This document shows positions 1-64,000 of a DNA stretch of 64,000 nt, piece after piece. This DNA comes from Escherichia phage UB: the sequence record MH383160, one strand, 5' to 3'. The notes under the pieces were generated by a model. It saw nothing but the letters and a program-made list of their open reading frames with translations. It did not search any database and was not told the DNA's origin. Both the position numbers and the translations under genes were made by a program. Position 1 is the first letter of the stretch. Each line of letters starts with the position of its first letter.

Positions 1-52
1 ATTCATAAATTGTGTATGCCATCATCTATTCTCTCTTATAATATTAGTACTT

Positions 53-646
53 TTAATATTTTAAAACATCAAACTCTTCGCTTACGCTTGTTACATTATC
101 ACTAACAATTTTAAAAATTGATTTGATACGTTCGTGTAGTGGTTTTTTAGATTCGTTCTCAACTTCAATATATGCTTGCATTGCTGCAATTGCATGATAT
201 GTCCCACTACCTACTGCGGTAATTCTTGTTTTAGGTTGTAGTACTGAAAAGTCTTCTTGAACTTCATAGATTGTATGATTGTGGAGAATGATAAATTGTC
301 CACCACCTACATCTTGTGATGCATCTCGTGCACCCCATTCTTCTTTAAACATTTGACGAATAATTGGAATAACTTTAAGAACCAAATATTGTGAAAATGT
401 TTGACTAGCATCTTGTTCAGGTAAATTAAGGTTATAATTTAACAACTGACCCATACGAAATGATGTAGTATAACCCAATGCCATTACTTCTTTAGTTCTA
501 GTTAGTCCATCATCATGTAACTTGATAAATTCTTTCTCGAATACCTTTGGCTCAGTTTGAACAGTTTTTGTAAATCCATTGCTTCCTAACTTATCCCCAG
601 CAATAAAAGAACTTACTCCGTCAGTGTGTGCAATAATACAGGTCAT
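53..646 (-). CDS. HslV-like / proteasome beta-like Ntn-hydrolase peptidase
   Basis: Track ORF 53..715; internal ATG at about 646 gives N-terminus M-TCIIAHTDGVSSFIAGD with Thr directly after Met (N-terminal nucleophile position); ITAVGSGTYHAIAAMQAY resembles the HslV GSGG-x-A-x-AA segment; ATG overlaps stop of upstream ORF (ATGA). Confidence 0.65.
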   Translation of the reverse strand: MTCIIAHTDGVSSFIAGDKLGSNGFTKTVQTEPKVFEKEFIKLHDDGLTRTKEVMALGYTTSFRMGQLLNYNLNLPEQDASQTFSQYLVLKVIPIIRQMFKEEWGARDASQDVGGGQFIILHNHTIYEVQEDFSVLQPKTRITAVGSGTYHAIAAMQAYIEVENESKKPLHERIKSIFKIVSDNVTSVSEEFDVLKY

Positions 647-903
647 AAAATAGCTCCAATTGCAAATAATGTTGTGTATAAGATATAAATTAGTGCTCCT
701 AACAACATTAGGCACACCAAGTATGAAGTTGATAGTACATAATAAATTATTGCTTCGAATTTTGAATTGAACTTCATTGTAGTTGGATCAATAAAGCCAT
801 TACGATAATCTTTGTAAATGAAAACTGTTAGAAAAAGTACTGTAGCATACATTACTACAGTAGCATAAAAAATAATAGATGTCAAGTTTTGGATGTTTGT
901 CAT
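643..903 (-). CDS. small membrane protein, two predicted TM helices
   Basis: 86 aa ORF; two long hydrophobic stretches (SIIFYATVVMYATVLFLTVFIY and LVCLMLLGALIYILYTTLFAIGAIL); stop overlaps start of downstream peptidase gene. Confidence 0.5.
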   Translation of the reverse strand: MTNIQNLTSIIFYATVVMYATVLFLTVFIYKDYRNGFIDPTTMKFNSKFEAIIYYVLSTSYLVCLMLLGALIYILYTTLFAIGAIL

Positions 904-973
904 AGTTATATAATCTCAATATAATTAATAACAAAGGAAGTACATCATAATCATCCTGTTATTTTAATTATTT

Positions 974-1597
974 TTATTGTTTGACTGAACCGTAAAAAAC
1001 CAGTTCTGGTTTTGTTAATATTACAACATCTTCACCACGAGAACGACTAACTCTAAATAGAACTTCTGGTGGGATTCCATTTGCTGCATATAGTGAAAAA
1101 AGGAAACCTACCTTTGTTGCCATTTCTTCGGTAAAAGTTGATAGCTGTCTTACAGACACAAATGAATTATCACCATCAGTAACATTACTTTTAATCGAAA
1201 TGTTATGAAGACCCAGTACTGAGCGATTTGTCATATATCGCTTTTCGGGAGATACACTAAAGAATACCACAGTACATGCTGAGTTGCAATACCTAGAAAC
1301 AATTAAATTTATACCATTGTCTCTAACGAAGTTTGCCATTTTAATCCCAGCATCAAAATCACCACCAGGAGATGTAATTGTGATGGTATCATAGTGTTCT
1401 TTATCATACAACTCTATCATACGCTTGAGTGACCCATCTGTAATATCTGATATGAAATATACATTTCGGGTTTCAGGATTATACTTTATCACATTTTTAC
1501 TTTCAATACCAGCACTAGCTGGAAAATTTATTAACAATAGAAACATTGCTGCTTGTACCACTTCAAGCCATAGTCTTTTCATATAACAAGTCCTCAA
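974..1597 (-). CDS. secreted ClpP-fold serine protease-like protein
   Basis: N-terminal signal-peptide-like segment (LLLINFPASAG); TITITSPGGDFDAG resembles ClpP/SppA SPGG motif; candidate Ser in CNSACT and His in GLHN. Confidence 0.55.
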   Translation of the reverse strand: MRTCYMKRLWLEVVQAAMFLLLINFPASAGIESKNVIKYNPETRNVYFISDITDGSLKRMIELYDKEHYDTITITSPGGDFDAGIKMANFVRDNGINLIVSRYCNSACTVVFFSVSPEKRYMTNRSVLGLHNISIKSNVTDGDNSFVSVRQLSTFTEEMATKVGFLFSLYAANGIPPEVLFRVSRSRGEDVVILTKPELVFYGSVKQ

Positions 1598-1808
1598 TTT
1601 TGTTTAGGAAGATATAAATAATATAGTACTTAAACACTTAAGTCAAACTTTTTCTGTACTTAACTCAAATTTTTAAAAATAAAACTTAAGGTGTACAGTT
1701 TATAACAGATCATATCATACCACTGATGTTTTGTCAACTAGTTCATGGTGCATCTGATGTAAAAAAACAAATATATTTCATACTTATATTTAAAAAAGGA
1801 AATAAAAT

Positions 1809-2186
1809 ATGAAAGCTATCGCAGCACAAGGTAAACTACCATTCAATATCGGCGGGTTTTGTGTAACCGCAGCTAATATAAACGGTGAATTGAAATATAA
1901 CTTGAACATCTTTAATCAACGTTCTAGTTGTGTTTACGATCTCATTGATACTGATTTTAATGTTTATCGTTTTGTAACTATCACTAGTTATGATAAAGAT
2001 AAAATTAGATTAGATGCATCTAAAACAGCATTGGAAATTGCACCAACTCTAGCCAAAAACACTTTTTGTATTAAGATTGACGATAGTGCATTTGCCGAAT
2101 CATTCCAGTTTCATAAAATTAAATTGAGTACTGGTGCGATGAAATATCACCCTTGGGATTTGTATTATTGTAACCTCCCTGGTTAA
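1809..2186 (+). CDS. hypothetical protein (only convincing plus-strand gene)
   Basis: 125 aa ORF in a gap between minus-strand genes; aagga RBS-like sequence about 8 nt upstream of ATG; followed immediately by a strong hairpin terminator. Confidence 0.5.
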   Translation: MKAIAAQGKLPFNIGGFCVTAANINGELKYNLNIFNQRSSCVYDLIDTDFNVYRFVTITSYDKDKIRLDASKTALEIAPTLAKNTFCIKIDDSAFAESFQFHKIKLSTGAMKYHPWDLYYCNLPG

Positions 2187-2218
2187 CAAAAAAGGAGCCA
2201 TACGGCTCCTTTTTTTTA
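2187..2218. terminator. bidirectional rho-independent terminator
   Basis: A-run, GGAGCC-ATAC-GGCTCC perfect 6-bp stem hairpin, then T8 run; sits between convergent genes 1809..2186(+) and 2216..2473(-). Confidence 0.7.
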
Positions 2219-2473
2219 TTCTACAGTATTAAGCTTCTGACAAATCATATCAGCTTCTACTCGGTCTTTATAATAAATGGTAAATCCAAATCTACTTGTT
2301 ACCCTTTTCTCACTACGGTGTATACAGTTTACAATATAGTACTTATTATTTTGTGCAGAAAAACGAACTTCATAATTTCGAAAAGAAGTATTAGGTTCAT
2401 CCATAGCAACTATATATAACATAAAAATAAAAAACACTGTTATTAGAAAAGCAATAATAATTATTACTGTCAT
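2216..2473 (-). CDS. small membrane protein
   Basis: 85 aa ORF with hydrophobic N-terminus (MTVIIIIAFLITVFFIFMLYIVAM). Confidence 0.45.
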   Translation of the reverse strand: MTVIIIIAFLITVFFIFMLYIVAMDEPNTSFRNYEVRFSAQNNKYYIVNCIHRSEKRVTSRFGFTIYYKDRVEADMICQKLNTVE

Positions 2474-2961
2474 TTATCAAGACCCTTATCATAAATGCAA
2501 TTAACAATAATTCCAGCATCTTCCAGTACTTTAATAGCTTCTGGTGGTGTACGAGGATAATTTTTGAGATAAATTACACGTGAAATCCCACTACCTGCAA
2601 TCAACTTAGAACAAGTATAACATGGTTGTAGTGTTGTGTAAAGAGTAGCACCTTGACGTTCAGTAGGAGAACTATAGAGTAAAGCGTTCATTTCAGCATG
2701 GATTTCATGAATATTACTCCACTCATGATGTTCATGCTTTGCTTCATCACTAACCCAGTCTTGAAAACGTCCATCATTGACTAAGTGTTGATTCACATCA
2801 CAACAATTTGGTTGTTTTGATGGAGTACCATTGTATCCAGTACTCAATACTCGATTATTTTTGACAATAACACAACCAACTTTTTGTGAAATACATTTAC
2901 TTTCCTCAGCAACTACTTCTGCTATCTTCAACCAAGTCGTATGTTTCATTATAAGCTCCAA
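2470..2961 (-). CDS. cd: dCMP deaminase (deoxycytidylate deaminase)
   Basis: Cytidine/deoxycytidylate deaminase zinc motifs H-A-E-x-N-A (IHAEMNALL) and P-C-x-x-C (LQPCYTCSK); overall colinear with T4 Cd as recalled (ESKC, STGYNG, CCD segments). Confidence 0.9.
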   Translation of the reverse strand: MELIMKHTTWLKIAEVVAEESKCISQKVGCVIVKNNRVLSTGYNGTPSKQPNCCDVNQHLVNDGRFQDWVSDEAKHEHHEWSNIHEIHAEMNALLYSSPTERQGATLYTTLQPCYTCSKLIAGSGISRVIYLKNYPRTPPEAIKVLEDAGIIVNCIYDKGLDK

Positions 2962-3430
2962 TACTTAACAATGCGTTTTTACACAAATCATGAATTTTCA
3001 TAACTCGAATATAGTTTAACACATCTGTTTCATTAATTTCAAATGGTTTATCTGCATATGTAGACCACGTTTGATTTAATTCAATAACAAATGTAATTTT
3101 ATCTGTATCCATAATATTATCACAAAATCTACGAAAATCTTGCTCTTCATCGGAAAGTCTGAAATTTAAATCATTTTTTAAACCATTAACTGTGAAGCAA
3201 ATACCAGTACTGTAACCGATGCAAATATCTTCAATATCATATAATCCATAAATTAATTTAGAGATAAACGTGCTATATTTGTTTCTATGATAATAGTTTA
3301 ATATTTCTTGTTTAATATTAATTTCAATATCAGTAGTTTTTTGTAATGTAAGTTTAATTAATTCTAATGTCTTGATTATGTTATCTAACCAGATATTAGT
3401 ATCATCTATACTTAGGTGTGTGTATTTCAT
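2906..3430 (-). CDS. hypothetical protein
   Basis: 174 aa minus-strand ORF in tight tandem arrangement; no motif recognised. Confidence 0.5.
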   Translation of the reverse strand: MKYTHLSIDDTNIWLDNIIKTLELIKLTLQKTTDIEINIKQEILNYYHRNKYSTFISKLIYGLYDIEDICIGYSTGICFTVNGLKNDLNFRLSDEEQDFRRFCDNIMDTDKITFVIELNQTWSTYADKPFEINETDVLNYIRVMKIHDLCKNALLSIGAYNETYDLVEDSRSSC

Positions 3431-3956
3431 TATGTCCCTCTAGATTCCAATCATCAACGAGTTTAGAACAAACTTCCATATGATTATAGTACTTTTCATC
3501 CAATACATACGGTTTATTATGATATTGTCGTACATCAGTGAATATATCATAATTTCTATATATGAATGACATATTTTTATGCATTAATTCTATAGTTTTC
3601 CAAATTTTCTCAATATCATATAGAATTGTTTCTAATGACAAACCTGTTAACTTGGAAATTCTTTCAACTTTAAACCCTGATAACATCATAGTACTATTGT
3701 GTTTAGTTAAGTAACTATATCCAATAGAACTATGTATTAACTCAATACTATCAGTATATGTGATTGTTTTTAGAAATGATTTTATATTTCTATTTAACCA
3801 ATACCACTTTTTGTTTTTATTATAACATCTATACCATTTCTTCAATATATCAATTGCTTCAGAATTAATTTTTAAAGCAAATTCATCAATTAAAAACATA
3901 TGATGGTAAAAAATATCACTTTGTTCTTCAGTTAAATTATATTGCTGCATATTCAC
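3402..3956 (-). CDS. hypothetical protein
   Basis: 184 aa minus-strand ORF; no motif recognised. Confidence 0.5.
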   Translation of the reverse strand: MNMQQYNLTEEQSDIFYHHMFLIDEFALKINSEAIDILKKWYRCYNKNKKWYWLNRNIKSFLKTITYTDSIELIHSSIGYSYLTKHNSTMMLSGFKVERISKLTGLSLETILYDIEKIWKTIELMHKNMSFIYRNYDIFTDVRQYHNKPYVLDEKYYNHMEVCSKLVDDWNLEGHNEIHTPKYR

Positions 3957-4074
3957 CTACCCTAGTAACAATGATTCCTTGGGTATTTAGCTCATATAGA
4001 TCAAAATATGATCAATGGAAATTGATATACAGCAATAAAAATAGGAATCCATGATAGGATTCCTTTTCACGATA

Positions 4075-4521
4075 TTATTTTTGATATGGGGTGTACTGAT
4101 ATTTTTCACAATCAGCGACAGTTAGAACACCTTCATCATAACCATATTGAAGTACAAGGTCAAATGCTTTATCAACCATAGCAACAACATCTTTATAACG
4201 AACAATCTTATGAGATTGATTCTCAACTGCTTTCATAATCCCCATTAGCAACCAGCGACCTTCATCGGTGTGTAATTTAGCAAAGCGTGGACGCTTTGTC
4301 GCTGCCATAATATCAGTCCATTCAGCTTTAAAAATGTGTGGACGTTTTGGAATATCATATAGTGTAGTAGGAAAAGTTACATTATTTTTCTTCATTGCTT
4401 CTGCTTGTGCTGCACGATAGCCCTGACGATATAATGGATGCTGCATTTTTAGCTGTTCAGCACTTAGAACTACTTTTGCTTTGTATGCGTCATAACCATC
4501 TTTATATTGTGCATTGGACAT
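4075..4521 (-). CDS. hypothetical protein
   Basis: 148 aa minus-strand ORF; no motif recognised. Confidence 0.5.
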   Translation of the reverse strand: MSNAQYKDGYDAYKAKVVLSAEQLKMQHPLYRQGYRAAQAEAMKKNNVTFPTTLYDIPKRPHIFKAEWTDIMAATKRPRFAKLHTDEGRWLLMGIMKAVENQSHKIVRYKDVVAMVDKAFDLVLQYGYDEGVLTVADCEKYQYTPYQK

Positions 4522-4522
4522 A

Positions 4523-4840
4523 TTATTCTTTTACCTCATCAGTTTGAATGTATTTTTTGTCAGAGAATGTACCGTGTTCTTTACGCACAGCTTCTGCATG
4601 TTGAACCGCATCAACTGGATTAATGTTCTTTTTAATTAGTACTTCCTTCATTAATTCAAGTACAATTGCAAAACCATTCAGCACACGCTCAGATTCATCT
4701 ACATTTTTTAATTCAAGTGCTACTGCACTAATTTGATCGAACGCAACATTAATAAAATCGGAATCTTCTAATACATTTGCTACTTCCGTATTATTACGTA
4801 CTAGTACTTTCATATAATCTCCACAAAGATGATGCCCCAT
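4523..4840 (-). CDS. hypothetical protein
   Basis: 105 aa ORF immediately upstream of and abutting 4075..4521. Confidence 0.5.
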   Translation of the reverse strand: MGHHLCGDYMKVLVRNNTEVANVLEDSDFINVAFDQISAVALELKNVDESERVLNGFAIVLELMKEVLIKKNINPVDAVQHAEAVRKEHGTFSDKKYIQTDEVKE

Positions 4841-4861
4841 ATTGAGGCATCAAAATCTATC

Positions 4862-5557
4862 TTACACCCACTCTTCCACGCCACCGCGACGCTTAACTAA
4901 GTACTTACCTTCTTCATTGCGTGGCCCAAGAATAATACCATCGATGAAACCATGTTCACCATATTCAAGAGCTTCTTCTGCATTTAACCACAAATCACGG
5001 TCTGCATCTTTAAGTAGTTGTTCGTGTGTTACACCAACTGCTTCTGCAATTTCTTTAGTCAATAGAGTGTTTAGGGCATCAGAATGTTTAAGTGAAATCT
5101 TCTGGTCAGTAATTAGACCTTGTGTACCAGAACTTACTTGGTGACACATGAAATAAGAACGCTTACCACCTAAACGGAAACCTTTAGTGCCAATTACAGA
5201 TTGTGTATAGCAACCCATTGATGCTGCATAGCCCATTACTACAGTGCGAATTGGAGAAATACAAGACTTAGCAACATCTGCAATACCCAAACCTGCGTGT
5301 ACTGAACCACCCGGTGAACTAATGTAGAATGTAATAGGGGAATCACCTTGTGAGTCTAACCATACCAATTGTTGTTTGATGATATGTGCCATTTGATCAT
5401 TGAAATCAGTATCAAGGAAAATGATACGGTCTTGCATCATACGAGATGCTAGATCATATGTACGTTCTGAACCATTAACTTTCTCAACTACGTAAGGAAT
5501 AGAAATGTTACGTACTTCGCCATTAGCATAACCACCAAACATGAATTGTTCAACCAT
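4862..5557 (-). CDS. clpP: ATP-dependent Clp protease proteolytic subunit (ClpP) homologue
   Basis: Canonical ClpP segments: YISSPGGSV, MGYAASMG (catalytic Ser), MCHQ (His), DADRD (Asp); colinear with bacterial ClpP as recalled. Confidence 0.85.
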   Translation of the reverse strand: MVEQFMFGGYANGEVRNISIPYVVEKVNGSERTYDLASRMMQDRIIFLDTDFNDQMAHIIKQQLVWLDSQGDSPITFYISSPGGSVHAGLGIADVAKSCISPIRTVVMGYAASMGCYTQSVIGTKGFRLGGKRSYFMCHQVSSGTQGLITDQKISLKHSDALNTLLTKEIAEAVGVTHEQLLKDADRDLWLNAEEALEYGEHGFIDGIILGPRNEEGKYLVKRRGGVEEWV

Positions 5558-5621
5558 TATTTATTTCCTCTATTATTTCGTTGTTGTGAGTATTATATCA
5601 CTAAGATTTAAAATGTCCAAA

Positions 5622-6062
5622 CTATTTTACTGGAATATTTGAAAAGAAATCAGTCATCCAATACGCCGTCTCTTTGTTGAATAATACTGGATCAAACTTA
5701 AGTAACTCAACATGACTTGTATCATACACGCTTGTATCGGTAATGTCAAACAAAGTTTTAGTACTGAATAGTGGATTACTCACTAGAAAGTAGTAATCAG
5801 CAGTAGTGCTAATGTCATCATAAAACACACCGTCATACCATCCATCATCATATACATAAACAGAATCGTCATGAAGATAGTAAACTTCTATATGTAAACT
5901 CAAGTTCTTCATGGTTTCAATCATTTTTGCCGTATGAGGATTTAACTTATTGACATTTTCAAAAACATAAGAGTGTTTTTTATTCATATCAACAAATGAA
6001 AATATTCGTACTGAACGTATATTCATATTACTCCAAATAAACAAGTGAATTAATGAAATCAT
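5622..6062 (-). CDS. hypothetical protein
   Basis: 146 aa minus-strand ORF. Confidence 0.45.
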   Translation of the reverse strand: MISLIHLFIWSNMNIRSVRIFSFVDMNKKHSYVFENVNKLNPHTAKMIETMKNLSLHIEVYYLHDDSVYVYDDGWYDGVFYDDISTTADYYFLVSNPLFSTKTLFDITDTSVYDTSHVELLKFDPVLFNKETAYWMTDFFSNIPVK

Positions 6063-6411
6063 ATTTCAATTTATCATCAACATAATTCAAATCAACTTTA
6101 ATCATCGGAGCATGGGAACGTATAGACAGTGTTTCCATAAAGTACTGATTAAGTTTGTATGTATGGAAAAGATGAATATCTCGTTTCAACACCACCATTA
6201 CTTCCCCGAACAGATCACAGAGTTCAACTTCAGTGTTAGTTGGGTCAAACCCATAACGATTCTTTAATGTACGTGGTTCTTTATTTCGATAATAATGCAC
6301 AGCTTTATTACTATTCACTAACAAGTGATGATATGCATTACTATAAACTGAGCAAATAACTCGGCTTGGATAATTGGTATATTCTGGTAGTTCAAAATAA
6401 ATTAATGACAC
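6028..6411 (-). CDS. hypothetical protein
   Basis: 127 aa minus-strand ORF. Confidence 0.45.
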   Translation of the reverse strand: MSLIYFELPEYTNYPSRVICSVYSNAYHHLLVNSNKAVHYYRNKEPRTLKNRYGFDPTNTEVELCDLFGEVMVVLKRDIHLFHTYKLNQYFMETLSIRSHAPMIKVDLNYVDDKLKYDFINSLVYLE

Positions 6412-6423
6412 AATATCCTCTCA

Positions 6424-7215
6424 TTAAATTTCAAATACAAATTTAGGATTGTAATCAAAATTCTCACAAGCTCCACTGTATGATTCATAGCCTCGTGGAT
6501 TACAAATGATACGTGTCTTACCAATGTGGTAGTCAAAGCTACTATGAACATGACCATGAATCCAAACATCAGCACCCAAATCTTCAATGTACTGATCCAT
6601 ATCGGAACAGTAACAACCATTCAGTGAATCATTTTTATATTTTGGTGAAACACTTTGATAACTTGGTGCGTGATGGGTAACCACGATGACCTTGAAATCA
6701 TTATCATGCATAAAGCGAACTGTGTCAATAGAATTTTTGATAAATTGTTTATCTTTGTGATGCATAAACTCAGTATCATCTGGTGTCAGTTTCTTACGCC
6801 AAGGCTCTGATGTTGTTCCATGACGGATATGTTTGTAATCGTTCATCTTCTGACGAGCATCAAACTTCGTCAAAGAATTACCTTTATCGAAGTCTGTCCA
6901 CAGAGTACTACCAACAAGCAGTACTCCATCCAGCCATACAAATTTGTTTTGCAAAAAGATGAAATTTGGAATCTCATCTTGTATATCGGACAGTACTTGG
7001 TGCGTCTTGTGAATGTTTGAACCGTAATATTCATGGTTACCTGGAACCAGTACTACATTCTTAAACTGCTTACACAGGGATTCAATGCCAGTACGATAAC
7101 GACTACGTTTAACTTCATCAAAATCCCCAGCAATAATCAGTACTGTATCACTGTAATCACCACTATGGAGGTAATCAGTACCACCGTGTACGTCAGACGT
7201 TACAACAAATTTCAT
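6424..7215 (-). CDS. calcineurin-like metallophosphoesterase
   Basis: Metallophosphatase signature blocks: SDVHGG (D-x-H), GDFD, GNHE, VTHHAP, GHVH. Confidence 0.75.
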   Translation of the reverse strand: MKFVVTSDVHGGTDYLHSGDYSDTVLIIAGDFDEVKRSRYRTGIESLCKQFKNVVLVPGNHEYYGSNIHKTHQVLSDIQDEIPNFIFLQNKFVWLDGVLLVGSTLWTDFDKGNSLTKFDARQKMNDYKHIRHGTTSEPWRKKLTPDDTEFMHHKDKQFIKNSIDTVRFMHDNDFKVIVVTHHAPSYQSVSPKYKNDSLNGCYCSDMDQYIEDLGADVWIHGHVHSSFDYHIGKTRIICNPRGYESYSGACENFDYNPKFVFEI

Positions 7216-7234
7216 AATTACCTCCTATAAGTGT

Positions 7235-8653
7235 TTAGCCAAGTGATTCAATGATACTGTTTGAGAACACCTCAACAGCACTATCACGAATTTCTAAAAT
7301 ACGAGTATAGTCGTCACAAGTGTTTTTGTCAAATCTAAATTCAATAAACACTGGTAAGAACAGTGATGGCTCACCAGTACGCTTGTCGAATACAATGTCA
7401 TTACACTCAACTGTAACCACTTTACCAATAAGTTCTTGCATTCTTTCCCAAATGGTTTTAAAGGTCCATTCAGCATCTTTCTCTTTGATACCAGTACCCA
7501 CATTAACTTTCAATGAACCACAAGCACTTTCCAGTTGTAAAGAACCTAGGCTTCCTTTACGTTTACCTTCACCTTCATTGAAACCAACAATACGCAAGTC
7601 TAGTTGCATTTTCAATTTCATTTTCAACTGCTTCGGAGAAGTGTGAGATTTCCAGATACCATCTTCACATTTCAGTACTGAACCCTCTTCACCTTCGTTC
7701 ATTAGTTCACTATTGTACTCAAATGCTTCTTTGATGTTTAGAACTTTACGGAATCTAACCATACGAACAAAATCACTATTGAGTTCGTTAATTGCATCTA
7801 CTAAGATCTCGCGACGTTCTTTACGTTTTACATCCCATACACCTTCACAAAATGCATCATATGGAACAACATCCCATAGAACGAATACAGTACGCATTGC
7901 TTCATTCTGACTGATGCTATCTTTACCAGCTTTCTGAATTATACCGTTGCCAGTAGTGCGTGGGAGAATGGTTTCTCCATCATTGTCCAGTACTACACCT
8001 TCCCCCATAAAGACCACACCACTACTAAAACGTTCATCTTTACTTTGGATGATGTGAGCAAGACCTGCCATCTCACCATCACGACAACCCAGGAAGTCGT
8101 ATAGTTTACCATTACGGGATGTAGAAGTTAATGAACCATTAATGACAACGTGGTTCAAGTACTGACCATCCATTTTCACTTCTGATATAGCGTAACCATA
8201 ATCTTTGAAGTTGATGTTCTTTGCAGTCTTTTTGTCAATCAAAGAACAACGCATATATGGTTCGTCTTTAATAAAGCCTTTACCAAATACATCATTGCAG
8301 TTCTTTTCTTGAATACCACAATCAAGGTTTTTAGTAAGCATTTTACGGAGAACTTCCTGATCATCTTCAGATACAGAACCCAGTACTGAAGCAATGAAAT
8401 CACGCCCCGCATTTCCTGTCACATCACGCTTGTAAATGCATTCTAGCTTATCAATTGCTTCATCTAACGTCATATGTTGATATACGTCATCAGCGGCAGG
8501 GAGCTTCTTATAGCCACTAACGATAGAAGGGTCTAGAGTATATTTCAGTACTTTTTGTAAAGTTACATTATCTTTATTTTGTTCAAGAATAGCTTTTTTG
8601 CCTAGTGTACTGCTAGTATTTTTAATGCTTTCAAGAATTGCTAAAATGCTCAT
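7235..8653 (-). CDS. 30: ATP-dependent DNA ligase (T4 gene 30-like)
   Basis: Nucleotidyltransferase motif I K-x-D-G (EVKMDGQYL); N-terminal region MSILAILESIK..STLGKKAILEQNKDN closely parallels T4 DNA ligase N-terminus as recalled; 472 aa. Confidence 0.9.
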   Translation of the reverse strand: MSILAILESIKNTSSTLGKKAILEQNKDNVTLQKVLKYTLDPSIVSGYKKLPAADDVYQHMTLDEAIDKLECIYKRDVTGNAGRDFIASVLGSVSEDDQEVLRKMLTKNLDCGIQEKNCNDVFGKGFIKDEPYMRCSLIDKKTAKNINFKDYGYAISEVKMDGQYLNHVVINGSLTSTSRNGKLYDFLGCRDGEMAGLAHIIQSKDERFSSGVVFMGEGVVLDNDGETILPRTTGNGIIQKAGKDSISQNEAMRTVFVLWDVVPYDAFCEGVWDVKRKERREILVDAINELNSDFVRMVRFRKVLNIKEAFEYNSELMNEGEEGSVLKCEDGIWKSHTSPKQLKMKLKMQLDLRIVGFNEGEGKRKGSLGSLQLESACGSLKVNVGTGIKEKDAEWTFKTIWERMQELIGKVVTVECNDIVFDKRTGEPSLFLPVFIEFRFDKNTCDDYTRILEIRDSAVEVFSNSIIESLG

Positions 8654-8664
8654 TGTATATTCCT

Positions 8665-9867
8665 TTATAGATAATACTTTCCAATATAAAGTGGATTACT
8701 AATTGATAGTTGAACGTGACACGGCTTATCTTGGTAGTAACGAGAACTTGATGTTTTGCGTTCATTTGGTGGGAAGAATGGGGAACGATAGCCATTCCAT
8801 GTACTAAATGATGAGTGTTCATTAATATCAACATCCATTACCATAATCCCATTATCATCAATTTGAACTGGATATGCACTAAAGCGTTCAAATTTATCAT
8901 TATAATGGATATTATAATCTCCACTACGCCCATAATAACTACGCGTTGTATTATTACTTACACCAAAAAATACGCGATATGTTTGTTCATTATCTTTAGT
9001 CATAAATGGTACGTTCTCGTTGAAACGTCCATTATTCATAAGATCATCAACATTTATTTCTTCATATTTAATTTTTAGGTCTTTTGCTTTAAATGATTTA
9101 TTGTGTACCAGTACTGGAATGTTAGATTCACCTAATGGGTTATGTCTGTTTGTTCTATAGCTTTGCCAAAATTCATTAGCAAGTTTAATTTCTTCATCTG
9201 CCGTAGTCTTCTTATTCAAGAGTGCACGAGGTTCAAGATTGTAATTATCCAAACGTTGATTCAATGCATAAGTTCCACGAGTACTGTTAAAAAGTAAATG
9301 ATAAACTGAACTTTTGTCTGGATATGCAAATTCTTTAGTTTTCTTTATACAAATTGCATGTACTTTACCGCAGTAATAGTAATCTTCTTTAAGATAAGTG
9401 AAACCATCACCAACTTTAAGACCTGCTACAGTTTCTTTTTGTTGTTCTTTTTTATTTTCTTTTTCAACTAACTTAGCAAACGTTTTTGTTTTACCATTAA
9501 TTAATTCTAAGTTATTGTTGAAAAACATTGGGTCTACAAAAACACCTTTGATTATATCGTTATTGATAATTAAATCATTCATGTTTTTTGCACTAATCAT
9601 AAATTCAAATCCTTCTGGGTGACGGATCGTGAAATATGTTTCTCGTGCATGAGTTGTTAATTTATCAACTACACAAAATCCCGTAGTTGGAACGTTGTCA
9701 ATATATAACGATGGAAGATTGTTCTTCTTTGCCCAGTACTCTGCTCTCTCTTTCTTTGTTTCAAACGCTTTTGTATGTGATTTTGTTGCATCGATAATAA
9801 AACCATCAACTTGGTTGTGGTTTACATAGGAACGTGCAACAAATAACTTCTCTGGAAAATCCATCAA
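8665..9867 (-). CDS. hypothetical protein
   Basis: 400 aa minus-strand ORF directly downstream of ligase; no motif recognised. Confidence 0.55.
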   Translation of the reverse strand: MMDFPEKLFVARSYVNHNQVDGFIIDATKSHTKAFETKKERAEYWAKKNNLPSLYIDNVPTTGFCVVDKLTTHARETYFTIRHPEGFEFMISAKNMNDLIINNDIIKGVFVDPMFFNNNLELINGKTKTFAKLVEKENKKEQQKETVAGLKVGDGFTYLKEDYYYCGKVHAICIKKTKEFAYPDKSSVYHLLFNSTRGTYALNQRLDNYNLEPRALLNKKTTADEEIKLANEFWQSYRTNRHNPLGESNIPVLVHNKSFKAKDLKIKYEEINVDDLMNNGRFNENVPFMTKDNEQTYRVFFGVSNNTTRSYYGRSGDYNIHYNDKFERFSAYPVQIDDNGIMVMDVDINEHSSFSTWNGYRSPFFPPNERKTSSSRYYQDKPCHVQLSISNPLYIGKYYL

Positions 9868-10283
9868 ATTGTCCTCATTGTGCTGATTGCTTTTAATGTG
9901 TCAAACAATGCACCATATTTTACTTGCATTAGTTGATCACCAGCAGGAAGATTCATACGCATAACAGCCATGTCTTCAATCATTTCAGACGTACACAGTA
10001 CTGCTACACAGGTAATAGCATCATTCAATCCAGCTTCATTGAATTTGGCAAACGGAACTTTTCCCTGTTTGCTAAGGTTGTTATAATAAGAATTTAACTT
10101 ATCATGTCCACCAGCATTTAGTACTACAATAGTTTCGTGTTCATAGTACCATTCATCAATAATAGTACTGAAAGCAGTACCTTCATATTCTTTAATTAGT
10201 TTAACACCAGCATGGAATGCTTGAATACCAGCTTGGACACCTTGGCAGTACATATTAGTTAAACAATACAATTTCATTTCCAT
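9864..10283 (-). CDS. hypothetical protein
   Basis: 139 aa ORF; start overlaps upstream stop. Confidence 0.5.
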   Translation of the reverse strand: MEMKLYCLTNMYCQGVQAGIQAFHAGVKLIKEYEGTAFSTIIDEWYYEHETIVVLNAGGHDKLNSYYNNLSKQGKVPFAKFNEAGLNDAITCVAVLCTSEMIEDMAVMRMNLPAGDQLMQVKYGALFDTLKAISTMRTI

Positions 10284-10501
10284 ACCTCTTGTTTTTCTAA
10301 AAACCCTTTACCATCACAGCGTGGACATGCATAATAGCTGCGATAGTCTTCAGATGGCACTTGTTGTGTTCCATTACATGTAGGACACACTTTACGTGCA
10401 CCTGAAATAATACGTTCATGATGTTCAGCTTGTTTAGCTGAATCAAAAATGCGACCATCTTCAGTTTGGTATTTTTCTACCATAACTTGAATTACTTTCA
10501 T
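10274..10501 (-). CDS. small zinc-ribbon protein
   Basis: 75 aa with two Cys pairs, CPTC and CPRC, spaced about 20 residues apart. Confidence 0.5.
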   Translation of the reverse strand: MKVIQVMVEKYQTEDGRIFDSAKQAEHHERIISGARKVCPTCNGTQQVPSEDYRSYYACPRCDGKGFLEKQEVWK

Positions 10502-10511
10502 TTCTATTTCC

Positions 10512-10781
10512 TTATAAAAATGTTAAATCTTCAGTACTTAATTGTGATAATTTACCATCATATTCAATTTCAACATATACATTTTGGTCATAAACAGCAA
10601 CTACACGTTTAATAACTCCAACCTTCACGACATTCTTTTTGTAGTTGAACTCAACTGAACAACCAATAAGTTTATTTGATAGAATCTCACGTATTTGATT
10701 TGCATGATCTTTTAGGATAGAATTAATAGATTTTTTCATAATATATCTATCATTCAAATATTTTTTAACTACATCATGCAT
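10512..10781 (-). CDS. hypothetical small protein
   Basis: 89 aa ORF. Confidence 0.45.
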   Translation of the reverse strand: MHDVVKKYLNDRYIMKKSINSILKDHANQIREILSNKLIGCSVEFNYKKNVVKVGVIKRVVAVYDQNVYVEIEYDGKLSQLSTEDLTFL

Positions 10782-10786
10782 AATTA

Positions 10787-11545
10787 TTACCTTTTGAAAC
10801 GATTGAATGAGTACTCATCTTTTTCTTTACGTAAGTATCTCATTCCACCACTTTGTGGAGTAGCGAGAGTTAAGTCACCCGTCAAGAACTGACTATCAAT
10901 CCAAATGCGATTACCGTAAATTAGTGGATCTGTAACTGCTGTATGTCCACTAAAGACACAATGCACTCCATCTAACTTAGGTGCATAATATGTATTATTA
11001 GTTCTACAATAATCGAATGTTTTTCTATCCCACAAGCACTTATCAATTATATCAGCACTAAGTGATTTTGTCCCATTAACAAATCGTTCCCATGTTGTAT
11101 ATTCCAACGGAACTCCAGCATGAACTAACCCAATCTTCAATCCTCGGTGATTGATTTGGATAATCATAGGGAGATCCTTTAAGTACTGACGAAAGAATTG
11201 AATGCCTGTTCCTCCAACTTCATCAAGGAATTTATCACCACCATTACTTATCCAGCAATGATACCAATCTCGAAGTGTTTCCGAATCAACGCACATCATC
11301 TCATGATTACCCGCAATCATGTAACGATTTTCTCCGAACAAAAATTCAAAAAGGAGCTTTGAATTTTGTTCTCCACGGTCGATAATATCACCTACACTGA
11401 AAACATAATCATTGTGTGTAATACCAAATTCTTTCACTGTAGCATCCCATAGTTTTCCATTACCATGCAAATCACCTACAATGTATAAATCTTTATCATC
11501 AGGTACGGTTACTTCTAAGAAGTGTTTCATTATTACTCCAACCAT
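10787..11545 (-). CDS. Ser/Thr protein phosphatase (lambda PPase-like metallophosphatase)
   Basis: PPP-family motifs GDLHG, GDIIDRG, GNHE, plus downstream His-containing blocks (VHAG, SGHT). Confidence 0.75.
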   Translation of the reverse strand: MVGVIMKHFLEVTVPDDKDLYIVGDLHGNGKLWDATVKEFGITHNDYVFSVGDIIDRGEQNSKLLFEFLFGENRYMIAGNHEMMCVDSETLRDWYHCWISNGGDKFLDEVGGTGIQFFRQYLKDLPMIIQINHRGLKIGLVHAGVPLEYTTWERFVNGTKSLSADIIDKCLWDRKTFDYCRTNNTYYAPKLDGVHCVFSGHTAVTDPLIYGNRIWIDSQFLTGDLTLATPQSGGMRYLRKEKDEYSFNRFKR

Positions 11546-11784
11546 ATAATATTAGTGTGTTTAGTAACTTGTGTTCCAGCAAAAGAACCATCTTTAAGAT
11601 AAGTATTAATTTTAAAACGCCATTCACCACCACTAATATACATATCAGTAATAATATACTTTCCATACCCTCTGGAGTTTATTAATCGTACTTCTTGACC
11701 AATATATTTTGGCTTCAGATCATTTATAAAATCATCAGCCAAAGACATAAGATATCGCAGATGTGATAAGTCAGTGTTGAACAT
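11533..11784 (-). CDS. hypothetical small protein (K-Y-x-G family)
   Basis: 83 aa; motif LKPKYIGQEVRL shared with several other small ORFs in the window. Confidence 0.45.
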   Translation of the reverse strand: MFNTDLSHLRYLMSLADDFINDLKPKYIGQEVRLINSRGYGKYIITDMYISGGEWRFKINTYLKDGSFAGTQVTKHTNIIWLE

Positions 11785-11999
11785 TATTTCTTTCTCTTAT
11801 ATTTGTTAATAATATCTTGGGTAAGTGAAATAAAAATATATACTAATGTTACAGGCCAAATAATAGCCATCAGTGCTGCTGTTTGGAGATTCATGATAAT
11901 CATGATTTCATCTTTAAAACAACCCCAATTGAGTACTAGAAAGTTGGTTATAAATGTAACAAATGCTACAAATCCATATATTGCAAAAAATGTTATCAT
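11784..11999 (-). CDS. small membrane protein
   Basis: 71 aa, two hydrophobic helices. Confidence 0.4.
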   Translation of the reverse strand: MITFFAIYGFVAFVTFITNFLVLNWGCFKDEIMIIMNLQTAALMAIIWPVTLVYIFISLTQDIINKYKRKK

Positions 12000-12001
12000 A
12001 A

Positions 12002-12331
12002 TTATTCCTCATCATCCACTAAAACAAGATAATCCAAACTCAACTCGGTATCTATGTAACAATCACAATTCAAGTACTCAATTTCAGCACCTATAGTTCT
12101 CCCATTCTTAAATATCTCAATGATTTTCATTCTAGTATTGGGATTAATGTGTTCAATGTCGTATTCGTATTCAGGGTCAATATACTGACTTGTCATACGT
12201 TTGATGTATTGTTCCGAATATCGTACAGTTTTACCTATAAGATCATTACTCAACGTCTGATAAAAATCATCTTGAATTTTGAATAATGACCTATAAAAAA
12301 TATTATGTTGAATTAGTGGTTTCATTGACAT
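12002..12331 (-). CDS. hypothetical small protein
   Basis: 109 aa ORF; contains LIGKTVRY similar to the K-Y-x-G family. Confidence 0.45.
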   Translation of the reverse strand: MSMKPLIQHNIFYRSLFKIQDDFYQTLSNDLIGKTVRYSEQYIKRMTSQYIDPEYEYDIEHINPNTRMKIIEIFKNGRTIGAEIEYLNCDCYIDTELSLDYLVLVDDEE

Positions 12332-12960
12332 TAATCACAACTTCCAGACGATGAACTTGAATCAGAACTAGAGCTATCATAGGAACAAGAATCAGAGGAA
12401 GAACTGCTGTGACGGCTATAATCACTGTAATCATCATTGTTGTAGATTGGTGATGTTACGATTGCTGCTGCGGTCGCTGCCGTTGCAATTTGTGCAGTAT
12501 GGTCATGAACATCTAGTTTTGGTTCATCCTTAGATTTACCTTTGTTCTTACCTTTAGTGTAACGAGCTTTCTTTGCAGTTTTAGTATTTTTCTGTACTTT
12601 AGGAGCTTTTGGTTTCACATCTTCAACTACTGGAACTACATTCACTACAACTTTAGGATCAGTTTCTTCAAGTGTATTATACACTTTAACTTGCATTTGA
12701 ACTTCAACTTCTTTAACTTCTTCTTTAACTTCTGGAATAACTGTTTCTGGTGCTGGAGTGATTTTATCAAGTTCTTTAGTAATAAAGAAGCTTGTATTTT
12801 TCTCACCTAGCATAACAAGAAGACCAATGGCAATCACTGGACTTAGTACTGTACCAAGTACTACATAACCTAGAACACTTCTGTTATAGTTATATGCAAG
12901 CATACCAGAAATAATAATACCGATTACATATGCACTGCTAAGAATAATTGGGGTTAACAT
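12331..12960 (-). CDS. membrane protein with Lys-rich linker and Ser-rich C-terminal tail
   Basis: Two N-terminal TM helices, Lys-rich segment (KAPKVQKNTKTAKKARYTKGKNKGKSK), C-terminal low-complexity SSSSSDSCSYDSSSSDSSSSSGSCD. Confidence 0.5.
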   Translation of the reverse strand: MLTPIILSSAYVIGIIISGMLAYNYNRSVLGYVVLGTVLSPVIAIGLLVMLGEKNTSFFITKELDKITPAPETVIPEVKEEVKEVEVQMQVKVYNTLEETDPKVVVNVVPVVEDVKPKAPKVQKNTKTAKKARYTKGKNKGKSKDEPKLDVHDHTAQIATAATAAAIVTSPIYNNDDYSDYSRHSSSSSDSCSYDSSSSDSSSSSGSCD

Positions 12961-13264
12961 ATTCTACTCCTTTGTATATAAATTTACTAACTTCTTCGAT
13001 GTATAAAGACAACCCTGAACGTTCATTTAGAACTAACCAAGCACCAAAACCACATCGAATCTCGGATATACGAAACTCTTCTACACTATAAATTGAATAC
13101 GCGTTAAATGGACATATTTCATCAGATATACTTACCACATAGTTATTATTAATTGAATCTAACACCTGGGTATTGTATAAATTATTAGTACTGAAAATCT
13201 GCATTAACGAGCTAGAAAGCATCTCGGTTGTCTTTTCTAATATTGTTAAAAACGAACCATTCAC
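12938..13264 (-). CDS. hypothetical small protein
   Basis: 108 aa ORF. Confidence 0.4.
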   Translation of the reverse strand: MNGSFLTILEKTTEMLSSSLMQIFSTNNLYNTQVLDSINNNYVVSISDEICPFNAYSIYSVEEFRISEIRCGFGAWLVLNERSGLSLYIEEVSKFIYKGVEYVNPNYS

Positions 13265-13321
13265 TTCAACTTCTCCCTATTGGTGATGTAATCAAATTAT
13301 ATCACCGAATTCTGATACGTC

Positions 13322-13627
13322 TCATGATATTCGCATTTCATCTATATATAATGAACATGATTCAGAATTATCGTCTAAACTTAAACCTAAATCGACCATC
13401 AAACCGCAATGCGTTCCCCAGAATTTCTTTATGTATAGTTTTTTGCTACTATTACCTAAATCATAAACATATTCATTTTTAAATATACTTTTTAATTCTT
13501 CACATATACATTTTATTATCTTCATTACTTGATTATGATATTCGTATGGTATTCCATCAAGTTCGTTAATTATTAATGCAAAACCATTATCATAGTACTT
13601 AAGTTTATTGAATGTTTGTATATCCAT
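13322..13627 (-). CDS. hypothetical small protein
   Basis: 101 aa ORF. Confidence 0.4.
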   Translation of the reverse strand: MDIQTFNKLKYYDNGFALIINELDGIPYEYHNQVMKIIKCICEELKSIFKNEYVYDLGNSSKKLYIKKFWGTHCGLMVDLGLSLDDNSESCSLYIDEMRIS

Positions 13628-13924
13628 TTAATATATAATCTCACTAGCTTCTATTGTGTAGACACCATCATCAGTCATTAATCTTACTGCAACTTTAATA
13701 TTACTAGACATTCGTGTAACTATCAATCCAATAATTATACCATTCTTTAAAGTACCATTATGGTATCTAACTTTTACTTCAGTTTTATTATCAATTAAGT
13801 ATCTTCTAATTATGTGTATTTCATTTCTGAATAATTCTAAAAAAGCTTCACTATTTTCTTTATCTGACCCGTCTGAACACCAGTACAATAAATTTACTTG
13901 TTCAAATAATTTTTTTATATTCAT
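13628..13924 (-). CDS. hypothetical small protein
   Basis: 98 aa ORF. Confidence 0.4.
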   Translation of the reverse strand: MNIKKLFEQVNLLYWCSDGSDKENSEAFLELFRNEIHIIRRYLIDNKTEVKVRYHNGTLKNGIIIGLIVTRMSSNIKVAVRLMTDDGVYTIEASEIIY

Positions 13925-14280
13925 AAAAATCTCACAGATTTAATATTACTGGTTACATGATTTACCCAAGTGTTATCGAACTTGTAAACAATTGTATTAA
14001 GTGATTTATGAAAATTAACCTCGCACACTAAAGCCTTGGAACCATTGATTGTACAGACCGTGGATGGTAAGTTGTTTGCTAATATCTCTTTTTCATCTAA
14101 ACATAGTGAACTAATACAATCATAATAGAGAGGTTCAAGAACTTTTTCAGTACTGAGAAATTCAAAAGAAAGATCATCTATTAGTTTTATGTAATCGAAT
14201 AAATTATGATAATATTCATTCATTGTAGATCCTTTTAAATTTAGCATTATTAGAATATGTATATGAATGACCAAAATCAT
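13921..14280 (-). CDS. hypothetical small protein
   Basis: 119 aa ORF; start uncertain. Confidence 0.4.
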   Translation of the reverse strand: MILVIHIHILIMLNLKGSTMNEYYHNLFDYIKLIDDLSFEFLSTEKVLEPLYYDCISSLCLDEKEILANNLPSTVCTINGSKALVCEVNFHKSLNTIVYKFDNTWVNHVTSNIKSVRFL

Positions 14281-14467
14281 TTACACCATGTACATTTAGT
14301 ACACCGTCACTGAAATAAATTCGATCAATAGTGAGTTCACGTTTATAATCCCAATCATCATACCAGCACAGAACACGAATGCCTTTGTACTTTGTAGTTA
14401 AATCATTTTCTAATATAGTCAAGTAATCAATATGACTTTTGAATATCTCTAAGTCCTGCTCAAACAT
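14216..14467 (-). CDS. hypothetical small protein (K-Y-x-G family)
   Basis: 83 aa; LTTKYKGIRVL motif. Confidence 0.4.
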   Translation of the reverse strand: MFEQDLEIFKSHIDYLTILENDLTTKYKGIRVLCWYDDWDYKRELTIDRIYFSDGVLNVHGVNDFGHSYTYSNNAKFKRIYNE

Positions 14468-14727
14468 TATTGTTCCTCGTATAATTCTATATCATCAACT
14501 CCAACTTGGCGAATTGCAGTACTTCTGATGAATGTATTTTTTTCAAACAAACATACTGTTAAACGTATTTCACACTTCAATGCACTGTAATAAATCATAT
14601 CAATAACACCATATGTTTCATACATTTCTACGTATACATTTCGACCTAAGTACTTTTCTTCTAAATCAGTAATTAGACTATTGATAAGATTACCTATCTG
14701 TGTTATATCTGTGTGAAATTTATCCAT
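14467..14727 (-). CDS. hypothetical small protein (K-Y-x-G family)
   Basis: 86 aa; LEEKYLGRNVYV motif. Confidence 0.4.
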   Translation of the reverse strand: MDKFHTDITQIGNLINSLITDLEEKYLGRNVYVEMYETYGVIDMIYYSALKCEIRLTVCLFEKNTFIRSTAIRQVGVDDIELYEEQ

Positions 14728-14972
14728 TATAATAAACCTCTCACATAAAACATTGATGAAAATAGATAATCATCAGTACTTGTGTTTAGATGTTTAGAAA
14801 AGCTATATTTTTTATTTTTATTTTCGTATAAAGACAATCTATAGAACATTTCTATATTTTCTAAGTATTCTTTTTGTAATAACATCTGTGTTTTTACATT
14901 CATTATAATATTCCTTAAAAGAAAAAGGGACCAACATATGATCCCTTTTGTATTAGAAATTTCCTTCTGCAA
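14727..14972 (-). CDS. hypothetical small protein (start probably at an internal Met)
   Basis: 81 aa track ORF; its 5' part overlaps pseT 3' end and a weak hairpin, so the real start is likely downstream. Confidence 0.3.
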   Translation of the reverse strand: MQKEISNTKGIICWSLFLLRNIIMNVKTQMLLQKEYLENIEMFYRLSLYENKNKKYSFSKHLNTSTDDYLFSSMFYVRGLL

Positions 14973-15885
14973 CTTGAAAAACTTTCAAGCCAAGTAGCTT
15001 ACGCCACATGAATACGACTTGTGCTCGGTCATCATATACCTTTTTAACATCGTAATGATCAACCACATTTTTCATGTACAGGTCGAATTTTACAACATCA
15101 TCAGGACGTTTATCATCGATATCTCGCATAAACAATGCATCGTAAGGAACACCCCAATTCTTAAGCCACTGTTCGGTATCAGCACGACACCCTTCAGTAC
15201 GCCCACTCATGACGATAATCTTGCGTTTATGAAAAACTGCTTCAGCGATAATAGACAAAATAACTTCTTCATCAGGTGTATCCTGAAGAACAGTACTTTC
15301 ATCGTAAGGATTACGACCCCATTTATGAGCAAGAGTACCGTCAATATCAACGATAACAGCAGCTTCGCGTGAATTACCATAGTAACCAATGTGTAATGCT
15401 TTACTATAATAGTACGTATCTGCCATTTTGTCAATGATATCATCTGGTACTGAACGCCCACGCTGGAGGTTATATTTCTTACAAAGTTTTACGAACTCTT
15501 TAATCTTAAAGAATTCATGAACATCTGCACCACGGTCTTCATTAGGTACAAAATCATCATAGAAGTTCTTTTCTTTGTAATCATAACCATTATCTGTAGC
15601 CCATACTTTCCAGAGATCACGGAAATGTGGTTTAAGGTTCGTATCGGATACGATGATGTTCCAACCATTCTCTGCTGCTGAATTTGCTGCACTGAACTGT
15701 AAATTATCTACGTACTGCTCATTAGCATCGTTGAATTTGTAAGCATCATGTGACCCAGCCATAGATTCACGAATATCATCACGGTTGATGTTGATAGTCT
15801 TGGATTTGGCTTTTTTAATCTCTTGCACTGCCCATGTAGTTTTACCACACCCAGGCAATCCAACTGTTAATGTGATAGTTGGCAT
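14953..15885 (-). CDS. pseT: polynucleotide 5'-kinase / 3'-phosphatase
   Basis: Walker A GLPGCGKTT near N-terminus; HAD-like phosphatase motif VIVDIDGTLA; C-terminal DDVVK, DDRAQVVFMWR and QVAEGNF colinear with T4 Pnk as recalled. Confidence 0.9.
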   Translation of the reverse strand: MPTITLTVGLPGCGKTTWAVQEIKKAKSKTININRDDIRESMAGSHDAYKFNDANEQYVDNLQFSAANSAAENGWNIIVSDTNLKPHFRDLWKVWATDNGYDYKEKNFYDDFVPNEDRGADVHEFFKIKEFVKLCKKYNLQRGRSVPDDIIDKMADTYYYSKALHIGYYGNSREAAVIVDIDGTLAHKWGRNPYDESTVLQDTPDEEVILSIIAEAVFHKRKIIVMSGRTEGCRADTEQWLKNWGVPYDALFMRDIDDKRPDDVVKFDLYMKNVVDHYDVKKVYDDRAQVVFMWRKLLGLKVFQVAEGNF

Positions 15886-15888
15886 CCT

Positions 15889-16218
15889 TTAATCCTCTAA
15901 AAATTTAACATGCTCTATATTATGATAGGTGAGCCATTCCTGTGGTGTTCCCTTTCGTATTAAAACACCAATATACGCAATACCATTAATTAGACCATTA
16001 CTATCAGTATTCACATCAACTTTCACAATCTCGGAATCGTACCAGTGTTTAAATGTGTAATCCCAACATCTGACTTTCTTCCCAATAAGATTGCTCTTGT
16101 ATTTGTCAATCATTTCATCGACGATAGTTTGCACTGAATTTTTAATTTCAGCTTCTACTGACTTTATATATAGTAAATTACTTTGTGCATTGTTTATCAT
16201 TATATTTCCCAACTCCAA
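15889..16218 (-). CDS. hypothetical small protein (K-Y-x-G family)
   Basis: 109 aa; IDKYKSNLIGKKVRC motif. Confidence 0.45.
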   Translation of the reverse strand: MELGNIMINNAQSNLLYIKSVEAEIKNSVQTIVDEMIDKYKSNLIGKKVRCWDYTFKHWYDSEIVKVDVNTDSNGLINGIAYIGVLIRKGTPQEWLTYHNIEHVKFLED

Positions 16219-16414
16219 ATCGCTTGGAGATTTTCACAAGTACAGATTCATCACAACGAATACTAGCAGTATCATTGGATGAACTGTACTTTAATGGGGT
16301 CCACTGTAATTGAGATTCTTCTAGGAACTTGATACATCTGAAATAATCTTTCAAGGAAAGAAATTTAACTACTGACATATCCTGAACAATACTATGCTGA
16401 ACTTCAACTTTCAT
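16178..16414 (-). CDS. hypothetical small protein
   Basis: 78 aa ORF. Confidence 0.4.
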   Translation of the reverse strand: MKVEVQHSIVQDMSVVKFLSLKDYFRCIKFLEESQLQWTPLKYSSSNDTASIRCDESVLVKISKRFGVGKYNDKQCTK

Positions 16415-16423
16415 ATGAACTCC

Positions 16424-16681
16424 TTATAGTGGGTCGAATTTATTTTCACGTTTCGATGTATAGCGAGTTACATCATGTATTCTCGGCTTAACACCTTTTG
16501 GTTTCCTTTTCTTCTTGTATTCAGTACTACTACATCCGAAGGTATTCTCGATTCGTTTCTTACTTATCTTCACACCTTTCATTGAGCGTTTGTGCTGTAA
16601 TTCATCGATTTCTTCTTGTATTTTCCTGAACTCAGTCGGAGAAAGGGAACCGTCATTTTTATACTTAGGTTTAGCCATCAC
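16424..16681 (-). CDS. small basic protein
   Basis: 85 aa, Lys/Arg-rich (KKKRKPKGVKPR). Confidence 0.45.
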   Translation of the reverse strand: MMAKPKYKNDGSLSPTEFRKIQEEIDELQHKRSMKGVKISKKRIENTFGCSSTEYKKKRKPKGVKPRIHDVTRYTSKRENKFDPL

Positions 16682-16708
16682 TTCTCCTTGTGCTTAGGCT
16701 AGATAGTA

Positions 16709-17851
16709 CTAAAAATCCTTTAGTACAATTTTCATGTATTTTATAAGAGTCTCTTTGTAATCAACTTTCTTATTGTTATACATTGCAAAGGCCAAGCCCT
16801 GACGATTCAGTTCATTAGTTAAACACTCCTGAACCTTCATTGCGAATTCCTTTCGCTCCAAGTGCTTGTGTTCCTTGACGAAGCTTTCTACTTCATCTTG
16901 TAATGCATTATAGCACGAAAATACCAATTGTTCCATTCTTAATATCTTTTGCATAGCATATTCATCAGTACTGAACAATTGTTTTAAATCATCACTTGAA
17001 CCATTTAATACTGCTTCATATAAATGAGAATCAATAATAATACTATCTTTTGTAAGATGTAATGAACTGTACCAGTCAGTCTTTATTTTACACATTGTCC
17101 CATTATTTAGGATGCACACAAAACCCTCAATATCAAGCATTTTATGAACTTCCTCCACGCTTTCACGGAAGGTATTTCGTACCGGAAAAGTGTGATGAAT
17201 ATCTTTTCCAGTCATATTAGTACTGTACTGTGCAAGACATGGAAACTTATCACGTAGTGCTTTACCACATAGCAACTCACCACTCACACGATGACGAACG
17301 TTCAGTACAAACAGTTGTTCTACCTGATATGGTAATACAATTCGGTACTCTGGGCTTGTATACTCCATATTAACTGTGTAACCTAAACGTTCCGCTTCGT
17401 CGATGTACTGATACAAATTCTGGTTCTCGTTAATAAGTCGAGTACTGTTAATCGCATGGTCAGAATACAATGCTGTATGTGATTTACAACGAATCTCACC
17501 ATCATTATCACGGTAAGTACTGATAATCGAACCATCCAACTTAGGCATCACTACCGCAATGTCATCGCATGTGGTGTTAGCAGGGAACATTGTAGCAGGA
17601 TTCTCGTAAGCATTGAAGAACTTTTTCATTGTACGTGCTGCACAACGTATCATGTCACCTTCTTCATCAATTTCCCACATAGAGCCACGGGTTTCCAATG
17701 CATTTGGTTGCATGAAATCAGTGTATGATGCTAGACGATAACTGAATACACGATACGTGCCACCAGCAGGACTTTTATGATCCACATAAAAGAATGCATC
17801 GTTTGTATTACATAAGTGCATTAAATCTTCATATATTTGCAAAAGGGTCAT
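16709..17851 (-). CDS. rnlA: RNA ligase 1 (T4 gene 63 / Rnl1 homologue)
   Basis: Adenylylation lysine motif K-x-D-G (MPKLDGSIIS); blocks FFY, RVFSY, ASY, EGFV, KIKTDWY, GSSDDLK, DEY colinear with T4 Rnl1 as recalled; 380 aa. Confidence 0.88.
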   Translation of the reverse strand: MTLLQIYEDLMHLCNTNDAFFYVDHKSPAGGTYRVFSYRLASYTDFMQPNALETRGSMWEIDEEGDMIRCAARTMKKFFNAYENPATMFPANTTCDDIAVVMPKLDGSIISTYRDNDGEIRCKSHTALYSDHAINSTRLINENQNLYQYIDEAERLGYTVNMEYTSPEYRIVLPYQVEQLFVLNVRHRVSGELLCGKALRDKFPCLAQYSTNMTGKDIHHTFPVRNTFRESVEEVHKMLDIEGFVCILNNGTMCKIKTDWYSSLHLTKDSIIIDSHLYEAVLNGSSDDLKQLFSTDEYAMQKILRMEQLVFSCYNALQDEVESFVKEHKHLERKEFAMKVQECLTNELNRQGLAFAMYNNKKVDYKETLIKYMKIVLKDF

Positions 17852-18156
17852 TTTATTACCTCTATATCTACATCAGTTCCATAATATGATATTAATCCAT
17901 CATCAGATTCACACTGAATAGACAACTCAGATTCATAGTATGTTACTTTATTCACTGTTAGTACTTGTTCTTCAATTACTCCAGAAAAATAATTCATCTC
18001 ACGTACACGAACTTTAGTTCCTTTAGGTAGTTCATCTGAGATTTTTCGAACAAGATCATAAGCAGCCTGTTCAAGTGTGTACAGTAATTGTAATCTATCT
18101 TGAATATTCATATTATTTCCACCAACTGGTATCACGTCCATTAGACAAAGATTCAT
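17848..18156 (-). CDS. hypothetical small protein
   Basis: 102 aa ORF. Confidence 0.45.
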   Translation of the reverse strand: MNLCLMDVIPVGGNNMNIQDRLQLLYTLEQAAYDLVRKISDELPKGTKVRVREMNYFSGVIEEQVLTVNKVTYYESELSIQCESDDGLISYYGTDVDIEVIK

Positions 18157-18802
18157 TGTACTGATGCCTAAAATTAGTTTTTGGATTATTGTTCATAGTA
18201 CTAATAAAATCAAATTTAACATTCTCTTGAATATATTTTTTAACACTATCTTTAAATTTAATAGTACTGAAGTCTAAATCTAGATGTTCATACAATACCG
18301 GATGACAAAACTCATGTGTACGCAACGCTGGCATGGTATCCTTAATGTATTGCACAGTGTTAATCATTGCATTGTATTCAGGCATAGCACGCATCATCAT
18401 TAGCTGAAAGTGTTCTTCCTCTGACATTGACTCATCCAAATCAATAACGACTTCATCATTTTTAGAGTCATAAACTTTAATGGTACTCTTGGTTGGATCA
18501 AGCATAGCCCACTCTGGATACAGGCATGTTTTCCAAAAAGGATTATTGCACTGAAACATACTAATGAGATTTTGATCTTTATCAAAAATAGCAAATCCAA
18601 GATCCGAACTTGGTTGTACTTCACATACACAAATATCGTAAGACGAGTCTTCAGTACTGAGTGAACCAACTACATTTGATATATGTGAATATGGAGTTTC
18701 TCTTGACTCCAACTGAAATGTACTTTCAATTCGATTGATTTGTGGATGTAATGTAATTACACCCCTTAGTACATATAAAATTCTATCTAAATCTTTAATC
18801 AA
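18113..18802 (-). CDS. hypothetical protein with FQ-family-like motif
   Basis: 229 aa; contains SEEEHFQLMMMRAM, resembling the family A motif of the large array. Confidence 0.5.
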   Translation of the reverse strand: MIKDLDRILYVLRGVITLHPQINRIESTFQLESRETPYSHISNVVGSLSTEDSSYDICVCEVQPSSDLGFAIFDKDQNLISMFQCNNPFWKTCLYPEWAMLDPTKSTIKVYDSKNDEVVIDLDESMSEEEHFQLMMMRAMPEYNAMINTVQYIKDTMPALRTHEFCHPVLYEHLDLDFSTIKFKDSVKKYIQENVKFDFISTMNNNPKTNFRHQYNESLSNGRDTSWWK

Positions 18803-19377
18803 AATTCTATCCCCGTATCAGTTAATTTCGTTCCGTCCATGTACTTAACAGTTATTTCAATGCGTCGATCAGTACTCAATTTTTGAAGATCATTGTAGTA
18901 CAATTTAAATTCTTCAAAGAATTCAAGTGGTGGAATATCGTATAAAGTACTAATCTGGAAGTGCTCAGGTAATCCAAATTCCAATATATCAATCTTAGGC
19001 ATAAGTCCATCGGCTGCTGCACCTTCTGGAGTACTGCTGTCTGCTACATAAAACATAGAATTACCATGACGCTGGATAACGAATACGCAATCATCTTCAC
19101 TTATATAAATCATATTTCCAAGGTATGGATCGTTATCACACCAATTGTCATGGACGAATTGATCAACTTGAAGTAAATCGTGTATAATTCCTCGACCACT
19201 ATCATCGATTCTAATATGTAAACCAGAATCACTTTTGCTCAACCAGCGGTATCTTGAATCACATCCTGATTCCATAAATGGATATTTTGAAAAATCCATA
19301 TCAGTACCATTATAAAACCAATCGTACCACTCATTACGCATACTAATCAGCTTAGTACTTAATTCTAATACATTCAT
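18799..19377 (-). CDS. hypothetical protein
   Basis: 192 aa ORF. Confidence 0.5.
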   Translation of the reverse strand: MNVLELSTKLISMRNEWYDWFYNGTDMDFSKYPFMESGCDSRYRWLSKSDSGLHIRIDDSGRGIIHDLLQVDQFVHDNWCDNDPYLGNMIYISEDDCVFVIQRHGNSMFYVADSSTPEGAAADGLMPKIDILEFGLPEHFQISTLYDIPPLEFFEEFKLYYNDLQKLSTDRRIEITVKYMDGTKLTDTGIEF

Positions 19378-19384
19378 TTTAGTT

Positions 19385-19687
19385 TTATCCTCTTAATTTA
19401 ATAGTACTGGCTGGATATTCTACAAAAGTATTATCTGGTAATCCTATACAGTAATAAGGTAAATACCCCATCTTTATATTAATACCAATTAAAATTCCTG
19501 TTTTATATGAAGTATTAATTCCATAGTAATCGTCTATATCAACAGCAAGTCCATATAATGATATGTTACAATCCTTGATGTATCGGTCAAACATTTTATA
19601 CATTGATGGATATAAAGTTCCATTGGATTGTCTCACCAAATCAGCCAACATTTTGATAGTACTGTTAATTAAATCTATACTGAACAT
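19385..19687 (-). CDS. hypothetical small protein
   Basis: 100 aa ORF. Confidence 0.45.
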   Translation of the reverse strand: MFSIDLINSTIKMLADLVRQSNGTLYPSMYKMFDRYIKDCNISLYGLAVDIDDYYGINTSYKTGILIGINIKMGYLPYYCIGLPDNTFVEYPASTIKLRG

Positions 19688-19700
19688 CTTTGTACCTGCG

Positions 19701-19726
19701 AAAAAAGACCAGCAAACGCTGGTCTA
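19701..19726 (-). terminator. rho-independent terminator
   Basis: AGACCAGC-AAAC-GCTGGTCT perfect 8-bp stem; A6 run on plus strand immediately 5' (T-run after hairpin on minus strand); just downstream of 19732..20013. Confidence 0.6.
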
Positions 19727-19731
19727 AGAAT

Positions 19732-20013
19732 TTAAATTATTTCATAAAGACAATATACACCATCAACGCCAGCATCAGGAAAATCAACATAGAAATTCAC
19801 ACTAACAGTGTCGTAATCTATATTAGTGATTCGTCCGGTTTTACCTACACTTTTTACAAATATATCAGACCCAAGATACACAAACTCGAACTCGTCAGCA
19901 TACTCTTTTATGATATCTGCGAACCAACAACCACACCTAGGTTCTGTGTTAATAATTTCAAGATATAATGTAATATATTGTTCGTATGTCCATGTGTGTA
20001 GATAAAAATCCAT
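19732..20013 (-). CDS. hypothetical small protein
   Basis: 93 aa ORF. Confidence 0.45.
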   Translation of the reverse strand: MDFYLHTWTYEQYITLYLEIINTEPRCGCWFADIIKEYADEFEFVYLGSDIFVKSVGKTGRITNIDYDTVSVNFYVDFPDAGVDGVYCLYEII

Positions 20014-20023
20014 AGAAGTTTCC

Positions 20024-20761
20024 TTAGAAATATATCATACCCATCAATTCAGAATCGGCGGGGCGAGTGTAACCTTGCTTCTTAACTTTAAAATAGAATG
20101 ATTCATGCTCTTCTAAATTATAACGTTTTTTCAAGCAACGAGTGTATGTCTGACAATTTGGGTGAACCCATTCATAAATGTGAATGCCATTTTCGTCATA
20201 ACCATTTATACTACAACGATTTCCTTCATGCTTCATGAAGTTTTTACTTTTTTCAGTAAATTCTTTCACTGTAGTTGTATATGGAGATTTGTATTCAAAA
20301 GGAACTTCAGTCATACGAAAATAATAGTATTCTTCGTCTTCATCATATCCCAAGAGCACTGTGTTAGTTTCACGTACATTGTAATGATTCTTACTTTTTA
20401 ATTCATTTTCGTATATATCTTTCAGTACTTCTGCAAAAACTTCCTCGCTTGATGCATTAGGATTAGATACACCTGATACTCGGCGTTCAATAATAAAATC
20501 AGTGAATTTACGGTCTTCGGCAATATCTTCGTTCATATAAAGACTAACAAACTTATCCTTATATGTCTTTACACTATATTGCTTACTTTGCACTTCACTA
20601 TAAACATCTGCTAACATATTCTCCTGACCACACTGCACACCACTTACAGAATAAGCACATGCATGTTCAGCCATTACTGATGTTAACATTTGGAAATTTG
20701 CCATGTTTAATTCATTCGCCATCTCTGTAGCGAAACGGATACGGTCAAGCATTTCACACAC
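20024..20761 (-). CDS. hypothetical protein
   Basis: 245 aa ORF. Confidence 0.5.
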   Translation of the reverse strand: MCEMLDRIRFATEMANELNMANFQMLTSVMAEHACAYSVSGVQCGQENMLADVYSEVQSKQYSVKTYKDKFVSLYMNEDIAEDRKFTDFIIERRVSGVSNPNASSEEVFAEVLKDIYENELKSKNHYNVRETNTVLLGYDEDEEYYYFRMTEVPFEYKSPYTTTVKEFTEKSKNFMKHEGNRCSINGYDENGIHIYEWVHPNCQTYTRCLKKRYNLEEHESFYFKVKKQGYTRPADSELMGMIYF

Positions 20762-20810
20762 TCCTTGTGTTAATTATTGTTCCTTACCCATTATTATATC
20801 ATGAATTAAA

Positions 20811-21107
20811 CTATTGTCCCTGTTTATAGCAATAAAGATTCTCTAATTTAAAGTCCACTAGGTCACATTCAGAACGTACTCGATTCTTGTTCCAGAATAA
20901 AATACGAATCCTTTCATAATCACGATAAACACTAATAATGCTTCGGTGCTTGGATTTGTAGTACTCCTGTACTATCCCCAGATACACAGTCCTCAATAAA
21001 GACTTAGTTGGATAGGGCATATTCTGTGCTGACGTGATATTGTAAATCATCTTCATTGTTTCAGCAATAAGTACTTCATTTGTTCTCATTGTAATCCTTA
21101 CATACAC
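20811..21107 (-). CDS. hypothetical small protein
   Basis: 98 aa ORF. Confidence 0.4.
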   Translation of the reverse strand: MYVRITMRTNEVLIAETMKMIYNITSAQNMPYPTKSLLRTVYLGIVQEYYKSKHRSIISVYRDYERIRILFWNKNRVRSECDLVDFKLENLYCYKQGQ

Positions 21108-21248
21108 TATGCAAAGTAAACCCTAAACCAACACCGACAAATGGAAATAGTAAATTGATATACCAAGTATTAATTGATGAAAGGAAACAAATCCCACATA
21201 CTGTCAGTACTGCCAATGAAAAAAGACTCCAGATAAAAAATACTGTTC

Positions 21249-21539
21249 TCATAAAAATATTACCTCATCAAATGAAAAGTTTAAGTACGTTGTTGAATCT
21301 TGGTCTAAACTATGAATAGTAATATGACCATTGAAATAAAAAGAAACATCAACTATTTGAAGTTTTGGGTATTTTCTAGTACTGAAATATCTACCCACTA
21401 ACACAGCATATATATAATCCCTGTACTCTTGAGTAATGAATTCATACATATTATGATTTGCACTGCACTTTTCATCATAAGTATTAGTATATTCTTTCAT
21501 CAGTAGAGCATATGTTTTTTGTATTAATATGATATTCAT
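21249..21539 (-). CDS. hypothetical small protein
   Basis: 96 aa ORF. Confidence 0.4.
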   Translation of the reverse strand: MNIILIQKTYALLMKEYTNTYDEKCSANHNMYEFITQEYRDYIYAVLVGRYFSTRKYPKLQIVDVSFYFNGHITIHSLDQDSTTYLNFSFDEVIFL

Positions 21540-21799
21540 AAATCACCTAATACCTCAAAAATTACTGATATTGGGTATAATGGGTTACCAGTTGAAGTAA
21601 TACATACAATTAGTACGTTTTTTCCTGGTCCCACATCCGTTATAGTGAAATTAATATTATTAATATTCAGTGATTTACCAATATAATGCTCTTTCAATAA
21701 TTCAACAAAATAATCCAGTACTGGATTATCTGCACTATATGATAACTCAGTACTTGATATCATTTTATATGTATGAACTATTAGTTCAGCTTTAGTCAT
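21536..21799 (-). CDS. hypothetical small protein (K-Y-x-G-like)
   Basis: Track ORF 21536..21922 trimmed to internal Met (MTKAEL...) to avoid overlap with upstream gene; contains KEHYIGKSL. Confidence 0.35.
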   Translation of the reverse strand: MTKAELIVHTYKMISSTELSYSADNPVLDYFVELLKEHYIGKSLNINNINFTITDVGPGKNVLIVCITSTGNPLYPISVIFEVLGDL

Positions 21800-21992
21800 G
21801 AACACGCTCACAATTAAGGCAATAAATGCACTCAATGTCAGGTCGCCATGATTTATCAAAATCTTTGTGCTGTTCTTCGGTGTATTCTGCATCATCATTA
21901 ATAGGGAAGAAATCACCAGCACCAGTCGCCCAGTCTGAATCTAAACGGAAACGAGCTAATTGAGTACTGTTACAATATGGACATTTATTCAA
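21792..21992 (-). CDS. small zinc-ribbon protein
   Basis: 66 aa with CPYC near N-terminus and CIYCLNC near C-terminus. Confidence 0.45.
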   Translation of the reverse strand: MNKCPYCNSTQLARFRLDSDWATGAGDFFPINDDAEYTEEQHKDFDKSWRPDIECIYCLNCERVHD

Positions 21993-22269
21993 AATTTATT
22001 CCTTCTAACTGATATACGTTTAATGAAAATGACCCACTATTATTATCGCATCTGAAACACAGTGTTAAAGAACCATTAAAACTAACTACATCCGTACAGA
22101 TACATTTTTCACCATTGGATATGATAGATTTTCCTATATATAAATCTCTTACTATAGTACGGTAATGTTGCCATAAAAAATAATACACACTTTCATAGTA
22201 CTCATCTTTTACATATGATAAGTATAAGAATTTATAAAATACTTGTATTTCCTTTAAGTTGTTTTTCAT
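21985..22269 (-). CDS. tandem paralogue family C member
   Basis: 94 aa; N-terminal LKEIQVFYKFLYLSY resembles neighbours. Confidence 0.45.
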   Translation of the reverse strand: MKNNLKEIQVFYKFLYLSYVKDEYYESVYYFLWQHYRTIVRDLYIGKSIISNGEKCICTDVVSFNGSLTLCFRCDNNSGSFSLNVYQLEGINFE

Positions 22270-22543
22270 TCTTCAATTCCAGTAAATTTACACCAATCCA
22301 ATCAACATCACTATCAGTACTTAATTCCAATCGTAGCTTACCGCTATGACTAACAATATCGCGGAATTTGTATATTTTATTATCACGAACTATACACAAA
22401 TCATGGTAATAATCATGTAATTCATCCAAAAACTTTATCCATACCGAACGATAGATTTCACTGTAGAGATATTCTCCAGCATCAACCGTAGCGTATTGGA
22501 TATACAAAAATTTGTATGTGAATTGTATATCATTTAATAACAT
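22232..22543 (-). CDS. tandem paralogue family C member
   Basis: 103 aa; MLLNDIQFTYKFLYIQY N-terminus. Confidence 0.5.
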   Translation of the reverse strand: MLLNDIQFTYKFLYIQYATVDAGEYLYSEIYRSVWIKFLDELHDYYHDLCIVRDNKIYKFRDIVSHSGKLRLELSTDSDVDWIGVNLLELKNEKQLKGNTSIL

Positions 22544-22553
22544 ATGTAACCTC

Positions 22554-22865
22554 TTATAAATTCACCAACTTCACAACTTTAATCTCGATAAATCCCCTAT
22601 CGGTTATTTCCTGAAATTGAACATGGATTATACCATTATATGATTGCACACCATAGAAATCGAATTTATCATTTCCATCGATAAAAGTACTGTAATTCTT
22701 TTTTATATATTCACCTACTGAATCTAAGTACTCAATATATAAATCAATAAATGGTTGTTCTTTGTATCGGTTATGTGAACCTATGTTGTTACTAACAAGG
22801 TATACATCATACAAATCATATAGGATCTTATAAGTGAATTGTATATCATTTAAATTTAATCCCAA
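22554..22865 (-). CDS. tandem paralogue family C member
   Basis: 103 aa; LNLNDIQFTYKILYDLYD N-terminus. Confidence 0.5.
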   Translation of the reverse strand: MGLNLNDIQFTYKILYDLYDVYLVSNNIGSHNRYKEQPFIDLYIEYLDSVGEYIKKNYSTFIDGNDKFDFYGVQSYNGIIHVQFQEITDRGFIEIKVVKLVNL

Positions 22866-23122
22866 GGGAATATCTCCAACGGAATACTGGTAAATCCAAA
22901 ATCAGTGTAGTACTGAACCTCAACTTTACCATCACGTCTAATGATTATATCAGAAAATTCTGCATGGTCATCACCAATAATAACAGTACTGAATTTTTTT
23001 TTAATCTTACCACGAATCGTATGAATCATTTCAGTGCCTGTGTCTTCTAGACTAGGGCTATCATTGTCGTGTGCTAAATCTCGAATAATCTTGTATGTTA
23101 GTAGGAAATCTTTATAATTCAT
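22856..23122 (-). CDS. tandem paralogue family C member
   Basis: 88 aa; MNYKDFLLTYKIIRDLAHD N-terminus. Confidence 0.5.
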   Translation of the reverse strand: MNYKDFLLTYKIIRDLAHDNDSPSLEDTGTEMIHTIRGKIKKKFSTVIIGDDHAEFSDIIIRRDGKVEVQYYTDFGFTSIPLEIFPWD

Positions 23123-23394
23123 ATGTCCACCAAATCTATACTATATCTTTCATTAGTATTACTATCTATAAATGATAGTACTAATTTACCACCAAAACTA
23201 TTAACTTGTTCTATCTTCTGTTTTTTACCACGAATGATTATCTCACTATTAACAAAATATTCACGTATCATTATTAAGTGATTAATCCAGATAGTATGAG
23301 TGAATGTGTTTTCTCGTATTGTATTGAGATATCTTCCATTGTGATGTAAATCAAACAAAACACTGTATGTATATTGTAGAACTTTATAATTCAT
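23119..23394 (-). CDS. tandem paralogue family C member
   Basis: 91 aa; MNYKVLQYTYSVLFDLHH N-terminus. Confidence 0.5.
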   Translation of the reverse strand: MNYKVLQYTYSVLFDLHHNGRYLNTIRENTFTHTIWINHLIMIREYFVNSEIIIRGKKQKIEQVNSFGGKLVLSFIDSNTNERYSIDLVDI

Positions 23395-23404
23395 ATATCC
23401 CCTT

Positions 23405-23433
23405 ACAAAAATAGCCCGAACTTATGTCGGGCT
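23405..23433 (-). terminator. rho-independent terminator
   Basis: AGCCCGA-ACTTATG-TCGGGCT 7-bp stem; A-rich run 5' on plus strand (T-rich after the hairpin on minus strand); downstream of 23441..24127. Confidence 0.55.
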
Positions 23434-23440
23434 ATGTACA

Positions 23441-24127
23441 TTATTCATCGTCGTCATCGTCATCTAGATCGATATAGATACTATCATCACCATCATCAAA
23501 GTACTCCACAATAACTCCTGGAATATTAAGAGCAGTAAACATTGCATCATATTTCTCATCAGATGGAATCAAAACAAATTCATCAATGTTTTGGACTTCT
23601 GGCATTTTATCTTCGGGGATACCCATATCAACAAGTGACTGAATAATCTTTTCTTTGAATTCTAAAAACTTCTCTTCAGATTCAAAATCCATAATAAGCT
23701 GTGCAACATATCCTTCATCGTTACCGAATGAAATTGACATTTGTGCATCAGTACCGACATAGCACCAAACACGTTTGCCTGTGTGTTGCTCAATAAAGTT
23801 TTGAATCTGTAACACAATGTCATGGCGAGAACTGTTAGCAATGTTGTTAAGATTTTCTACACCAGCATTAATTCCAGTACTGTCATTTGTTTCTTCAAAT
23901 TCACCATAATCACCCAATACATACTGTACACCTTCATGATGTAATGCATATGCATAGTCAAGGTCAGCGAGTGAATCGCACTTTCCACGGATCGGACGTA
24001 GGGAAAGACCTAAGCGAAGATAACGGAAGTATGTATTAGTATTTGTATTTGTCAACGTAATGCTCCTTAACAATATAAAAGTAGTTGCTGTTATTGTCAA
24101 AAAAGATAACCATCCCTTTATAGACAT
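23441..24127 (-). CDS. hypothetical acidic protein (start uncertain)
   Basis: 228 aa track ORF; C-terminal poly-Asp (DDDDDDE); N-terminal part overlaps a short TATTTG-type repeat and may be untranslated. Confidence 0.45.
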   Translation of the reverse strand: MSIKGWLSFLTITATTFILLRSITLTNTNTNTYFRYLRLGLSLRPIRGKCDSLADLDYAYALHHEGVQYVLGDYGEFEETNDSTGINAGVENLNNIANSSRHDIVLQIQNFIEQHTGKRVWCYVGTDAQMSISFGNDEGYVAQLIMDFESEEKFLEFKEKIIQSLVDMGIPEDKMPEVQNIDEFVLIPSDEKYDAMFTALNIPGVIVEYFDDGDDSIYIDLDDDDDDE

Positions 24128-24315
24128 TTACACCAATTTTGATTTCACATATGTTATTTGATTTACTGGCTTCAGTCAATAACATTTTGTGCTCTTTACT
24201 GAAAGTGTGGAACAGTGGTTTGACATGCCACATTTCGATACCATCCAGTACTGAAAATTTATCACTAAATTTAATCATTGATTCTTGTAAAAAATATCCT
24301 GTAAGATTTATTTCA

Positions 24316-24609
24316 TCACACATGTAAGTTTCCAAGAAAATTAATCACATCTTCATGGGTTAATGTATCATTACCTTCTAGTACATTAATGATAAACGGC
24401 ACTTGACGATATAGTTCAGCCAGGAATTGAACCTCATCAGATGTGTAAGAATATCCCATAGGAACAACCTGTGCAGTCCAGTTTCCTAGAGTTTTGTTAG
24501 CAATAATTGCAACTACAGTATTACCTTTGTATTCAACATGGATGGAACGAAATCCTGATTGCTCATTTTGATCCCAAAGTACTGGATTGGTTTTGAACAG
24601 TACTGACAT
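24316..24609 (-). CDS. hypothetical small protein
   Basis: 97 aa ORF. Confidence 0.45.
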   Translation of the reverse strand: MSVLFKTNPVLWDQNEQSGFRSIHVEYKGNTVVAIIANKTLGNWTAQVVPMGYSYTSDEVQFLAELYRQVPFIINVLEGNDTLTHEDVINFLGNLHV

Positions 24610-24611
24610 AA

Positions 24612-25145
24612 TTATTTCCTCATGTATTTTATAACGTCTTCAAATAATTGTATTTTTAAGTCCTCGTCATTTCCAGGTAAAAACTCACGAAAACTATCAA
24701 AATCTTCATTTTTTGCGAAGTTACGCATTTGTGTTGAGCTATATTGACTTGATTGGCGGTCAATACCTGCTTGAATTGCTTTTATATTACAAAAATTATA
24801 CAACTTCCCATTGTAACTGTCAAGTGTTTTCTGAAAAGAATCAATACGGTCTGAACCACATATAAAAAATACATCTAAATATTTTCCATCTAATTCACGC
24901 ATTATATCAAAAAGATTATCTTCAGTATAAATGTTTTCTTGAACCGAAGGATAGAAACCCTCAGTGTAATACATCTTTAATTCAGGAGGAAGCGGGTTTT
25001 TTATATTATCAGTACTGGTGCTTAGATATATTTTCAAATCTGCATTGTACTGTTCTTGTAATGTTTTGGCCTTTTCAAAAACTAAACCATGACCATTGTG
25101 GACTGGGTTACATCTCATAAATGATAATATACATGTTTCTTTCAT
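24612..25145 (-). CDS. HxGH-motif nucleotidyltransferase (NMN/NaMN adenylyltransferase-like)
   Basis: N-terminal SFMRCNPVHNGH fits the (H/T)xGH signature of the nucleotidyltransferase alpha/beta phosphodiesterase superfamily; SSTQMR near C-terminus resembles the ISSTxxR motif. Confidence 0.55.
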   Translation of the reverse strand: MKETCILSFMRCNPVHNGHGLVFEKAKTLQEQYNADLKIYLSTSTDNIKNPLPPELKMYYTEGFYPSVQENIYTEDNLFDIMRELDGKYLDVFFICGSDRIDSFQKTLDSYNGKLYNFCNIKAIQAGIDRQSSQYSSTQMRNFAKNEDFDSFREFLPGNDEDLKIQLFEDVIKYMRK

Positions 25146-25663
25146 AAATTCTTCATCACCAATCCAAGAGATTTAAGATAATTGATTTTAGCAGTGGTTA
25201 AGTACTTATCTAGTACTATCAGACACGAAGGAAATGGTGCTGAATCTGTTTTCTTCTCTGGTTCTTCTGGGATACCAAATCGTAACCTTCCCTTAATAAA
25301 ACAAATACAATCACAAACTTTCGCAGCATAATCCTGAAAAGCTATAGTATCCGTTCTTGATGGTACAAGAATTAATACAGTTGCCCCTTTATTATACGCA
25401 TCTACTGCTTTAGATAACCATGTTTTCAAATCACTATATGGAGGGTTCAACCAAACTATATTCTTTCCCCAATCCTGTGAAAGAGAATCATCATTTGGTG
25501 TAAAATAATTCTCACATAATGCAGTCTCATCAACACAAGCAGCATCAAGCGTAAATCCCCATAACTCATCTAACTCTTCAAAGAAATCTTTTGGAGTTGT
25601 CCAGTTATCTTTACCAGTACTGAAGTGTACTGAATGTTTGTTCGAAGTATCCTTCTTCGACAT
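25142..25663 (-). CDS. phage Dam-type DNA N6-adenine methyltransferase
   Basis: Motif IV NPPY (WLNPPYSD) and upstream FTLDAAC block typical of small phage N6A methyltransferases; 173 aa. Confidence 0.65.
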   Translation of the reverse strand: MSKKDTSNKHSVHFSTGKDNWTTPKDFFEELDELWGFTLDAACVDETALCENYFTPNDDSLSQDWGKNIVWLNPPYSDLKTWLSKAVDAYNKGATVLILVPSRTDTIAFQDYAAKVCDCICFIKGRLRFGIPEEPEKKTDSAPFPSCLIVLDKYLTTAKINYLKSLGLVMKNL

Positions 25664-25679
25664 GTTATAAATCCTTTTG

Positions 25680-26300
25680 TTATAGACAGTTCTGTACTAT
25701 CTTATCAAAAGTACTACTGTCAATGTTATATTCATACAAAAATTTAAAATGTGAACCATAACGCATCATCAGATTAAACTCTTCTTCAGTATTAAATTTG
25801 TAATCATGAAGAGTTTCAGGGGTACATGTTAAACCTAAAAACTCAATTATTTCAGATGTTACATCATTTCCTGAATTGAAGTATTTAACCCAAACACATT
25901 TTCCTTGTGGGTTGTATTTTCTATATTCTCCTTCTAGTTCTCCTTTTATAATATGAGCCTTAACACTTATTAAATTATTACTATATCTTTCCTCGAAATA
26001 ATTACCATACTGTGCTTTTAATATTGTTGGTTTTTGTGTAGGAAGTAATTTGACTGAAGTAACTTCAATGCCGTTCTGTAATTCCTTTATGTACGAAATG
26101 CATCCTTTTTCTTTAATAACAACAAATCCTGTAAAGTTATCTTCATCTTGTAATTGGTTTTCACAATCAACAAAATCCAAAGTCTTATAGGTAAAAGTTT
26201 TTTGTTTTCTAATAAATGCCATCATTATTCCTATGGAAACATCAATGAATATACGTGACGTTGATTTCATCAACATCAGTAGAATTACCATGCTACGCAT
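25680..26300 (-). CDS. hypothetical protein
   Basis: 206 aa ORF; start uncertain. Confidence 0.5.
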   Translation of the reverse strand: MRSMVILLMLMKSTSRIFIDVSIGIMMAFIRKQKTFTYKTLDFVDCENQLQDEDNFTGFVVIKEKGCISYIKELQNGIEVTSVKLLPTQKPTILKAQYGNYFEERYSNNLISVKAHIIKGELEGEYRKYNPQGKCVWVKYFNSGNDVTSEIIEFLGLTCTPETLHDYKFNTEEEFNLMMRYGSHFKFLYEYNIDSSTFDKIVQNCL

Positions 26301-26840
26301 GTCTAATTCTACAAGTACTATTTTCTTTTAATTAATATTGACGGGGTTTGCTTGAGCATATTTCATCCCCCCGCAGGGGAAAGAACAAAAAAGTTTGACG
26401 CTGGTGGCCTTCACATAGTTCATATCACGAATTCTCTTACGAGACGAAAGCGGGTTGCTCTGTTTCTCTCTATCGCGGTTCTTGTAGCAACGGTCGTCGG
26501 TCTTAAACATCCCGACACATAATACAAATACCATATGACCAGTACTTGTATTTGATTTCACAAAATTTGGACGCAACTATATTGTATAATTCCGACCGCA
26601 TATTTCTTATGAAATCTCCCTTAGATAATTGGTAAGGTGCGATCCTTATATGTCTATCGAGGAACTCTCTTTATCCTATTGGAGTTCTTTATACAGCCGC
26701 ATTGCCGTGAGTGGTTCAAACTATGCCATCATCTAACGGGTTTCATCTGCTGTTCGTACTGAAAGGACTACTCATCTACCCTCTACATTTTCGAGTGGAT
26801 TAGGCTTTTAATCATTTCCTCATAGGAACCTTTCAGGATT
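26301..26840. other. GC-richer non-coding island (candidate structured RNA or regulatory region)
   Basis: About 540 bp without a convincing ORF; visibly higher GC than surroundings (runs such as CCCCCCGCAGGGG, GGTCGTCGGTC); flanked by terminator at 26841-26874. Confidence 0.35.
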
Positions 26841-26874
26841 AAAAAAAAGGTGACAACAACATCTGCTGTCACCT
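26841..26874 (-). terminator. rho-independent terminator
   Basis: GGTGACA..loop..TGTCACC 7-bp stem with A8 run on plus strand 5' side (T8 after hairpin on minus strand); immediately downstream of 26904..27758. Confidence 0.7.
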
Positions 26875-26903
26875 TACATTATATCATTAACTTATTCTTT
26901 GTC

Positions 26904-27758
26904 TCAGTTATATTCTGTTTTTTCAGTAAAATTTGTCAGTATATCAACGCTTACGCATCTAATAATTTCAATCTTACTTGGCATTAAACGGTGTTTATTT
27001 TTAACGTACAATTCATCATCTTCAATAAAAGACGTAAAAATGAATGCCATATCTTCACGTGGAATTTGTAAAATATCACACATTTCATTTGCCGATGCTA
27101 CTGGTGAATCATTGTAATACTTAGAGTATGCATTGGATTGGCGACCGATTATAATAGAATTTCTGATTAGAAAATTACTACAGTACTGAAAATCTTTGTA
27201 GTACTTTTCAATAATGTACGGCATAAGTGCTTCTTTCACGTCTTCATACCCATTAGTACTATCAATTGCTATACAGTAATCTTCACGTTCTTTTTTCTCA
27301 TGATGGTAATCATAAACATACTCAAAGAATGAATTTTTATTTAATGAATCATTTAAACCAACTGATCCACTATAGTATGATTTTCTATCATTCAATCGAT
27401 CATCTGGGCATGATGCATACATAGAAGTGTCATGTGATGATGTACCAATATAAATTTTCTTAGTAATATGATTATATGCTATGTAATCATAATCTTGAAC
27501 TCCAGTTAGCATTAACTGGAACATTAAATCATCAGGAACATCAATTAACGGGTACTCAAACTTCGAATATCTACTGCGGCAGAAGTTCTTTTCAAATGCT
27601 CGGTATGTGATAAAATCTTTTAGATTTTTACAAGATTCATGTTCATGAGCACTACTGATACGTACATTGACATTAGTCGATGTGCAATATCCATCCGAAT
27701 CTTCGGTGAAGTTACCAGCATAATCCTTATTGTAGTCAACGATTAGATAAAGTTTCAT
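26904..27758 (-). CDS. hypothetical protein
   Basis: 284 aa ORF; contains PDDLMFQLML, a degenerate family A-like motif. Confidence 0.55.
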   Translation of the reverse strand: MKLYLIVDYNKDYAGNFTEDSDGYCTSTNVNVRISSAHEHESCKNLKDFITYRAFEKNFCRSRYSKFEYPLIDVPDDLMFQLMLTGVQDYDYIAYNHITKKIYIGTSSHDTSMYASCPDDRLNDRKSYYSGSVGLNDSLNKNSFFEYVYDYHHEKKEREDYCIAIDSTNGYEDVKEALMPYIIEKYYKDFQYCSNFLIRNSIIIGRQSNAYSKYYNDSPVASANEMCDILQIPREDMAFIFTSFIEDDELYVKNKHRLMPSKIEIIRCVSVDILTNFTEKTEYN

Positions 27759-27770
27759 ACATCTCCAGAC

Positions 27771-27802
27771 AAAAAAAAAGGACGAGATAACAAATCCCGT
27801 CC
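27771..27802 (-). terminator. rho-independent terminator
   Basis: A9 run then GGACG..CGTCC hairpin on plus strand, i.e. hairpin followed by T9 on minus strand; downstream of 27812..28117. Confidence 0.65.
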
Positions 27803-27811
27803 TTTGGTTTA

Positions 27812-28117
27812 TTAGTGACTTGCCCAGCAGTAAACAGGACGTAGATTTTCCATTGGATTTACTTCAGGCTTCAGTACTGTTACACGTACTTCATATGGAG
27901 TTCCATCTGCATGATGGAATGTTTCATAATGAATACTTTCAATAAATGTTTCGTATTCTTCTTGTGAACGTGAACGTACTGCTGATGAATATTTCTTCTT
28001 AGAATCTGCTTTAAGTGTAACACTGACTAGTTCTGATTCCTCACCTTCTTCAAGTTTGTTGAAATCGAACTCTGGTACACCTTCAAACATATCAAATTTC
28101 ATTCCATTGTCTTCCAT
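27812..28117 (-). CDS. hypothetical small protein
   Basis: 101 aa ORF. Confidence 0.5.
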   Translation of the reverse strand: MEDNGMKFDMFEGVPEFDFNKLEEGEESELVSVTLKADSKKKYSSAVRSRSQEEYETFIESIHYETFHHADGTPYEVRVTVLKPEVNPMENLRPVYCWASH

Positions 28118-28166
28118 TTTTAAATTCCTTTTATATAATGTTAATTAGATATTTTTAATAAGCAGA

Positions 28167-28553
28167 TTAGATTGTGTCATACTGTAGTGTTCCGTGACGG
28201 AATTTTTCAAGTCGTGCTAGGACTTCTTTTCGTTCGACAATTTCTGGAACATCTTCTTGTAGTTGATCACAAACTTCAACAATGAAGTCCCAATCACTCT
28301 CACAACTTTGTCGTACCGCCTCAATTGTTTTCCAATCAGTACTGATATCACCATCAGCATTTTGATATACAGGCCAAACTTTTCCATAATCAGCAATGGA
28401 TTTGTCATTTAGAATACGAATGGCATTGAAAATCTGACCAGTACTGAAGTGTTTTGTATTCTTCATATCTTCTAAACAGCATAGCTTTGGTTCACCTTTT
28501 ACTTCAATGAGTAAAACACCACCAATTGCTTTTAGGATTGAACTTGTATTCAT
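28167..28553 (-). CDS. hypothetical protein
   Basis: 128 aa ORF. Confidence 0.5.
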   Translation of the reverse strand: MNTSSILKAIGGVLLIEVKGEPKLCCLEDMKNTKHFSTGQIFNAIRILNDKSIADYGKVWPVYQNADGDISTDWKTIEAVRQSCESDWDFIVEVCDQLQEDVPEIVERKEVLARLEKFRHGTLQYDTI

Positions 28554-28577
28554 CTATATCTCCGTTATCAAAAAAAG

Positions 28578-28616
28578 ATGTGAACATTATATCACAAGAA
28601 TCTAATATGTTCACAT
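28578..28616 (-). terminator. perfect 10-bp inverted repeat (terminator or operator)
   Basis: ATGTGAACAT ... ATGTTCACAT separated by about 19 nt; A7 run on plus strand 5' side; downstream of 28625..28918. Confidence 0.45.
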
Positions 28617-28624
28617 TATTTTCA

Positions 28625-28918
28625 TTAGATTTTAATAATATTGTACCAGTTATCAAAATCCTCAATTGCTAGAATGAACATATTTTCATCATTGAAATCT
28701 AAAATATGTTCATTGTATAGGTAACTAATGTACTTGTTTTTGCATAGTCTAGCATTCATTAGTAACATTTCTACTGCACGTTCATAAGAACAAGGAACAA
28801 GGTATAACTTTGTACCATCTTGGTGAATAATTTCCTCAGCACCATGTGGTATAAAACGTTCTGCTGTATGTGGAATATACGGCTTAGTTTTAAAAATAAT
28901 TTTGAATTTAGTATCCAT
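28625..28918 (-). CDS. hypothetical small protein
   Basis: 97 aa ORF. Confidence 0.45.
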   Translation of the reverse strand: MDTKFKIIFKTKPYIPHTAERFIPHGAEEIIHQDGTKLYLVPCSYERAVEMLLMNARLCKNKYISYLYNEHILDFNDENMFILAIEDFDNWYNIIKI

Positions 28919-28934
28919 ACCAAATCCTCCAGAT

Positions 28935-29789
28935 TTATAATGTTTCTTTTATGTTATGTAACATAGTATTAACTATGCACATCTTACCACCTAACTTGTA
29001 GTAATATTCTAACTTATTAATAATATTACTTTTTAATATATCAAATATTTGATATTCATTTGGATCGAAACTAAGTTCGAATTGGAATGTATATAAATTG
29101 TTAAAGATGTGAACTAATGATGCATCTGGTGATTCCATTGTAACTGTATATTTTTCACGATAACCAGTACTAATCACTACTTCGGATATATCACCTTTCA
29201 TGTATATGTCAATATTGTACATCATTGGTCTGCCTGTGGCAATATCTTTCATGCGAAAGAATGCAGTGCTACGATATACAATGCCTTCTGAAACCTGTTC
29301 TTGTATAGTGATATTTGAAACTTCACTCTCTTGGAATTTGGACTCGAATGAATGAGTGTAATTTGTTTTTTCATTATCCGTGTGCATAGTACATGTGTAT
29401 TTTCCAAAATCATCTCTAGATGTATATGATTTATCACTGCTAGTTTTATAGAACGAAACACCATTGATATGTTGTTCTTTATACATCATCGTGTCATGTG
29501 ATTTGTAGTATGAACAATTAGGTGTTGCAAGAGATTCAAACTTGTTCACATCATGACAGTAAGAAATAGAAGAATCGCTATACATTACTACATCACGAAT
29601 TGCAACTTCTTTTGTAAAACCTTTTTTGACGGAAATTTGAAAGTCATTGTATGGGAAGATTGTATATCCATCGTATGCATCTGATGTACTGATACCAAAT
29701 GGTGTAGTAGAATTCAGAAATTCGTTGATATGTTCAAGTACTGAATACTTTTTAAAATTAAGAAAATCTGAAATGTCTAACATATACAA
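28935..29789 (-). CDS. hypothetical protein
   Basis: 284 aa; track start is a non-ATG codon, probable ATG start about 6 nt downstream preceded by GAGGA RBS. Confidence 0.55.
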   Translation of the reverse strand: MYMLDISDFLNFKKYSVLEHINEFLNSTTPFGISTSDAYDGYTIFPYNDFQISVKKGFTKEVAIRDVVMYSDSSISYCHDVNKFESLATPNCSYYKSHDTMMYKEQHINGVSFYKTSSDKSYTSRDDFGKYTCTMHTDNEKTNYTHSFESKFQESEVSNITIQEQVSEGIVYRSTAFFRMKDIATGRPMMYNIDIYMKGDISEVVISTGYREKYTVTMESPDASLVHIFNNLYTFQFELSFDPNEYQIFDILKSNIINKLEYYYKLGGKMCIVNTMLHNIKETL

Positions 29790-29814
29790 TCCTCATAAAT
29801 TTAGACAAAAAATT

Positions 29815-29835
29815 AGTCGAGAATAAATCTCGACT
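29815..29835. terminator. hairpin, possible bidirectional terminator
   Basis: AGTCGAGA-ATAAA-TCTCGACT 8-bp stem flanked by A-run upstream and T-rich run downstream. Confidence 0.45.
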
Positions 29836-29946
29836 TGTGTTTTACTTTACCATTTTTCATTTCTTTTTTACGATCCACATGTGTCTGTGGCTTGTTAAAC
29901 TCATTCATGTGTTTCTGTACGAAATTGTTTACTTTCTTAGCCATAC

Positions 29947-30420
29947 TTACTCCAAACTGGGATCTTTAACTGTTAGACTTTCTATGTCACTCGCATAAAG
30001 AACTACATTGGATTGATTTTCAGATACTTTAAAGTCGTGATAACTGTCTTTTACAATAAAATTATCTAATATAAACCCTTTACTACAGCACATCATAATT
30101 TTATCATCTTTGATTGTGTAGGTGTTTTTCTTTTTACGTACTTCAGATTGTGGCGTAATACTATCGTTATTACGAATAACACAATCAATATATTGTTCAT
30201 TTGTACTCATAGGCATACCCATGATAAACGAGTTTTCAGTACTGATTGTTAGTATAAAAACGTTAGTATTTGGGTTGTGAAAAAAATCATGCATTGTCTT
30301 GCTACACAAAAATAGACATTGAATAATGTCCTTCACATTAAACATTATATCATGAACTTTGAATGCGTCCAACTCTAAAATGTCATCAATTTTCCCATTT
30401 TCAACAGTTTTAATCTCCAT
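29947..30420 (-). CDS. hypothetical protein (array, no clear motif)
   Basis: 157 aa ORF; ATG start confirmed by reverse-complement reading (MEIKTV). Confidence 0.5.
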   Translation of the reverse strand: MEIKTVENGKIDDILELDAFKVHDIMFNVKDIIQCLFLCSKTMHDFFHNPNTNVFILTISTENSFIMGMPMSTNEQYIDCVIRNNDSITPQSEVRKKKNTYTIKDDKIMMCCSKGFILDNFIVKDSYHDFKVSENQSNVVLYASDIESLTVKDPSLE

Positions 30421-30462
30421 GATCTATCCTTGATCTTCTAATGCACTCCATGTGCGTTTTTA

Positions 30463-30960
30463 TTAAGTCACTGCATTATACTTCTCTATAGCATTAGTAA
30501 TATTTAATATAGCTTCAGGAACCATTTCTTTATTGTATTCACGTTTTAAATTTTCCATTTTCTTAATAATTTCCAAGAAAAATGGCAAAATACATGAAGT
30601 ATCTGTAAAATTACATGAGTACAAAGTACTCATTTGAAATAATTCACCTGAATCAATATTAAGAGTATTGTATTCCTTAACAATGTTTTCGTTTGAATTG
30701 AAAATGTGAAATACTGTTCCCATGTGATGAAGATATACACCATTCTCATTTTGAATATTGCATGGTGTGATTACAATAGCAGTGTTGTCAATATTATTTA
30801 CTATTGATAAACGCAGACTATGTAAACCAAAAATAACAGTGCAATCACTTGAACTGCTTTGAATTTGGTCAGCAGTTTGTGTAACACTTGTAATATTTTC
30901 TCCATCAAGACAACTCTTGATTTTATCAAATGAATTTTTCATTGATTTAGTTAGATACAT
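30463..30960 (-). CDS. family A protein
   Basis: 165 aa; motif GELFQMSTLY. Confidence 0.55.
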   Translation of the reverse strand: MYLTKSMKNSFDKIKSCLDGENITSVTQTADQIQSSSSDCTVIFGLHSLRLSIVNNIDNTAIVITPCNIQNENGVYLHHMGTVFHIFNSNENIVKEYNTLNIDSGELFQMSTLYSCNFTDTSCILPFFLEIIKKMENLKREYNKEMVPEAILNITNAIEKYNAVT

Positions 30961-31364
30961 TTATGAACACCTTCGAAATATTTGATTAATGATTTTATCA
31001 TATCGCTACTAATGCCATGTAAGTCAACACCTAAACACTCGTATTGAAAAAAATCAATATCCTCCAGCGTGTTTAGATCAATTTCCACCTTATCATGACC
31101 CAACGAATTCATAATAACGTTTTTATCATTAATTGTCAAGAAAGTTTTATTACTTGAACCTAAAAAGATTTTAACATGTTTATTTGGCATTGCATCATAA
31201 GACAACGATTGTGAACCATAAATGTATGTACCTTCCATCGAACCAGTATCTATAAAGTATAGACGAATCCCTTTATGGTATTTTGACTCCTTAGTGATCG
31301 CCTCTATTAGTTCATCTGTGGTTGTTAACCTTGTTTCTTTCTTCTCTAAATTGCTCAAATGCAT
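30951..31364 (-). CDS. family A protein (variant motif)
   Basis: 137 aa; DIDFFQYECLG. Confidence 0.5.
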   Translation of the reverse strand: MHLSNLEKKETRLTTTDELIEAITKESKYHKGIRLYFIDTGSMEGTYIYGSQSLSYDAMPNKHVKIFLGSSNKTFLTINDKNVIMNSLGHDKVEIDLNTLEDIDFFQYECLGVDLHGISSDMIKSLIKYFEGVHKCI

Positions 31365-31785
31365 AAAATAATACCTTGATCATTTGTAATGTTTCCGACA
31401 TTACATCAGCAGAAAATTGAACATCAGTGTATTTTACCATAGTACTTTGAGTAAAGAAAGTAGCTTCAATATCTTCAAGGTCAAATGGCTCATCAAATAA
31501 ATTAGTACTGAACATATCAGTTTTTTTCTTATAAGTCAACATAAACTTAGCACTGTATCTCAATACAATTTCATCTTTACTTACTAAAATTCGTGCAATG
31601 TTCTGTCTACCCAGTGTTGTAATGTTAACATTAAACGTATTCTTTCGTGCCTCAACAATATCAACGAAATAACCATCACCTTGGTAAACGTTATGACGAA
31701 CTTCTAATCCTTGTTGAACTGTATTGAACAGTGCGTCCTGGATAAAATAATTTGCAGTATCGATGTTTCCTAAAATATCTAACAT
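31312..31785 (-). CDS. family A protein (variant motif)
   Basis: 157 aa; ATFFTQSTMV. Confidence 0.45.
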   Translation of the reverse strand: MLDILGNIDTANYFIQDALFNTVQQGLEVRHNVYQGDGYFVDIVEARKNTFNVNITTLGRQNIARILVSKDEIVLRYSAKFMLTYKKKTDMFSTNLFDEPFDLEDIEATFFTQSTMVKYTDVQFSADVMSETLQMIKVLFYAFEQFREERNKVNNHR

Positions 31786-32315
31786 AACTTCTCCTTTATA
31801 GCTGTCATATTTAGAAGAAATTCAGTAAGCAATTCCTCCGTAACATGCTCTGTATACCAGAATATCACAATATCTTTTGAAAGTCGTGTATTCATAAAAA
31901 TATCTACTAACTCTTTGTAGTACTCTAGCGTTTCGAGATTTGTGAGAATTAACGAGTACTGAAAGAGTAATTCTTCCGTTAGATTAAATTCTGGATAAAG
32001 TAAATCATTGAACTCATGTGATGCAGTTTGAACTTTAATTTCTTTGAAGTTATTGGTTATACAACCGGAATAAATATTTCGGTGCAACTCTCTGTACAAC
32101 GCAGCATAATCTATGAATTTTGCTTTAGGGTTAAAATCAAGAACACTTTCACCTTTATATGACAATCGGTGGAACGCCGAGAACATAGTCACTTCCCACG
32201 GTTGCTTAATATCTAGCTCAGTAATATCAATATTATTGGACAGAAGAACCGTAAAAATCTCACCAATCTTTAATAGTAACTTAGTACGTGCTAGTACTGT
32301 CATAGGTTCAATCAT
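31779..32315 (-). CDS. family A protein
   Basis: 178 aa; EELLFQYSLIL. Confidence 0.55.
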   Translation of the reverse strand: MIEPMTVLARTKLLLKIGEIFTVLLSNNIDITELDIKQPWEVTMFSAFHRLSYKGESVLDFNPKAKFIDYAALYRELHRNIYSGCITNNFKEIKVQTASHEFNDLLYPEFNLTEELLFQYSLILTNLETLEYYKELVDIFMNTRLSKDIVIFWYTEHVTEELLTEFLLNMTAIKEKLC

Positions 32316-32728
32316 TATACACCTTCATATTCATCAAGGAAATCTTCGATGATCATTTCAGCTTCATCCATATGCATCGCATCAACTTCAATAATACGAA
32401 TTTTAGATGTATCCCAAATCATAAAGCTAGGAACATTGTCTGGCTCGTAATCATTTTTGTACTGAACAGCATCATAACCTTGAGCCGTGCAATTCTCAAT
32501 AAGTGAACGCCACTCATCATCACTGCCTAAATCTTCACACAGAAGCACGTTATCAACATCAACTTCTAAGGTATGCAAGTATACTGTACATGCGTCAACA
32601 ACGTTTAGTGGGCTTCTCAGCTTGCGTAAGGCAGCTTCCAAAGCACTGTGTTTACCTCCCATATGAAGTCCACCATACGGGATATAAAAGTTATCAATTT
32701 TTACAGTACTCGCATGATACAGTTTCAT
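32315..32728 (-). CDS. hypothetical protein (array, no motif)
   Basis: 137 aa ORF. Confidence 0.5.
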   Translation of the reverse strand: MKLYHASTVKIDNFYIPYGGLHMGGKHSALEAALRKLRSPLNVVDACTVYLHTLEVDVDNVLLCEDLGSDDEWRSLIENCTAQGYDAVQYKNDYEPDNVPSFMIWDTSKIRIIEVDAMHMDEAEMIIEDFLDEYEGV

Positions 32729-32737
32729 ATTTCATTC

Positions 32738-33322
32738 CTATTTCAGTACTTTAGTCAATGCTTTCACAGCGGTTTCGAGTTGAGCATAGTCGTTAATTGT
32801 AAGGTAATGAATACCATGTGCATTCATTTCAGCATCTATTTTACTATATAAATCAAACATGTCAAGGATATGATTGTATGCATATGAAGTATTTGAAACA
32901 CACAATTCTTGGAACAAACGTTCTTCCAAGTCATTCACAACTTCACCATGAATGTCAAGTACTACACCATCTTTGTAAGTATAGTATTCTTCACTCCACT
33001 CTTCAGAAAGTCGGAACAGTAACGGATTCCCGCCGAACACTTCCATGTCATAGGAATTTATCTCACTAAGTAGTGTTTCACCTGGTTCTGGTGTGAAGTC
33101 GAAATATGCGAGTGTTGAACCATCATAGTCCTTGAGTGATATACCAGTATGATTTAAGCTTACTTCACCATAATTATTATTCTTGAACTTAATTTTGATA
33201 TTAATCTCAATGTATTTTATTGTCTCATCATCACTGAAATTGTAATCAATTTTATACTTTTCCCAAAGAAGTTTGATATCTTTGAAGTACTTTAATTTAC
33301 TTTCAATTTCTTTAAAGTCCAT
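32738..33322 (-). CDS. family A protein
   Basis: 194 aa; EERLFQELCV. Confidence 0.55.
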   Translation of the reverse strand: MDFKEIESKLKYFKDIKLLWEKYKIDYNFSDDETIKYIEINIKIKFKNNNYGEVSLNHTGISLKDYDGSTLAYFDFTPEPGETLLSEINSYDMEVFGGNPLLFRLSEEWSEEYYTYKDGVVLDIHGEVVNDLEERLFQELCVSNTSYAYNHILDMFDLYSKIDAEMNAHGIHYLTINDYAQLETAVKALTKVLK

Positions 33323-33914
33323 CTGGAACCACCATTTCTTGAATGTGCTTACATTTTATATTTCCCATATTAGTATGCAATATAAGGGTGTGATTACGCA
33401 ATGATTTTACTTTATAGCACTCATTGAGTACTGAAATAATTCCCCATAACTCTTCTACACTAATAGTGATAGGTTCACTTGTACTCAGTTGCATTAGTGC
33501 TGCTTCAACATCATCTTTGTTATTAATAGTGAACTGAATTCCTCTTTTGAGAATTTTAGTTTTTGGATTGTATTCAGCTAATACATCACCTTCTGGATAA
33601 CCCTCATGAAGTAATAATGTTGTTTCAAAATCACCGCAGTTGAAGTTAATTTCATCATAATCAGGTACACAAATGTTTCCTTCCCCGTACTCATTAGGTT
33701 CAGATTCTAGTGTTAAAATACGCTGAGTCTCATTGCTCAGGATGATAGAATCATTCCAGTACTGGGTAGTGAATGCTCTACGTTTCTTTTGAAAGCACAT
33801 ACTCGACATTGACCCATACTTCTTGTATATGGACTTCTTGAACTCAATAGCAGCAGGAGCCACCTTGATAACTTCACGAATTAAGTCAATAGCTTCTTGA
33901 TAACTTTTTCTCAT
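33312..33914 (-). CDS. hypothetical protein (array)
   Basis: 200 aa ORF; motif not evident. Confidence 0.5.
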   Translation of the reverse strand: MRKSYQEAIDLIREVIKVAPAAIEFKKSIYKKYGSMSSMCFQKKRRAFTTQYWNDSIILSNETQRILTLESEPNEYGEGNICVPDYDEINFNCGDFETTLLLHEGYPEGDVLAEYNPKTKILKRGIQFTINNKDDVEAALMQLSTSEPITISVEELWGIISVLNECYKVKSLRNHTLILHTNMGNIKCKHIQEMVVPDGL

Positions 33915-34462
33915 TTATCGTATCCATATAAAATATGATCTAGTGTACTTTGGACTTCTTCATGAAAGAATGAAGGGTAAACTTGTATTAATTTATCTTT
34001 AAGTTCAAGGGAATGGCATAGTTCTAATGTTTTGTAACAATCCTCGTACTGTGCCAGTACATGCAATGTACTTAACTGAAAATGTTGTTCTTCGGAGTAC
34101 AATAAATCATAAACCATATTATCGGATAAAAGATTAGATTTGATTGAAGGATCAAGTACTGTCTGATGGTGACCAACCCAAAAGATAGCTTTGGAGTTAA
34201 TGTTATTACAACCCCATCCTTTCCCCATCTTTTGGTGAATAGCAAATACACAGGAATCATACAAATTAATGTTCAGACGTTCTTCGTCTGCATGGATAGT
34301 TACACCATCAATAGATAGTGTATATTTGAAATCCATAGCCCCCTCACTTCGTGCACGGGAACTAAAGACGAGATATCGATGAATTATGGTATTGATTTTA
34401 TCTGCCCATCCTTCAACACATTTGGATGCACATAATGTAAAAAGATCATGATTGTAGTTCAT
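33911..34462 (-). CDS. family A protein
   Basis: 183 aa; EEQHFQLSTLH. Confidence 0.55.
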   Translation of the reverse strand: MNYNHDLFTLCASKCVEGWADKINTIIHRYLVFSSRARSEGAMDFKYTLSIDGVTIHADEERLNINLYDSCVFAIHQKMGKGWGCNNINSKAIFWVGHHQTVLDPSIKSNLLSDNMVYDLLYSEEQHFQLSTLHVLAQYEDCYKTLELCHSLELKDKLIQVYPSFFHEEVQSTLDHILYGYDK

Positions 34463-34523
34463 AAAATTCTCCTTGAGAACAATGTATCATACAAAAAAAC
34501 CAGAGTCAACCCCTGGTACAAAT

Positions 34524-35105
34524 TTAATCCATCATAAGTGGGATGATTGCCCATATCTTTTTCATAATCATATCTTCAGTAAAAACAAATGTTTTAGGAG
34601 CAGTATATGATATTGACACACCAAATGGAAGTTTGATTGCATCATCAATTATATTATGAATATCAAACCATGTTTTAACATAATCATATGGTGGAAGTTC
34701 ATGAATTGTACTTAACTGAAAGTAATGTTCTTCACCAAAATCATTATATTCAATTTCACAAATTTTAGTGAATTGTTGATTCCATTTAGATATAATACTA
34801 TTTTTATTATTGTACATAGTAGTTCTATGCATAAAACCATTTTTGCTAGTATGATTTGATATTATGTTTTCTTCAATGTCAGTATCTATTTTAAAATTCA
34901 TATCAAAGTTGTAGTACGGACTCGAAGATTCTTTGAATTTTAAATGTAAATTGCGATTGTTATTAATTTCAATTTCAATACAAAACACATCTGAATCAAA
35001 ACGATTAAACTTGTAATCGTTATCTTCCGGTAGATTCTGTATTTTTTTCATAATACTAAGCATAGGGTGTACTACACTTTTAATAAAATCATTTGTTATT
35101 TTCAT
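34524..35105 (-). CDS. family A protein
   Basis: 193 aa; EEHYFQLSTIH. Confidence 0.55.
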   Translation of the reverse strand: MKITNDFIKSVVHPMLSIMKKIQNLPEDNDYKFNRFDSDVFCIEIEINNNRNLHLKFKESSSPYYNFDMNFKIDTDIEENIISNHTSKNGFMHRTTMYNNKNSIISKWNQQFTKICEIEYNDFGEEHYFQLSTIHELPPYDYVKTWFDIHNIIDDAIKLPFGVSISYTAPKTFVFTEDMIMKKIWAIIPLMMD

Positions 35106-35598
35106 AGTATTCCTTTAGAACTTTATATGATTCAACAATACTATCTTGTGTATAATTTGAACTATATACAACAGCACTTGTTTTAGTTGACCATAGATAT
35201 GACATAAAGGTTATAACACTACTACATGGACTTAATGTATTGTTTTGAAATTCAATTTCTTCAATGTTATCAGTACTGGTATAGATGAATTGGAAAGTAT
35301 CTCGTTTCTGATTCGATACCGAAACTAAAGTGCAATCAGTATAAGGGTTGTATATAAATGTCTCATTACTAATTGAACTATCATTAGTATATGAAGGTTT
35401 GGGAATATAAATCAAACGCATGATATCACGTTCAAGACCTGACTTATTACTTTCCACCAAAGAAATCATATCTATAATTGTCATATGTTCAACACTGACA
35501 TGGAACTTTTTGTTTAGAATTACATCTTTTGGAGAATTTTTATATGAAGACAAAATCTCATACATCTCAACCAATTCGCGTGCATTTAATAAACTCAT
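35089..35598 (-). CDS. hypothetical protein (array)
   Basis: 169 aa ORF; motif not evident. Confidence 0.5.
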   Translation of the reverse strand: MSLLNARELVEMYEILSSYKNSPKDVILNKKFHVSVEHMTIIDMISLVESNKSGLERDIMRLIYIPKPSYTNDSSISNETFIYNPYTDCTLVSVSNQKRDTFQFIYTSTDNIEEIEFQNNTLSPCSSVITFMSYLWSTKTSAVVYSSNYTQDSIVESYKVLKEYYENNK

Positions 35599-36023
35599 AT
35601 TTTGTCTCTTAATGAAAGAATATCCTTAGTATAAACTGAAACAGAAATATGATTATATTTCATCATTAATTTATACACATAAGAAGCTAGTACTAAATCG
35701 TAAATTAATTTAGTATTATATAGTACTTGGTATTGTAACGCAAGTGAATCAATATCATCTTTACTTTCAATATCCAGAAATGTACCAAAAATTGTAGTAC
35801 CGTAGAGATGAAAAGTGGAATTAATGCAATCAATGCATTCATTGTCCAACAGAGTAGATGATGATGCCCTCGGTGAATCCCAAATAGTCACTGCGTGTAT
35901 GCCCTCAACGAACAAATCTATCCATATTTTGTGTCGTTGTCTTTTTTTTGTTTTATAATTTTCTGGATTTGAAAGTGTAGTTTCAATTATATCCCATATG
36001 TACAAACAATCATCTCTTGTCAT
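35595..36023 (-). CDS. hypothetical protein (array)
   Basis: 142 aa ORF; degenerate LALQYQVLY. Confidence 0.45.
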   Translation of the reverse strand: MTRDDCLYIWDIIETTLSNPENYKTKKRQRHKIWIDLFVEGIHAVTIWDSPRASSSTLLDNECIDCINSTFHLYGTTIFGTFLDIESKDDIDSLALQYQVLYNTKLIYDLVLASYVYKLMMKYNHISVSVYTKDILSLRDKI

Positions 36024-36601
36024 TATAGCACCTTATCCATTGCTGCATTTAATGCTTTTAAACGATCTACATTCAAATTATTGAAGATGTATGTTCCTAA
36101 CATGTGGAAATCGAACTGGTACTTTTTGTATTCATGATAAATTAAACTACAAAAAATAACAGTACTAAGAACCTCTTCAGGTATAACAGTGCTCATCTGG
36201 AACAGTTCTTCTTCAACTGTACTTGATTCTGGATTGATAGATTTTAACACATACTCTTCATCACCGAATAGTACTTTAATATTATATAAAACACCAATAG
36301 TACTAATATGGAATGGGTGGTGTGAAAAACTTCCATCATCCTTAATTTGTATATCGGTTCTAATCTCACACTCTTGATTACTTTTATTTTTATTTTTTAC
36401 AATACAAATATTTCTAGCCCCAGAAATAGTAAGAATACCGTGATCGTAATATTCATTGGACCAACATTTAGATGAAATTGCTACATCACGGATGAGGTAT
36501 TGTTTTTCAATTTCTTTCGCACTACTAACAATTGATAACATTTTTGTACTGATATCATATAATAACTGATGGCGTTCTGTCATATAACTATAAGCGTTCA
36601 T
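36023..36601 (-). CDS. family A protein
   Basis: 192 aa; EEELFQMSTVI. Confidence 0.55.
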   Translation of the reverse strand: MNAYSYMTERHQLLYDISTKMLSIVSSAKEIEKQYLIRDVAISSKCWSNEYYDHGILTISGARNICIVKNKNKSNQECEIRTDIQIKDDGSFSHHPFHISTIGVLYNIKVLFGDEEYVLKSINPESSTVEEELFQMSTVIPEEVLSTVIFCSLIYHEYKKYQFDFHMLGTYIFNNLNVDRLKALNAAMDKVL

Positions 36602-37172
36602 ATTTTTCCTTAACCGATTCTATATTTTGAAGTAGTGTATTCAGAACATCAGTCTTGTAATTGATAAAATCATTGTACATAACTAGTTCACCACAATCAA
36701 GAACTTTTGCAGTATCGTAACAAAGCATTAAGTACTCGAATTCTTTGTAATTGTCCAACAATGATTTCTGGAAAATGAATGCATCTCGAATATCTTCACT
36801 TTGGTCTAATTCTGGTGGAACATCCAACCCAATAAAACCATCATCTTCACTGAAATCAGATTCTACAATTTTATTCATTTTTTCATGTAATGCATTCGCA
36901 AATACCATATTAGAAGAAATAGAACCAATACGTTCACGATTTCTGGATGTGCGAATGTACATAGTAATCGTATCCCATGAACTTTTAATTTTTTTAGAAA
37001 ATTCATAAGTTTTATATACATCCAACTGAACTGATCCAAAACGATGTTTGGATTTGTTTTCAATTTTCAGTCGATAATCATCAAATTCAACAATTTCTGT
37101 AATGTCATGAATCTCTGAAAGTTCTGCAATGTCATGCATGAGTCTCAAAATTTTAGTTCTGATATGGTTCAT
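36588..37172 (-). CDS. family A protein
   Basis: 194 aa; DAFIFQKSLL. Confidence 0.55.
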   Translation of the reverse strand: MNHIRTKILRLMHDIAELSEIHDITEIVEFDDYRLKIENKSKHRFGSVQLDVYKTYEFSKKIKSSWDTITMYIRTSRNRERIGSISSNMVFANALHEKMNKIVESDFSEDDGFIGLDVPPELDQSEDIRDAFIFQKSLLDNYKEFEYLMLCYDTAKVLDCGELVMYNDFINYKTDVLNTLLQNIESVKEKYERL

Positions 37173-37735
37173 TGTGCATCCTCGAATTTAACAGGTACAT
37201 GTTCATTAATGAAATTCTTAAGAGCCTGTACTAAATCCTCTAATTCTTTTGTACTGTATTTTAAAATAGTTTTAAAGTGAATCAAATCTTTTCTTTCCAT
37301 GATCTTTGGAATTTTATATGCTAACTCTAAACAGCGTACAGTACTGGCATCATACAAAAGGTTTGCGTTGAACATTAGCACATTGTATTCATCAGATGAA
37401 ATTTTATAATTATATGTATCAATCACTTCATGTGTGTATAAATTCTTATACACAATTTTATTCTCACTGAAGTTTGAGCAAACACACAGATAATCGTTGT
37501 AAAATGAAGAACGATAATCTTGTTTACGTTGTACATCTGCTATGATTTGTAATACTGTATATTTTTCTTCAGAATCCAACTCAATGTTAGCATAACTGCT
37601 CGCAGTTTCAGATACAAGGATATTGATGTTATATTTCTCATTAACTTTAATGTACTGGCGTGAACCAGTATCAGGAATGAACTTAAAACAATGCTTCAGA
37701 AGTAAGGTAACTTCTTTAATTAATTCAGTACTCAT
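37169..37735 (-). CDS. hypothetical protein (array)
   Basis: 188 aa ORF; degenerate motif. Confidence 0.5.
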   Translation of the reverse strand: MSTELIKEVTLLLKHCFKFIPDTGSRQYIKVNEKYNINILVSETASSYANIELDSEEKYTVLQIIADVQRKQDYRSSFYNDYLCVCSNFSENKIVYKNLYTHEVIDTYNYKISSDEYNVLMFNANLLYDASTVRCLELAYKIPKIMERKDLIHFKTILKYSTKELEDLVQALKNFINEHVPVKFEDAQ

Positions 37736-37822
37736 ATCTTCTCCTGTCCTCTATTAAAAGCGATTATAACACATCTAAATGCTACTGTAAAGACATAAAC
37801 ACAAAAAGACCCATAAGGGTCT

Positions 37823-38389
37823 TTATTTTGGTAAAACACTGTCAATGTACGCTAGAGCTTCATCTCCGAGGTACGTTCCATCTATTGTTATGTAATAGTT
37901 CATGGGAATATCACACCCAACCTTCTCATAAATTTTCATACATGATATCACATCTTCATCACAAATGGTACTCAATTGAAAAAGTACTTCATCAGTTAAA
38001 GGTACGATATCATGTTTAGATATAGGATTGGTATTTTCATTTAAAACAATATCAAACAAGTTGGGAGTATTCTTTGACGAAATGTAACGATGCTTACTAC
38101 GAATTACCATTCTCGATAGTGAAATACTGGAACTCCATCTTGGATCAACATCTTCATATGATAACGATATTAACATCTCGTGAAAATCTTGGAATTTCAT
38201 TGATGCATAATATGTTTTTTCCTCACCGTACATTCCAAATGATTTGAATTCAATGTCACCTATATTGTGTGTATCACTGGCACTATTCACGAAATTTAAC
38301 AGACTATTGATTAGTCTGATTAGAATATCATCTTTATCCATTCTTAAATAACTCCAAGTGCATGTCGTATAAATCTCTGAAGTCTTCAT
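37823..38389 (-). CDS. family A protein
   Basis: 188 aa; DEVLFQLSTIC. Confidence 0.55.
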   Translation of the reverse strand: MKTSEIYTTCTWSYLRMDKDDILIRLINSLLNFVNSASDTHNIGDIEFKSFGMYGEEKTYYASMKFQDFHEMLISLSYEDVDPRWSSSISLSRMVIRSKHRYISSKNTPNLFDIVLNENTNPISKHDIVPLTDEVLFQLSTICDEDVISCMKIYEKVGCDIPMNYYITIDGTYLGDEALAYIDSVLPK

Positions 38390-38897
38390 AGAAATCTTTT
38401 TCTTCCAGAATATCCTTTAAACTAGGAAACTCTTCCATAATTTCTTCTATATCCGATTCTATGAAAAACCCTGATGGATTATCGTAGTTTTGTAACAGAT
38501 AACTGAAAGTAATAATGTAAAGAAGTTCATTAGGATCGTGAATTAAACTTAGCTGGAACATAGCTGATTCTAAATCGGATTCAGTACTAAGATCAACCCA
38601 ACGTGAATTTCTATAATCAATTCGTACTTGACTTGTATTTGGATTCCATGTGAAGCAATGTGTACCAATATGACCTATACAACCAACCCTTGTACTGTCT
38701 CCGGTATCAACACTGATATCAACAAATAGTTCAACACTGATATCGGATGATGTTACACGACCTTTTTTCAGAAATAAATCATTATCCTTACGAAATTGTT
38801 TGGATGAAAGAGTGTCAATGATGCACATCAATGTTTTTGCAAATGCAACACAATGACGAAATTCAAGCCTATGAAATTGGTAATCATTGATATTCAT
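38334..38897 (-). CDS. family A protein
   Basis: 187 aa; ESAMFQLSLIH; 5' end overlaps neighbour so start is likely internal. Confidence 0.5.
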   Translation of the reverse strand: MNINDYQFHRLEFRHCVAFAKTLMCIIDTLSSKQFRKDNDLFLKKGRVTSSDISVELFVDISVDTGDSTRVGCIGHIGTHCFTWNPNTSQVRIDYRNSRWVDLSTESDLESAMFQLSLIHDPNELLYIITFSYLLQNYDNPSGFFIESDIEEIMEEFPSLKDILEEKDFYEDFRDLYDMHLELFKNG

Positions 38898-39436
38898 AAT
38901 TCAACCCCCAATATTTTATCAGCAATTGATATAACCTTATCATTGAATACATTACCAATCTCAATCCTTATATACATAGCAGGTGGAATCTTTCCTTGTA
39001 GTGAATAATATGTTTGTATACCTAAGTACTCATTATCTGATAATGAAAATTTGATTCTCTCCATATCAATGTCTGTTACTGGTAAATCAATCATTTCATA
39101 ATGGTAGTCAACGTTTTCAGTGTATATTTTATCGAAGTAATTTGAATAATCACTACTAATATAGATGCTATCATCACGAATAATCACTTTATAATCAGAA
39201 GGTTCAAATTTATCTTTAGAAGAAAAGAATGCATCATCTATCTTCTCTTCTCTTATACCGAATAACATTTTACCATCATATTTTACATCAAGAATACTAC
39301 CTAGTATATTAATGGTACAATGCTCATCAATATTATGACGTAAAGAACGAGTCTTGTATTTTGGGTTAATGAAAATTTTCATTAATTTTATACAAATGTC
39401 AGTAATGCATTTTACATTCTCATTTTCTATGTACAT
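38894..39436 (-). CDS. hypothetical protein (array)
   Basis: 180 aa ORF; motif not evident. Confidence 0.5.
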   Translation of the reverse strand: MYIENENVKCITDICIKLMKIFINPKYKTRSLRHNIDEHCTINILGSILDVKYDGKMLFGIREEKIDDAFFSSKDKFEPSDYKVIIRDDSIYISSDYSNYFDKIYTENVDYHYEMIDLPVTDIDMERIKFSLSDNEYLGIQTYYSLQGKIPPAMYIRIEIGNVFNDKVISIADKILGVEL

Positions 39437-39914
39437 TAAAAGCCCTCTTTAATTCTTTTACATTTTTAATGAATACTTTCATTGCAGAAATCTCAAAAGA
39501 TAATGTATTAAATTTGCAGTACTTTTTAAAGTACGACATTATGAATAACATTTTGAGTTCTTTTTCTGTGTAAATTAAACTATTTTGAAAGTAACTTTCT
39601 TCTGATAAATCATCAAGAAACGGATATAAAACTCCATTTGTTCTCAAGAACATGATACCTTCACTCCATGATCTAAATGAAAGGTAATCAGTCTTACCAC
39701 ATTCATATAAGGAGTTTATCATTCCATCAATCATTAAGGAGAACTCAATACTGTATCCTAATCTTTCACACTTGTATCTCTTATCTTCTTTCTTTGTAAT
39801 TACGAAGTGATGACCCAGTGAGTCTTTGTTATCGAAAATGAAATCAACTGTCTCTAAACACTCCTTAGCGAACTTCATAGTTTCTCTGTACTTTCGGTTC
39901 ATTAGTCTCTCCAA
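39420..39914 (-). CDS. family A protein
   Basis: 164 aa; EESYFQNSLIY. Confidence 0.55.
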   Translation of the reverse strand: MERLMNRKYRETMKFAKECLETVDFIFDNKDSLGHHFVITKKEDKRYKCERLGYSIEFSLMIDGMINSLYECGKTDYLSFRSWSEGIMFLRTNGVLYPFLDDLSEESYFQNSLIYTEKELKMLFIMSYFKKYCKFNTLSFEISAMKVFIKNVKELKRAFNVHRK

Positions 39915-40315
39915 ACTTTACCAGGGAAGTGTTTCTCGTAGTACTCATCATCACTTAACATATAATCAGGAGTTTCTACTTCTATGGTTTTGAAGATTGT
40001 TTCTGGAATGTGTGTGACTTTATTGGGTTGTACTTTATGTTCGCGTAAAACCTTCTGTATCGCTCCTAGACGTTGTAAATCGATACATGTAGGAAAGACT
40101 AAGCTGTACTGAAATAGCTCGTCGGGGGTCATTATAGACACATCCTTAGCTTGTTTGATTTTATTGTTGGCATCAATGAATATATCAAATCCTTGTACAG
40201 CATTATAGCTTACATAGGTTGTTTTATTTTTGTCAATAGGAGCACTTAAACGATATCCATATACCCCGTGTTGGTCAACAATGCATCGTTGCATAATTTT
40301 AATCATTTCGAACAT
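39902..40315 (-). CDS. family A protein
   Basis: 137 aa; DELFQYSLVF. Confidence 0.55.
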   Translation of the reverse strand: MFEMIKIMQRCIVDQHGVYGYRLSAPIDKNKTTYVSYNAVQGFDIFIDANNKIKQAKDVSIMTPDELFQYSLVFPTCIDLQRLGAIQKVLREHKVQPNKVTHIPETIFKTIEVETPDYMLSDDEYYEKHFPGKVWRD

Positions 40316-40661
40316 AATTTACCTCGTATGTGTTATAATTCCACGCTTTAACACTATCCATTTGTATATCCTGAACTTCATGGAAATATTTAAGTACCTT
40401 CTGGTATTCCATTATTTCATATACATCTTCAGTATTGACAGTGCTCTCCTGAAACAATTCCTCTTCTGATAAAGTACTATAATCCGGGATTTTTATTTCA
40501 GAATATATCTCATTCATATATGAATCATTTTGGTAAATCTGTAGATAAAACTGATTATATTCAGGGATATAGGTTACGAAATGGTTCTTGTTGAATTCAT
40601 ATCTTGAAGCAAAGCATTCATTGCCATCCGTCATGTACTGAATTGTTTTCTTATTTTGCAT
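40299..40661 (-). CDS. family A protein
   Basis: 120 aa; EEELFQESTV. Confidence 0.55.
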   Translation of the reverse strand: MQNKKTIQYMTDGNECFASRYEFNKNHFVTYIPEYNQFYLQIYQNDSYMNEIYSEIKIPDYSTLSEEELFQESTVNTEDVYEIMEYQKVLKYFHEVQDIQMDSVKAWNYNTYEVNYVRND

Positions 40662-41121
40662 TCAAATAATCCACGCATTTATAGTAGACTGCTAAATCTA
40701 AAAAGAATCGTTGATTGTATTTGTAATGATTAAGTAGTGCACCATAAAATAACATAGCATTAAGTACTTTTACATCATGAATACAAGAACCCTGAAAGTA
40801 CATTTCCTCTGACATGAAGACTAAATCATTATACGGAACAAATACTGCTTCTCTAAATGTATCAATATTAATCTTCAAATCAGACCCAGGGCAATATGAA
40901 ATGTATTCGGCTTTGTAATGAAAGTCATTATCATCAAAGTACTCCGCGTAGATTTGATTACCTCTACCATTAGTAAATGCTAGTCTTCCTTTAGATGAAC
41001 TGAACTCATCGTATTGAAACATACCACCAAAAGGCTTAGGACTTCTGAACTCCTTTGCAATGCGATAGATATTTTCTGTAAATTCTAAAACACCATAGTA
41101 ATCATATTCTGTAGTAATCAT
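40651..41121 (-). CDS. family A protein
   Basis: 156 aa; EEMYFQGSCIH. Confidence 0.55.
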   Translation of the reverse strand: MITTEYDYYGVLEFTENIYRIAKEFRSPKPFGGMFQYDEFSSSKGRLAFTNGRGNQIYAEYFDDNDFHYKAEYISYCPGSDLKINIDTFREAVFVPYNDLVFMSEEMYFQGSCIHDVKVLNAMLFYGALLNHYKYNQRFFLDLAVYYKCVDYLNAK

Positions 41122-41594
41122 AAACCATTTTTCTCCAGGTACTCAATAATACAATCGACATTGTTCAGGTCCAAGTAGAAATGATCACTATCGGAATTTA
41201 GTTCATTTTTAAGGGCTGTTAAAATCACTGAACTGAAAACAATCCTCTCTGGATACACAGTACTGTACTGGAAGAACTCTTCTTCAGTGTTAATTACAAT
41301 CGTATTAAATGCTTCATTTATAAGAAGATGATTGTAGTATTTGAAATTATCTGAACTTGGAAAATGGTATGAAATAAAATCACCACTTGGTACTTCATCA
41401 AGTACTCTAATGCTACAAGTTGATTCATCTGAACTATAGAGTAACCCATCCATAAAGGAAAGGTATCCATTTCGTTTAATAACTTTATGTTCCCCCACGG
41501 AAAAATCTTCAGTAACATTCGCAAGGAATTTATAAACCCTGATAATGTCTTTTGCTATTTTTTGTGCATTGCTAAATGATAGGTCTTTGGACAT
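41118..41594 (-). CDS. family A protein
   Basis: 158 aa; EEEFFQYSTVY. Confidence 0.55.
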   Translation of the reverse strand: MSKDLSFSNAQKIAKDIIRVYKFLANVTEDFSVGEHKVIKRNGYLSFMDGLLYSSDESTCSIRVLDEVPSGDFISYHFPSSDNFKYYNHLLINEAFNTIVINTEEEFFQYSTVYPERIVFSSVILTALKNELNSDSDHFYLDLNNVDCIIEYLEKNGL

Positions 41595-41653
41595 TGTGAT
41601 ATAACCCTTTACAATTAATATAAAGAGATTATATCACAAAGAATCGGAGGGTG

Positions 41654-42238
41654 TCAAGATGGGTTGCGAAGTTCTACCATTTCTTTCCAAACTAATTGGT
41701 AATCTTCTAAGTCCAGATAGAAGTCTTCATTCCAGTGCTCATGAAAGTACTTATACATGAATAGAACTCCTAAATCGTATGCAGGAAACAATAATGATAG
41801 TTGAAAGTAGTATTCCTGATTTAAAACTATATCAATGAACTCTAATGTACGTATGCCACCTTTCGATGAACGTATCTCAATGTGTGAGGTATCCTTTATA
41901 CTGTAACACATGAAACCGCCTCTGAATTCTGGATCATATTCACATTCGAACTGCTCACTGTTGTTATAGAAATCTCTCCCACTTTCTTTATCTTTCGGTC
42001 TACGTACTGATACATGAATATTGTTATCACGGTACATTGAACGATTTAGTATTTTCAAACATTTGAACTTATTTTCTTTAATGAACTTGATAATATCAAT
42101 TATATCTTGTGCAGTACTGATAGCTGATTCGAATGTATCCAACTTAAGATGATTATATTGTGTTCCATTGTTCATTTTTTCATCTAACATATAAACCTCA
42201 TAATTCATACATTTTTGATTTGAACTGCATATGACCAC
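41654..42238 (-). CDS. family A protein
   Basis: 194 aa; QEYYFQLSLLF. Confidence 0.55.
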   Translation of the reverse strand: MVICSSNQKCMNYEVYMLDEKMNNGTQYNHLKLDTFESAISTAQDIIDIIKFIKENKFKCLKILNRSMYRDNNIHVSVRRPKDKESGRDFYNNSEQFECEYDPEFRGGFMCYSIKDTSHIEIRSSKGGIRTLEFIDIVLNQEYYFQLSLLFPAYDLGVLFMYKYFHEHWNEDFYLDLEDYQLVWKEMVELRNPS

Positions 42239-42533
42239 CTATTTCACATGGATAACAATTCATAATTTTGTTCAATAAAATCTGGTATTTTTTAATAACT
42301 TCTATATCAATTTTTATATTACTATTAAAAACTAATGATTCTTGAAATAATTCACCCTCGTCAAGTGAAGTAAAATCATTTATCTTCAACGGTATATTGT
42401 TGCATCGCAAGGAGAATGTATTTTCATCACGAATTAAAGTATAGAAATCATTATGTTTTTTATTATAATCAAATTTCACAAGTAGTAGTTTAATATGAGT
42501 AGCGTACATTACTTTCACTAATTCAGTCTTCAT
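42198..42533 (-). CDS. family A protein
   Basis: 111 aa; EGELFQESLVF. Confidence 0.55.
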   Translation of the reverse strand: MKTELVKVMYATHIKLLLVKFDYNKKHNDFYTLIRDENTFSLRCNNIPLKINDFTSLDEGELFQESLVFNSNIKIDIEVIKKYQILLNKIMNCYPCEIGGHMQFKSKMYEL

Positions 42534-42885
42534 AACGGAATAAAATTCTCCTGTACTGCTCCGGTCCAGTACTCAATCTCTTCACTGGATAATTATCAAA
42601 GATTCTTTTCATTTCTTTCTGGATTAAACATAAGAAATCAAAGTTACAATCGTACTTATTATCCCATACTAAACTTTCTTGGAATAACTCATCCTCTTGC
42701 ATTAGTGTAGTGTCAATTACATCTTCACGAACATAGCTATATACTTCATAGCTCTTGAAGCCATCTTCTGATAATTCTAATTCATATGCCGCCATATCAA
42801 ACATATCATCATGGTTTGTCTTCAATGATATTAAACAAGTAACTAATTTTTTAGTTGTATAGTATGTAATACTTAATGTGTTCAT
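42523..42885 (-). CDS. family A protein
   Basis: 120 aa; EDELFQESLVW. Confidence 0.55.
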   Translation of the reverse strand: MNTLSITYYTTKKLVTCLISLKTNHDDMFDMAAYELELSEDGFKSYEVYSYVREDVIDTTLMQEDELFQESLVWDNKYDCNFDFLCLIQKEMKRIFDNYPVKRLSTGPEQYRRILFRYED

Positions 42886-42890
42886 TTGTT

Positions 42891-43493
42891 TTATACCTCA
42901 GTATAAAGCTTACAATAGCTTTCATCAAAATCACAAACACTTCTCAAGTACTGACACAGGTCAGTAAAAATATTTACATTTGCTATATATACATTATCAA
43001 ATTCTACTCGTTGAAAGAATGTATGCATAGAATTTGTAATATATCTCATTGCAGATTCACGTTCCATCGTTAAATCATTTGTGAACATTGCATCTTCATC
43101 AGTACTGACTAATTCAATATCAAATGATTGCATATATGGAATACTCTTTCCTAGGGCATAACTATCACCATATGATGCTTCTACTGCACCTTTAGAATAC
43201 ACCAATTGATATAAGTCCGAAATAGGGTTATAAAACGTGCGGCAAATTGAGGAACATAATTTATTATTCATCCAATAGAAAACCCTATTTGAATTACCGT
43301 CAAATGCTATACGCAATCCATCACCATCTAGAGTAATAATCCCATCCAGCATAAAAGAGAACTGAACTAATGCTTTTTCTAAGTCCATTCTTTTGTGATA
43401 AATGATTTCTTGCATATAGATAATATCATTTACTAATTTCTTAAAAAACAAATGCACATCTGCACTACAACATTTATTTGCATTTATTGGCAT
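42891..43493 (-). CDS. hypothetical protein (array, degenerate motif)
   Basis: 200 aa; DEDAMFTNDL. Confidence 0.5.
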   Translation of the reverse strand: MPINANKCCSADVHLFFKKLVNDIIYMQEIIYHKRMDLEKALVQFSFMLDGIITLDGDGLRIAFDGNSNRVFYWMNNKLCSSICRTFYNPISDLYQLVYSKGAVEASYGDSYALGKSIPYMQSFDIELVSTDEDAMFTNDLTMERESAMRYITNSMHTFFQRVEFDNVYIANVNIFTDLCQYLRSVCDFDESYCKLYTEV

Positions 43494-44044
43494 AATAGTT
43501 CCTTATACATATTATGTACTTTACAAATCTCATTATAGTATTTCATATCAATATCATTTGTATTAAAAACGGAAACAGACAATACCGCTAAATCATCAAT
43601 GAAGTAATTATTATCGGCGTACTCTTTTAACTTATTGAACATATAGATGCATTTTATACTTAATTCATCATGCAACACACTGTTCTGAAAAATATTCTCT
43701 TCAGTATTAGGAGATAAGTAATCTTCAATTATATACGATAAACTACTATCGCAATCTTTATAGATTGAAATTGATGGATGTAATGTGTCATACATTACAC
43801 TAAACAGATCACCGTCATATGTGGATATTAAACTATTATTGGAAACAGTAGGATGATAATATTTCAGTACTGAAAACTTTGAACAATCAGTGCAGTAAAA
43901 ATGATCCATCCCTCGACGACTTTCGTATGAGAATAGTTTACTTGTATATTCAATCCCTTTGGTGCGACGGATTGTTTCATGCATTTCTGCACATTGCATT
44001 AAAATTACCATACGTTCAAACGCAAGATCTAAATCATCGTACAT
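43484..44044 (-). CDS. family A protein
   Basis: 186 aa; EENIFQNSVLH. Confidence 0.55.
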   Translation of the reverse strand: MYDDLDLAFERMVILMQCAEMHETIRRTKGIEYTSKLFSYESRRGMDHFYCTDCSKFSVLKYYHPTVSNNSLISTYDGDLFSVMYDTLHPSISIYKDCDSSLSYIIEDYLSPNTEENIFQNSVLHDELSIKCIYMFNKLKEYADNNYFIDDLAVLSVSVFNTNDIDMKYYNEICKVHNMYKELLCQ

Positions 44045-44225
44045 AACGGATATCCTTCTTCAACGAATTAATATATTCCAAAATAACTTGTTCCTGATAT
44101 TGAGTTCCCAAGTACATCAGGACTTTCAACTCTTTGAATTCAGTACTATATGAGTCTGTTTGCATCATTCTAGTAGAATATATATTGAATAGTTTAGCAA
44201 TGTCATTTTGGTCTATTATTTTCAT
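44034..44225 (-). CDS. family B small protein (outlier copy)
   Basis: 63 aa; LMYLGTQYQEQV. Confidence 0.45.
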   Translation of the reverse strand: MKIIDQNDIAKLFNIYSTRMMQTDSYSTEFKELKVLMYLGTQYQEQVILEYINSLKKDIRYVR

Positions 44226-44421
44226 ATATTCTCTTCTGGATTAGTTCCTGTAAGTGCTGAATATAACCCTTCATTGCAACATCCTGTTTGTTAGAGCCAA
44301 CGAAGAACAAGAGCTTAAAGTCATGGTAATCCATTTTTGGTTTAGTAGTGAACCATATGTCCCACACTGCACTCACAGTTCTCATGTATTCAATTCGATT
44401 AAATGTTTTTGAATACTTCAT
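44203..44421 (-). CDS. family B-like small protein (outlier copy)
   Basis: 72 aa; FFVGSNKQDVAMKGY. Confidence 0.4.
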   Translation of the reverse strand: MKYSKTFNRIEYMRTVSAVWDIWFTTKPKMDYHDFKLLFFVGSNKQDVAMKGYIQHLQELIQKRIYENNRPK

Positions 44422-44935
44422 CGATGTTCATCGCCAATAAGTTAATATACAAATTACTGTTAAATGCTATCTGCAATTCCATATAGAACTGAATGATAGC
44501 ATAGTCAGGGTCAGTACACGATAGTTGAAAGCACTGTTCTTCAAATGAATTGTAATTGTACTTAGGGATGTGAATTTCACGCTTCAAATCAGGTTGACCC
44601 CACTTCATCGCGTACACACCAATGTTATTGTTCTTTTTCCTTTTCTTAAATGTTAATTGTTGAATATTTCCTGCGTCATCCAGGAAAATAGTATTATTCG
44701 ACACAGGTGCACCAATAGAAAACAATGATGTATCAATTACGTGTGTCGCACGCACCTCACACTTCTGGAATGCCCCAGTACCCTGTAATACATAATGAAA
44801 ATTGTACTTCTCATTAACAACAGTACTAGGATCGATTAAACCAGTACTGCATTTTTTGAGTACTGGTACAATGGTGCGAATCTTTTTTGATAAATCTTGT
44901 AATGCATCAAAGTCATTGATGTTAACTTTCATCAC
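44399..44935 (-). CDS. family A protein
   Basis: 178 aa; EEQCFQLSCT. Confidence 0.55.
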   Translation of the reverse strand: MMKVNINDFDALQDLSKKIRTIVPVLKKCSTGLIDPSTVVNEKYNFHYVLQGTGAFQKCEVRATHVIDTSLFSIGAPVSNNTIFLDDAGNIQQLTFKKRKKNNNIGVYAMKWGQPDLKREIHIPKYNYNSFEEQCFQLSCTDPDYAIIQFYMELQIAFNSNLYINLLAMNIDEVFKNI

Positions 44936-45381
44936 TCGAATGTAGCCTCTTCAGTAGTAACAAAATTGGTTAGTGTATCCAGTTCAGCAGTGTCAAGATA
45001 AAATACATCTAGTACAGATTTCTGATATATTACACTGAATGTGCATAGATTGTCAAGTGTTCCTTGTTCATAAACAGTACTACCCTGGAAGTACCCTTCT
45101 TCAGTACTCAGGGATAAAATATCTGAAATTTTAAAAGATTCTTCAGTTGCATGTCTTTCTATATTAACTATATTGCCGTTTCGGTTCAATGAAATATAAT
45201 CGTATGCTAACTCAATTAGACTATAATTATCCGCATTAGTGTCAAATAAAGCGACAATTTTTCGTCTCAATCTCTCATCGTGATCATGGTTTTCATCAGC
45301 TAAGTATTCAGGATTTTCTTTGAAGAATTTAACGACGCGTAGAATATCATTTGCTTTCTTGATTGCACTTTCGTAACTCAT
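44932..45381 (-). CDS. family A protein
   Basis: 149 aa; EEGYFQGSTVY. Confidence 0.55.
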   Translation of the reverse strand: MSYESAIKKANDILRVVKFFKENPEYLADENHDHDERLRRKIVALFDTNADNYSLIELAYDYISLNRNGNIVNIERHATEESFKISDILSLSTEEGYFQGSTVYEQGTLDNLCTFSVIYQKSVLDVFYLDTAELDTLTNFVTTEEATFE

Positions 45382-45686
45382 AATAATTCAACCACTCCAT
45401 CTCTAAAGTACATATAACTACCACCATTGGATACTGTGAATTCTATTGTCCCCAATAATATATTATATTTTTTTATTTCACATGTAGTACTTGTAGTGTA
45501 AGGCTCACCATCTCCTAAGTACATTGACATATGACATAGAACTTTTCTACCAGCATATTTCTCTTCAAACGATTGTTCAAAACTATGCATAATTTGATTT
45601 AAAGCTGAAATGTAATTAATAAAGTCAGGTATTTCTGTCAATGAATTATAAACCGTACAAAGTGAATCAAATTCATTTTTAGTCAT
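45378..45686 (-). CDS. hypothetical small protein (K-Y-x-G family)
   Basis: 102 aa; EEKYAGRKVLC. Confidence 0.45.
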   Translation of the reverse strand: MTKNEFDSLCTVYNSLTEIPDFINYISALNQIMHSFEQSFEEKYAGRKVLCHMSMYLGDGEPYTTSTTCEIKKYNILLGTIEFTVSNGGSYMYFRDGVVELL

Positions 45687-46000
45687 TATATTTCTATCTC
45701 AATGTAATCCTGTGTGATTAAATAATCCCAATGATACTTCACCTGCTTTTGTAATTCAATTAACGTAAAGAAGTTGATCGATTTATCCCATACGAGCGAT
45801 TCCTGGAAAATAAATGATTCATGTTCATCGTAATAATCACACTCTAAAAAATCAGGTATATATTCACTATCGTGAATGTATTCAACAAACGAACTAGCTT
45901 GGCATTTCTTTACTACTAGTAATAATGAATTATCATGATCAAACAGATACAATAAACTAATTTCACCAGGGACGTACTGAACACTGAATAAGTTTTTCAT
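45686..46000 (-). CDS. family A protein
   Basis: 104 aa; ESFIFQESLVW. Confidence 0.55.
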   Translation of the reverse strand: MKNLFSVQYVPGEISLLYLFDHDNSLLLVVKKCQASSFVEYIHDSEYIPDFLECDYYDEHESFIFQESLVWDKSINFFTLIELQKQVKYHWDYLITQDYIEIEI

Positions 46001-46449
46001 TCTATACCTTCTGGATCTTTACGAAGTTCTTCGAAATCCAAATAAAATCGAGGACAGTTAACACTCTTTAAGTACCACATAATAACTAATGCTTCAAGTA
46101 CTTCATCATCGTAAACAGTACTGTTTTGGAAGTAATACTCTTCACTATCCCACGGACCTTCCAGTACTTCATAATTCAAAATTAATGGTTTTTTGCGATT
46201 AATAAAACGAATGCTACCATTTTCAACATAACTAATAAATTCTGCATCTCTATTGTATTCAGAAAACGATATAGGACTATTGGAATTCAACCCAAGAATA
46301 ACCCTTACACCAACGGAGTTATTATACATTTCATCCTTGTAGTAGTTGCCGTTCTCGGCTTTGTACACTTCTTTGAACTTTCCTGCCTTTATATCGTCAA
46401 AGTATCCATGTAGTTCTTTTGCTTTTTCAAGAGCACTTTGTAATGACAT
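45997..46449 (-). CDS. family A protein, MSLQSAL subfamily
   Basis: 150 aa; N-terminus MSLQSALEKAKELH; EEYYFQNSTVYDDEVLEALVIMWYLKSV. Confidence 0.6.
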   Translation of the reverse strand: MSLQSALEKAKELHGYFDDIKAGKFKEVYKAENGNYYKDEMYNNSVGVRVILGLNSNSPISFSEYNRDAEFISYVENGSIRFINRKKPLILNYEVLEGPWDSEEYYFQNSTVYDDEVLEALVIMWYLKSVNCPRFYLDFEELRKDPEGIE

Positions 46450-46915
46450 TACCTTCTCCTACAGTATTCTCTACATATTCATAATCAAAATAGAAACTAC
46501 TGGAGTCAATACTTTTGAAATACCACATAATTACAATAACATCTAATTCTTCTTCATTGTACAACGTACTATTCTGGAAGTAATATTCTTCACTATCCCA
46601 CGGTCCTTCCAGTACTGAATAAGGAATGATAGTGTCATCAGCATCACTATCTGTGTTGTAGATGGTAATATCTTCATTACGGCAATAACTAATGTACTGA
46701 TTGTACATATGATATTCACAGTTATCACTGTCACCAGTATCAGTGTGCAGTACTAATGTTTCTGCACATATCTCGGACTCGTCATAATCGTCACGGTCTT
46801 TTACAAAAAATTCAGTATCAGATGTTTTATACACCCCAGGTACTGAACCTTCCTGTACCATAATCATGTACTCATGAATCTTCTTTGCTTCTTTCAATGC
46901 ACTTTGTAACGACAT
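46427..46915 (-). CDS. family A protein, MSLQSAL subfamily
   Basis: 162 aa; MSLQSALKEAKKIH; EEYYFQNSTLYNEEELDVIVIMWYFKSI. Confidence 0.6.
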   Translation of the reverse strand: MSLQSALKEAKKIHEYMIMVQEGSVPGVYKTSDTEFFVKDRDDYDESEICAETLVLHTDTGDSDNCEYHMYNQYISYCRNEDITIYNTDSDADDTIIPYSVLEGPWDSEEYYFQNSTLYNEEELDVIVIMWYFKSIDSSSFYFDYEYVENTVGEGNVITKCS

Positions 46916-47358
46916 TACAAATCCCCTGTACTTAAATATTCACATGCTCCCCAGTCAAGAAAAAATGGTTCAAACTTCAATTCCTTAAAGTACCACAAAA
47001 CAACCAAGGAATCAAGCATTTCTTGGTTAAAAATAAGACTCTGTTGGAAGTAATACTCTTCAGTACCCCACGGGCCATCAAGTACCCCGAAGTCAACAGG
47101 TGTATTTGATGTGTCAAACGTAATCTTAGTACCTGGAATATATACAAAAAAACTAGTATATTGACTACATGAAGAGTACTGTATAGTATTGTCTTTATCC
47201 TGTCCCATAAGTAAAATATCATCAGAGTATGTCTTTATACCTGATAGATAATACTCATCACCAAATGCACTTACTTTATCACCATAGAACCCACTTTTTA
47301 TGTTATCGTGGAAGTGATGTATTCTGTGTGCTAGTTCAAGTGCACTTGCTAAACTCAT
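46915..47358 (-). CDS. family A protein, MSLQSAL subfamily
   Basis: 147 aa; MSLASALELAHRIH; EEYYFQQSLIFNQEMLDSLVVLWYFKEL. Confidence 0.6.
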   Translation of the reverse strand: MSLASALELAHRIHHFHDNIKSGFYGDKVSAFGDEYYLSGIKTYSDDILLMGQDKDNTIQYSSCSQYTSFFVYIPGTKITFDTSNTPVDFGVLDGPWGTEEYYFQQSLIFNQEMLDSLVVLWYFKELKFEPFFLDWGACEYLSTGDL

Positions 47359-47825
47359 ATATCCTCTTTAATAACTCGTAGTAGATCCAAGTCCAAATAG
47401 AAGCTAGGACAATCTGTATTATTAAAGTACCACAGAATGACAAGCTTGTCAAGTACATCTTCCTCGTAGATAGTATTCTGCTGGAAGTAGTACTCTTCAC
47501 TTCCCCAGTCATTATCCAGTACTGAATACGGAAGATGTTTCTCTGCTGCACCAGATATAATGTCAGAATCTTGTATTAAAATATCAGCATCACGACAGAA
47601 GTACATGTAATTATCTTCCAAATTAACATCACACCCATTGAGTGTTGTTTCAGAAGAATCTAAGTTTTCTTCATACATGTGAATGTACTCACTACTGTCA
47701 TCGTATCTCATTCGACAATAAGATTTACCTTCCTTGAATAGATATCCATTAAGACAATTTGCTACAATTTCTTTGCTGCATAAATCAATTAACTTCGCAA
47801 TCTCTAATGCTCTTTCTAAACTCAT
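47355..47825 (-). CDS. family A protein, MSLQSAL subfamily
   Basis: 156 aa; MSLERALEIAKLID; EEYYFQQNTIYEEDVLDKLVILWYFNNT. Confidence 0.6.
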   Translation of the reverse strand: MSLERALEIAKLIDLCSKEIVANCLNGYLFKEGKSYCRMRYDDSSEYIHMYEENLDSSETTLNGCDVNLEDNYMYFCRDADILIQDSDIISGAAEKHLPYSVLDNDWGSEEYYFQQNTIYEEDVLDKLVILWYFNNTDCPSFYLDLDLLRVIKEDI

Positions 47826-47826
47826 T

Positions 47827-48318
47827 TCAACCCCTGTTAATACCGTTATCTACAGTTTTCTTTACGTATTTGTAATCGAAATAGAAGTTCCCAGAACCAA
47901 TACTTTTAAAGTACCACATAATTATAATAACATCAAGTACTTCATTATCATATACAGTACTTTGTTGGAAGTAATACTCTTCACTATCCCACGGACCTTC
48001 CAGTACTTCACTCGGAATTATAATGTCATTGGAATCGCTGTCAGTACTGTTGATGGTATCTGTATCATTAATATAGACCATGTACTCATTATGCATATTA
48101 ATGAAGCATTCATAATCATTAGGGTCGGTATCTAGTATGCACGTTTCTGTATCCAGTACGCACGTTTCTGTATCTGAGCAGTCATTATAAAGGAGGTTAT
48201 CCGGTACATAATATTGAGTACTTGTGTCTTTGAAAACACCGTAAACTGAACCTTCTTTTGCCATATTCATGTACTCATGAATCTTCTTTGCTTTTTCCAA
48301 TGAACTCTGTAATGTCAT
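47827..48318 (-). CDS. family A protein, MSLQSAL subfamily
   Basis: 163 aa; MTLQSSLEKAKKIH; EEYYFQQSTVYDNEVLDVIIIMWYFKSI. Confidence 0.6.
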   Translation of the reverse strand: MTLQSSLEKAKKIHEYMNMAKEGSVYGVFKDTSTQYYVPDNLLYNDCSDTETCVLDTETCILDTDPNDYECFINMHNEYMVYINDTDTINSTDSDSNDIIIPSEVLEGPWDSEEYYFQQSTVYDNEVLDVIIIMWYFKSIGSGNFYFDYKYVKKTVDNGINRG

Positions 48319-48327
48319 TTTATAATC

Positions 48328-48687
48328 TCATATATTGAAATAATAATTATTCGTTCTTGATGGGGATGGATTAAATACGTTTTCTTTTTCAAATCTCTTC
48401 ATTTCATTTTGCAAAGAAACCATTTCTTCAAATGTACAGGAGTACTTATTCTTATCAAACACTAATGCAGCCTGAAATAGTTCGCCATCGTCCAGTACTG
48501 TATAATCTATAAGACTCTCAGATTCATAGTCATAGTCGTCATGTGATACATGAATAAATTTAAAACAAGAATCTTTGTAATGCATATATAAACTCAACTC
48601 ATGTTCCGAGTCGCCCTTAATAAGATTACAGCACAAGTCCCATCCTTTAGGTAACTTATAATAGTACATAGAATAATCATATGTCAT
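48328..48687 (-). CDS. family A protein, LVFDK subfamily
   Basis: 119 aa; DGELFQAALVFDKNKYSCTFEEMVSLQNEMK. Confidence 0.55.
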   Translation of the reverse strand: MTYDYSMYYYKLPKGWDLCCNLIKGDSEHELSLYMHYKDSCFKFIHVSHDDYDYESESLIDYTVLDDGELFQAALVFDKNKYSCTFEEMVSLQNEMKRFEKENVFNPSPSRTNNYYFNI

Positions 48688-49043
48688 TCTTGAATTCCTA
48701 AATTGAATTTGTATTCTTGATTAATACTTGCATTGGGTTTATGCAAAGCAGCATACTCTTTCATTTCATTTTGTATTGCAATAACTTCTTCAAATGTACA
48801 CAAGTACTTCTTATCAAATACTAATGATTCTTGGAATAGTTCTGCGGTATCCATTAATGTATAGTCCGGCATATCTTGGTGTGGATACTGTAATGAACTG
48901 TAATCAATGAATGTAAATTTACCCTGAGTGTAATGAATATACTCATTCGCACTGTGCATTAAATCACCTTTGTTTAAATTACAAAAGTACTGATAACTGT
49001 GCTTGAAAGTATGTACTGATATTAAAAAATCAAATTCCATCAC
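48684..49043 (-). CDS. family A protein, LVFDK subfamily
   Basis: 119 aa; TAELFQESLVFDKKYLCTFEEVIAIQNEMK. Confidence 0.55.
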   Translation of the reverse strand: MMEFDFLISVHTFKHSYQYFCNLNKGDLMHSANEYIHYTQGKFTFIDYSSLQYPHQDMPDYTLMDTAELFQESLVFDKKYLCTFEEVIAIQNEMKEYAALHKPNASINQEYKFNLGIQE

Positions 49044-49417
49044 TCTTCTCCTAGATTAAAAAATTTCCAGAAATCGGCCTCACCAGTACTGCACCAGATA
49101 TCTATACATTCCCTGTGAATACATTTAATTCTACGCTGTAATTCAATCATCTCTTCTAATGTACAGATGTACTTCTTATCAAATACTAATGCCTCCTGGA
49201 ACAGTGCAGCATCATCAAGTACTGTATAGTCCGGCATCTCGATAGATATCCCATGAAACCCAGTACTAAAATCCATCAAATAAAAGTCAGCATTCCAGTA
49301 CTTTAAAATCTTGTCCCTAGCGTAGTTTAAATCACCCTTGTATAAGTTAGAGTGCGTAACTAACTCACCAGTGTACATCCATGTCCTTGCACAAAATTCA
49401 TTATATTTTATTTCCAT
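49040..49417 (-). CDS. family A protein, LVFDK subfamily
   Basis: Track ORF 49040..49525 trimmed to internal Met (MEIKYNEF) by analogy with paralogue length; DAALFQEALVFDKKYICTLEEMIELQRRIK. Confidence 0.5.
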   Translation of the reverse strand: MEIKYNEFCARTWMYTGELVTHSNLYKGDLNYARDKILKYWNADFYLMDFSTGFHGISIEMPDYTVLDDAALFQEALVFDKKYICTLEEMIELQRRIKCIHRECIDIWCSTGEADFWKFFNLGEE

Positions 49418-49614
49418 CTTAATCTCTACTATAATTAATAAGGTAAACTCCAATATAAGGAGCACGTTGCGGGGGCGGGGTATTTTTTGTTTCAGGAAAC
49501 ATGAACTGTACTCTGAAAAACACAATATAAAACTTTATATTAAACATATACCTTAGCATGTTTTTCAGCGGAAATTTTTTTGACCCCCCTGCGGCCTGTA
49601 AAAATGAAACGTCT

Positions 49615-49824
49615 CTATTTATTCAGCCTAGAAAGCTTGATTTCTTCAATCCTTTTCATCGCACAAAGCCTTCGACTCGTCATCTCGTATAAATTCAATA
49701 CTCGGTGTACCGTATTATCTACACTCTGAACCAAATATGTATCCTTCAAAATCAAATCCATCATGTATTCAAAACCCTTAATACTATGCGAACTTAACAC
49801 TTCCGGCTCTTCAAACGTAATCAT
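49615..49824 (-). CDS. hypothetical small protein
   Basis: 69 aa ORF. Confidence 0.4.
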   Translation of the reverse strand: MITFEEPEVLSSHSIKGFEYMMDLILKDTYLVQSVDNTVHRVLNLYEMTSRRLCAMKRIEEIKLSRLNK

Positions 49825-50041
49825 AATTCCAATCCCCTATCCCATCTAACCTTCTAAGATATCTTGCGTAAATTATTTCGAAATATCTGTGCAACGAAAT
49901 TACGGATTGCTCATAATCATCATTCCTGTACATTGTGCATGTAAGAAAATCATTTAACCCAAAATCTAAACTGCACTTGAACTTCTCCTTTGCAATATCA
50001 CTATTACTTGCACTTTTCATAATAAACCCTTTGTACCGCAT
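49811..50041 (-). CDS. hypothetical small protein
   Basis: 76 aa ORF. Confidence 0.4.
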   Translation of the reverse strand: MRYKGFIMKSASNSDIAKEKFKCSLDFGLNDFLTCTMYRNDDYEQSVISLHRYFEIIYARYLRRLDGIGDWNYDYV

Positions 50042-50195
50042 TGGTGTACTGTGAACTCAGCACCACTAATAGGTAATCTATATTGTAAGCACGATTTCCT
50101 CGTTGACTAGCACGGCTGGAATAAAGAATATTATCCACATATGTATTGAACTGATCTTCAAATAACTCTTTCATCAGCATTATCCCATCACATAA

Positions 50196-50819
50196 TCATA
50201 CATTAACAACTTTATCGATGTAATCTTCTAACATATCAATATATCTGGTATTGGTTCTAACTAAAAGGTATGCAAATCCAGAGAACTCATGTGTATAATG
50301 CTTTACAGCGTACATACAACGAAGCTTATCATTGTCATACATTGTACTGTACTGAAACAAACTCTCGTCTGATAGCTCTAATAACGCTTGGGCTTCACTT
50401 CTCGTGAACTTCATAGGGTCATGTACTGCATCACAAAAACAAACCTGTGTCTCGCTATTGAAACCCTGTGATAGATATATACCTTCACACTCTGAACGCA
50501 CCGATACTGCATTATAACTATGTGTTGCCCCCATCATATCTGAACTCAAAACTAAAATCAACCCATTTTTATTTTTAATCAACAAATCTGACTTAAGGGA
50601 TTTGATCTCCGTATGGGAAATATCACCAAATCTTCCTGGGACTTCAAACTTATCAACGTTGTATACAATCTTTTGTACTTGCTCTTTTAAACGCTTAATT
50701 GCACTTCTGTCTTTTTCTAATGTATCTAATAAACTCATTGAACTCATTGTGCTTTCCTTACATATTTGTACCGAACAAAACGGAACTTTGAATGCCATTA
50801 ATCGACACTTCATGTACAT
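50196..50819 (-). CDS. family A protein
   Basis: 207 aa; DESLFQYSTMY; start likely internal. Confidence 0.55.
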   Translation of the reverse strand: MYMKCRLMAFKVPFCSVQICKESTMSSMSLLDTLEKDRSAIKRLKEQVQKIVYNVDKFEVPGRFGDISHTEIKSLKSDLLIKNKNGLILVLSSDMMGATHSYNAVSVRSECEGIYLSQGFNSETQVCFCDAVHDPMKFTRSEAQALLELSDESLFQYSTMYDNDKLRCMYAVKHYTHEFSGFAYLLVRTNTRYIDMLEDYIDKVVNV

Positions 50820-51102
50820 ATATATTTTGTCTGAACAAAGGAACTAATTGAACTAAACTCGTTTGCATAATAATATGCATATGTACATTGTCATATGCCG
50901 TTTCGTATTGGAAACGTGCAGCTTCATCTTCTATGAAATTCGGAACTTGGACTGGATTCTCAAAATTTGTCCTTGTACTGAACTGTACATCATTGTCCTG
51001 TACCTTAATACCATATGAATTATCATTGTTATCAACTACATCAAATTCAATTAAACTACCATCTTTACTGACGTTTACTATATAAACCGAAAATCGACTC
51101 AT
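50758..51102 (-). CDS. family A protein (variant motif)
   Basis: 114 aa; EAARFQYETAY. Confidence 0.5.
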   Translation of the reverse strand: MSRFSVYIVNVSKDGSLIEFDVVDNNDNSYGIKVQDNDVQFSTRTNFENPVQVPNFIEDEAARFQYETAYDNVHMHIIMQTSLVQLVPLFRQNIYVHEVSINGIQSSVLFGTNM

Positions 51103-51647
51103 AAACCTATTTCCTCTAAATCTTTGACAAATGTATCATAATCCGATAATGACAAAAATATGTCTGTACTGATGTTTTGACGTAATGTATTAAACAAATT
51201 ATGTACCTGTAATAAATCAGGTGCATAAATCAGGGATTGCTGGAAATACGATTCTTCTGTATCTAATATATCCCTGCACTCAATTTCACGAACTCGTTGG
51301 TATATTGAATTTAATAATACATTTTCATCTTTGAGCATTGGAAGGTATCGGATGTACATGTGCTCCATCAACTCATCCTGGATTGAACCCCTGAACTGCA
51401 ACACGTATTCAAAACACATCACTACATCTTGTAGGTAATTGGCACTGTAATTATTGCTGTAAACAATCTTATGACTTCTGAACTCATCATCATTTCTGAA
51501 CCAATTGTCACCTACTTTGGTGTACTTATGACTAAGCTTCCCATCCTCCAACGCTCGAATGAACTTCATAATGTTAATTGCAAAATCATATGAATGATGC
51601 TTGTGTTGATGCATTTTTACCTCAATTCTGTCCGAAAAAATAACCAA
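51099..51647 (-). CDS. family A protein
   Basis: 182 aa; EESYFQQSLIY. Confidence 0.55.
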   Translation of the reverse strand: MVIFSDRIEVKMHQHKHHSYDFAINIMKFIRALEDGKLSHKYTKVGDNWFRNDDEFRSHKIVYSNNYSANYLQDVVMCFEYVLQFRGSIQDELMEHMYIRYLPMLKDENVLLNSIYQRVREIECRDILDTEESYFQQSLIYAPDLLQVHNLFNTLRQNISTDIFLSLSDYDTFVKDLEEIGL

Positions 51648-51817
51648 AATGTTTAAAGCAAGAAAGCATTACTATGTTCATCACTCTATCATCAAATTCA
51701 TCTTGTGTTTCTGCACATAATGTTTCACAGATATTCAAATGTAATAATTCAAGCTGGAAACTGTCGGTGAACCAATCAAACTTACGGTATTTTTGTTTAA
51801 CATCAACTGTAAGCATA

Positions 51818-52441
51818 CTATATATCCAACCCTTTTACAACATCTACGAAATGTTCAAACACTTCTTTTGAAAAATAACCACCTTCACAAAAAAGCATAC
51901 TAAACGGTGGCAGCATGTCCGATAACTCTTTAGCTAAATTGATTTCTGCTCTTAACTCTTGAACATCAATGATATCATGTACTAAAGATAATTGAAACAT
52001 GAATGCATCTACATCTTCATTCATTTCTGAATTGTAATATAACTCTTCAGGGAATTTGTCGGTTTCGTAATAATAAAAAACTTTATTGTTGAACACACCA
52101 CTAATAGGAACATCATTTTCATCTTTCTTTGAAATGTTTGTTTCCCATGACTCTATATTATTAGGAACAAAAAAATCATAGGCTGACTTTGAACCCTGTA
52201 CTGAATCCAACTTTATTCCATAATATTCCGTATCCATGTATTTCTGCTGTAATGTAATACCACGTGTACTGACATTCACTTGGAATATATCATCTTTATC
52301 TGGAACACTAAATGGAATACATAACACTGAATTCTCAGGGTATTTGGCAATGAATGCATCCAGCACTTTATTAAGCACTGGAATGGCAATTTTACTGTAC
52401 TGCATCAAATCATACATTTTAATTCTGGTCATATCATTCAC
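51818..52441 (-). CDS. family A protein
   Basis: 207 aa; DAFMFQLSLVH. Confidence 0.55.
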   Translation of the reverse strand: MNDMTRIKMYDLMQYSKIAIPVLNKVLDAFIAKYPENSVLCIPFSVPDKDDIFQVNVSTRGITLQQKYMDTEYYGIKLDSVQGSKSAYDFFVPNNIESWETNISKKDENDVPISGVFNNKVFYYYETDKFPEELYYNSEMNEDVDAFMFQLSLVHDIIDVQELRAEINLAKELSDMLPPFSMLFCEGGYFSKEVFEHFVDVVKGLDI

Positions 52442-52973
52442 CTGTGTATGTTTTCACCCTTAGCGATTCAAAATCCCATACATCACTGATTGTACCATTG
52501 TGCCTGTAATCATAATATTCTACTAATACATTATACAATAACTTCAACGATACAAATTCATGATTCCACGGAGCTTTATTGTCATGAACACATTTGGTGA
52601 TATAAGGTATAATATATAAACTAAACAACACTAATGGTGAATGTATACATTGCATTTGAAAATATTCTTCTTCTTGCATACAATGTTCAGGAATAATTAG
52701 ATCATAATGTGTCTCAAATAAATGTAAACCTATTGTGGTTTTTTTCGTATCACATGCGTACCATATTGTACTATCCGAAATAAATGGAATGATACCATTA
52801 TTGTTTGCAATGTACATCATATGGTAAGAGCGATTTGTCTTGTTAAATATCTCGATACTTTCGATATTACTACAAATCATGTATTCAAGGCAATCAATGA
52901 TCTTATCTTTAAATGTACCAATTTCATTGAATGACATTGCTTTCTGTACTTTTGATACTGTTGTACTGCTCAT
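52434..52973 (-). CDS. family A protein
   Basis: 179 aa; EEEYFQMQCIH. Confidence 0.55.
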   Translation of the reverse strand: MSSTTVSKVQKAMSFNEIGTFKDKIIDCLEYMICSNIESIEIFNKTNRSYHMMYIANNNGIIPFISDSTIWYACDTKKTTIGLHLFETHYDLIIPEHCMQEEEYFQMQCIHSPLVLFSLYIIPYITKCVHDNKAPWNHEFVSLKLLYNVLVEYYDYRHNGTISDVWDFESLRVKTYTGE

Positions 52974-53512
52974 ATGTTCTCCTTAAAAAAATCCAAATAC
53001 TCTTCATTGAAAGCATATGTATCATCTTTTTTGTTATGCACCACATAATCATAAAGAGCTATGAATGCAGGGATTATGATCTTACATGATTTATTATTGT
53101 ATTTGTACTGCTCCAAATCAACGGTGTTCAATTTAGCAATAAGCATAGCAGCAAAGATATCTTCATGGCGGTGTACTGTGCTGTACTGAAAATACTCATC
53201 CTCTCCAATATCGGGATGATATAACGGTATAACCAAATTATTACGAATTGACATTTTATATTTTTGTAATGCAGCTAAATGCATGAACCACAATCTATCT
53301 TCATGGAAAGATGGAAAAATAATTTTGTCTGTGCTAATAAAAATTTCTTCATTTCGATTATTTGTCACAAGAGGTGCATACATTTTAATTTTTGCAGATT
53401 TAATAATTAAATTAAAAATATAATGAATCTTATGAACTGCACTTGATGCATCTTCGTATGTACTTGGGATTATGAAACTCACTATATGTTCTCCTTTAAA
53501 ATGAATACACAT
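52970..53512 (-). CDS. family A protein
   Basis: 180 aa; EDEYFQYSTVH. Confidence 0.55.
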   Translation of the reverse strand: MCIHFKGEHIVSFIIPSTYEDASSAVHKIHYIFNLIIKSAKIKMYAPLVTNNRNEEIFISTDKIIFPSFHEDRLWFMHLAALQKYKMSIRNNLVIPLYHPDIGEDEYFQYSTVHRHEDIFAAMLIAKLNTVDLEQYKYNNKSCKIIIPAFIALYDYVVHNKKDDTYAFNEEYLDFFKENI

Positions 53513-53564
53513 GATAACAGCTTTGGTCTTCTATGTCAATACCAAAACGAAAAAAGCCCATATC

Positions 53565-54071
53565 TTACGATACAGGCGTTATGGGCATGTTGATTTGAAT
53601 TTCATTGTACAAATCATCAATATATAGACATGAAAAAAATACACTATCTTGTACTATATTGTTGTGATAAAGCATTTTAAATACTACATAAAAAAATAAA
53701 TCAATATCATCGTGGACTAAATTCTGCTGGAACCACCACTCGTCTGTTAAATCTTGTGCATTAAAATCATCAGGAACTTCAATGAACGACATATCACAAT
53801 CTTCTTTGTACTCAAACCACATGTCGTCATTCGGATAACGTTCATGCTTCTCTGGGTAACAATTGCTGGGATTAAATGTTAAAATATTAAACCCCGTAGA
53901 GCAACGTTCTTTATTTAAAAATGTATTATTCCATACCTGATATTTTTCACCAACATCAAGCTCTTCTGTTACTGATTTTATTGCACATAATGTACTGTAT
54001 ATTGTTTCTATCTTGTGAACATATTTAAATGCAGCATCTAAGCTGAACTCTAAATCATACATGTACTGCAT
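53565..54071 (-). CDS. family A protein
   Basis: 168 aa; DEWWFQQNLVH. Confidence 0.55.
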   Translation of the reverse strand: MQYMYDLEFSLDAAFKYVHKIETIYSTLCAIKSVTEELDVGEKYQVWNNTFLNKERCSTGFNILTFNPSNCYPEKHERYPNDDMWFEYKEDCDMSFIEVPDDFNAQDLTDEWWFQQNLVHDDIDLFFYVVFKMLYHNNIVQDSVFFSCLYIDDLYNEIQINMPITPVS

Positions 54072-54391
54072 AAAATTACCTCAACTAAAGCAAGGACTGT
54101 ATTGAATTCCACTATACTTGTAATTCCTTGAAGGTACATGTACTTTGCTACTACATATTTCTGTACTAAATTATAATTATTAAATTCCTCAAAATTGTAA
54201 TTTAGAACATAATCTGTACTCAAAAATATCTTATGCATCTCTAATGCACTTTGATAATACGCGTACAACTCACGGATATCAATACTGGTTAAATTATATT
54301 GTTCATATCTATGATACGGGATGGCTTCAATTTCAATACTATAAAACCATTCTCTTAACTTATTAATATCAAATGTATTATTCAGCTTCAT
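54050..54391 (-). CDS. hypothetical protein (array)
   Basis: 113 aa ORF; motif not evident. Confidence 0.45.
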   Translation of the reverse strand: MKLNNTFDINKLREWFYSIEIEAIPYHRYEQYNLTSIDIRELYAYYQSALEMHKIFLSTDYVLNYNFEEFNNYNLVQKYVVAKYMYLQGITSIVEFNTVLALVEVILCSTCMI

Positions 54392-54944
54392 AACTCAATA
54401 CCTCCATTAAACACTCATACACACCGTCAATCGCATAAGCACAAAAATTGAAATTAATTTTGTGATTCTTGTGTAATGGACTATTGTGTACTGTACTCAT
54501 TATGACATTATAAAATAACAAACGCACTGGTACAAGCATTGAACCTTGGAAAAATTCTTCCTCTGATTTATATGTATTGTACTCTATTGCGTTGTTCGTT
54601 TCTTTATCATATGTTACCATTACTAACGGGGCATTTTTATTATACCATGCGTACTCTAAATCATTCTTTCCAATAACAGAACCAGGTGCGAAATCCAAAA
54701 GACCAATAACACTACGGGCATTTGGTATATCTGGTGTATTGAATCGTTTATCAAAATGACTCGTGCACGCAATATATGTATTGTACTTCGATGGAATAAT
54801 ACCAATACATTTGTGGAAATGACGCTTGTGATATTTCTGGGCATTATATAAGGCTGCAACAATACAAGCTAACTTTTGTCCCATAAGGATGGCATTAGCG
54901 TAGGTGTACTGAATTTCATTGCTGGTATGGTACTTCGAGGTCAT
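54378..54944 (-). CDS. family A protein
   Basis: 188 aa; EEEFFQGSMLV. Confidence 0.55.
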   Translation of the reverse strand: MTSKYHTSNEIQYTYANAILMGQKLACIVAALYNAQKYHKRHFHKCIGIIPSKYNTYIACTSHFDKRFNTPDIPNARSVIGLLDFAPGSVIGKNDLEYAWYNKNAPLVMVTYDKETNNAIEYNTYKSEEEFFQGSMLVPVRLLFYNVIMSTVHNSPLHKNHKINFNFCAYAIDGVYECLMEVLSYEAE

Positions 54945-55227
54945 AATATTTCCTTTGCCATATCATGGGCTTAAAATCAATAACAGCTTTCTGTATCTTT
55001 TTTAATAATAAGACATCATAACCACCCGTGTCAATCACTAATTGCTGTTGGAACAATTCTTCATCGGATAATGTATTGAAATCTACAAAATAATCTGTAA
55101 CTATCGAATCATTTAAATGTGCCATGTACCAACCTGAACTTCTTGAATAAATCAAATTCCACCCATCGTCATCATCTTCTAATTCAACATAAATCATATC
55201 TGGGGTATACATCATTTTATACTTCAT
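54916..55227 (-). CDS. family A protein
   Basis: 103 aa; DEELFQQQLVI. Confidence 0.55.
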   Translation of the reverse strand: MKYKMMYTPDMIYVELEDDDDGWNLIYSRSSGWYMAHLNDSIVTDYFVDFNTLSDEELFQQQLVIDTGGYDVLLLKKIQKAVIDFKPMIWQRKYYDLEVPYQQ

Positions 55228-55765
55228 AACTATATCCTTGCATTAATAAATCATAAACTACATGGACTAAATTTAATTGAATATAAAATTTTAAACCTTT
55301 AATTAATGAATTCAAATGCATTGTACTGAATAACATTAGATACATCATCTCATGCGGTTTTGTGATTAATGATTTTTGAAATACTTCAGCTTCATCATAA
55401 GGGTCTATGAACTGAAATTTGTCTTCATCATAATTTGTATTGGAATGCTGATATATAAAATAATCATCATTGGTATTGTACCACAAATATCCTTCGAATC
55501 CTGTACTAACATCTTTGGTCAATGGGGATGCTGATACTGGATTTGAACTGATTAATGCACCTACATCAACAATCCCCGTTGTATCATATTCGATTTCAAC
55601 ATCAATATCAATGTATTTCCTTGCGATATCTGCGTTTATGGACAAATATAAACTACCACCTGTCCTCTGACTCAGGATTCCATCTATCTGCGATATAGGA
55701 TGGTTGTTATTGAGGATAAGCATTATTGTACTTATCTTGTGTGCTAATAACTCTATCTCATTCAT
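55217..55765 (-). CDS. family A protein
   Basis: 182 aa; EAEVFQKSLIT. Confidence 0.55.
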   Translation of the reverse strand: MNEIELLAHKISTIMLILNNNHPISQIDGILSQRTGGSLYLSINADIARKYIDIDVEIEYDTTGIVDVGALISSNPVSASPLTKDVSTGFEGYLWYNTNDDYFIYQHSNTNYDEDKFQFIDPYDEAEVFQKSLITKPHEMMYLMLFSTMHLNSLIKGLKFYIQLNLVHVVYDLLMQGYSYEV

Positions 55766-55965
55766 AATTTACCTATCGATGGATACCTAGGATTTGTAGG
55801 ATGTAAAATCCTGTCCTGTACTGAAAGGTGCTCAAATGTAATTAAACTCAAATAATAATCGTAATTATCAATACCACCCTTCAAATGTATATTGTAATAC
55901 ATCTTAATACTATCTAATAATGAATCCTGTAATGCATTTAATGTTATCGTATTAATCTTTTGCAT
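55762..55965 (-). CDS. hypothetical small protein
   Basis: 67 aa ORF. Confidence 0.35.
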   Translation of the reverse strand: MQKINTITLNALQDSLLDSIKMYYNIHLKGGIDNYDYYLSLITFEHLSVQDRILHPTNPRYPSIGKL

Positions 55966-56171
55966 TAATGTTCTTCTCTTAAAAATCGTTTGATAGCATA
56001 ATCTAAATAAAATTCATAACACATGCTATCTCTGTTCTTTATCCATATTTTGTAATCGGATTTTATATTACTCAACAAATAATTTGTATTAATTGTGTAA
56101 TAATCCAAACGACCTAATCGTGCCATTTGATAGGATACTCCGTTCCATTTATTGTATAAGATATAATCCAT
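55965..56171 (-). CDS. hypothetical small protein
   Basis: 68 aa ORF. Confidence 0.35.
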   Translation of the reverse strand: MDYILYNKWNGVSYQMARLGRLDYYTINTNYLLSNIKSDYKIWIKNRDSMCYEFYLDYAIKRFLREEH

Positions 56172-56524
56172 CCGTAATGAATAGGACTATTCTTTTCTCC
56201 TTTAGGAATAAAATATAAAGATGTACTGGGGTTATAACTGAATAAATCGTTGTTACCAAATGTAAAATGCGATAACTCAATTTTCCTTGTACCTGTACTT
56301 GGACGAAGAGCATTCTTAACACCGAAGACTGTACCTTGATATTTCTCGGAAAATTCAAACAATACATCTGTAATTAAATCACGAAACTCCGCATGTATGG
56401 TTTCAAAAAAATCTATATTACACGATGTTTTAATATCCTTGAACTCATTATAAAAAGCATGTCTTGTATTCAAAAGAAATATTACTTTTTTAAGATCCTG
56501 AACTATTTCTGGATTCATATTCAT
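56114..56524 (-). CDS. hypothetical protein
   Basis: 136 aa ORF. Confidence 0.45.
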   Translation of the reverse strand: MNMNPEIVQDLKKVIFLLNTRHAFYNEFKDIKTSCNIDFFETIHAEFRDLITDVLFEFSEKYQGTVFGVKNALRPSTGTRKIELSHFTFGNNDLFSYNPSTSLYFIPKGEKNSPIHYGWIISYTINGTEYPIKWHD

Positions 56525-56756
56525 TTATCTCATTCTGTAACTTAAGCATCAAAATTTGCATATTAATTTTTTGTAAAAGGTGCTTGATAAATTTCTGTGC
56601 CATTTCTTCTTGTTCTTTTGTACCAAGATAAAATAACAGATTAAATTCTGATAATCGCAAAGAAAAATCTTCATCACCACCCTTTAAACAAAAATCCCTG
56701 TACTTTGTAGCGTACAAATATTGGTTTACCTTTTTATAATACCCTGTGTTTTGCAT
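56490..56756 (-). CDS. family B small protein (outlier copy)
   Basis: 88 aa; FYLGTKEQEEMAQKFIKHL. Confidence 0.45.
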   Translation of the reverse strand: MQNTGYYKKVNQYLYATKYRDFCLKGGDEDFSLRLSEFNLLFYLGTKEQEEMAQKFIKHLLQKINMQILMLKLQNEINEYESRNSSGS

Positions 56757-56944
56757 ACTATCTCCGTTCGCAACGAATTTATATAATAATGAACAAATTG
56801 TTCTTGTGAACGTGTTCCAAGAAAAATAAACATATCAAACTCTGTTGTTTTTAAATTCAATGCATCTTTTGTAAAATTCCTGTTGAATTCCCTGTACTTT
56901 TGGGTCTTCCATTCTTGATTAATTGTCTTGTATATCGATTTCAA
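56726..56944 (-). CDS. family B small protein (outlier copy)
   Basis: 72 aa; IFLGTRSQEQFVHYYINSL. Confidence 0.45.
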   Translation of the reverse strand: MKSIYKTINQEWKTQKYREFNRNFTKDALNLKTTEFDMFIFLGTRSQEQFVHYYINSLRTEIVCKTQGIIKR

Positions 56945-57239
56945 TGATTCTCCCTGACATACCTTGTATTAGCTTATCATACATATCGAGCATCACTTTT
57001 TGAATATTAATTAGTACTGGCATCGTGCAAATATCAATGTCGTATACTAAGCTGTACTGGAATAATTCATCTTCCTGCATTTGTACTAAATTAGGTAAAA
57101 GATAATTGTCTGCCTCTTCATCCTGGTACTTGAAATGCATAACACCATCCTTTTTGTACAAAAGAATGTCAATATCACCTAACTCTTCTGCATAACCAAA
57201 AATACATATACTCGATGTTTTTGCTATATTAAATTTCAT
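56919..57239 (-). CDS. family A protein
   Basis: 106 aa; EDELFQYSLVY. Confidence 0.55.
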   Translation of the reverse strand: MKFNIAKTSSICIFGYAEELGDIDILLYKKDGVMHFKYQDEEADNYLLPNLVQMQEDELFQYSLVYDIDICTMPVLINIQKVMLDMYDKLIQGMSGRIIEIDIQDN

Positions 57240-58045
57240 GATTTATATTGTTCCTTAAAAACACCACAATGATAATTTTTATTGTATTGTGTAATACTAT
57301 AATCACACGGCATTGTCCCGCACGAAGCTCTGTGTTTTAAACGTTCCAATACCTTATCGTAATCTTTACTGAAAATGCCATTTTCATTGGGCGTAGCAAT
57401 CATTAATGCTTGCTCATATAAATCTTTTGTTCTTGTTGAACCATGCGAATGTTTGTTAAAATAAAATACATATTCAACTTCCCAATTACTTCTTAAATAG
57501 GATATTCCGTAATTGATAATCATATAATAATGTAAATCCTTGTAATAATTGAATGTCTTATCTGTATTAATCAAAATATATGAAGAACTATCATTGTCCT
57601 TAATAACAAATAAACGACCAATCTTATTTTCTTTATCTTTAACTAATTGTCTAATTTCATCACCTTCTTCAAATTTACGATGCACTTCAATTACAGATTT
57701 AGCAATCCCAGTCTGTACTAAAGATTCATATGTTGCGTACATAAAATCACTTACATGACCTAAACCAACATCTTCTTTTCTTGGTGTCTCTGTTGTATTG
57801 ACAAACATATTCAATAACTTTTGAATTGAAAAATCAGTACTGCAATCTTTATTAATTTTAATTTTTTCTCGAATCTCTTCCTTTAATGCATTAATATATT
57901 GCTCTTGTGCTGCTTCCTGATAATTTGTACCAAGATATAAACTCAAGGCAACTGAACCTTTGTAAGATGCTGATTTCTTTAAATCACCAGAACTAAATTT
58001 TTTCATAATCAAATTGGTTGCTTCAGATTCTGTTAAAAATTTCAT
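57236..58045 (-). CDS. family B module fused to a larger C-terminal domain
   Basis: 269 aa; N-terminal about 75 aa carries LSLYLGTNYQEAAQEQYINALKEEI; followed by about 190 aa unrelated region. Confidence 0.55.
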   Translation of the reverse strand: MKFLTESEATNLIMKKFSSGDLKKSASYKGSVALSLYLGTNYQEAAQEQYINALKEEIREKIKINKDCSTDFSIQKLLNMFVNTTETPRKEDVGLGHVSDFMYATYESLVQTGIAKSVIEVHRKFEEGDEIRQLVKDKENKIGRLFVIKDNDSSSYILINTDKTFNYYKDLHYYMIINYGISYLRSNWEVEYVFYFNKHSHGSTRTKDLYEQALMIATPNENGIFSKDYDKVLERLKHRASCGTMPCDYSITQYNKNYHCGVFKEQYKS

Positions 58046-58153
58046 ATCATTGTACCTTATCTTAAAATTGAATAGGTAAACATGTTAACACTATTCAAAT
58101 GGAGTGTCAACATTGATCTTCATTCTGTGAATATTAAATTTCATATTATTCTC

Positions 58154-58486
58154 TTATATATTGAATTCACATACGTGTTGAACAAAATTCTTTGGAAGAT
58201 GACAATGTGCAATCATCTGCTGTTGCACTTTCTTCATATCTTCTAATGTAAAACCTAAAGAATCATCGTGTACTAACATGTACTGAAACTCTTCTTCTTC
58301 AGAGATAGAACATAAATTCGGTACTGAAATTGTTTTTGTTTTTCTTGCACCTAATTTCCAATGAAAAGAATTATTGCATTTTCTGTACTCAAATATCTTC
58401 AACCCAGCACCTCTATTAAAATCAGCTACTACAATGTAACATGAATTCTTACGTACAATACAATTAAATTTACGCATTATCTCCAC
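58154..58486 (-). CDS. family A protein
   Basis: 110 aa; EEEEFQYMLVH. Confidence 0.55.
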   Translation of the reverse strand: MEIMRKFNCIVRKNSCYIVVADFNRGAGLKIFEYRKCNNSFHWKLGARKTKTISVPNLCSISEEEEFQYMLVHDDSLGFTLEDMKKVQQQMIAHCHLPKNFVQHVCEFNI

Positions 58487-58722
58487 CTCTCTCCGTCATC
58501 GCAAGAGTACTGGTACGTTGTCGTTAGGGTAGGGACCATGTTGGTAATGGGCATATTATTAACAATAACCGTAACAGGCATAAGAATCGTCTCTACTCTA
58601 CTCTGTCCTGTCCTTGTGCAATTCATCTTTTGCATTTCATCTGAATCCATGAAATACAATACAAATGGTGCAATCCCAAGAACAATACACAAGACGATAA
58701 GGAAATTTAAAAAATTTAACAT
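58477..58722 (-). CDS. small membrane protein
   Basis: 81 aa with N-terminal hydrophobic helix (FLNFLIVLCIVLGIAPFVLYF). Confidence 0.4.
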   Translation of the reverse strand: MLNFLNFLIVLCIVLGIAPFVLYFMDSDEMQKMNCTRTGQSRVETILMPVTVIVNNMPITNMVPTLTTTYQYSCDDGERWR

Positions 58723-58781
58723 AATTTTTACCCTATGATTAACGTTAGTGTACTATATCAGTAATGAAAAGTACTGTCAAG

Positions 58782-59177
58782 CTAGTACTGCACTGTTCTA
58801 ATGAAAGTACCTTTACTCATGGATTTAAGCTTATGAACCTCTTCCTGCATACCCTTAATTAACCCTAAAGGTATAGGTAAATCATGTACTAAGCTGTACT
58901 GAAAGTATTCTTCTTCAGATAAAGTACTAACATCTGGGACTCCAATTTTAGTTAGATAATCTTGATGTGTTGACCAATAAATTATATCTTCAGTACTATT
59001 GTACTCCCCATATACTGAACAATATTGATGAATATCTTTCCTGTACCCTTGAGCAATAAAGAACTTATCTACTGCATTACCAGCATTAATAGAATTCACT
59101 TCTATTGTCACAGTACTTGAGCTTGTATAACTCTTAATATTATCAGTACTCAATAATGTGTTCTTCATAATCACCAT
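58782..59177 (-). CDS. family A protein
   Basis: 131 aa; LSEEEYFQYSLVH. Confidence 0.55.
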   Translation of the reverse strand: MVIMKNTLLSTDNIKSYTSSSTVTIEVNSINAGNAVDKFFIAQGYRKDIHQYCSVYGEYNSTEDIIYWSTHQDYLTKIGVPDVSTLSEEEYFQYSLVHDLPIPLGLIKGMQEEVHKLKSMSKGTFIRTVQY

Positions 59178-59487
59178 TAGGCTCCTGTTTAGATTCTTTC
59201 ATTAGTACTATCATCTTATGTACTAATGGCATAGGAAACTCTAAATCCCATACTAATGATTCCTGAAAGTATTCTTCTTCAGATAAAGTACTTAAATCTT
59301 TAATATCAACGTGCTTGTATATTTTATTTTCGTAATTAACAAATGATATATATAAATCACTAACATAAGAATCATAGGTAATTGTGAATGGCTTACCCTT
59401 GTAATCCATTACATCTCTACATAGACTACTTTTGATATATGTATGTTCAAATGATTTATATACCTTGAGTTGTATATTAGTTTTCAT
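59143..59487 (-). CDS. family A protein
   Basis: 114 aa; LSEEEYFQESLVW. Confidence 0.55.
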   Translation of the reverse strand: MKTNIQLKVYKSFEHTYIKSSLCRDVMDYKGKPFTITYDSYVSDLYISFVNYENKIYKHVDIKDLSTLSEEEYFQESLVWDLEFPMPLVHKMIVLMKESKQEPNGDYEEHIIEY

Positions 59488-59752
59488 ATTTCTCTTTATT
59501 AGCTTGTTTTGTTTTATGGTGAATTAAATCTATTAATGTAATCAAGTACAACGTCAAATAGTACTCTTGTTGATCTGTACCTAATGATACAAAGAACTTG
59601 TGCTCATAGATTAAAACCTGTTTCTCTTCAAATGGACATTTAATCCTCTGTATAGGCTTAAGTAAATGATAGTACTTATTAAATCTATGATACATTTCTA
59701 GTTCTGTCAGTACTTTCATATTAAACACGTACTCCATTAGCAGTAGCATCAC
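59477..59752 (-). CDS. family B small protein
   Basis: 91 aa; VSLGTDQQEYYL. Confidence 0.5.
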   Translation of the reverse strand: MMLLLMEYVFNMKVLTELEMYHRFNKYYHLLKPIQRIKCPFEEKQVLIYEHKFFVSLGTDQQEYYLTLYLITLIDLIHHKTKQANKEKYEN

Positions 59753-59942
59753 GTAAAGCTGTCAAATACTTCTGTACTGCTTGCTCTTGTTTATTTGTAC
59801 CTAAAAGTATATACATCCATAATTCACTGTAATGTACATCTTCTGTATAAGGGTTGTTGTAACTTTTTGATAATATAGCATCAAATTCAGATGCATGAAC
59901 CCTTGTGAACTTAAGAATATCTTGTTGTGTTATGATTCTCAT
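59721..59942 (-). CDS. family B small protein
   Basis: 73 aa; ILLGTNKQEQAV. Confidence 0.5.
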   Translation of the reverse strand: MRIITQQDILKFTRVHASEFDAILSKSYNNPYTEDVHYSELWMYILLGTNKQEQAVQKYLTALRDATANGVRV

Positions 59943-60154
59943 ATCTTTTCCTGTACAATCTGTATAAGAATACCTATGTGTGAATTAACAGTTCTCTCTT
60001 GATGCTGTGTTCCTAAGAGTGTCAGTACTATCATATCTGAACGCAAAAGATTTTTTTCAAGTTCACTTATATCAGTTCTTGAATCAAGTGCCATATATTT
60101 GTGATTATTCTTCCTGAATAGTGCCAAGTACTCTTGATTTGATATTTCCTTCAT
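59939..60154 (-). CDS. family B small protein
   Basis: 71 aa; LTLLGTQHQERTV. Confidence 0.5.
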   Translation of the reverse strand: MKEISNQEYLALFRKNNHKYMALDSRTDISELEKNLLRSDMIVLTLLGTQHQERTVNSHIGILIQIVQEKI

Positions 60155-60372
60155 AGTTTATTCCTGATGCCATTTAAAAGTGCTCTAATATGCTCATTGA
60201 CAAATCGCTCTTGGGAATCTGTTCCTAGAGTGAGTAGCAATCTTAAATCTGAACTTTTGATGTGATATTCTAAATCATTATTTGATTCTTGCATCAGTTT
60301 CTTAAAGGATGAGAAGTTTGCAGCCATTAGTTCAATGTATTCTGCTGTTCCTAGTGGTTTGTGTGTTGACAT
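60151..60372 (-). CDS. family B small protein
   Basis: 73 aa; LLTLGTDSQERFV. Confidence 0.5.
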   Translation of the reverse strand: MSTHKPLGTAEYIELMAANFSSFKKLMQESNNDLEYHIKSSDLRLLLTLGTDSQERFVNEHIRALLNGIRNKL

Positions 60373-60584
60373 TTGAGTTGTATTACCCTTTTGAGTGTAT
60401 TAATGTAATTATACACATTGGCTTCTTGATAGTTTGTTCCTAGAGTAGCTTGAACATAGATTTCATTTAACTTAATAATTTTATCAGTATCTGGTAGTTT
60501 TGATGTGTTAATGGCAAATAACTTCAAAAACAGTCCATTTAAGATTGTTAGGTATTCTTCGTCGGTAATGATTCGCATTTGCAT
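60351..60584 (-). CDS. family B small protein
   Basis: 77 aa; ATLGTNYQEANV. Confidence 0.5.
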   Translation of the reverse strand: MQMRIITDEEYLTILNGLFLKLFAINTSKLPDTDKIIKLNEIYVQATLGTNYQEANVYNYINTLKRVIQLKCQHTNH

Positions 60585-60796
60585 TGGATAAACCTTTTTA
60601 GTTCTTTGATGTAATCATTAATATTGCATTCTTGGTAGTTAGTTCCCAGTGTAGCTTGAACATAGATTTCACTTACTAGAATACTTATTTCATCATCTGG
60701 TAATTTCATGCTTTTTGTTATAAACAACTTTAGAATTAAACTACTTAATAGTTGGTTGTATTCTGTGGGTGAAATGATTTTCATTTTCATTTGCAT
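60548..60796 (-). CDS. family B small protein
   Basis: 82 aa; ATLGTNYQECNI. Confidence 0.5.
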   Translation of the reverse strand: MQMKMKIISPTEYNQLLSSLILKLFITKSMKLPDDEISILVSEIYVQATLGTNYQECNINDYIKELKRFIQCKCESLPTKNT

Positions 60797-61002
60797 TTTC
60801 TCAGTACTGATTCTTTAAGTTCATTGATGTAGTCCTCAACGAATTGTTCTTGTAGGTTTGTTCCGAGATATAACAGTACTCTTAAATCTGCTCTAAGTAC
60901 TTCTTTGTCATCTTCATCTATATCAGACAGTGTTATGTTTAAGAATTTACTTGAATTCTCTACAAGTAATATTACTTCTTCACCTTCTCTTAAAATTTTC
61001 AT
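60787..61002 (-). CDS. family B small protein
   Basis: 71 aa; LYLGTNLQEQFV. Confidence 0.5.
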   Translation of the reverse strand: MKILREGEEVILLVENSSKFLNITLSDIDEDDKEVLRADLRVLLYLGTNLQEQFVEDYINELKESVLRKCK

Positions 61003-61208
61003 AATCTTAGTGCTTTCCTCGACAGTAGGTACAGGTAACGTTCAGTGCATTGTTCTTGATAGTTTGTTCCTAATAAATGAACTAAATGTTGTTCAGCTAT
61101 AGAAAGCTGCTTGTCTTCATAACAAGCGTATCGTTGTTTCCTATGGTATTCTTTATTGATAACATCAAGGATGATAACACCGTATTCGTCATCTGTCAAG
61201 TGTTTCAT
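60999..61208 (-). CDS. family B small protein
   Basis: 69 aa; HLLGTNYQEQCT. Confidence 0.5.
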   Translation of the reverse strand: MKHLTDDEYGVIILDVINKEYHRKQRYACYEDKQLSIAEQHLVHLLGTNYQEQCTERYLYLLSRKALRL

Positions 61209-61446
61209 GCTTTTTTCTTTTTCTTATATGTTTAGTTAAAAGGTATATTAGTTTTCTGATGTATTCTTCCTGATAGTTTGTTCCTAAGAGTGCAAGAAGT
61301 TTTGCTTCAACTAAAGCTAATTGACGTTCTTCGAATGTGTGTTCCAGTATGTACTTGGGGTTTGATTTTTTAGCGTAAGCACTATTAGTCTTCATTACAA
61401 TCTTATGATATTCATTAGCTGTTAGGATTTTTAAATACTTGATCAT
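61189..61446 (-). CDS. family B small protein
   Basis: 85 aa; ALLGTNYQEEYI. Confidence 0.5.
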   Translation of the reverse strand: MIKYLKILTANEYHKIVMKTNSAYAKKSNPKYILEHTFEERQLALVEAKLLALLGTNYQEEYIRKLIYLLTKHIRKRKKHETLDR

Positions 61447-61666
61447 GTATCTTTTCCTTTATAGAGAATTTAAGATATCGAAGCATACTTTCAATGTAAT
61501 ACTCTTGTCTGTCAGTGCCAAGAAAGTACATGAGTTGAATGTATAAAACTTCTGCACTCCTTTCCGCTGGAGACTTGTTTGTGTCGTTTGGAAGTTGATT
61601 TGTATGTTTTCTTGATTTAATTAGTCGTTCTTTTAACTCATCGTCTGTTAAGTATTTCATTTTCAT
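61415..61666 (-). CDS. family B small protein (PAERSAEVL subtype)
   Basis: 83 aa; PAERSAEVLYIQLMYFLGTDRQEYYI. Confidence 0.5.
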   Translation of the reverse strand: MKMKYLTDDELKERLIKSRKHTNQLPNDTNKSPAERSAEVLYIQLMYFLGTDRQEYYIESMLRYLKFSIKEKIHDQVFKNPNS

Positions 61667-61892
61667 TTACTTTTTCCTTAATAGTAATTTTAAGATATCT
61701 AATCATACGTGCAACATATTCCTCTTGTCTATCAGTTCCCAGAAGATATGGTAGTGATTGGAATAATACTTCTGCACTCCTTTCTGCTGGGGTTTGGTTT
61801 AGGTCAATTGGACGTTTATTGGTATATCTCTTGGCACGAACTAATCTCTCGACGTATTCATTATAGGTTAAGTATATCATTTCATTTTGCAT
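61638..61892 (-). CDS. family B small protein (PAERSAEVL subtype)
   Basis: 84 aa; PAERSAEVLFQSLPYLLGTDRQEEYV. Confidence 0.5.
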   Translation of the reverse strand: MQNEMIYLTYNEYVERLVRAKRYTNKRPIDLNQTPAERSAEVLFQSLPYLLGTDRQEEYVARMIRYLKITIKEKVNENEILNRR

Positions 61893-62118
61893 TTACTTTT
61901 TCCTTAATAGTAATTTTGAGATATTTAATTATACGTTCAATGTGATACTCTTGCCTATCAGTTCCAAGAAGGTATGGTAATCTTTGGAATAAAACTTCCG
62001 CACTCCTTTCTGCTGGGGTTTGATTTGTGTTGTGAGGAAGTTTATTTGTAAGTCTTTTGGATTTATCTAGTCTTTCTGTTAACTCATCATGTGTTAAGTA
62101 TATCATTTCATTTTGCAT
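61882..62118 (-). CDS. family B small protein (PAERSAEVL subtype)
   Basis: 78 aa; PAERSAEVLFQRLPYLLGTDRQEYHI; N-terminus MQNEMIYLT identical to neighbour. Confidence 0.5.
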   Translation of the reverse strand: MQNEMIYLTHDELTERLDKSKRLTNKLPHNTNQTPAERSAEVLFQRLPYLLGTDRQEYHIERIIKYLKITIKEKVNAK

Positions 62119-62345
62119 TTAATGTTCCTTACGTAAATTGTCTGGATTAAACAATCAATCCAAGTTTGAATATATTGGTTTTGATACTGTGTGCCTAAGA
62201 GACTCTGCATTTTAAACTCTGCTTCAAGTTCATATCTCTTTTCTATAGAAAAGCTCAAATGACCATATTCTTTATCGTATCTTCTCAGTGCTTCCCCAAT
62301 TCTATTAAATCTTTCTGCTAATCTGATGTTATTCACAATATTCAT
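62103..62345 (-). CDS. family B small protein
   Basis: 80 aa; SLLGTQYQNQYI. Confidence 0.5.
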   Translation of the reverse strand: MNIVNNIRLAERFNRIGEALRRYDKEYGHLSFSIEKRYELEAEFKMQSLLGTQYQNQYIQTWIDCLIQTIYVRNIKCKMK

Positions 62346-62632
62346 CGATCAGTATACCTCAGTGGTTGGGTCATTTGATAAAAGTACAGCTTACCTTTGA
62401 TTTCCAGTAGTAACTCCGCGATTAAGCGATTTACTTCTGTATCTTGATAGTTTGTTCCTAAGAATACACCCATCTTTAACTCACGCATCATAATCATTTT
62501 CTTACTGTGTTGGATTTCTGGGTTGTGATAAATTGTATTACGTTTGTGCGTAATTTTTGTCATACGCTCGGTATATTCATCTTTACTTAAATTGATCATT
62601 TGCATGTTAATTACCCTTACATTTATTTTCAA
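62342..62632 (-). CDS. family B small protein
   Basis: 96 aa; VFLGTNYQDTEV. Confidence 0.5.
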   Translation of the reverse strand: MKINVRVINMQMINLSKDEYTERMTKITHKRNTIYHNPEIQHSKKMIMMRELKMGVFLGTNYQDTEVNRLIAELLLEIKGKLYFYQMTQPLRYTDR

Positions 62633-62837
62633 TACTATTCATGAGTTCTATAAGATAGTTTTCTACCTTACCTTCCTGATAGTTAGTCCCTAGGAAGTTG
62701 CACAACACGGCTTCTATGATTTTGATTTTCCTGATATCAGGCTTCAATCTTTTGTTATTGAATATTTGAATCCTTATATCTCTGGATGCATTTAAACGTT
62801 TTTGATATTCATGGTAAGTTAAATGAATCATTTTCAT
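62607..62837 (-). CDS. family B small protein
   Basis: 76 aa; NFLGTNYQEGKV. Confidence 0.5.
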   Translation of the reverse strand: MKMIHLTYHEYQKRLNASRDIRIQIFNNKRLKPDIRKIKIIEAVLCNFLGTNYQEGKVENYLIELMNSIENKCKGN

Positions 62838-63052
62838 TTACGTTTAACCTCTCGCTGGAGGGCATCAATTAACATCAGTACAGCATTCTCTTGATAGTTT
62901 GTTCCTAAGACTGAAAGCATCTTTATCTCATTTACTAAAATCAACTTCTTTGAGGGTTCAATAATGTGACTATCATAAACGGCCTTACGTGCTGGATAAG
63001 TTTTCGCCAGTATAACATAAAATTCGTCTTTACTTAAATTAATCATTTGCAT
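62834..63052 (-). CDS. family B small protein
   Basis: 72 aa; SVLGTNYQENAV. Confidence 0.5.
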   Translation of the reverse strand: MQMINLSKDEFYVILAKTYPARKAVYDSHIIEPSKKLILVNEIKMLSVLGTNYQENAVLMLIDALQREVKRK

Positions 63053-63261
63053 TTACTTTTAACCTCTTTCTGTAGAGCGTCAATCCATAGATCTACATAC
63101 ATTTGTTGATAGTTTGTGCCTAAGAGTGCACCTACATAGAGTTCAGTTACTAGTGCGTGCTTAAGGTTAGCTTGGATGCTCTTATCGCTTGATATCATTC
63201 TCCTTCTGCTTCCACATGTTTTCAGGAGTCTGATGTATTCAAAGCCTTGTAAATTTCTCAT
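63043..63261 (-). CDS. family B small protein
   Basis: 72 aa; ALLGTNYQQMYV. Confidence 0.5.
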   Translation of the reverse strand: MRNLQGFEYIRLLKTCGSRRRMISSDKSIQANLKHALVTELYVGALLGTNYQQMYVDLWIDALQKEVKSKCK

Positions 63262-63473
63262 ATTTTGGATACCACCTTGTTACGTAAGGAACTTAATAAT
63301 ACGTCAGTGTAGATGTTTTGATAGTTTGTCCCTACGAATACACCCAACTTCATTTCAGCTATTATAACACATTTGTCCTCTTGTGCAATAGATTTGTTTA
63401 ACACAATACTATACACTTTTGATTTGATAGTTTGTAACCTCCAATGATACTGATACTCATTAAGGATTATCAT
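63258..63473 (-). CDS. family B small protein
   Basis: 71 aa; VFVGTNYQNIYT. Confidence 0.5.
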   Translation of the reverse strand: MIILNEYQYHWRLQTIKSKVYSIVLNKSIAQEDKCVIIAEMKLGVFVGTNYQNIYTDVLLSSLRNKVVSKI

Positions 63474-63708
63474 TCTCTTTCCTCCAGATTTCGGTTCTCA
63501 TGTGTTGGCAGTGTGCTTCGATGAACATATCTATTGATTTGGCAATTGCGTTTTTATCAGTGCCTGTCATCAGTACAAGCATCTCGGCCTCACAGTGAAG
63601 TAAACGCATGATATCATAGGGTAATATTTCAGATACAGTGTCATAGTGTTTCTGTGCCAGTGTCTGCAATAGTTTACAATACATTTTGTGATTTAGTCTT
63701 TGTCGCAT
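63460..63708 (-). CDS. family B-like small protein (divergent)
   Basis: 82 aa; LVLMTGTDKNAIAKSI. Confidence 0.4.
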   Translation of the reverse strand: MRQRLNHKMYCKLLQTLAQKHYDTVSEILPYDIMRLLHCEAEMLVLMTGTDKNAIAKSIDMFIEAHCQHMRTEIWRKENDNP

Positions 63709-63965
63709 TGTTTATTCCATTCTTTTTTGGCCTTGATGGTTTTATATTGGATTTGGTTTCTTAATGCTGATAAGTATCGTTGAATGAACAGATCTTGATA
63801 GTTTGTTCCAATGAATTTCATAAGATAAAGTTCACCGTTGATAACATCCACTTCAGGTGCACCATATAAGGCATTGTTTTTTCTAAGGGCATGGATTAAA
63901 GAGAATAGGGCAGTTTGATACTCAACTCCTGATAAAGTCTTCATGTTTTGTGAGCAAATAATCAT
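63693..63965 (-). CDS. family B small protein
   Basis: 90 aa; KFIGTNYQDLFIQRYL. Confidence 0.5.
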   Translation of the reverse strand: MIICSQNMKTLSGVEYQTALFSLIHALRKNNALYGAPEVDVINGELYLMKFIGTNYQDLFIQRYLSALRNQIQYKTIKAKKEWNKQCDKD

Positions 63966-64000
63966 CTAGTTTATCCTGTATAACATTCGTTAATTGTTCG

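What the first reader, a model, noticed from the sequence alone, without database searches (positions are those of the whole stretch)
59477..63965. Second tandem array: about 20 mini-genes sharing L-G-T-N-Y-Q-E (family B), with a periodic 20-mer at DNA level
From 59.5 kb to the window edge, back-to-back 70-95 aa ORFs each contain LGTNYQE or a close variant (LGTDRQE, LGTQYQ) about 40 residues in, followed by an amphipathic-looking stretch. On the plus strand this gives a conserved sequence close to TTGATAGTTTGTTCCTAAGA every 200-250 bp. Genes overlap or abut by a few nt, suggesting translational coupling. The array probably continues beyond 64000. I do not recognise the family.
Basis: seen in the sequence. 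Interest (0 to 1): 0.8.

Follow-up and report, generated by a model that had tools for sequence, protein, structure and literature searches.

The report
Jumbo-phage array of small paralogous genes
This is a real run of about 28 back-to-back, distantly related genes for tiny four-helix proteins, found only in one group of giant E. coli phages; its existence was already noted in the literature, but nobody knows what the proteins do.

Summary
Window 59477-63965 holds 20 abutting minus-strand genes of 69-96 aa. Each carries [LVI]-G-T-x-x-Q-[EDN], spaced 206-263 bp apart. Five more members lie at 44.0-44.4 and 56.5-58.0 kb, and about 8 lie beyond the window edge.

The window is an Asteriusvirus jumbo coliphage (PBECO4/121Q/phAPEC6 group). 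The genes are coding: ortholog mismatches fall 32/21/47% by codon position, dN/dS is 0.3-0.4, and an AlphaFold model reaches pLDDT 97 (four helices). The family matches PHROG 4148 (function unknown). It has no Pfam, NCBIfam, PADLOC or PDB relative and no specific fold neighbour.

Paralogs are about 24% identical, yet their order is conserved across the genus. The array diverges far faster than core genes (dN 37-fold, dS 5.5-fold).

In phage fEgEco12 the array starts 98 bp after the 20,993-bp left terminal repeat. That repeat is packed with perfect sigma-70 promoters.

No array protein appears in the part of the phAPEC6 virion table that I saw.

My best reading is inference: a co-transcribed, translationally coupled set of diversified early intracellular binder proteins for host takeover or counter-defence.

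Two papers mention a tandem array in one sentence each, without saying which gene family, so its existence is not new. The function remains open. Interest is moderate.

The parts
63693..63944 (-). Family B gene 1 in the window (IGTNYQD). The longest ORF runs to 63965.
   Evidence: ORF; HMM E=1.6e-21; start chosen
63460..63708 (-). Family B gene, the most divergent member (TGTDKN, with a 6-aa insertion after the motif).
   Evidence: HMM E=3.4e-21
63258..63473 (-). Family B gene (VGTNYQN).
   Evidence: E=1.1e-23
63043..63261 (-). Family B gene (LGTNYQQ).
   Evidence: E=2e-25
62834..63052 (-). Family B gene (LGTNYQE). This is the protein modelled with AlphaFold2.
   Evidence: E=1.3e-23; model pLDDT 97.1
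62607..62837 (-). Family B gene (LGTNYQE).
   Evidence: E=1.5e-25
62342..62632 (-). Family B gene (LGTNYQD). The likely true start is the ATG at 62599.
   Evidence: (E=9.9e-25)
62103..62345 (-). Family B gene (LGTQYQN).
   Evidence: E=4.4e-21
61882..62118 (-). Family B gene (LGTDRQE), copy 1 of a young triplet.
   Evidence: 64-74% identical to its two neighbours; Tandem Repeats Finder period 226
61638..61892 (-). Family B gene (LGTDRQE), copy 2 of the triplet.
61415..61666 (-). Family B gene (LGTDRQE), copy 3 of the triplet.
61189..61446 (-). Family B gene (LGTNYQE), the most basic member (charge +8).
60999..61208 (-). Family B gene (LGTNYQE).
   Evidence: E=3.2e-22
60787..61002 (-). Family B gene (LGTNLQE), the most acidic member (pI 4.5, charge -6.5).
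60548..60796 (-). Family B gene (LGTNYQE), 55% identical to the next gene.
60351..60584 (-). Family B gene (LGTNYQE).
60151..60372 (-). Family B gene (LGTDSQE).
59939..60154 (-). Family B gene (LGTQHQE).
59721..59942 (-). Family B gene (LGTNKQE).
59477..59752 (-). Last gene of the contiguous array (LGTDQQE). The likely true start is the ATG at 59719.
57236..58045 (-). 269-aa protein. Its N-terminal ~66 aa form a family B module (LGTNYQE). The C-terminal ~200 aa are an orphan domain.
   Evidence: HMM E=3.1e-16; only one protein cluster in 5.8 billion proteins; no Pfam or PHROG match for the C-terminal part
56726..56944 (-). Outlying family B gene (LGTRSQE), embedded among family A genes.
   Evidence: E=5.4e-22
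56490..56756 (-). Outlying family B gene (LGTKEQE).
   Evidence: E=5.9e-20
44203..44421 (-). Outlying, degenerate family B gene (VGSNKQD). Only its C-terminal half matches the HMM.
   Evidence: (E=3.8e-8)
44034..44225 (-). Outlying family B gene (LGTQYQE), 63 aa.
   Evidence: E=4.7e-13; annotated as gp432c in phAPEC6

Best explanation
SHOWN.
- The region is a tandem array of genuine protein-coding paralogs. There are 20 in the window and 27-28 contiguous members in complete genomes of the same genus.
- The family is lineage-specific: PHROG 4148, found in Asteriusvirus jumbo coliphages and a few uncultured relatives.
- Each gene encodes a single-domain protein of about 70-80 aa that is predicted with very high confidence to be a compact four-helix bundle.
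- The conserved L-G-T-x-x-Q-E sits in the connection between helices 3 and 4. Together with a hydrophobic stripe on helix 4 it forms the invariant scaffold.
- The rest of the surface is free to vary. Net charge runs from -7 to +9, and ortholog replacements concentrate on one face of helix 4.
- The array grew by gene-sized tandem duplication. Neighbours are more alike than distant members, and a young triplet is still visible as a DNA repeat. The copies then diverged to about 24% identity.
- Individual paralogs are kept in the same order across the genus under purifying selection. They nevertheless evolve much faster than core genes, and alleles are shuffled between phages.
- The genes are packed without spacers and often share ATGA stop/start overlaps.
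- In the one relative with mapped ends, the array begins 98 bp after the left direct terminal repeat. That repeat is an early-type region with one consensus sigma-70 promoter per small gene.

INFERRED.
- The array is transcribed as one long operon early or early-middle in infection, and translated by coupling.
- It yields a cocktail of small non-enzymatic intracellular proteins. Each binds a different host (or phage) macromolecule to assist host takeover or to neutralise host defences.
- Allele swapping and gene gain or loss tune the set to the host population.

I put the 'real, expressed multigene family made by tandem duplication' part at about 0.95. I put the 'early host-interaction binders' part at about 0.4-0.45.
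For: **Coding.** Ortholog mismatches by codon position are 437/288/652. Pooled dN/dS is 0.31-0.41 against three genomes. The AlphaFold2 model built from 23 window paralogs alone has mean pLDDT 97.1 and pTM 0.82, with helices at 8-17, 19-27, 33-47 and 54-71.

**Family.** PHROG 4148 matches at E = 1e-17 to 1e-21 over its full length. An exhaustive profile search of 1.84 billion representatives finds only 81 proteins, all 52-96 aa except one of 269 aa. tblastn against 50,697 phage records hits only 34 Escherichia/Salmonella jumbo phages.

**Duplication.** Adjacent paralogs average 32% identity against 23% at distance, and no permutation out of 5000 reached this. A 3 x 226 bp DNA repeat lies at 61452-62121.

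**Conserved order with turnover.**

**Fast evolution, window versus phAPEC6.**
- Core enzymes: dN 0.0014, dS 0.024, dN/dS 0.06.
- Family A: dN 0.019, dS 0.074, dN/dS 0.25.
- Family B: dN 0.052, dS 0.133, dN/dS 0.39.
- Nucleotide identity drops from 99% at 1-20 kb to 87.6% at 62-64 kb.

**Scaffold and surface.**
- Invariant G and T; near-invariant Q and L.
- Replacement hot spots at profile columns 54, 57, 61, 64, 68 and 72. Columns 59, 60, 63, 67 and 70 are conserved.
- pI runs from 4.4 to 9.9.

**Operon-like packing.**

**Position.**
- The fEgEco12 terminal repeat is 20,993 bp, confirmed by PhageTerm and restriction digests (PMC13070987).
- The first array gene starts at 21,091. It is preceded by TTGACT-N17-TATATT and a GGAG ribosome-binding site.
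- There are 12 perfect 12/12 sigma-70 promoters on the gene strand inside the repeat and 9 in phage ELP-22.
- Genes annotated inside the repeat include a Ser/Thr kinase, a DksA-like protein and spackle.

**Not seen in the virion.** In the tail of the phAPEC6 virion mass-spectrometry table that displayed, nothing is listed between gp347 and gp549. The array is gp467-gp489. I did not see the whole 62-protein table.

**Ancestral array organisation.** A metagenomic contig, L009, holds 15 tandem members. Another, L004, holds 6 members next to genes of family-A-like size that I did not test for homology.
Against: - I found no expression data (RNA or protein) for any member, so timing and even translation are inferred.
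- The array lies outside the promoter-dense terminal repeat. Only a 9-10/12 promoter match precedes it, and a hairpin sits between the repeat's last gene and the array. Sigma-70-like sites inside the array are not enriched (47 found against 53 expected). A middle or late programme is therefore possible.
- dN/dS is below 1, and order is conserved across the genus. This is not the classic signature of an arms race.
- Which end of the genome enters the cell first is unknown for this genus.
Confidence: 0.5

Rival explanations
1. The proteins are virion or injected proteins. Comparable cases would be the T4 internal proteins, or the paralogous inner-body protein families of phiKZ-like jumbo phages, which are packaged in the head and delivered with the DNA.
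For: Paralogous families of head-internal proteins are known in other jumbo phages (own knowledge). The N-termini share a loose M-K-x-L-T-x-x-E-Y pattern that could be read as a targeting tag.
Against: In the part of the phAPEC6 virion mass-spectrometry table that I saw, no gene between gp347 and gp549 is listed, although a 4.7-kDa protein was detected. The array is gp467-gp489. In the model the N-terminal residues are part of the fold: there is a bridge between residues 4 and 51, and helix 1 starts at residue 8. They do not form a detachable propeptide.
Confidence: 0.08
2. The proteins are a family of transcription or nucleic-acid regulators. They could be small RNA-polymerase-binding or DNA/RNA-binding factors that set the temporal programme of a 350-kb genome.
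For: 14 of the 25 window members have pI above 8. The array sits next to the early region, which also encodes a DksA-like protein. L-G-T-x-x-Q-x-x-V superficially recalls the turn of a helix-turn-helix motif (own knowledge).
Confidence: 0.15
3. The array is genome filler, a 'genomic accordion'. Tandem duplication expanded the genome to fit a larger capsid (the suggestion of Hua et al. 2017), and the copies have little individual function.
For: PMC5646251 interprets a tandem array in 121Q this way. PMC7247149 repeats the idea for phAPEC6. Copy number differs slightly between genomes.
Against: Paralogs are only about 24% identical, yet each is retained at the same position across the genus with dN/dS of 0.3-0.4. 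The scaffold residues are invariant. Arrays also exist in distant uncultured relatives. Filler DNA would decay into pseudogenes.
Confidence: 0.1
4. The proteins act in phage-phage competition or superinfection exclusion, or as a set of adaptors or chaperones for the adjacent family A proteins. On this view they are not directed at the host.
For: Family B members are interleaved with family A genes at 44.0-44.4 and 56.5-58.0 kb in the window. In the distant contig L004 they sit beside genes of family-A-like size that were not tested for homology. The neighbouring terminal repeat encodes a spackle-like exclusion protein.
Against: The numbers do not pair up: about 30 family B genes against 30 or more family A genes, and not in alternation. 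The two families are not homologous (hhalign probability 0.35%). There is no direct evidence of interaction.
Confidence: 0.12
5. The ORFs are artefacts of a non-coding DNA repeat that carries the 20-mer.
For: A 20-mer recurs every ~220 bp. Its codons are more uniform than background: Asn is AAC in 12 of 13 N-Y copies against 24% background.
Against: Third-codon-position excess of substitutions. dN/dS below 1. pLDDT of 97 from paralog covariation. DNA similarity outside the motif is negligible. No Rfam match.
Confidence: 0.01

Closest known systems
The tandem array noted in phages 121Q and phAPEC6 (Hua et al. 2017, PMC5646251; Wagemans et al. 2020, PMC7247149)
   Same: Same genus and very probably the same locus. 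The window is 99% identical to phAPEC6 in core regions. phAPEC6 carries 31 family B members, which fits 'more than 30'.
   Different: The papers give one sentence each. They supply no coordinates, family definition, fold or function. They call the genes 'very similar' or 'closely related', whereas family B paralogs average 24% identity. They might instead mean the neighbouring family A, so the identification is not certain.
PHROG family phrog_4148 (unknown function)
   Same: All tested members match it over its full length, at E = 1e-10 to 1e-21.
   Different: A PHROG is only a sequence cluster. It says nothing about function, fold, array organisation or genome position.
Multigene families of large eukaryotic DNA viruses (African swine fever virus MGF110/360/505; poxvirus terminal host-range families). 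This comparison rests on my own knowledge.
   Same: Tandem arrays of diverged paralogs lie next to the terminal repeats of a large linear dsDNA genome. Copy number and alleles vary between strains. The proteins are non-structural. Those families act in host-range and immune evasion.
   Different: They are unrelated in sequence and host domain. Their function has been shown experimentally, and here it is only inferred. The order of paralogs is more conserved here.
Host-takeover gene blocks at phage genome ends (SPO1 terminal-redundancy module, Kayvirus Tre genes, T5 pre-early genes). This comparison rests on my own knowledge.
   Same: Many small genes of unknown fold lie at or next to long direct terminal repeats, in an early region driven by host sigma-70-type promoters.
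   Different: Those blocks are not paralog families, and they lie inside the repeat with a promoter per gene or small operon. This array lies just outside the repeat, has no internal spacers, and is a single family.
T4 polymorphic internal-protein loci and phiKZ-like inner-body paralog families. This comparison rests on my own knowledge.
   Same: Sets of small, fast-evolving phage proteins that share a short conserved segment, some with anti-restriction roles.
   Different: Those proteins are packaged in the capsid and processed by the prohead protease. Family B proteins do not appear in the portion of the phAPEC6 virion table that I saw, and their conserved segment is internal and structural.

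Membership tests
PHROG phrog_4148 | Significant full-length match to the family profile. | tested here: met
   Seven of seven typical members match at E = 1.2e-10 to 1.5e-21, covering profile positions 1-70/74. The most divergent member (63460-63708) does not reach threshold in PHROGs, but it does match the window-built HMM.
Tandem gene array of 121Q-like jumbo phages (Hua et al. 2017) | More than 30 similar genes in tandem in a 121Q-type genome. | tested here: inconclusive
   There are 29-31 HMM members per related genome, 27-28 of them contiguous. However, the paralogs are only ~24% identical, and the paper gives no coordinates. Family A, with 30 or more members, could be the array they meant.
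Helix-turn-helix DNA-binding proteins | Tri-helical HTH fold with a recognition helix, and structural similarity to known HTH domains. | tested here: not met
   [not shown]
Packaged internal or inner-body proteins (T4 IP type, phiKZ inner-body type) | Presence in the purified virion. | tested here: not met
   This rests on the literature, not on my own experiment. The displayed tail of the phAPEC6 virion mass-spectrometry table lists nothing between gp347 and gp549, and the array is gp467-gp489. I did not view the full table.
Packaged internal or inner-body proteins (T4 IP type, phiKZ inner-body type) | Cleavable N-terminal capsid-targeting sequence. | not testable with these tools
   The model places the N-terminus inside the fold, which argues against a cleavable tag. 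Processing itself was not tested.
Phage early (host-takeover) genes | Transcription from host sigma-70-type promoters immediately after infection. | tested here: inconclusive
   The upstream terminal repeat has 12 perfect consensus promoters. The array itself has only a 9-10/12 match upstream and no enrichment inside. I found no transcript data.
Known anti-phage defence proteins (PADLOC) and NCBIfam families | Profile match shared by members of the family. | tested here: not met
   Only scattered single-member chance hits were found, each in 1 of 23 members.
Known anti-defence proteins (anti-CRISPR, anti-restriction, anti-CBASS and similar) | Homology to, or demonstrated inhibition of, a defence system. 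| not testable with these tools
   No anti-defence library was available. There is no PDB sequence match and no specific fold match.

The most novel reading that the evidence does not exclude
The L-G-T-x-x-Q family may be a bacteriophage counterpart of the terminal multigene families of large eukaryotic DNA viruses. On this reading it is a positionally conserved library of about 30 diversified mini-binders built on one four-helix scaffold. The library would be expressed as a single coupled operon right after the terminal repeat. Each member would neutralise a different host factor or defence system, and alleles would be exchanged between phages to track host diversity. A conserved patch around the G-T-x-x-Q turn might dock all members to one common partner, while the variable face of helix 4 supplies specificity.
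Probability: 0.3. Interest if true: 0.7.

Novelty: already known. Interest (0 to 1): 0.4.

Why it matters
Families A and B together fill roughly 35 kb, about a tenth of a 350-kb phage genome, with genes of completely unknown function. Family B is the most rapidly diverging part of this window.

If these small proteins are host-directed, they form a ready-made collection of about 30 natural mini-binders on a single well-predicted scaffold. That would be useful for finding new host-takeover or counter-defence mechanisms. It would also help explain why jumbo phages carry so much 'dark' DNA.

If they prove dispensable, they instead support the view that jumbo genomes inflate by tandem duplication.

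Either outcome can be tested with available phages (PBECO4, phAPEC6, fEgEco12, Sharanji).

Tried and rejected
**Searches for a known relative of family B that found nothing usable**
- Pfam, NCBIfam, PADLOC and PDB-sequence searches gave nothing consistent.
- Foldseek against BFVD returned only the family's own members.
- The afdb50 library was not available.

**The 269-aa fusion protein as a possible 'Rosetta stone'**
- Its C-terminal domain is an orphan. Only one protein cluster exists in 5.8 billion proteins, with no Pfam or PHROG match.
- The gene is absent from three related genomes. It is therefore uninformative.

**Link between families A and B**
- hhalign gives a probability of 0.35%, so they are not homologous.
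- The family A AlphaFold model reached only pLDDT 66.6.

**DNA-level function of the 20-mer**
- There is no Rfam match.
- Codon identity at N-Y is somewhat high (0.72-0.82 against ~0.5) and favours the rare codon AAC.
- The copies are not independent, and I could not separate gene conversion from selection.

**Other attempts**
- Internal promoters are not enriched.
- tblastn with two distant metagenomic members found nothing among cultured phages.
- Blastn of the distant contig L004 also found nothing.
- Literature searches found no functional or transcriptomic study of the array.

Full report
**What the window is.** Megablast places the window in the genus Asteriusvirus, the jumbo coliphages of about 350 kb that include PBECO4, 121Q and phAPEC6. 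Positions 5-20 kb are 98-99% identical to some twenty phage records and carry DNA ligase, RNA ligase, polynucleotide kinase and ClpP. The array region 59-64 kb matches the same phages at only 84-94%. All credible genes in the window lie on the minus strand. GC content is about 31-34%, and there are no tRNAs.

**Checking the observation.**
- From 59477 to 63965 there are 20 consecutive minus-strand ORFs of 69-96 aa.
- Each contains [LVI]-G-T-x-x-Q-[EDN] about two thirds of the way along. The motif positions are 206-263 bp apart, mean 222.5 bp.
- The quoted 20-mer occurs 10 times at 3 or fewer mismatches, against 0.03 expected. It is the reverse complement of TTA GGA ACA AAC TAT CAA, the codons for L-G-T-N-Y-Q.
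- A profile built from the window copies finds 25 members. These are the 20 contiguous genes plus 44034-44225, 44203-44421, 56490-56756, 56726-56944 and the N-terminus of a 269-aa protein at 57236-58045.
- Related complete genomes carry 27-28 contiguous members and 29-31 in total.

**Are they genes?** Three independent tests say yes.
- In 78 orthologous pairs between the window and four related phages, mismatches fall 437/288/652 on codon positions 1/2/3 (p = 2e-32).
- Pooled dN/dS between orthologs is 0.31-0.41.
- AlphaFold2, given only the 23 window paralogs as its alignment, returns mean pLDDT 97.1 and pTM 0.82. The model has four helices (8-17, 19-27, 33-47, 54-71) and a small bridge between residues 4 and 51. 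That confidence requires real covariation among the paralogs.
- There is no Rfam match. At the DNA level only three young copies are still recognisable as a repeat: 61452-62121, period 226, 74% matches.
- The non-coding-repeat alternative is rejected.

**Anatomy of the protein.**
- The alignment has invariant G and T and near-invariant Q and L.
- L-G ends helix 3, and T-x-x-Q-E begins helix 4. I read this, from general knowledge of helix capping, as a glycine C-cap followed by a Ser/Thr-x-x-Glu/Gln N-capping box. That would make it a fold-determining turn rather than an active site. This step is inference.
- No Cys, His or Asp pattern suggests catalysis or metal binding.
- Along helix 4, profile columns 59, 60, 63, 67 and 70 are conserved. 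Columns 54, 57, 61, 64, 68 and 72 are the fastest-changing positions, even between orthologs.
- Net charge among members runs from -7 to +9, and pI from 4.4 to 9.9. The members cannot all be DNA mimics or all be nucleic-acid binders.

**Relatives.**
- The family matches PHROG 4148, which has no known function.
- It has no Pfam, NCBIfam, PADLOC or PDB-sequence relative.
- An exhaustive profile search of 1.84 billion cluster representatives finds 81 proteins, all small except the 269-aa fusion.
- A word-indexed search of 5.8 billion proteins finds 151 proteins. Where a source is named, they come from E. coli or Salmonella sequences, many on contigs of ~350 kb.
- tblastn over 50,697 phage records hits 34 Escherichia/Salmonella jumbo phages and nothing else.
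- A few divergent members come from uncultured phages with 29-30% GC that have no DNA match to any cultured phage. Contig L009 has 15 members in tandem within 4.7 kb. Contig L004 has 6 members beside a run of genes of family-A-like size, which I did not test for homology.
- The array organisation is therefore older than the genus.

**Evolution.**
- Paralogs average about 24% identity. Neighbours average 32% against 23% at distance, and no permutation out of 5000 reached this.
- Recent local duplicates are visible: a triplet at 55-74% identity and a pair at 55%. This is the expected footprint of gene-sized unequal crossing-over.
- Junction sequences such as AAATGCAAATGAAA are repeated from unit to unit.
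- When members from five genomes are clustered at 70% identity, their order is largely collinear. There are local allele replacements, small insertions and deletions, one swap and one extra duplicate.
- Each paralog is therefore an old gene retained at a fixed position, not a transient dosage copy.
- For the same genome pair (window versus phAPEC6), three gene classes compare as follows:

| Gene class | dN | dS | dN/dS |
|---|---|---|---|
| Core enzymes | 0.0014 | 0.024 | 0.06 |
| Family A | 0.019 | 0.074 | 0.25 |
| Family B | 0.052 | 0.133 | 0.39 |

- Ortholog identity jumps from gene to gene. One gene is 64% identical to two phages but 94% to a third, and another is 99%, 45% and 78%. This shows that alleles are shuffled by recombination.
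- Nucleotide identity to phAPEC6 is 99% at 1-20 kb and lowest (87.6%) at 62-64 kb.

**Genome position and expression signals.**
- For fEgEco12, the physical ends and 20,993-bp direct terminal repeats were determined with PhageTerm and restriction digests (PMC13070987).
- In that record the genes read left to right. The repeat (positions 1-20,993) holds 56 small genes, each separated by a spacer. It has 12 perfect TTGACA-16/17-TATAAT promoters and many 10-11/12 matches on the gene strand. ELP-22 has 9 perfect promoters.
- Annotated functions inside the repeat include a Ser/Thr kinase, a DksA-like protein, an acetyltransferase and spackle. This is an early, host-RNA-polymerase-driven region.
- The first family B gene starts at 21,091, which is 98 bp after the repeat boundary. 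A hairpin lies just before the repeat boundary; after the boundary come a TTGACT-N17-TATATT promoter-like site and a GGAG ribosome-binding site.
- From there 28 family B genes follow without spacers.
- In the window, 11 of 19 junctions lie within -4 to +7 nt, and 7 of them are ATGA overlaps. Promoter-like sites inside the array are not enriched.
- This architecture predicts one long operon with translational coupling. Its timing has not been measured.
- The phAPEC6 virion proteome comprises 62 proteins. In the tail of its table that I saw, nothing is listed between gp347 and gp549, while the array is gp467-gp489. This argues against a structural role.

**Most likely mechanism.**
- Shown: this is a real, ancient multigene family of tiny four-helix proteins. 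It is tandemly duplicated, retained in fixed order and fast evolving. It is not among the virion proteins in the table rows I saw. It lies immediately downstream of the early terminal repeat in the same orientation.
- Inferred: the proteins are made together early or early-middle in infection and act as non-enzymatic binders. The common scaffold is held by the G-T-x-x-Q turn, and the variable surfaces, especially the exposed face of helix 4, give each member its own target among host or phage macromolecules.
- The most plausible purpose is host takeover or counter-defence. Recombination and gain or loss would adjust the set to the host population.
- I rate this functional reading at about 0.4-0.45.
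- Rival readings are regulators (0.15), partners of family A or phage-phage competition (0.12), functionless filler from duplication (0.10), packaged proteins (0.08) and a non-coding repeat (0.01).

**Comparison with what is known.**
- None of these papers defines the family, its fold, its position or its function. They may even refer to the neighbouring family A.
- In behaviour the nearest analogues are the terminal multigene families of African swine fever virus and poxviruses, and the host-takeover blocks at the ends of SPO1, Kayvirus and T5 genomes (own knowledge).
- Family B is not a member of any of these families.
- Because the same array sits in 34 public genomes, has a PHROG, and has been noted in print, I classify its existence as already known. 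Its biology is unexplored, hence moderate interest.

**Loose ends.**
- The codons of the motif are more uniform than protein conservation requires. Asn is AAC in 12 of 13 N-Y copies against 24% background. Same-codon fractions at N and Y are 0.72-0.82, against about 0.5 elsewhere. Short-patch gene conversion or an RNA/DNA-level constraint could explain this, and I could not decide between them.
- The 269-aa fusion has an orphan C-terminal domain.
- Family A remains without a fold assignment.

Noticed in passing
[not shown]
   Followed up: partly
L006 (fEgEco12) 20,842-21,090; L001 18,480-18,731: The boundary of the 20,993-bp direct terminal repeat falls in the 250-bp spacer just upstream of the first family B gene. 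This spacer also holds an AAAAAAGTCAAGG...CCTTGACTTTT inverted repeat and a promoter-like site. It may therefore contain the genome-end (packaging cut) signal.
   Followed up: partly
L006 1-20,000; L001 19,900-28,800: The terminal repeat carries 12 perfect 12/12 sigma-70 consensus promoters (9 in ELP-22), all on the gene strand and roughly one per small gene. This is an unusually 'textbook' early region.
   Followed up: no
L001 20035-20062, 22298-22325, 25289-25316; L006 9491-9518, 13489-13516, 16758-16785, 19510-19537: A 28-nt perfect hairpin, AAAGGGATTGACTCCGGTCAGTCCCTTT, is repeated 3-4 times in the terminal repeat. Each copy overlaps a TTGACT -35 box followed by TATTAT. It could be a combined terminator and promoter, or a regulated promoter element.
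   Followed up: no
window, the G-T-N-Y-Q codons of each family B gene (e.g. 62891-62910): There is a synonymous-codon bias inside the motif. Asn is AAC in 12 of 13 N-Y copies (background 24%), and Gly is GGA in 14 of 25 copies (background 26-36%). Same-codon fractions are 0.72-0.82, against ~0.5 elsewhere. This is unexplained; gene conversion or an RNA/DNA-level constraint are candidates.
   Followed up: partly
window 57236-58045: A 269-aa protein joins a family B module to a ~200-aa beta-rich domain that has no homologue outside its own 99%-identical cluster. The gene is missing from ELP-22, phAPEC6 and ph0011.
   Followed up: partly
window 48001-50000 and 56001-60000: Only 62-76% of these stretches align to the closest genome (phAPEC6). 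This points to insertions, deletions or replacements between family A and family B.
   Followed up: no
window 58477-58722: An 81-aa ORF with a hydrophobic N-terminal segment (MLNFLNFLIVLCIVLGIAPFVLYF), probably a small membrane protein, matches PHROG 8826 (unknown function). It sits between family A members.
   Followed up: no
protein hits P0003, P0005, P0009 and others: Many family members are filed in NCBI as 'Escherichia coli' proteins on contigs of 343-366 kb. Whole Asteriusvirus genomes therefore sit inside E. coli assemblies, through contamination or a carrier state.
   Followed up: no
L004 (40.8-kb contig, SRR34023385) and L009 (4.7-kb contig, SRR22590157): These contigs come from uncultured phages with 29-30% GC. 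L004, the only one searched, has no DNA match among 50,697 phage records. Both carry family B members: 6 scattered in L004 and 15 in tandem in L009. L004 also has a run of 150-200-aa genes of family-A-like size, which I did not test for homology.
   Followed up: partly
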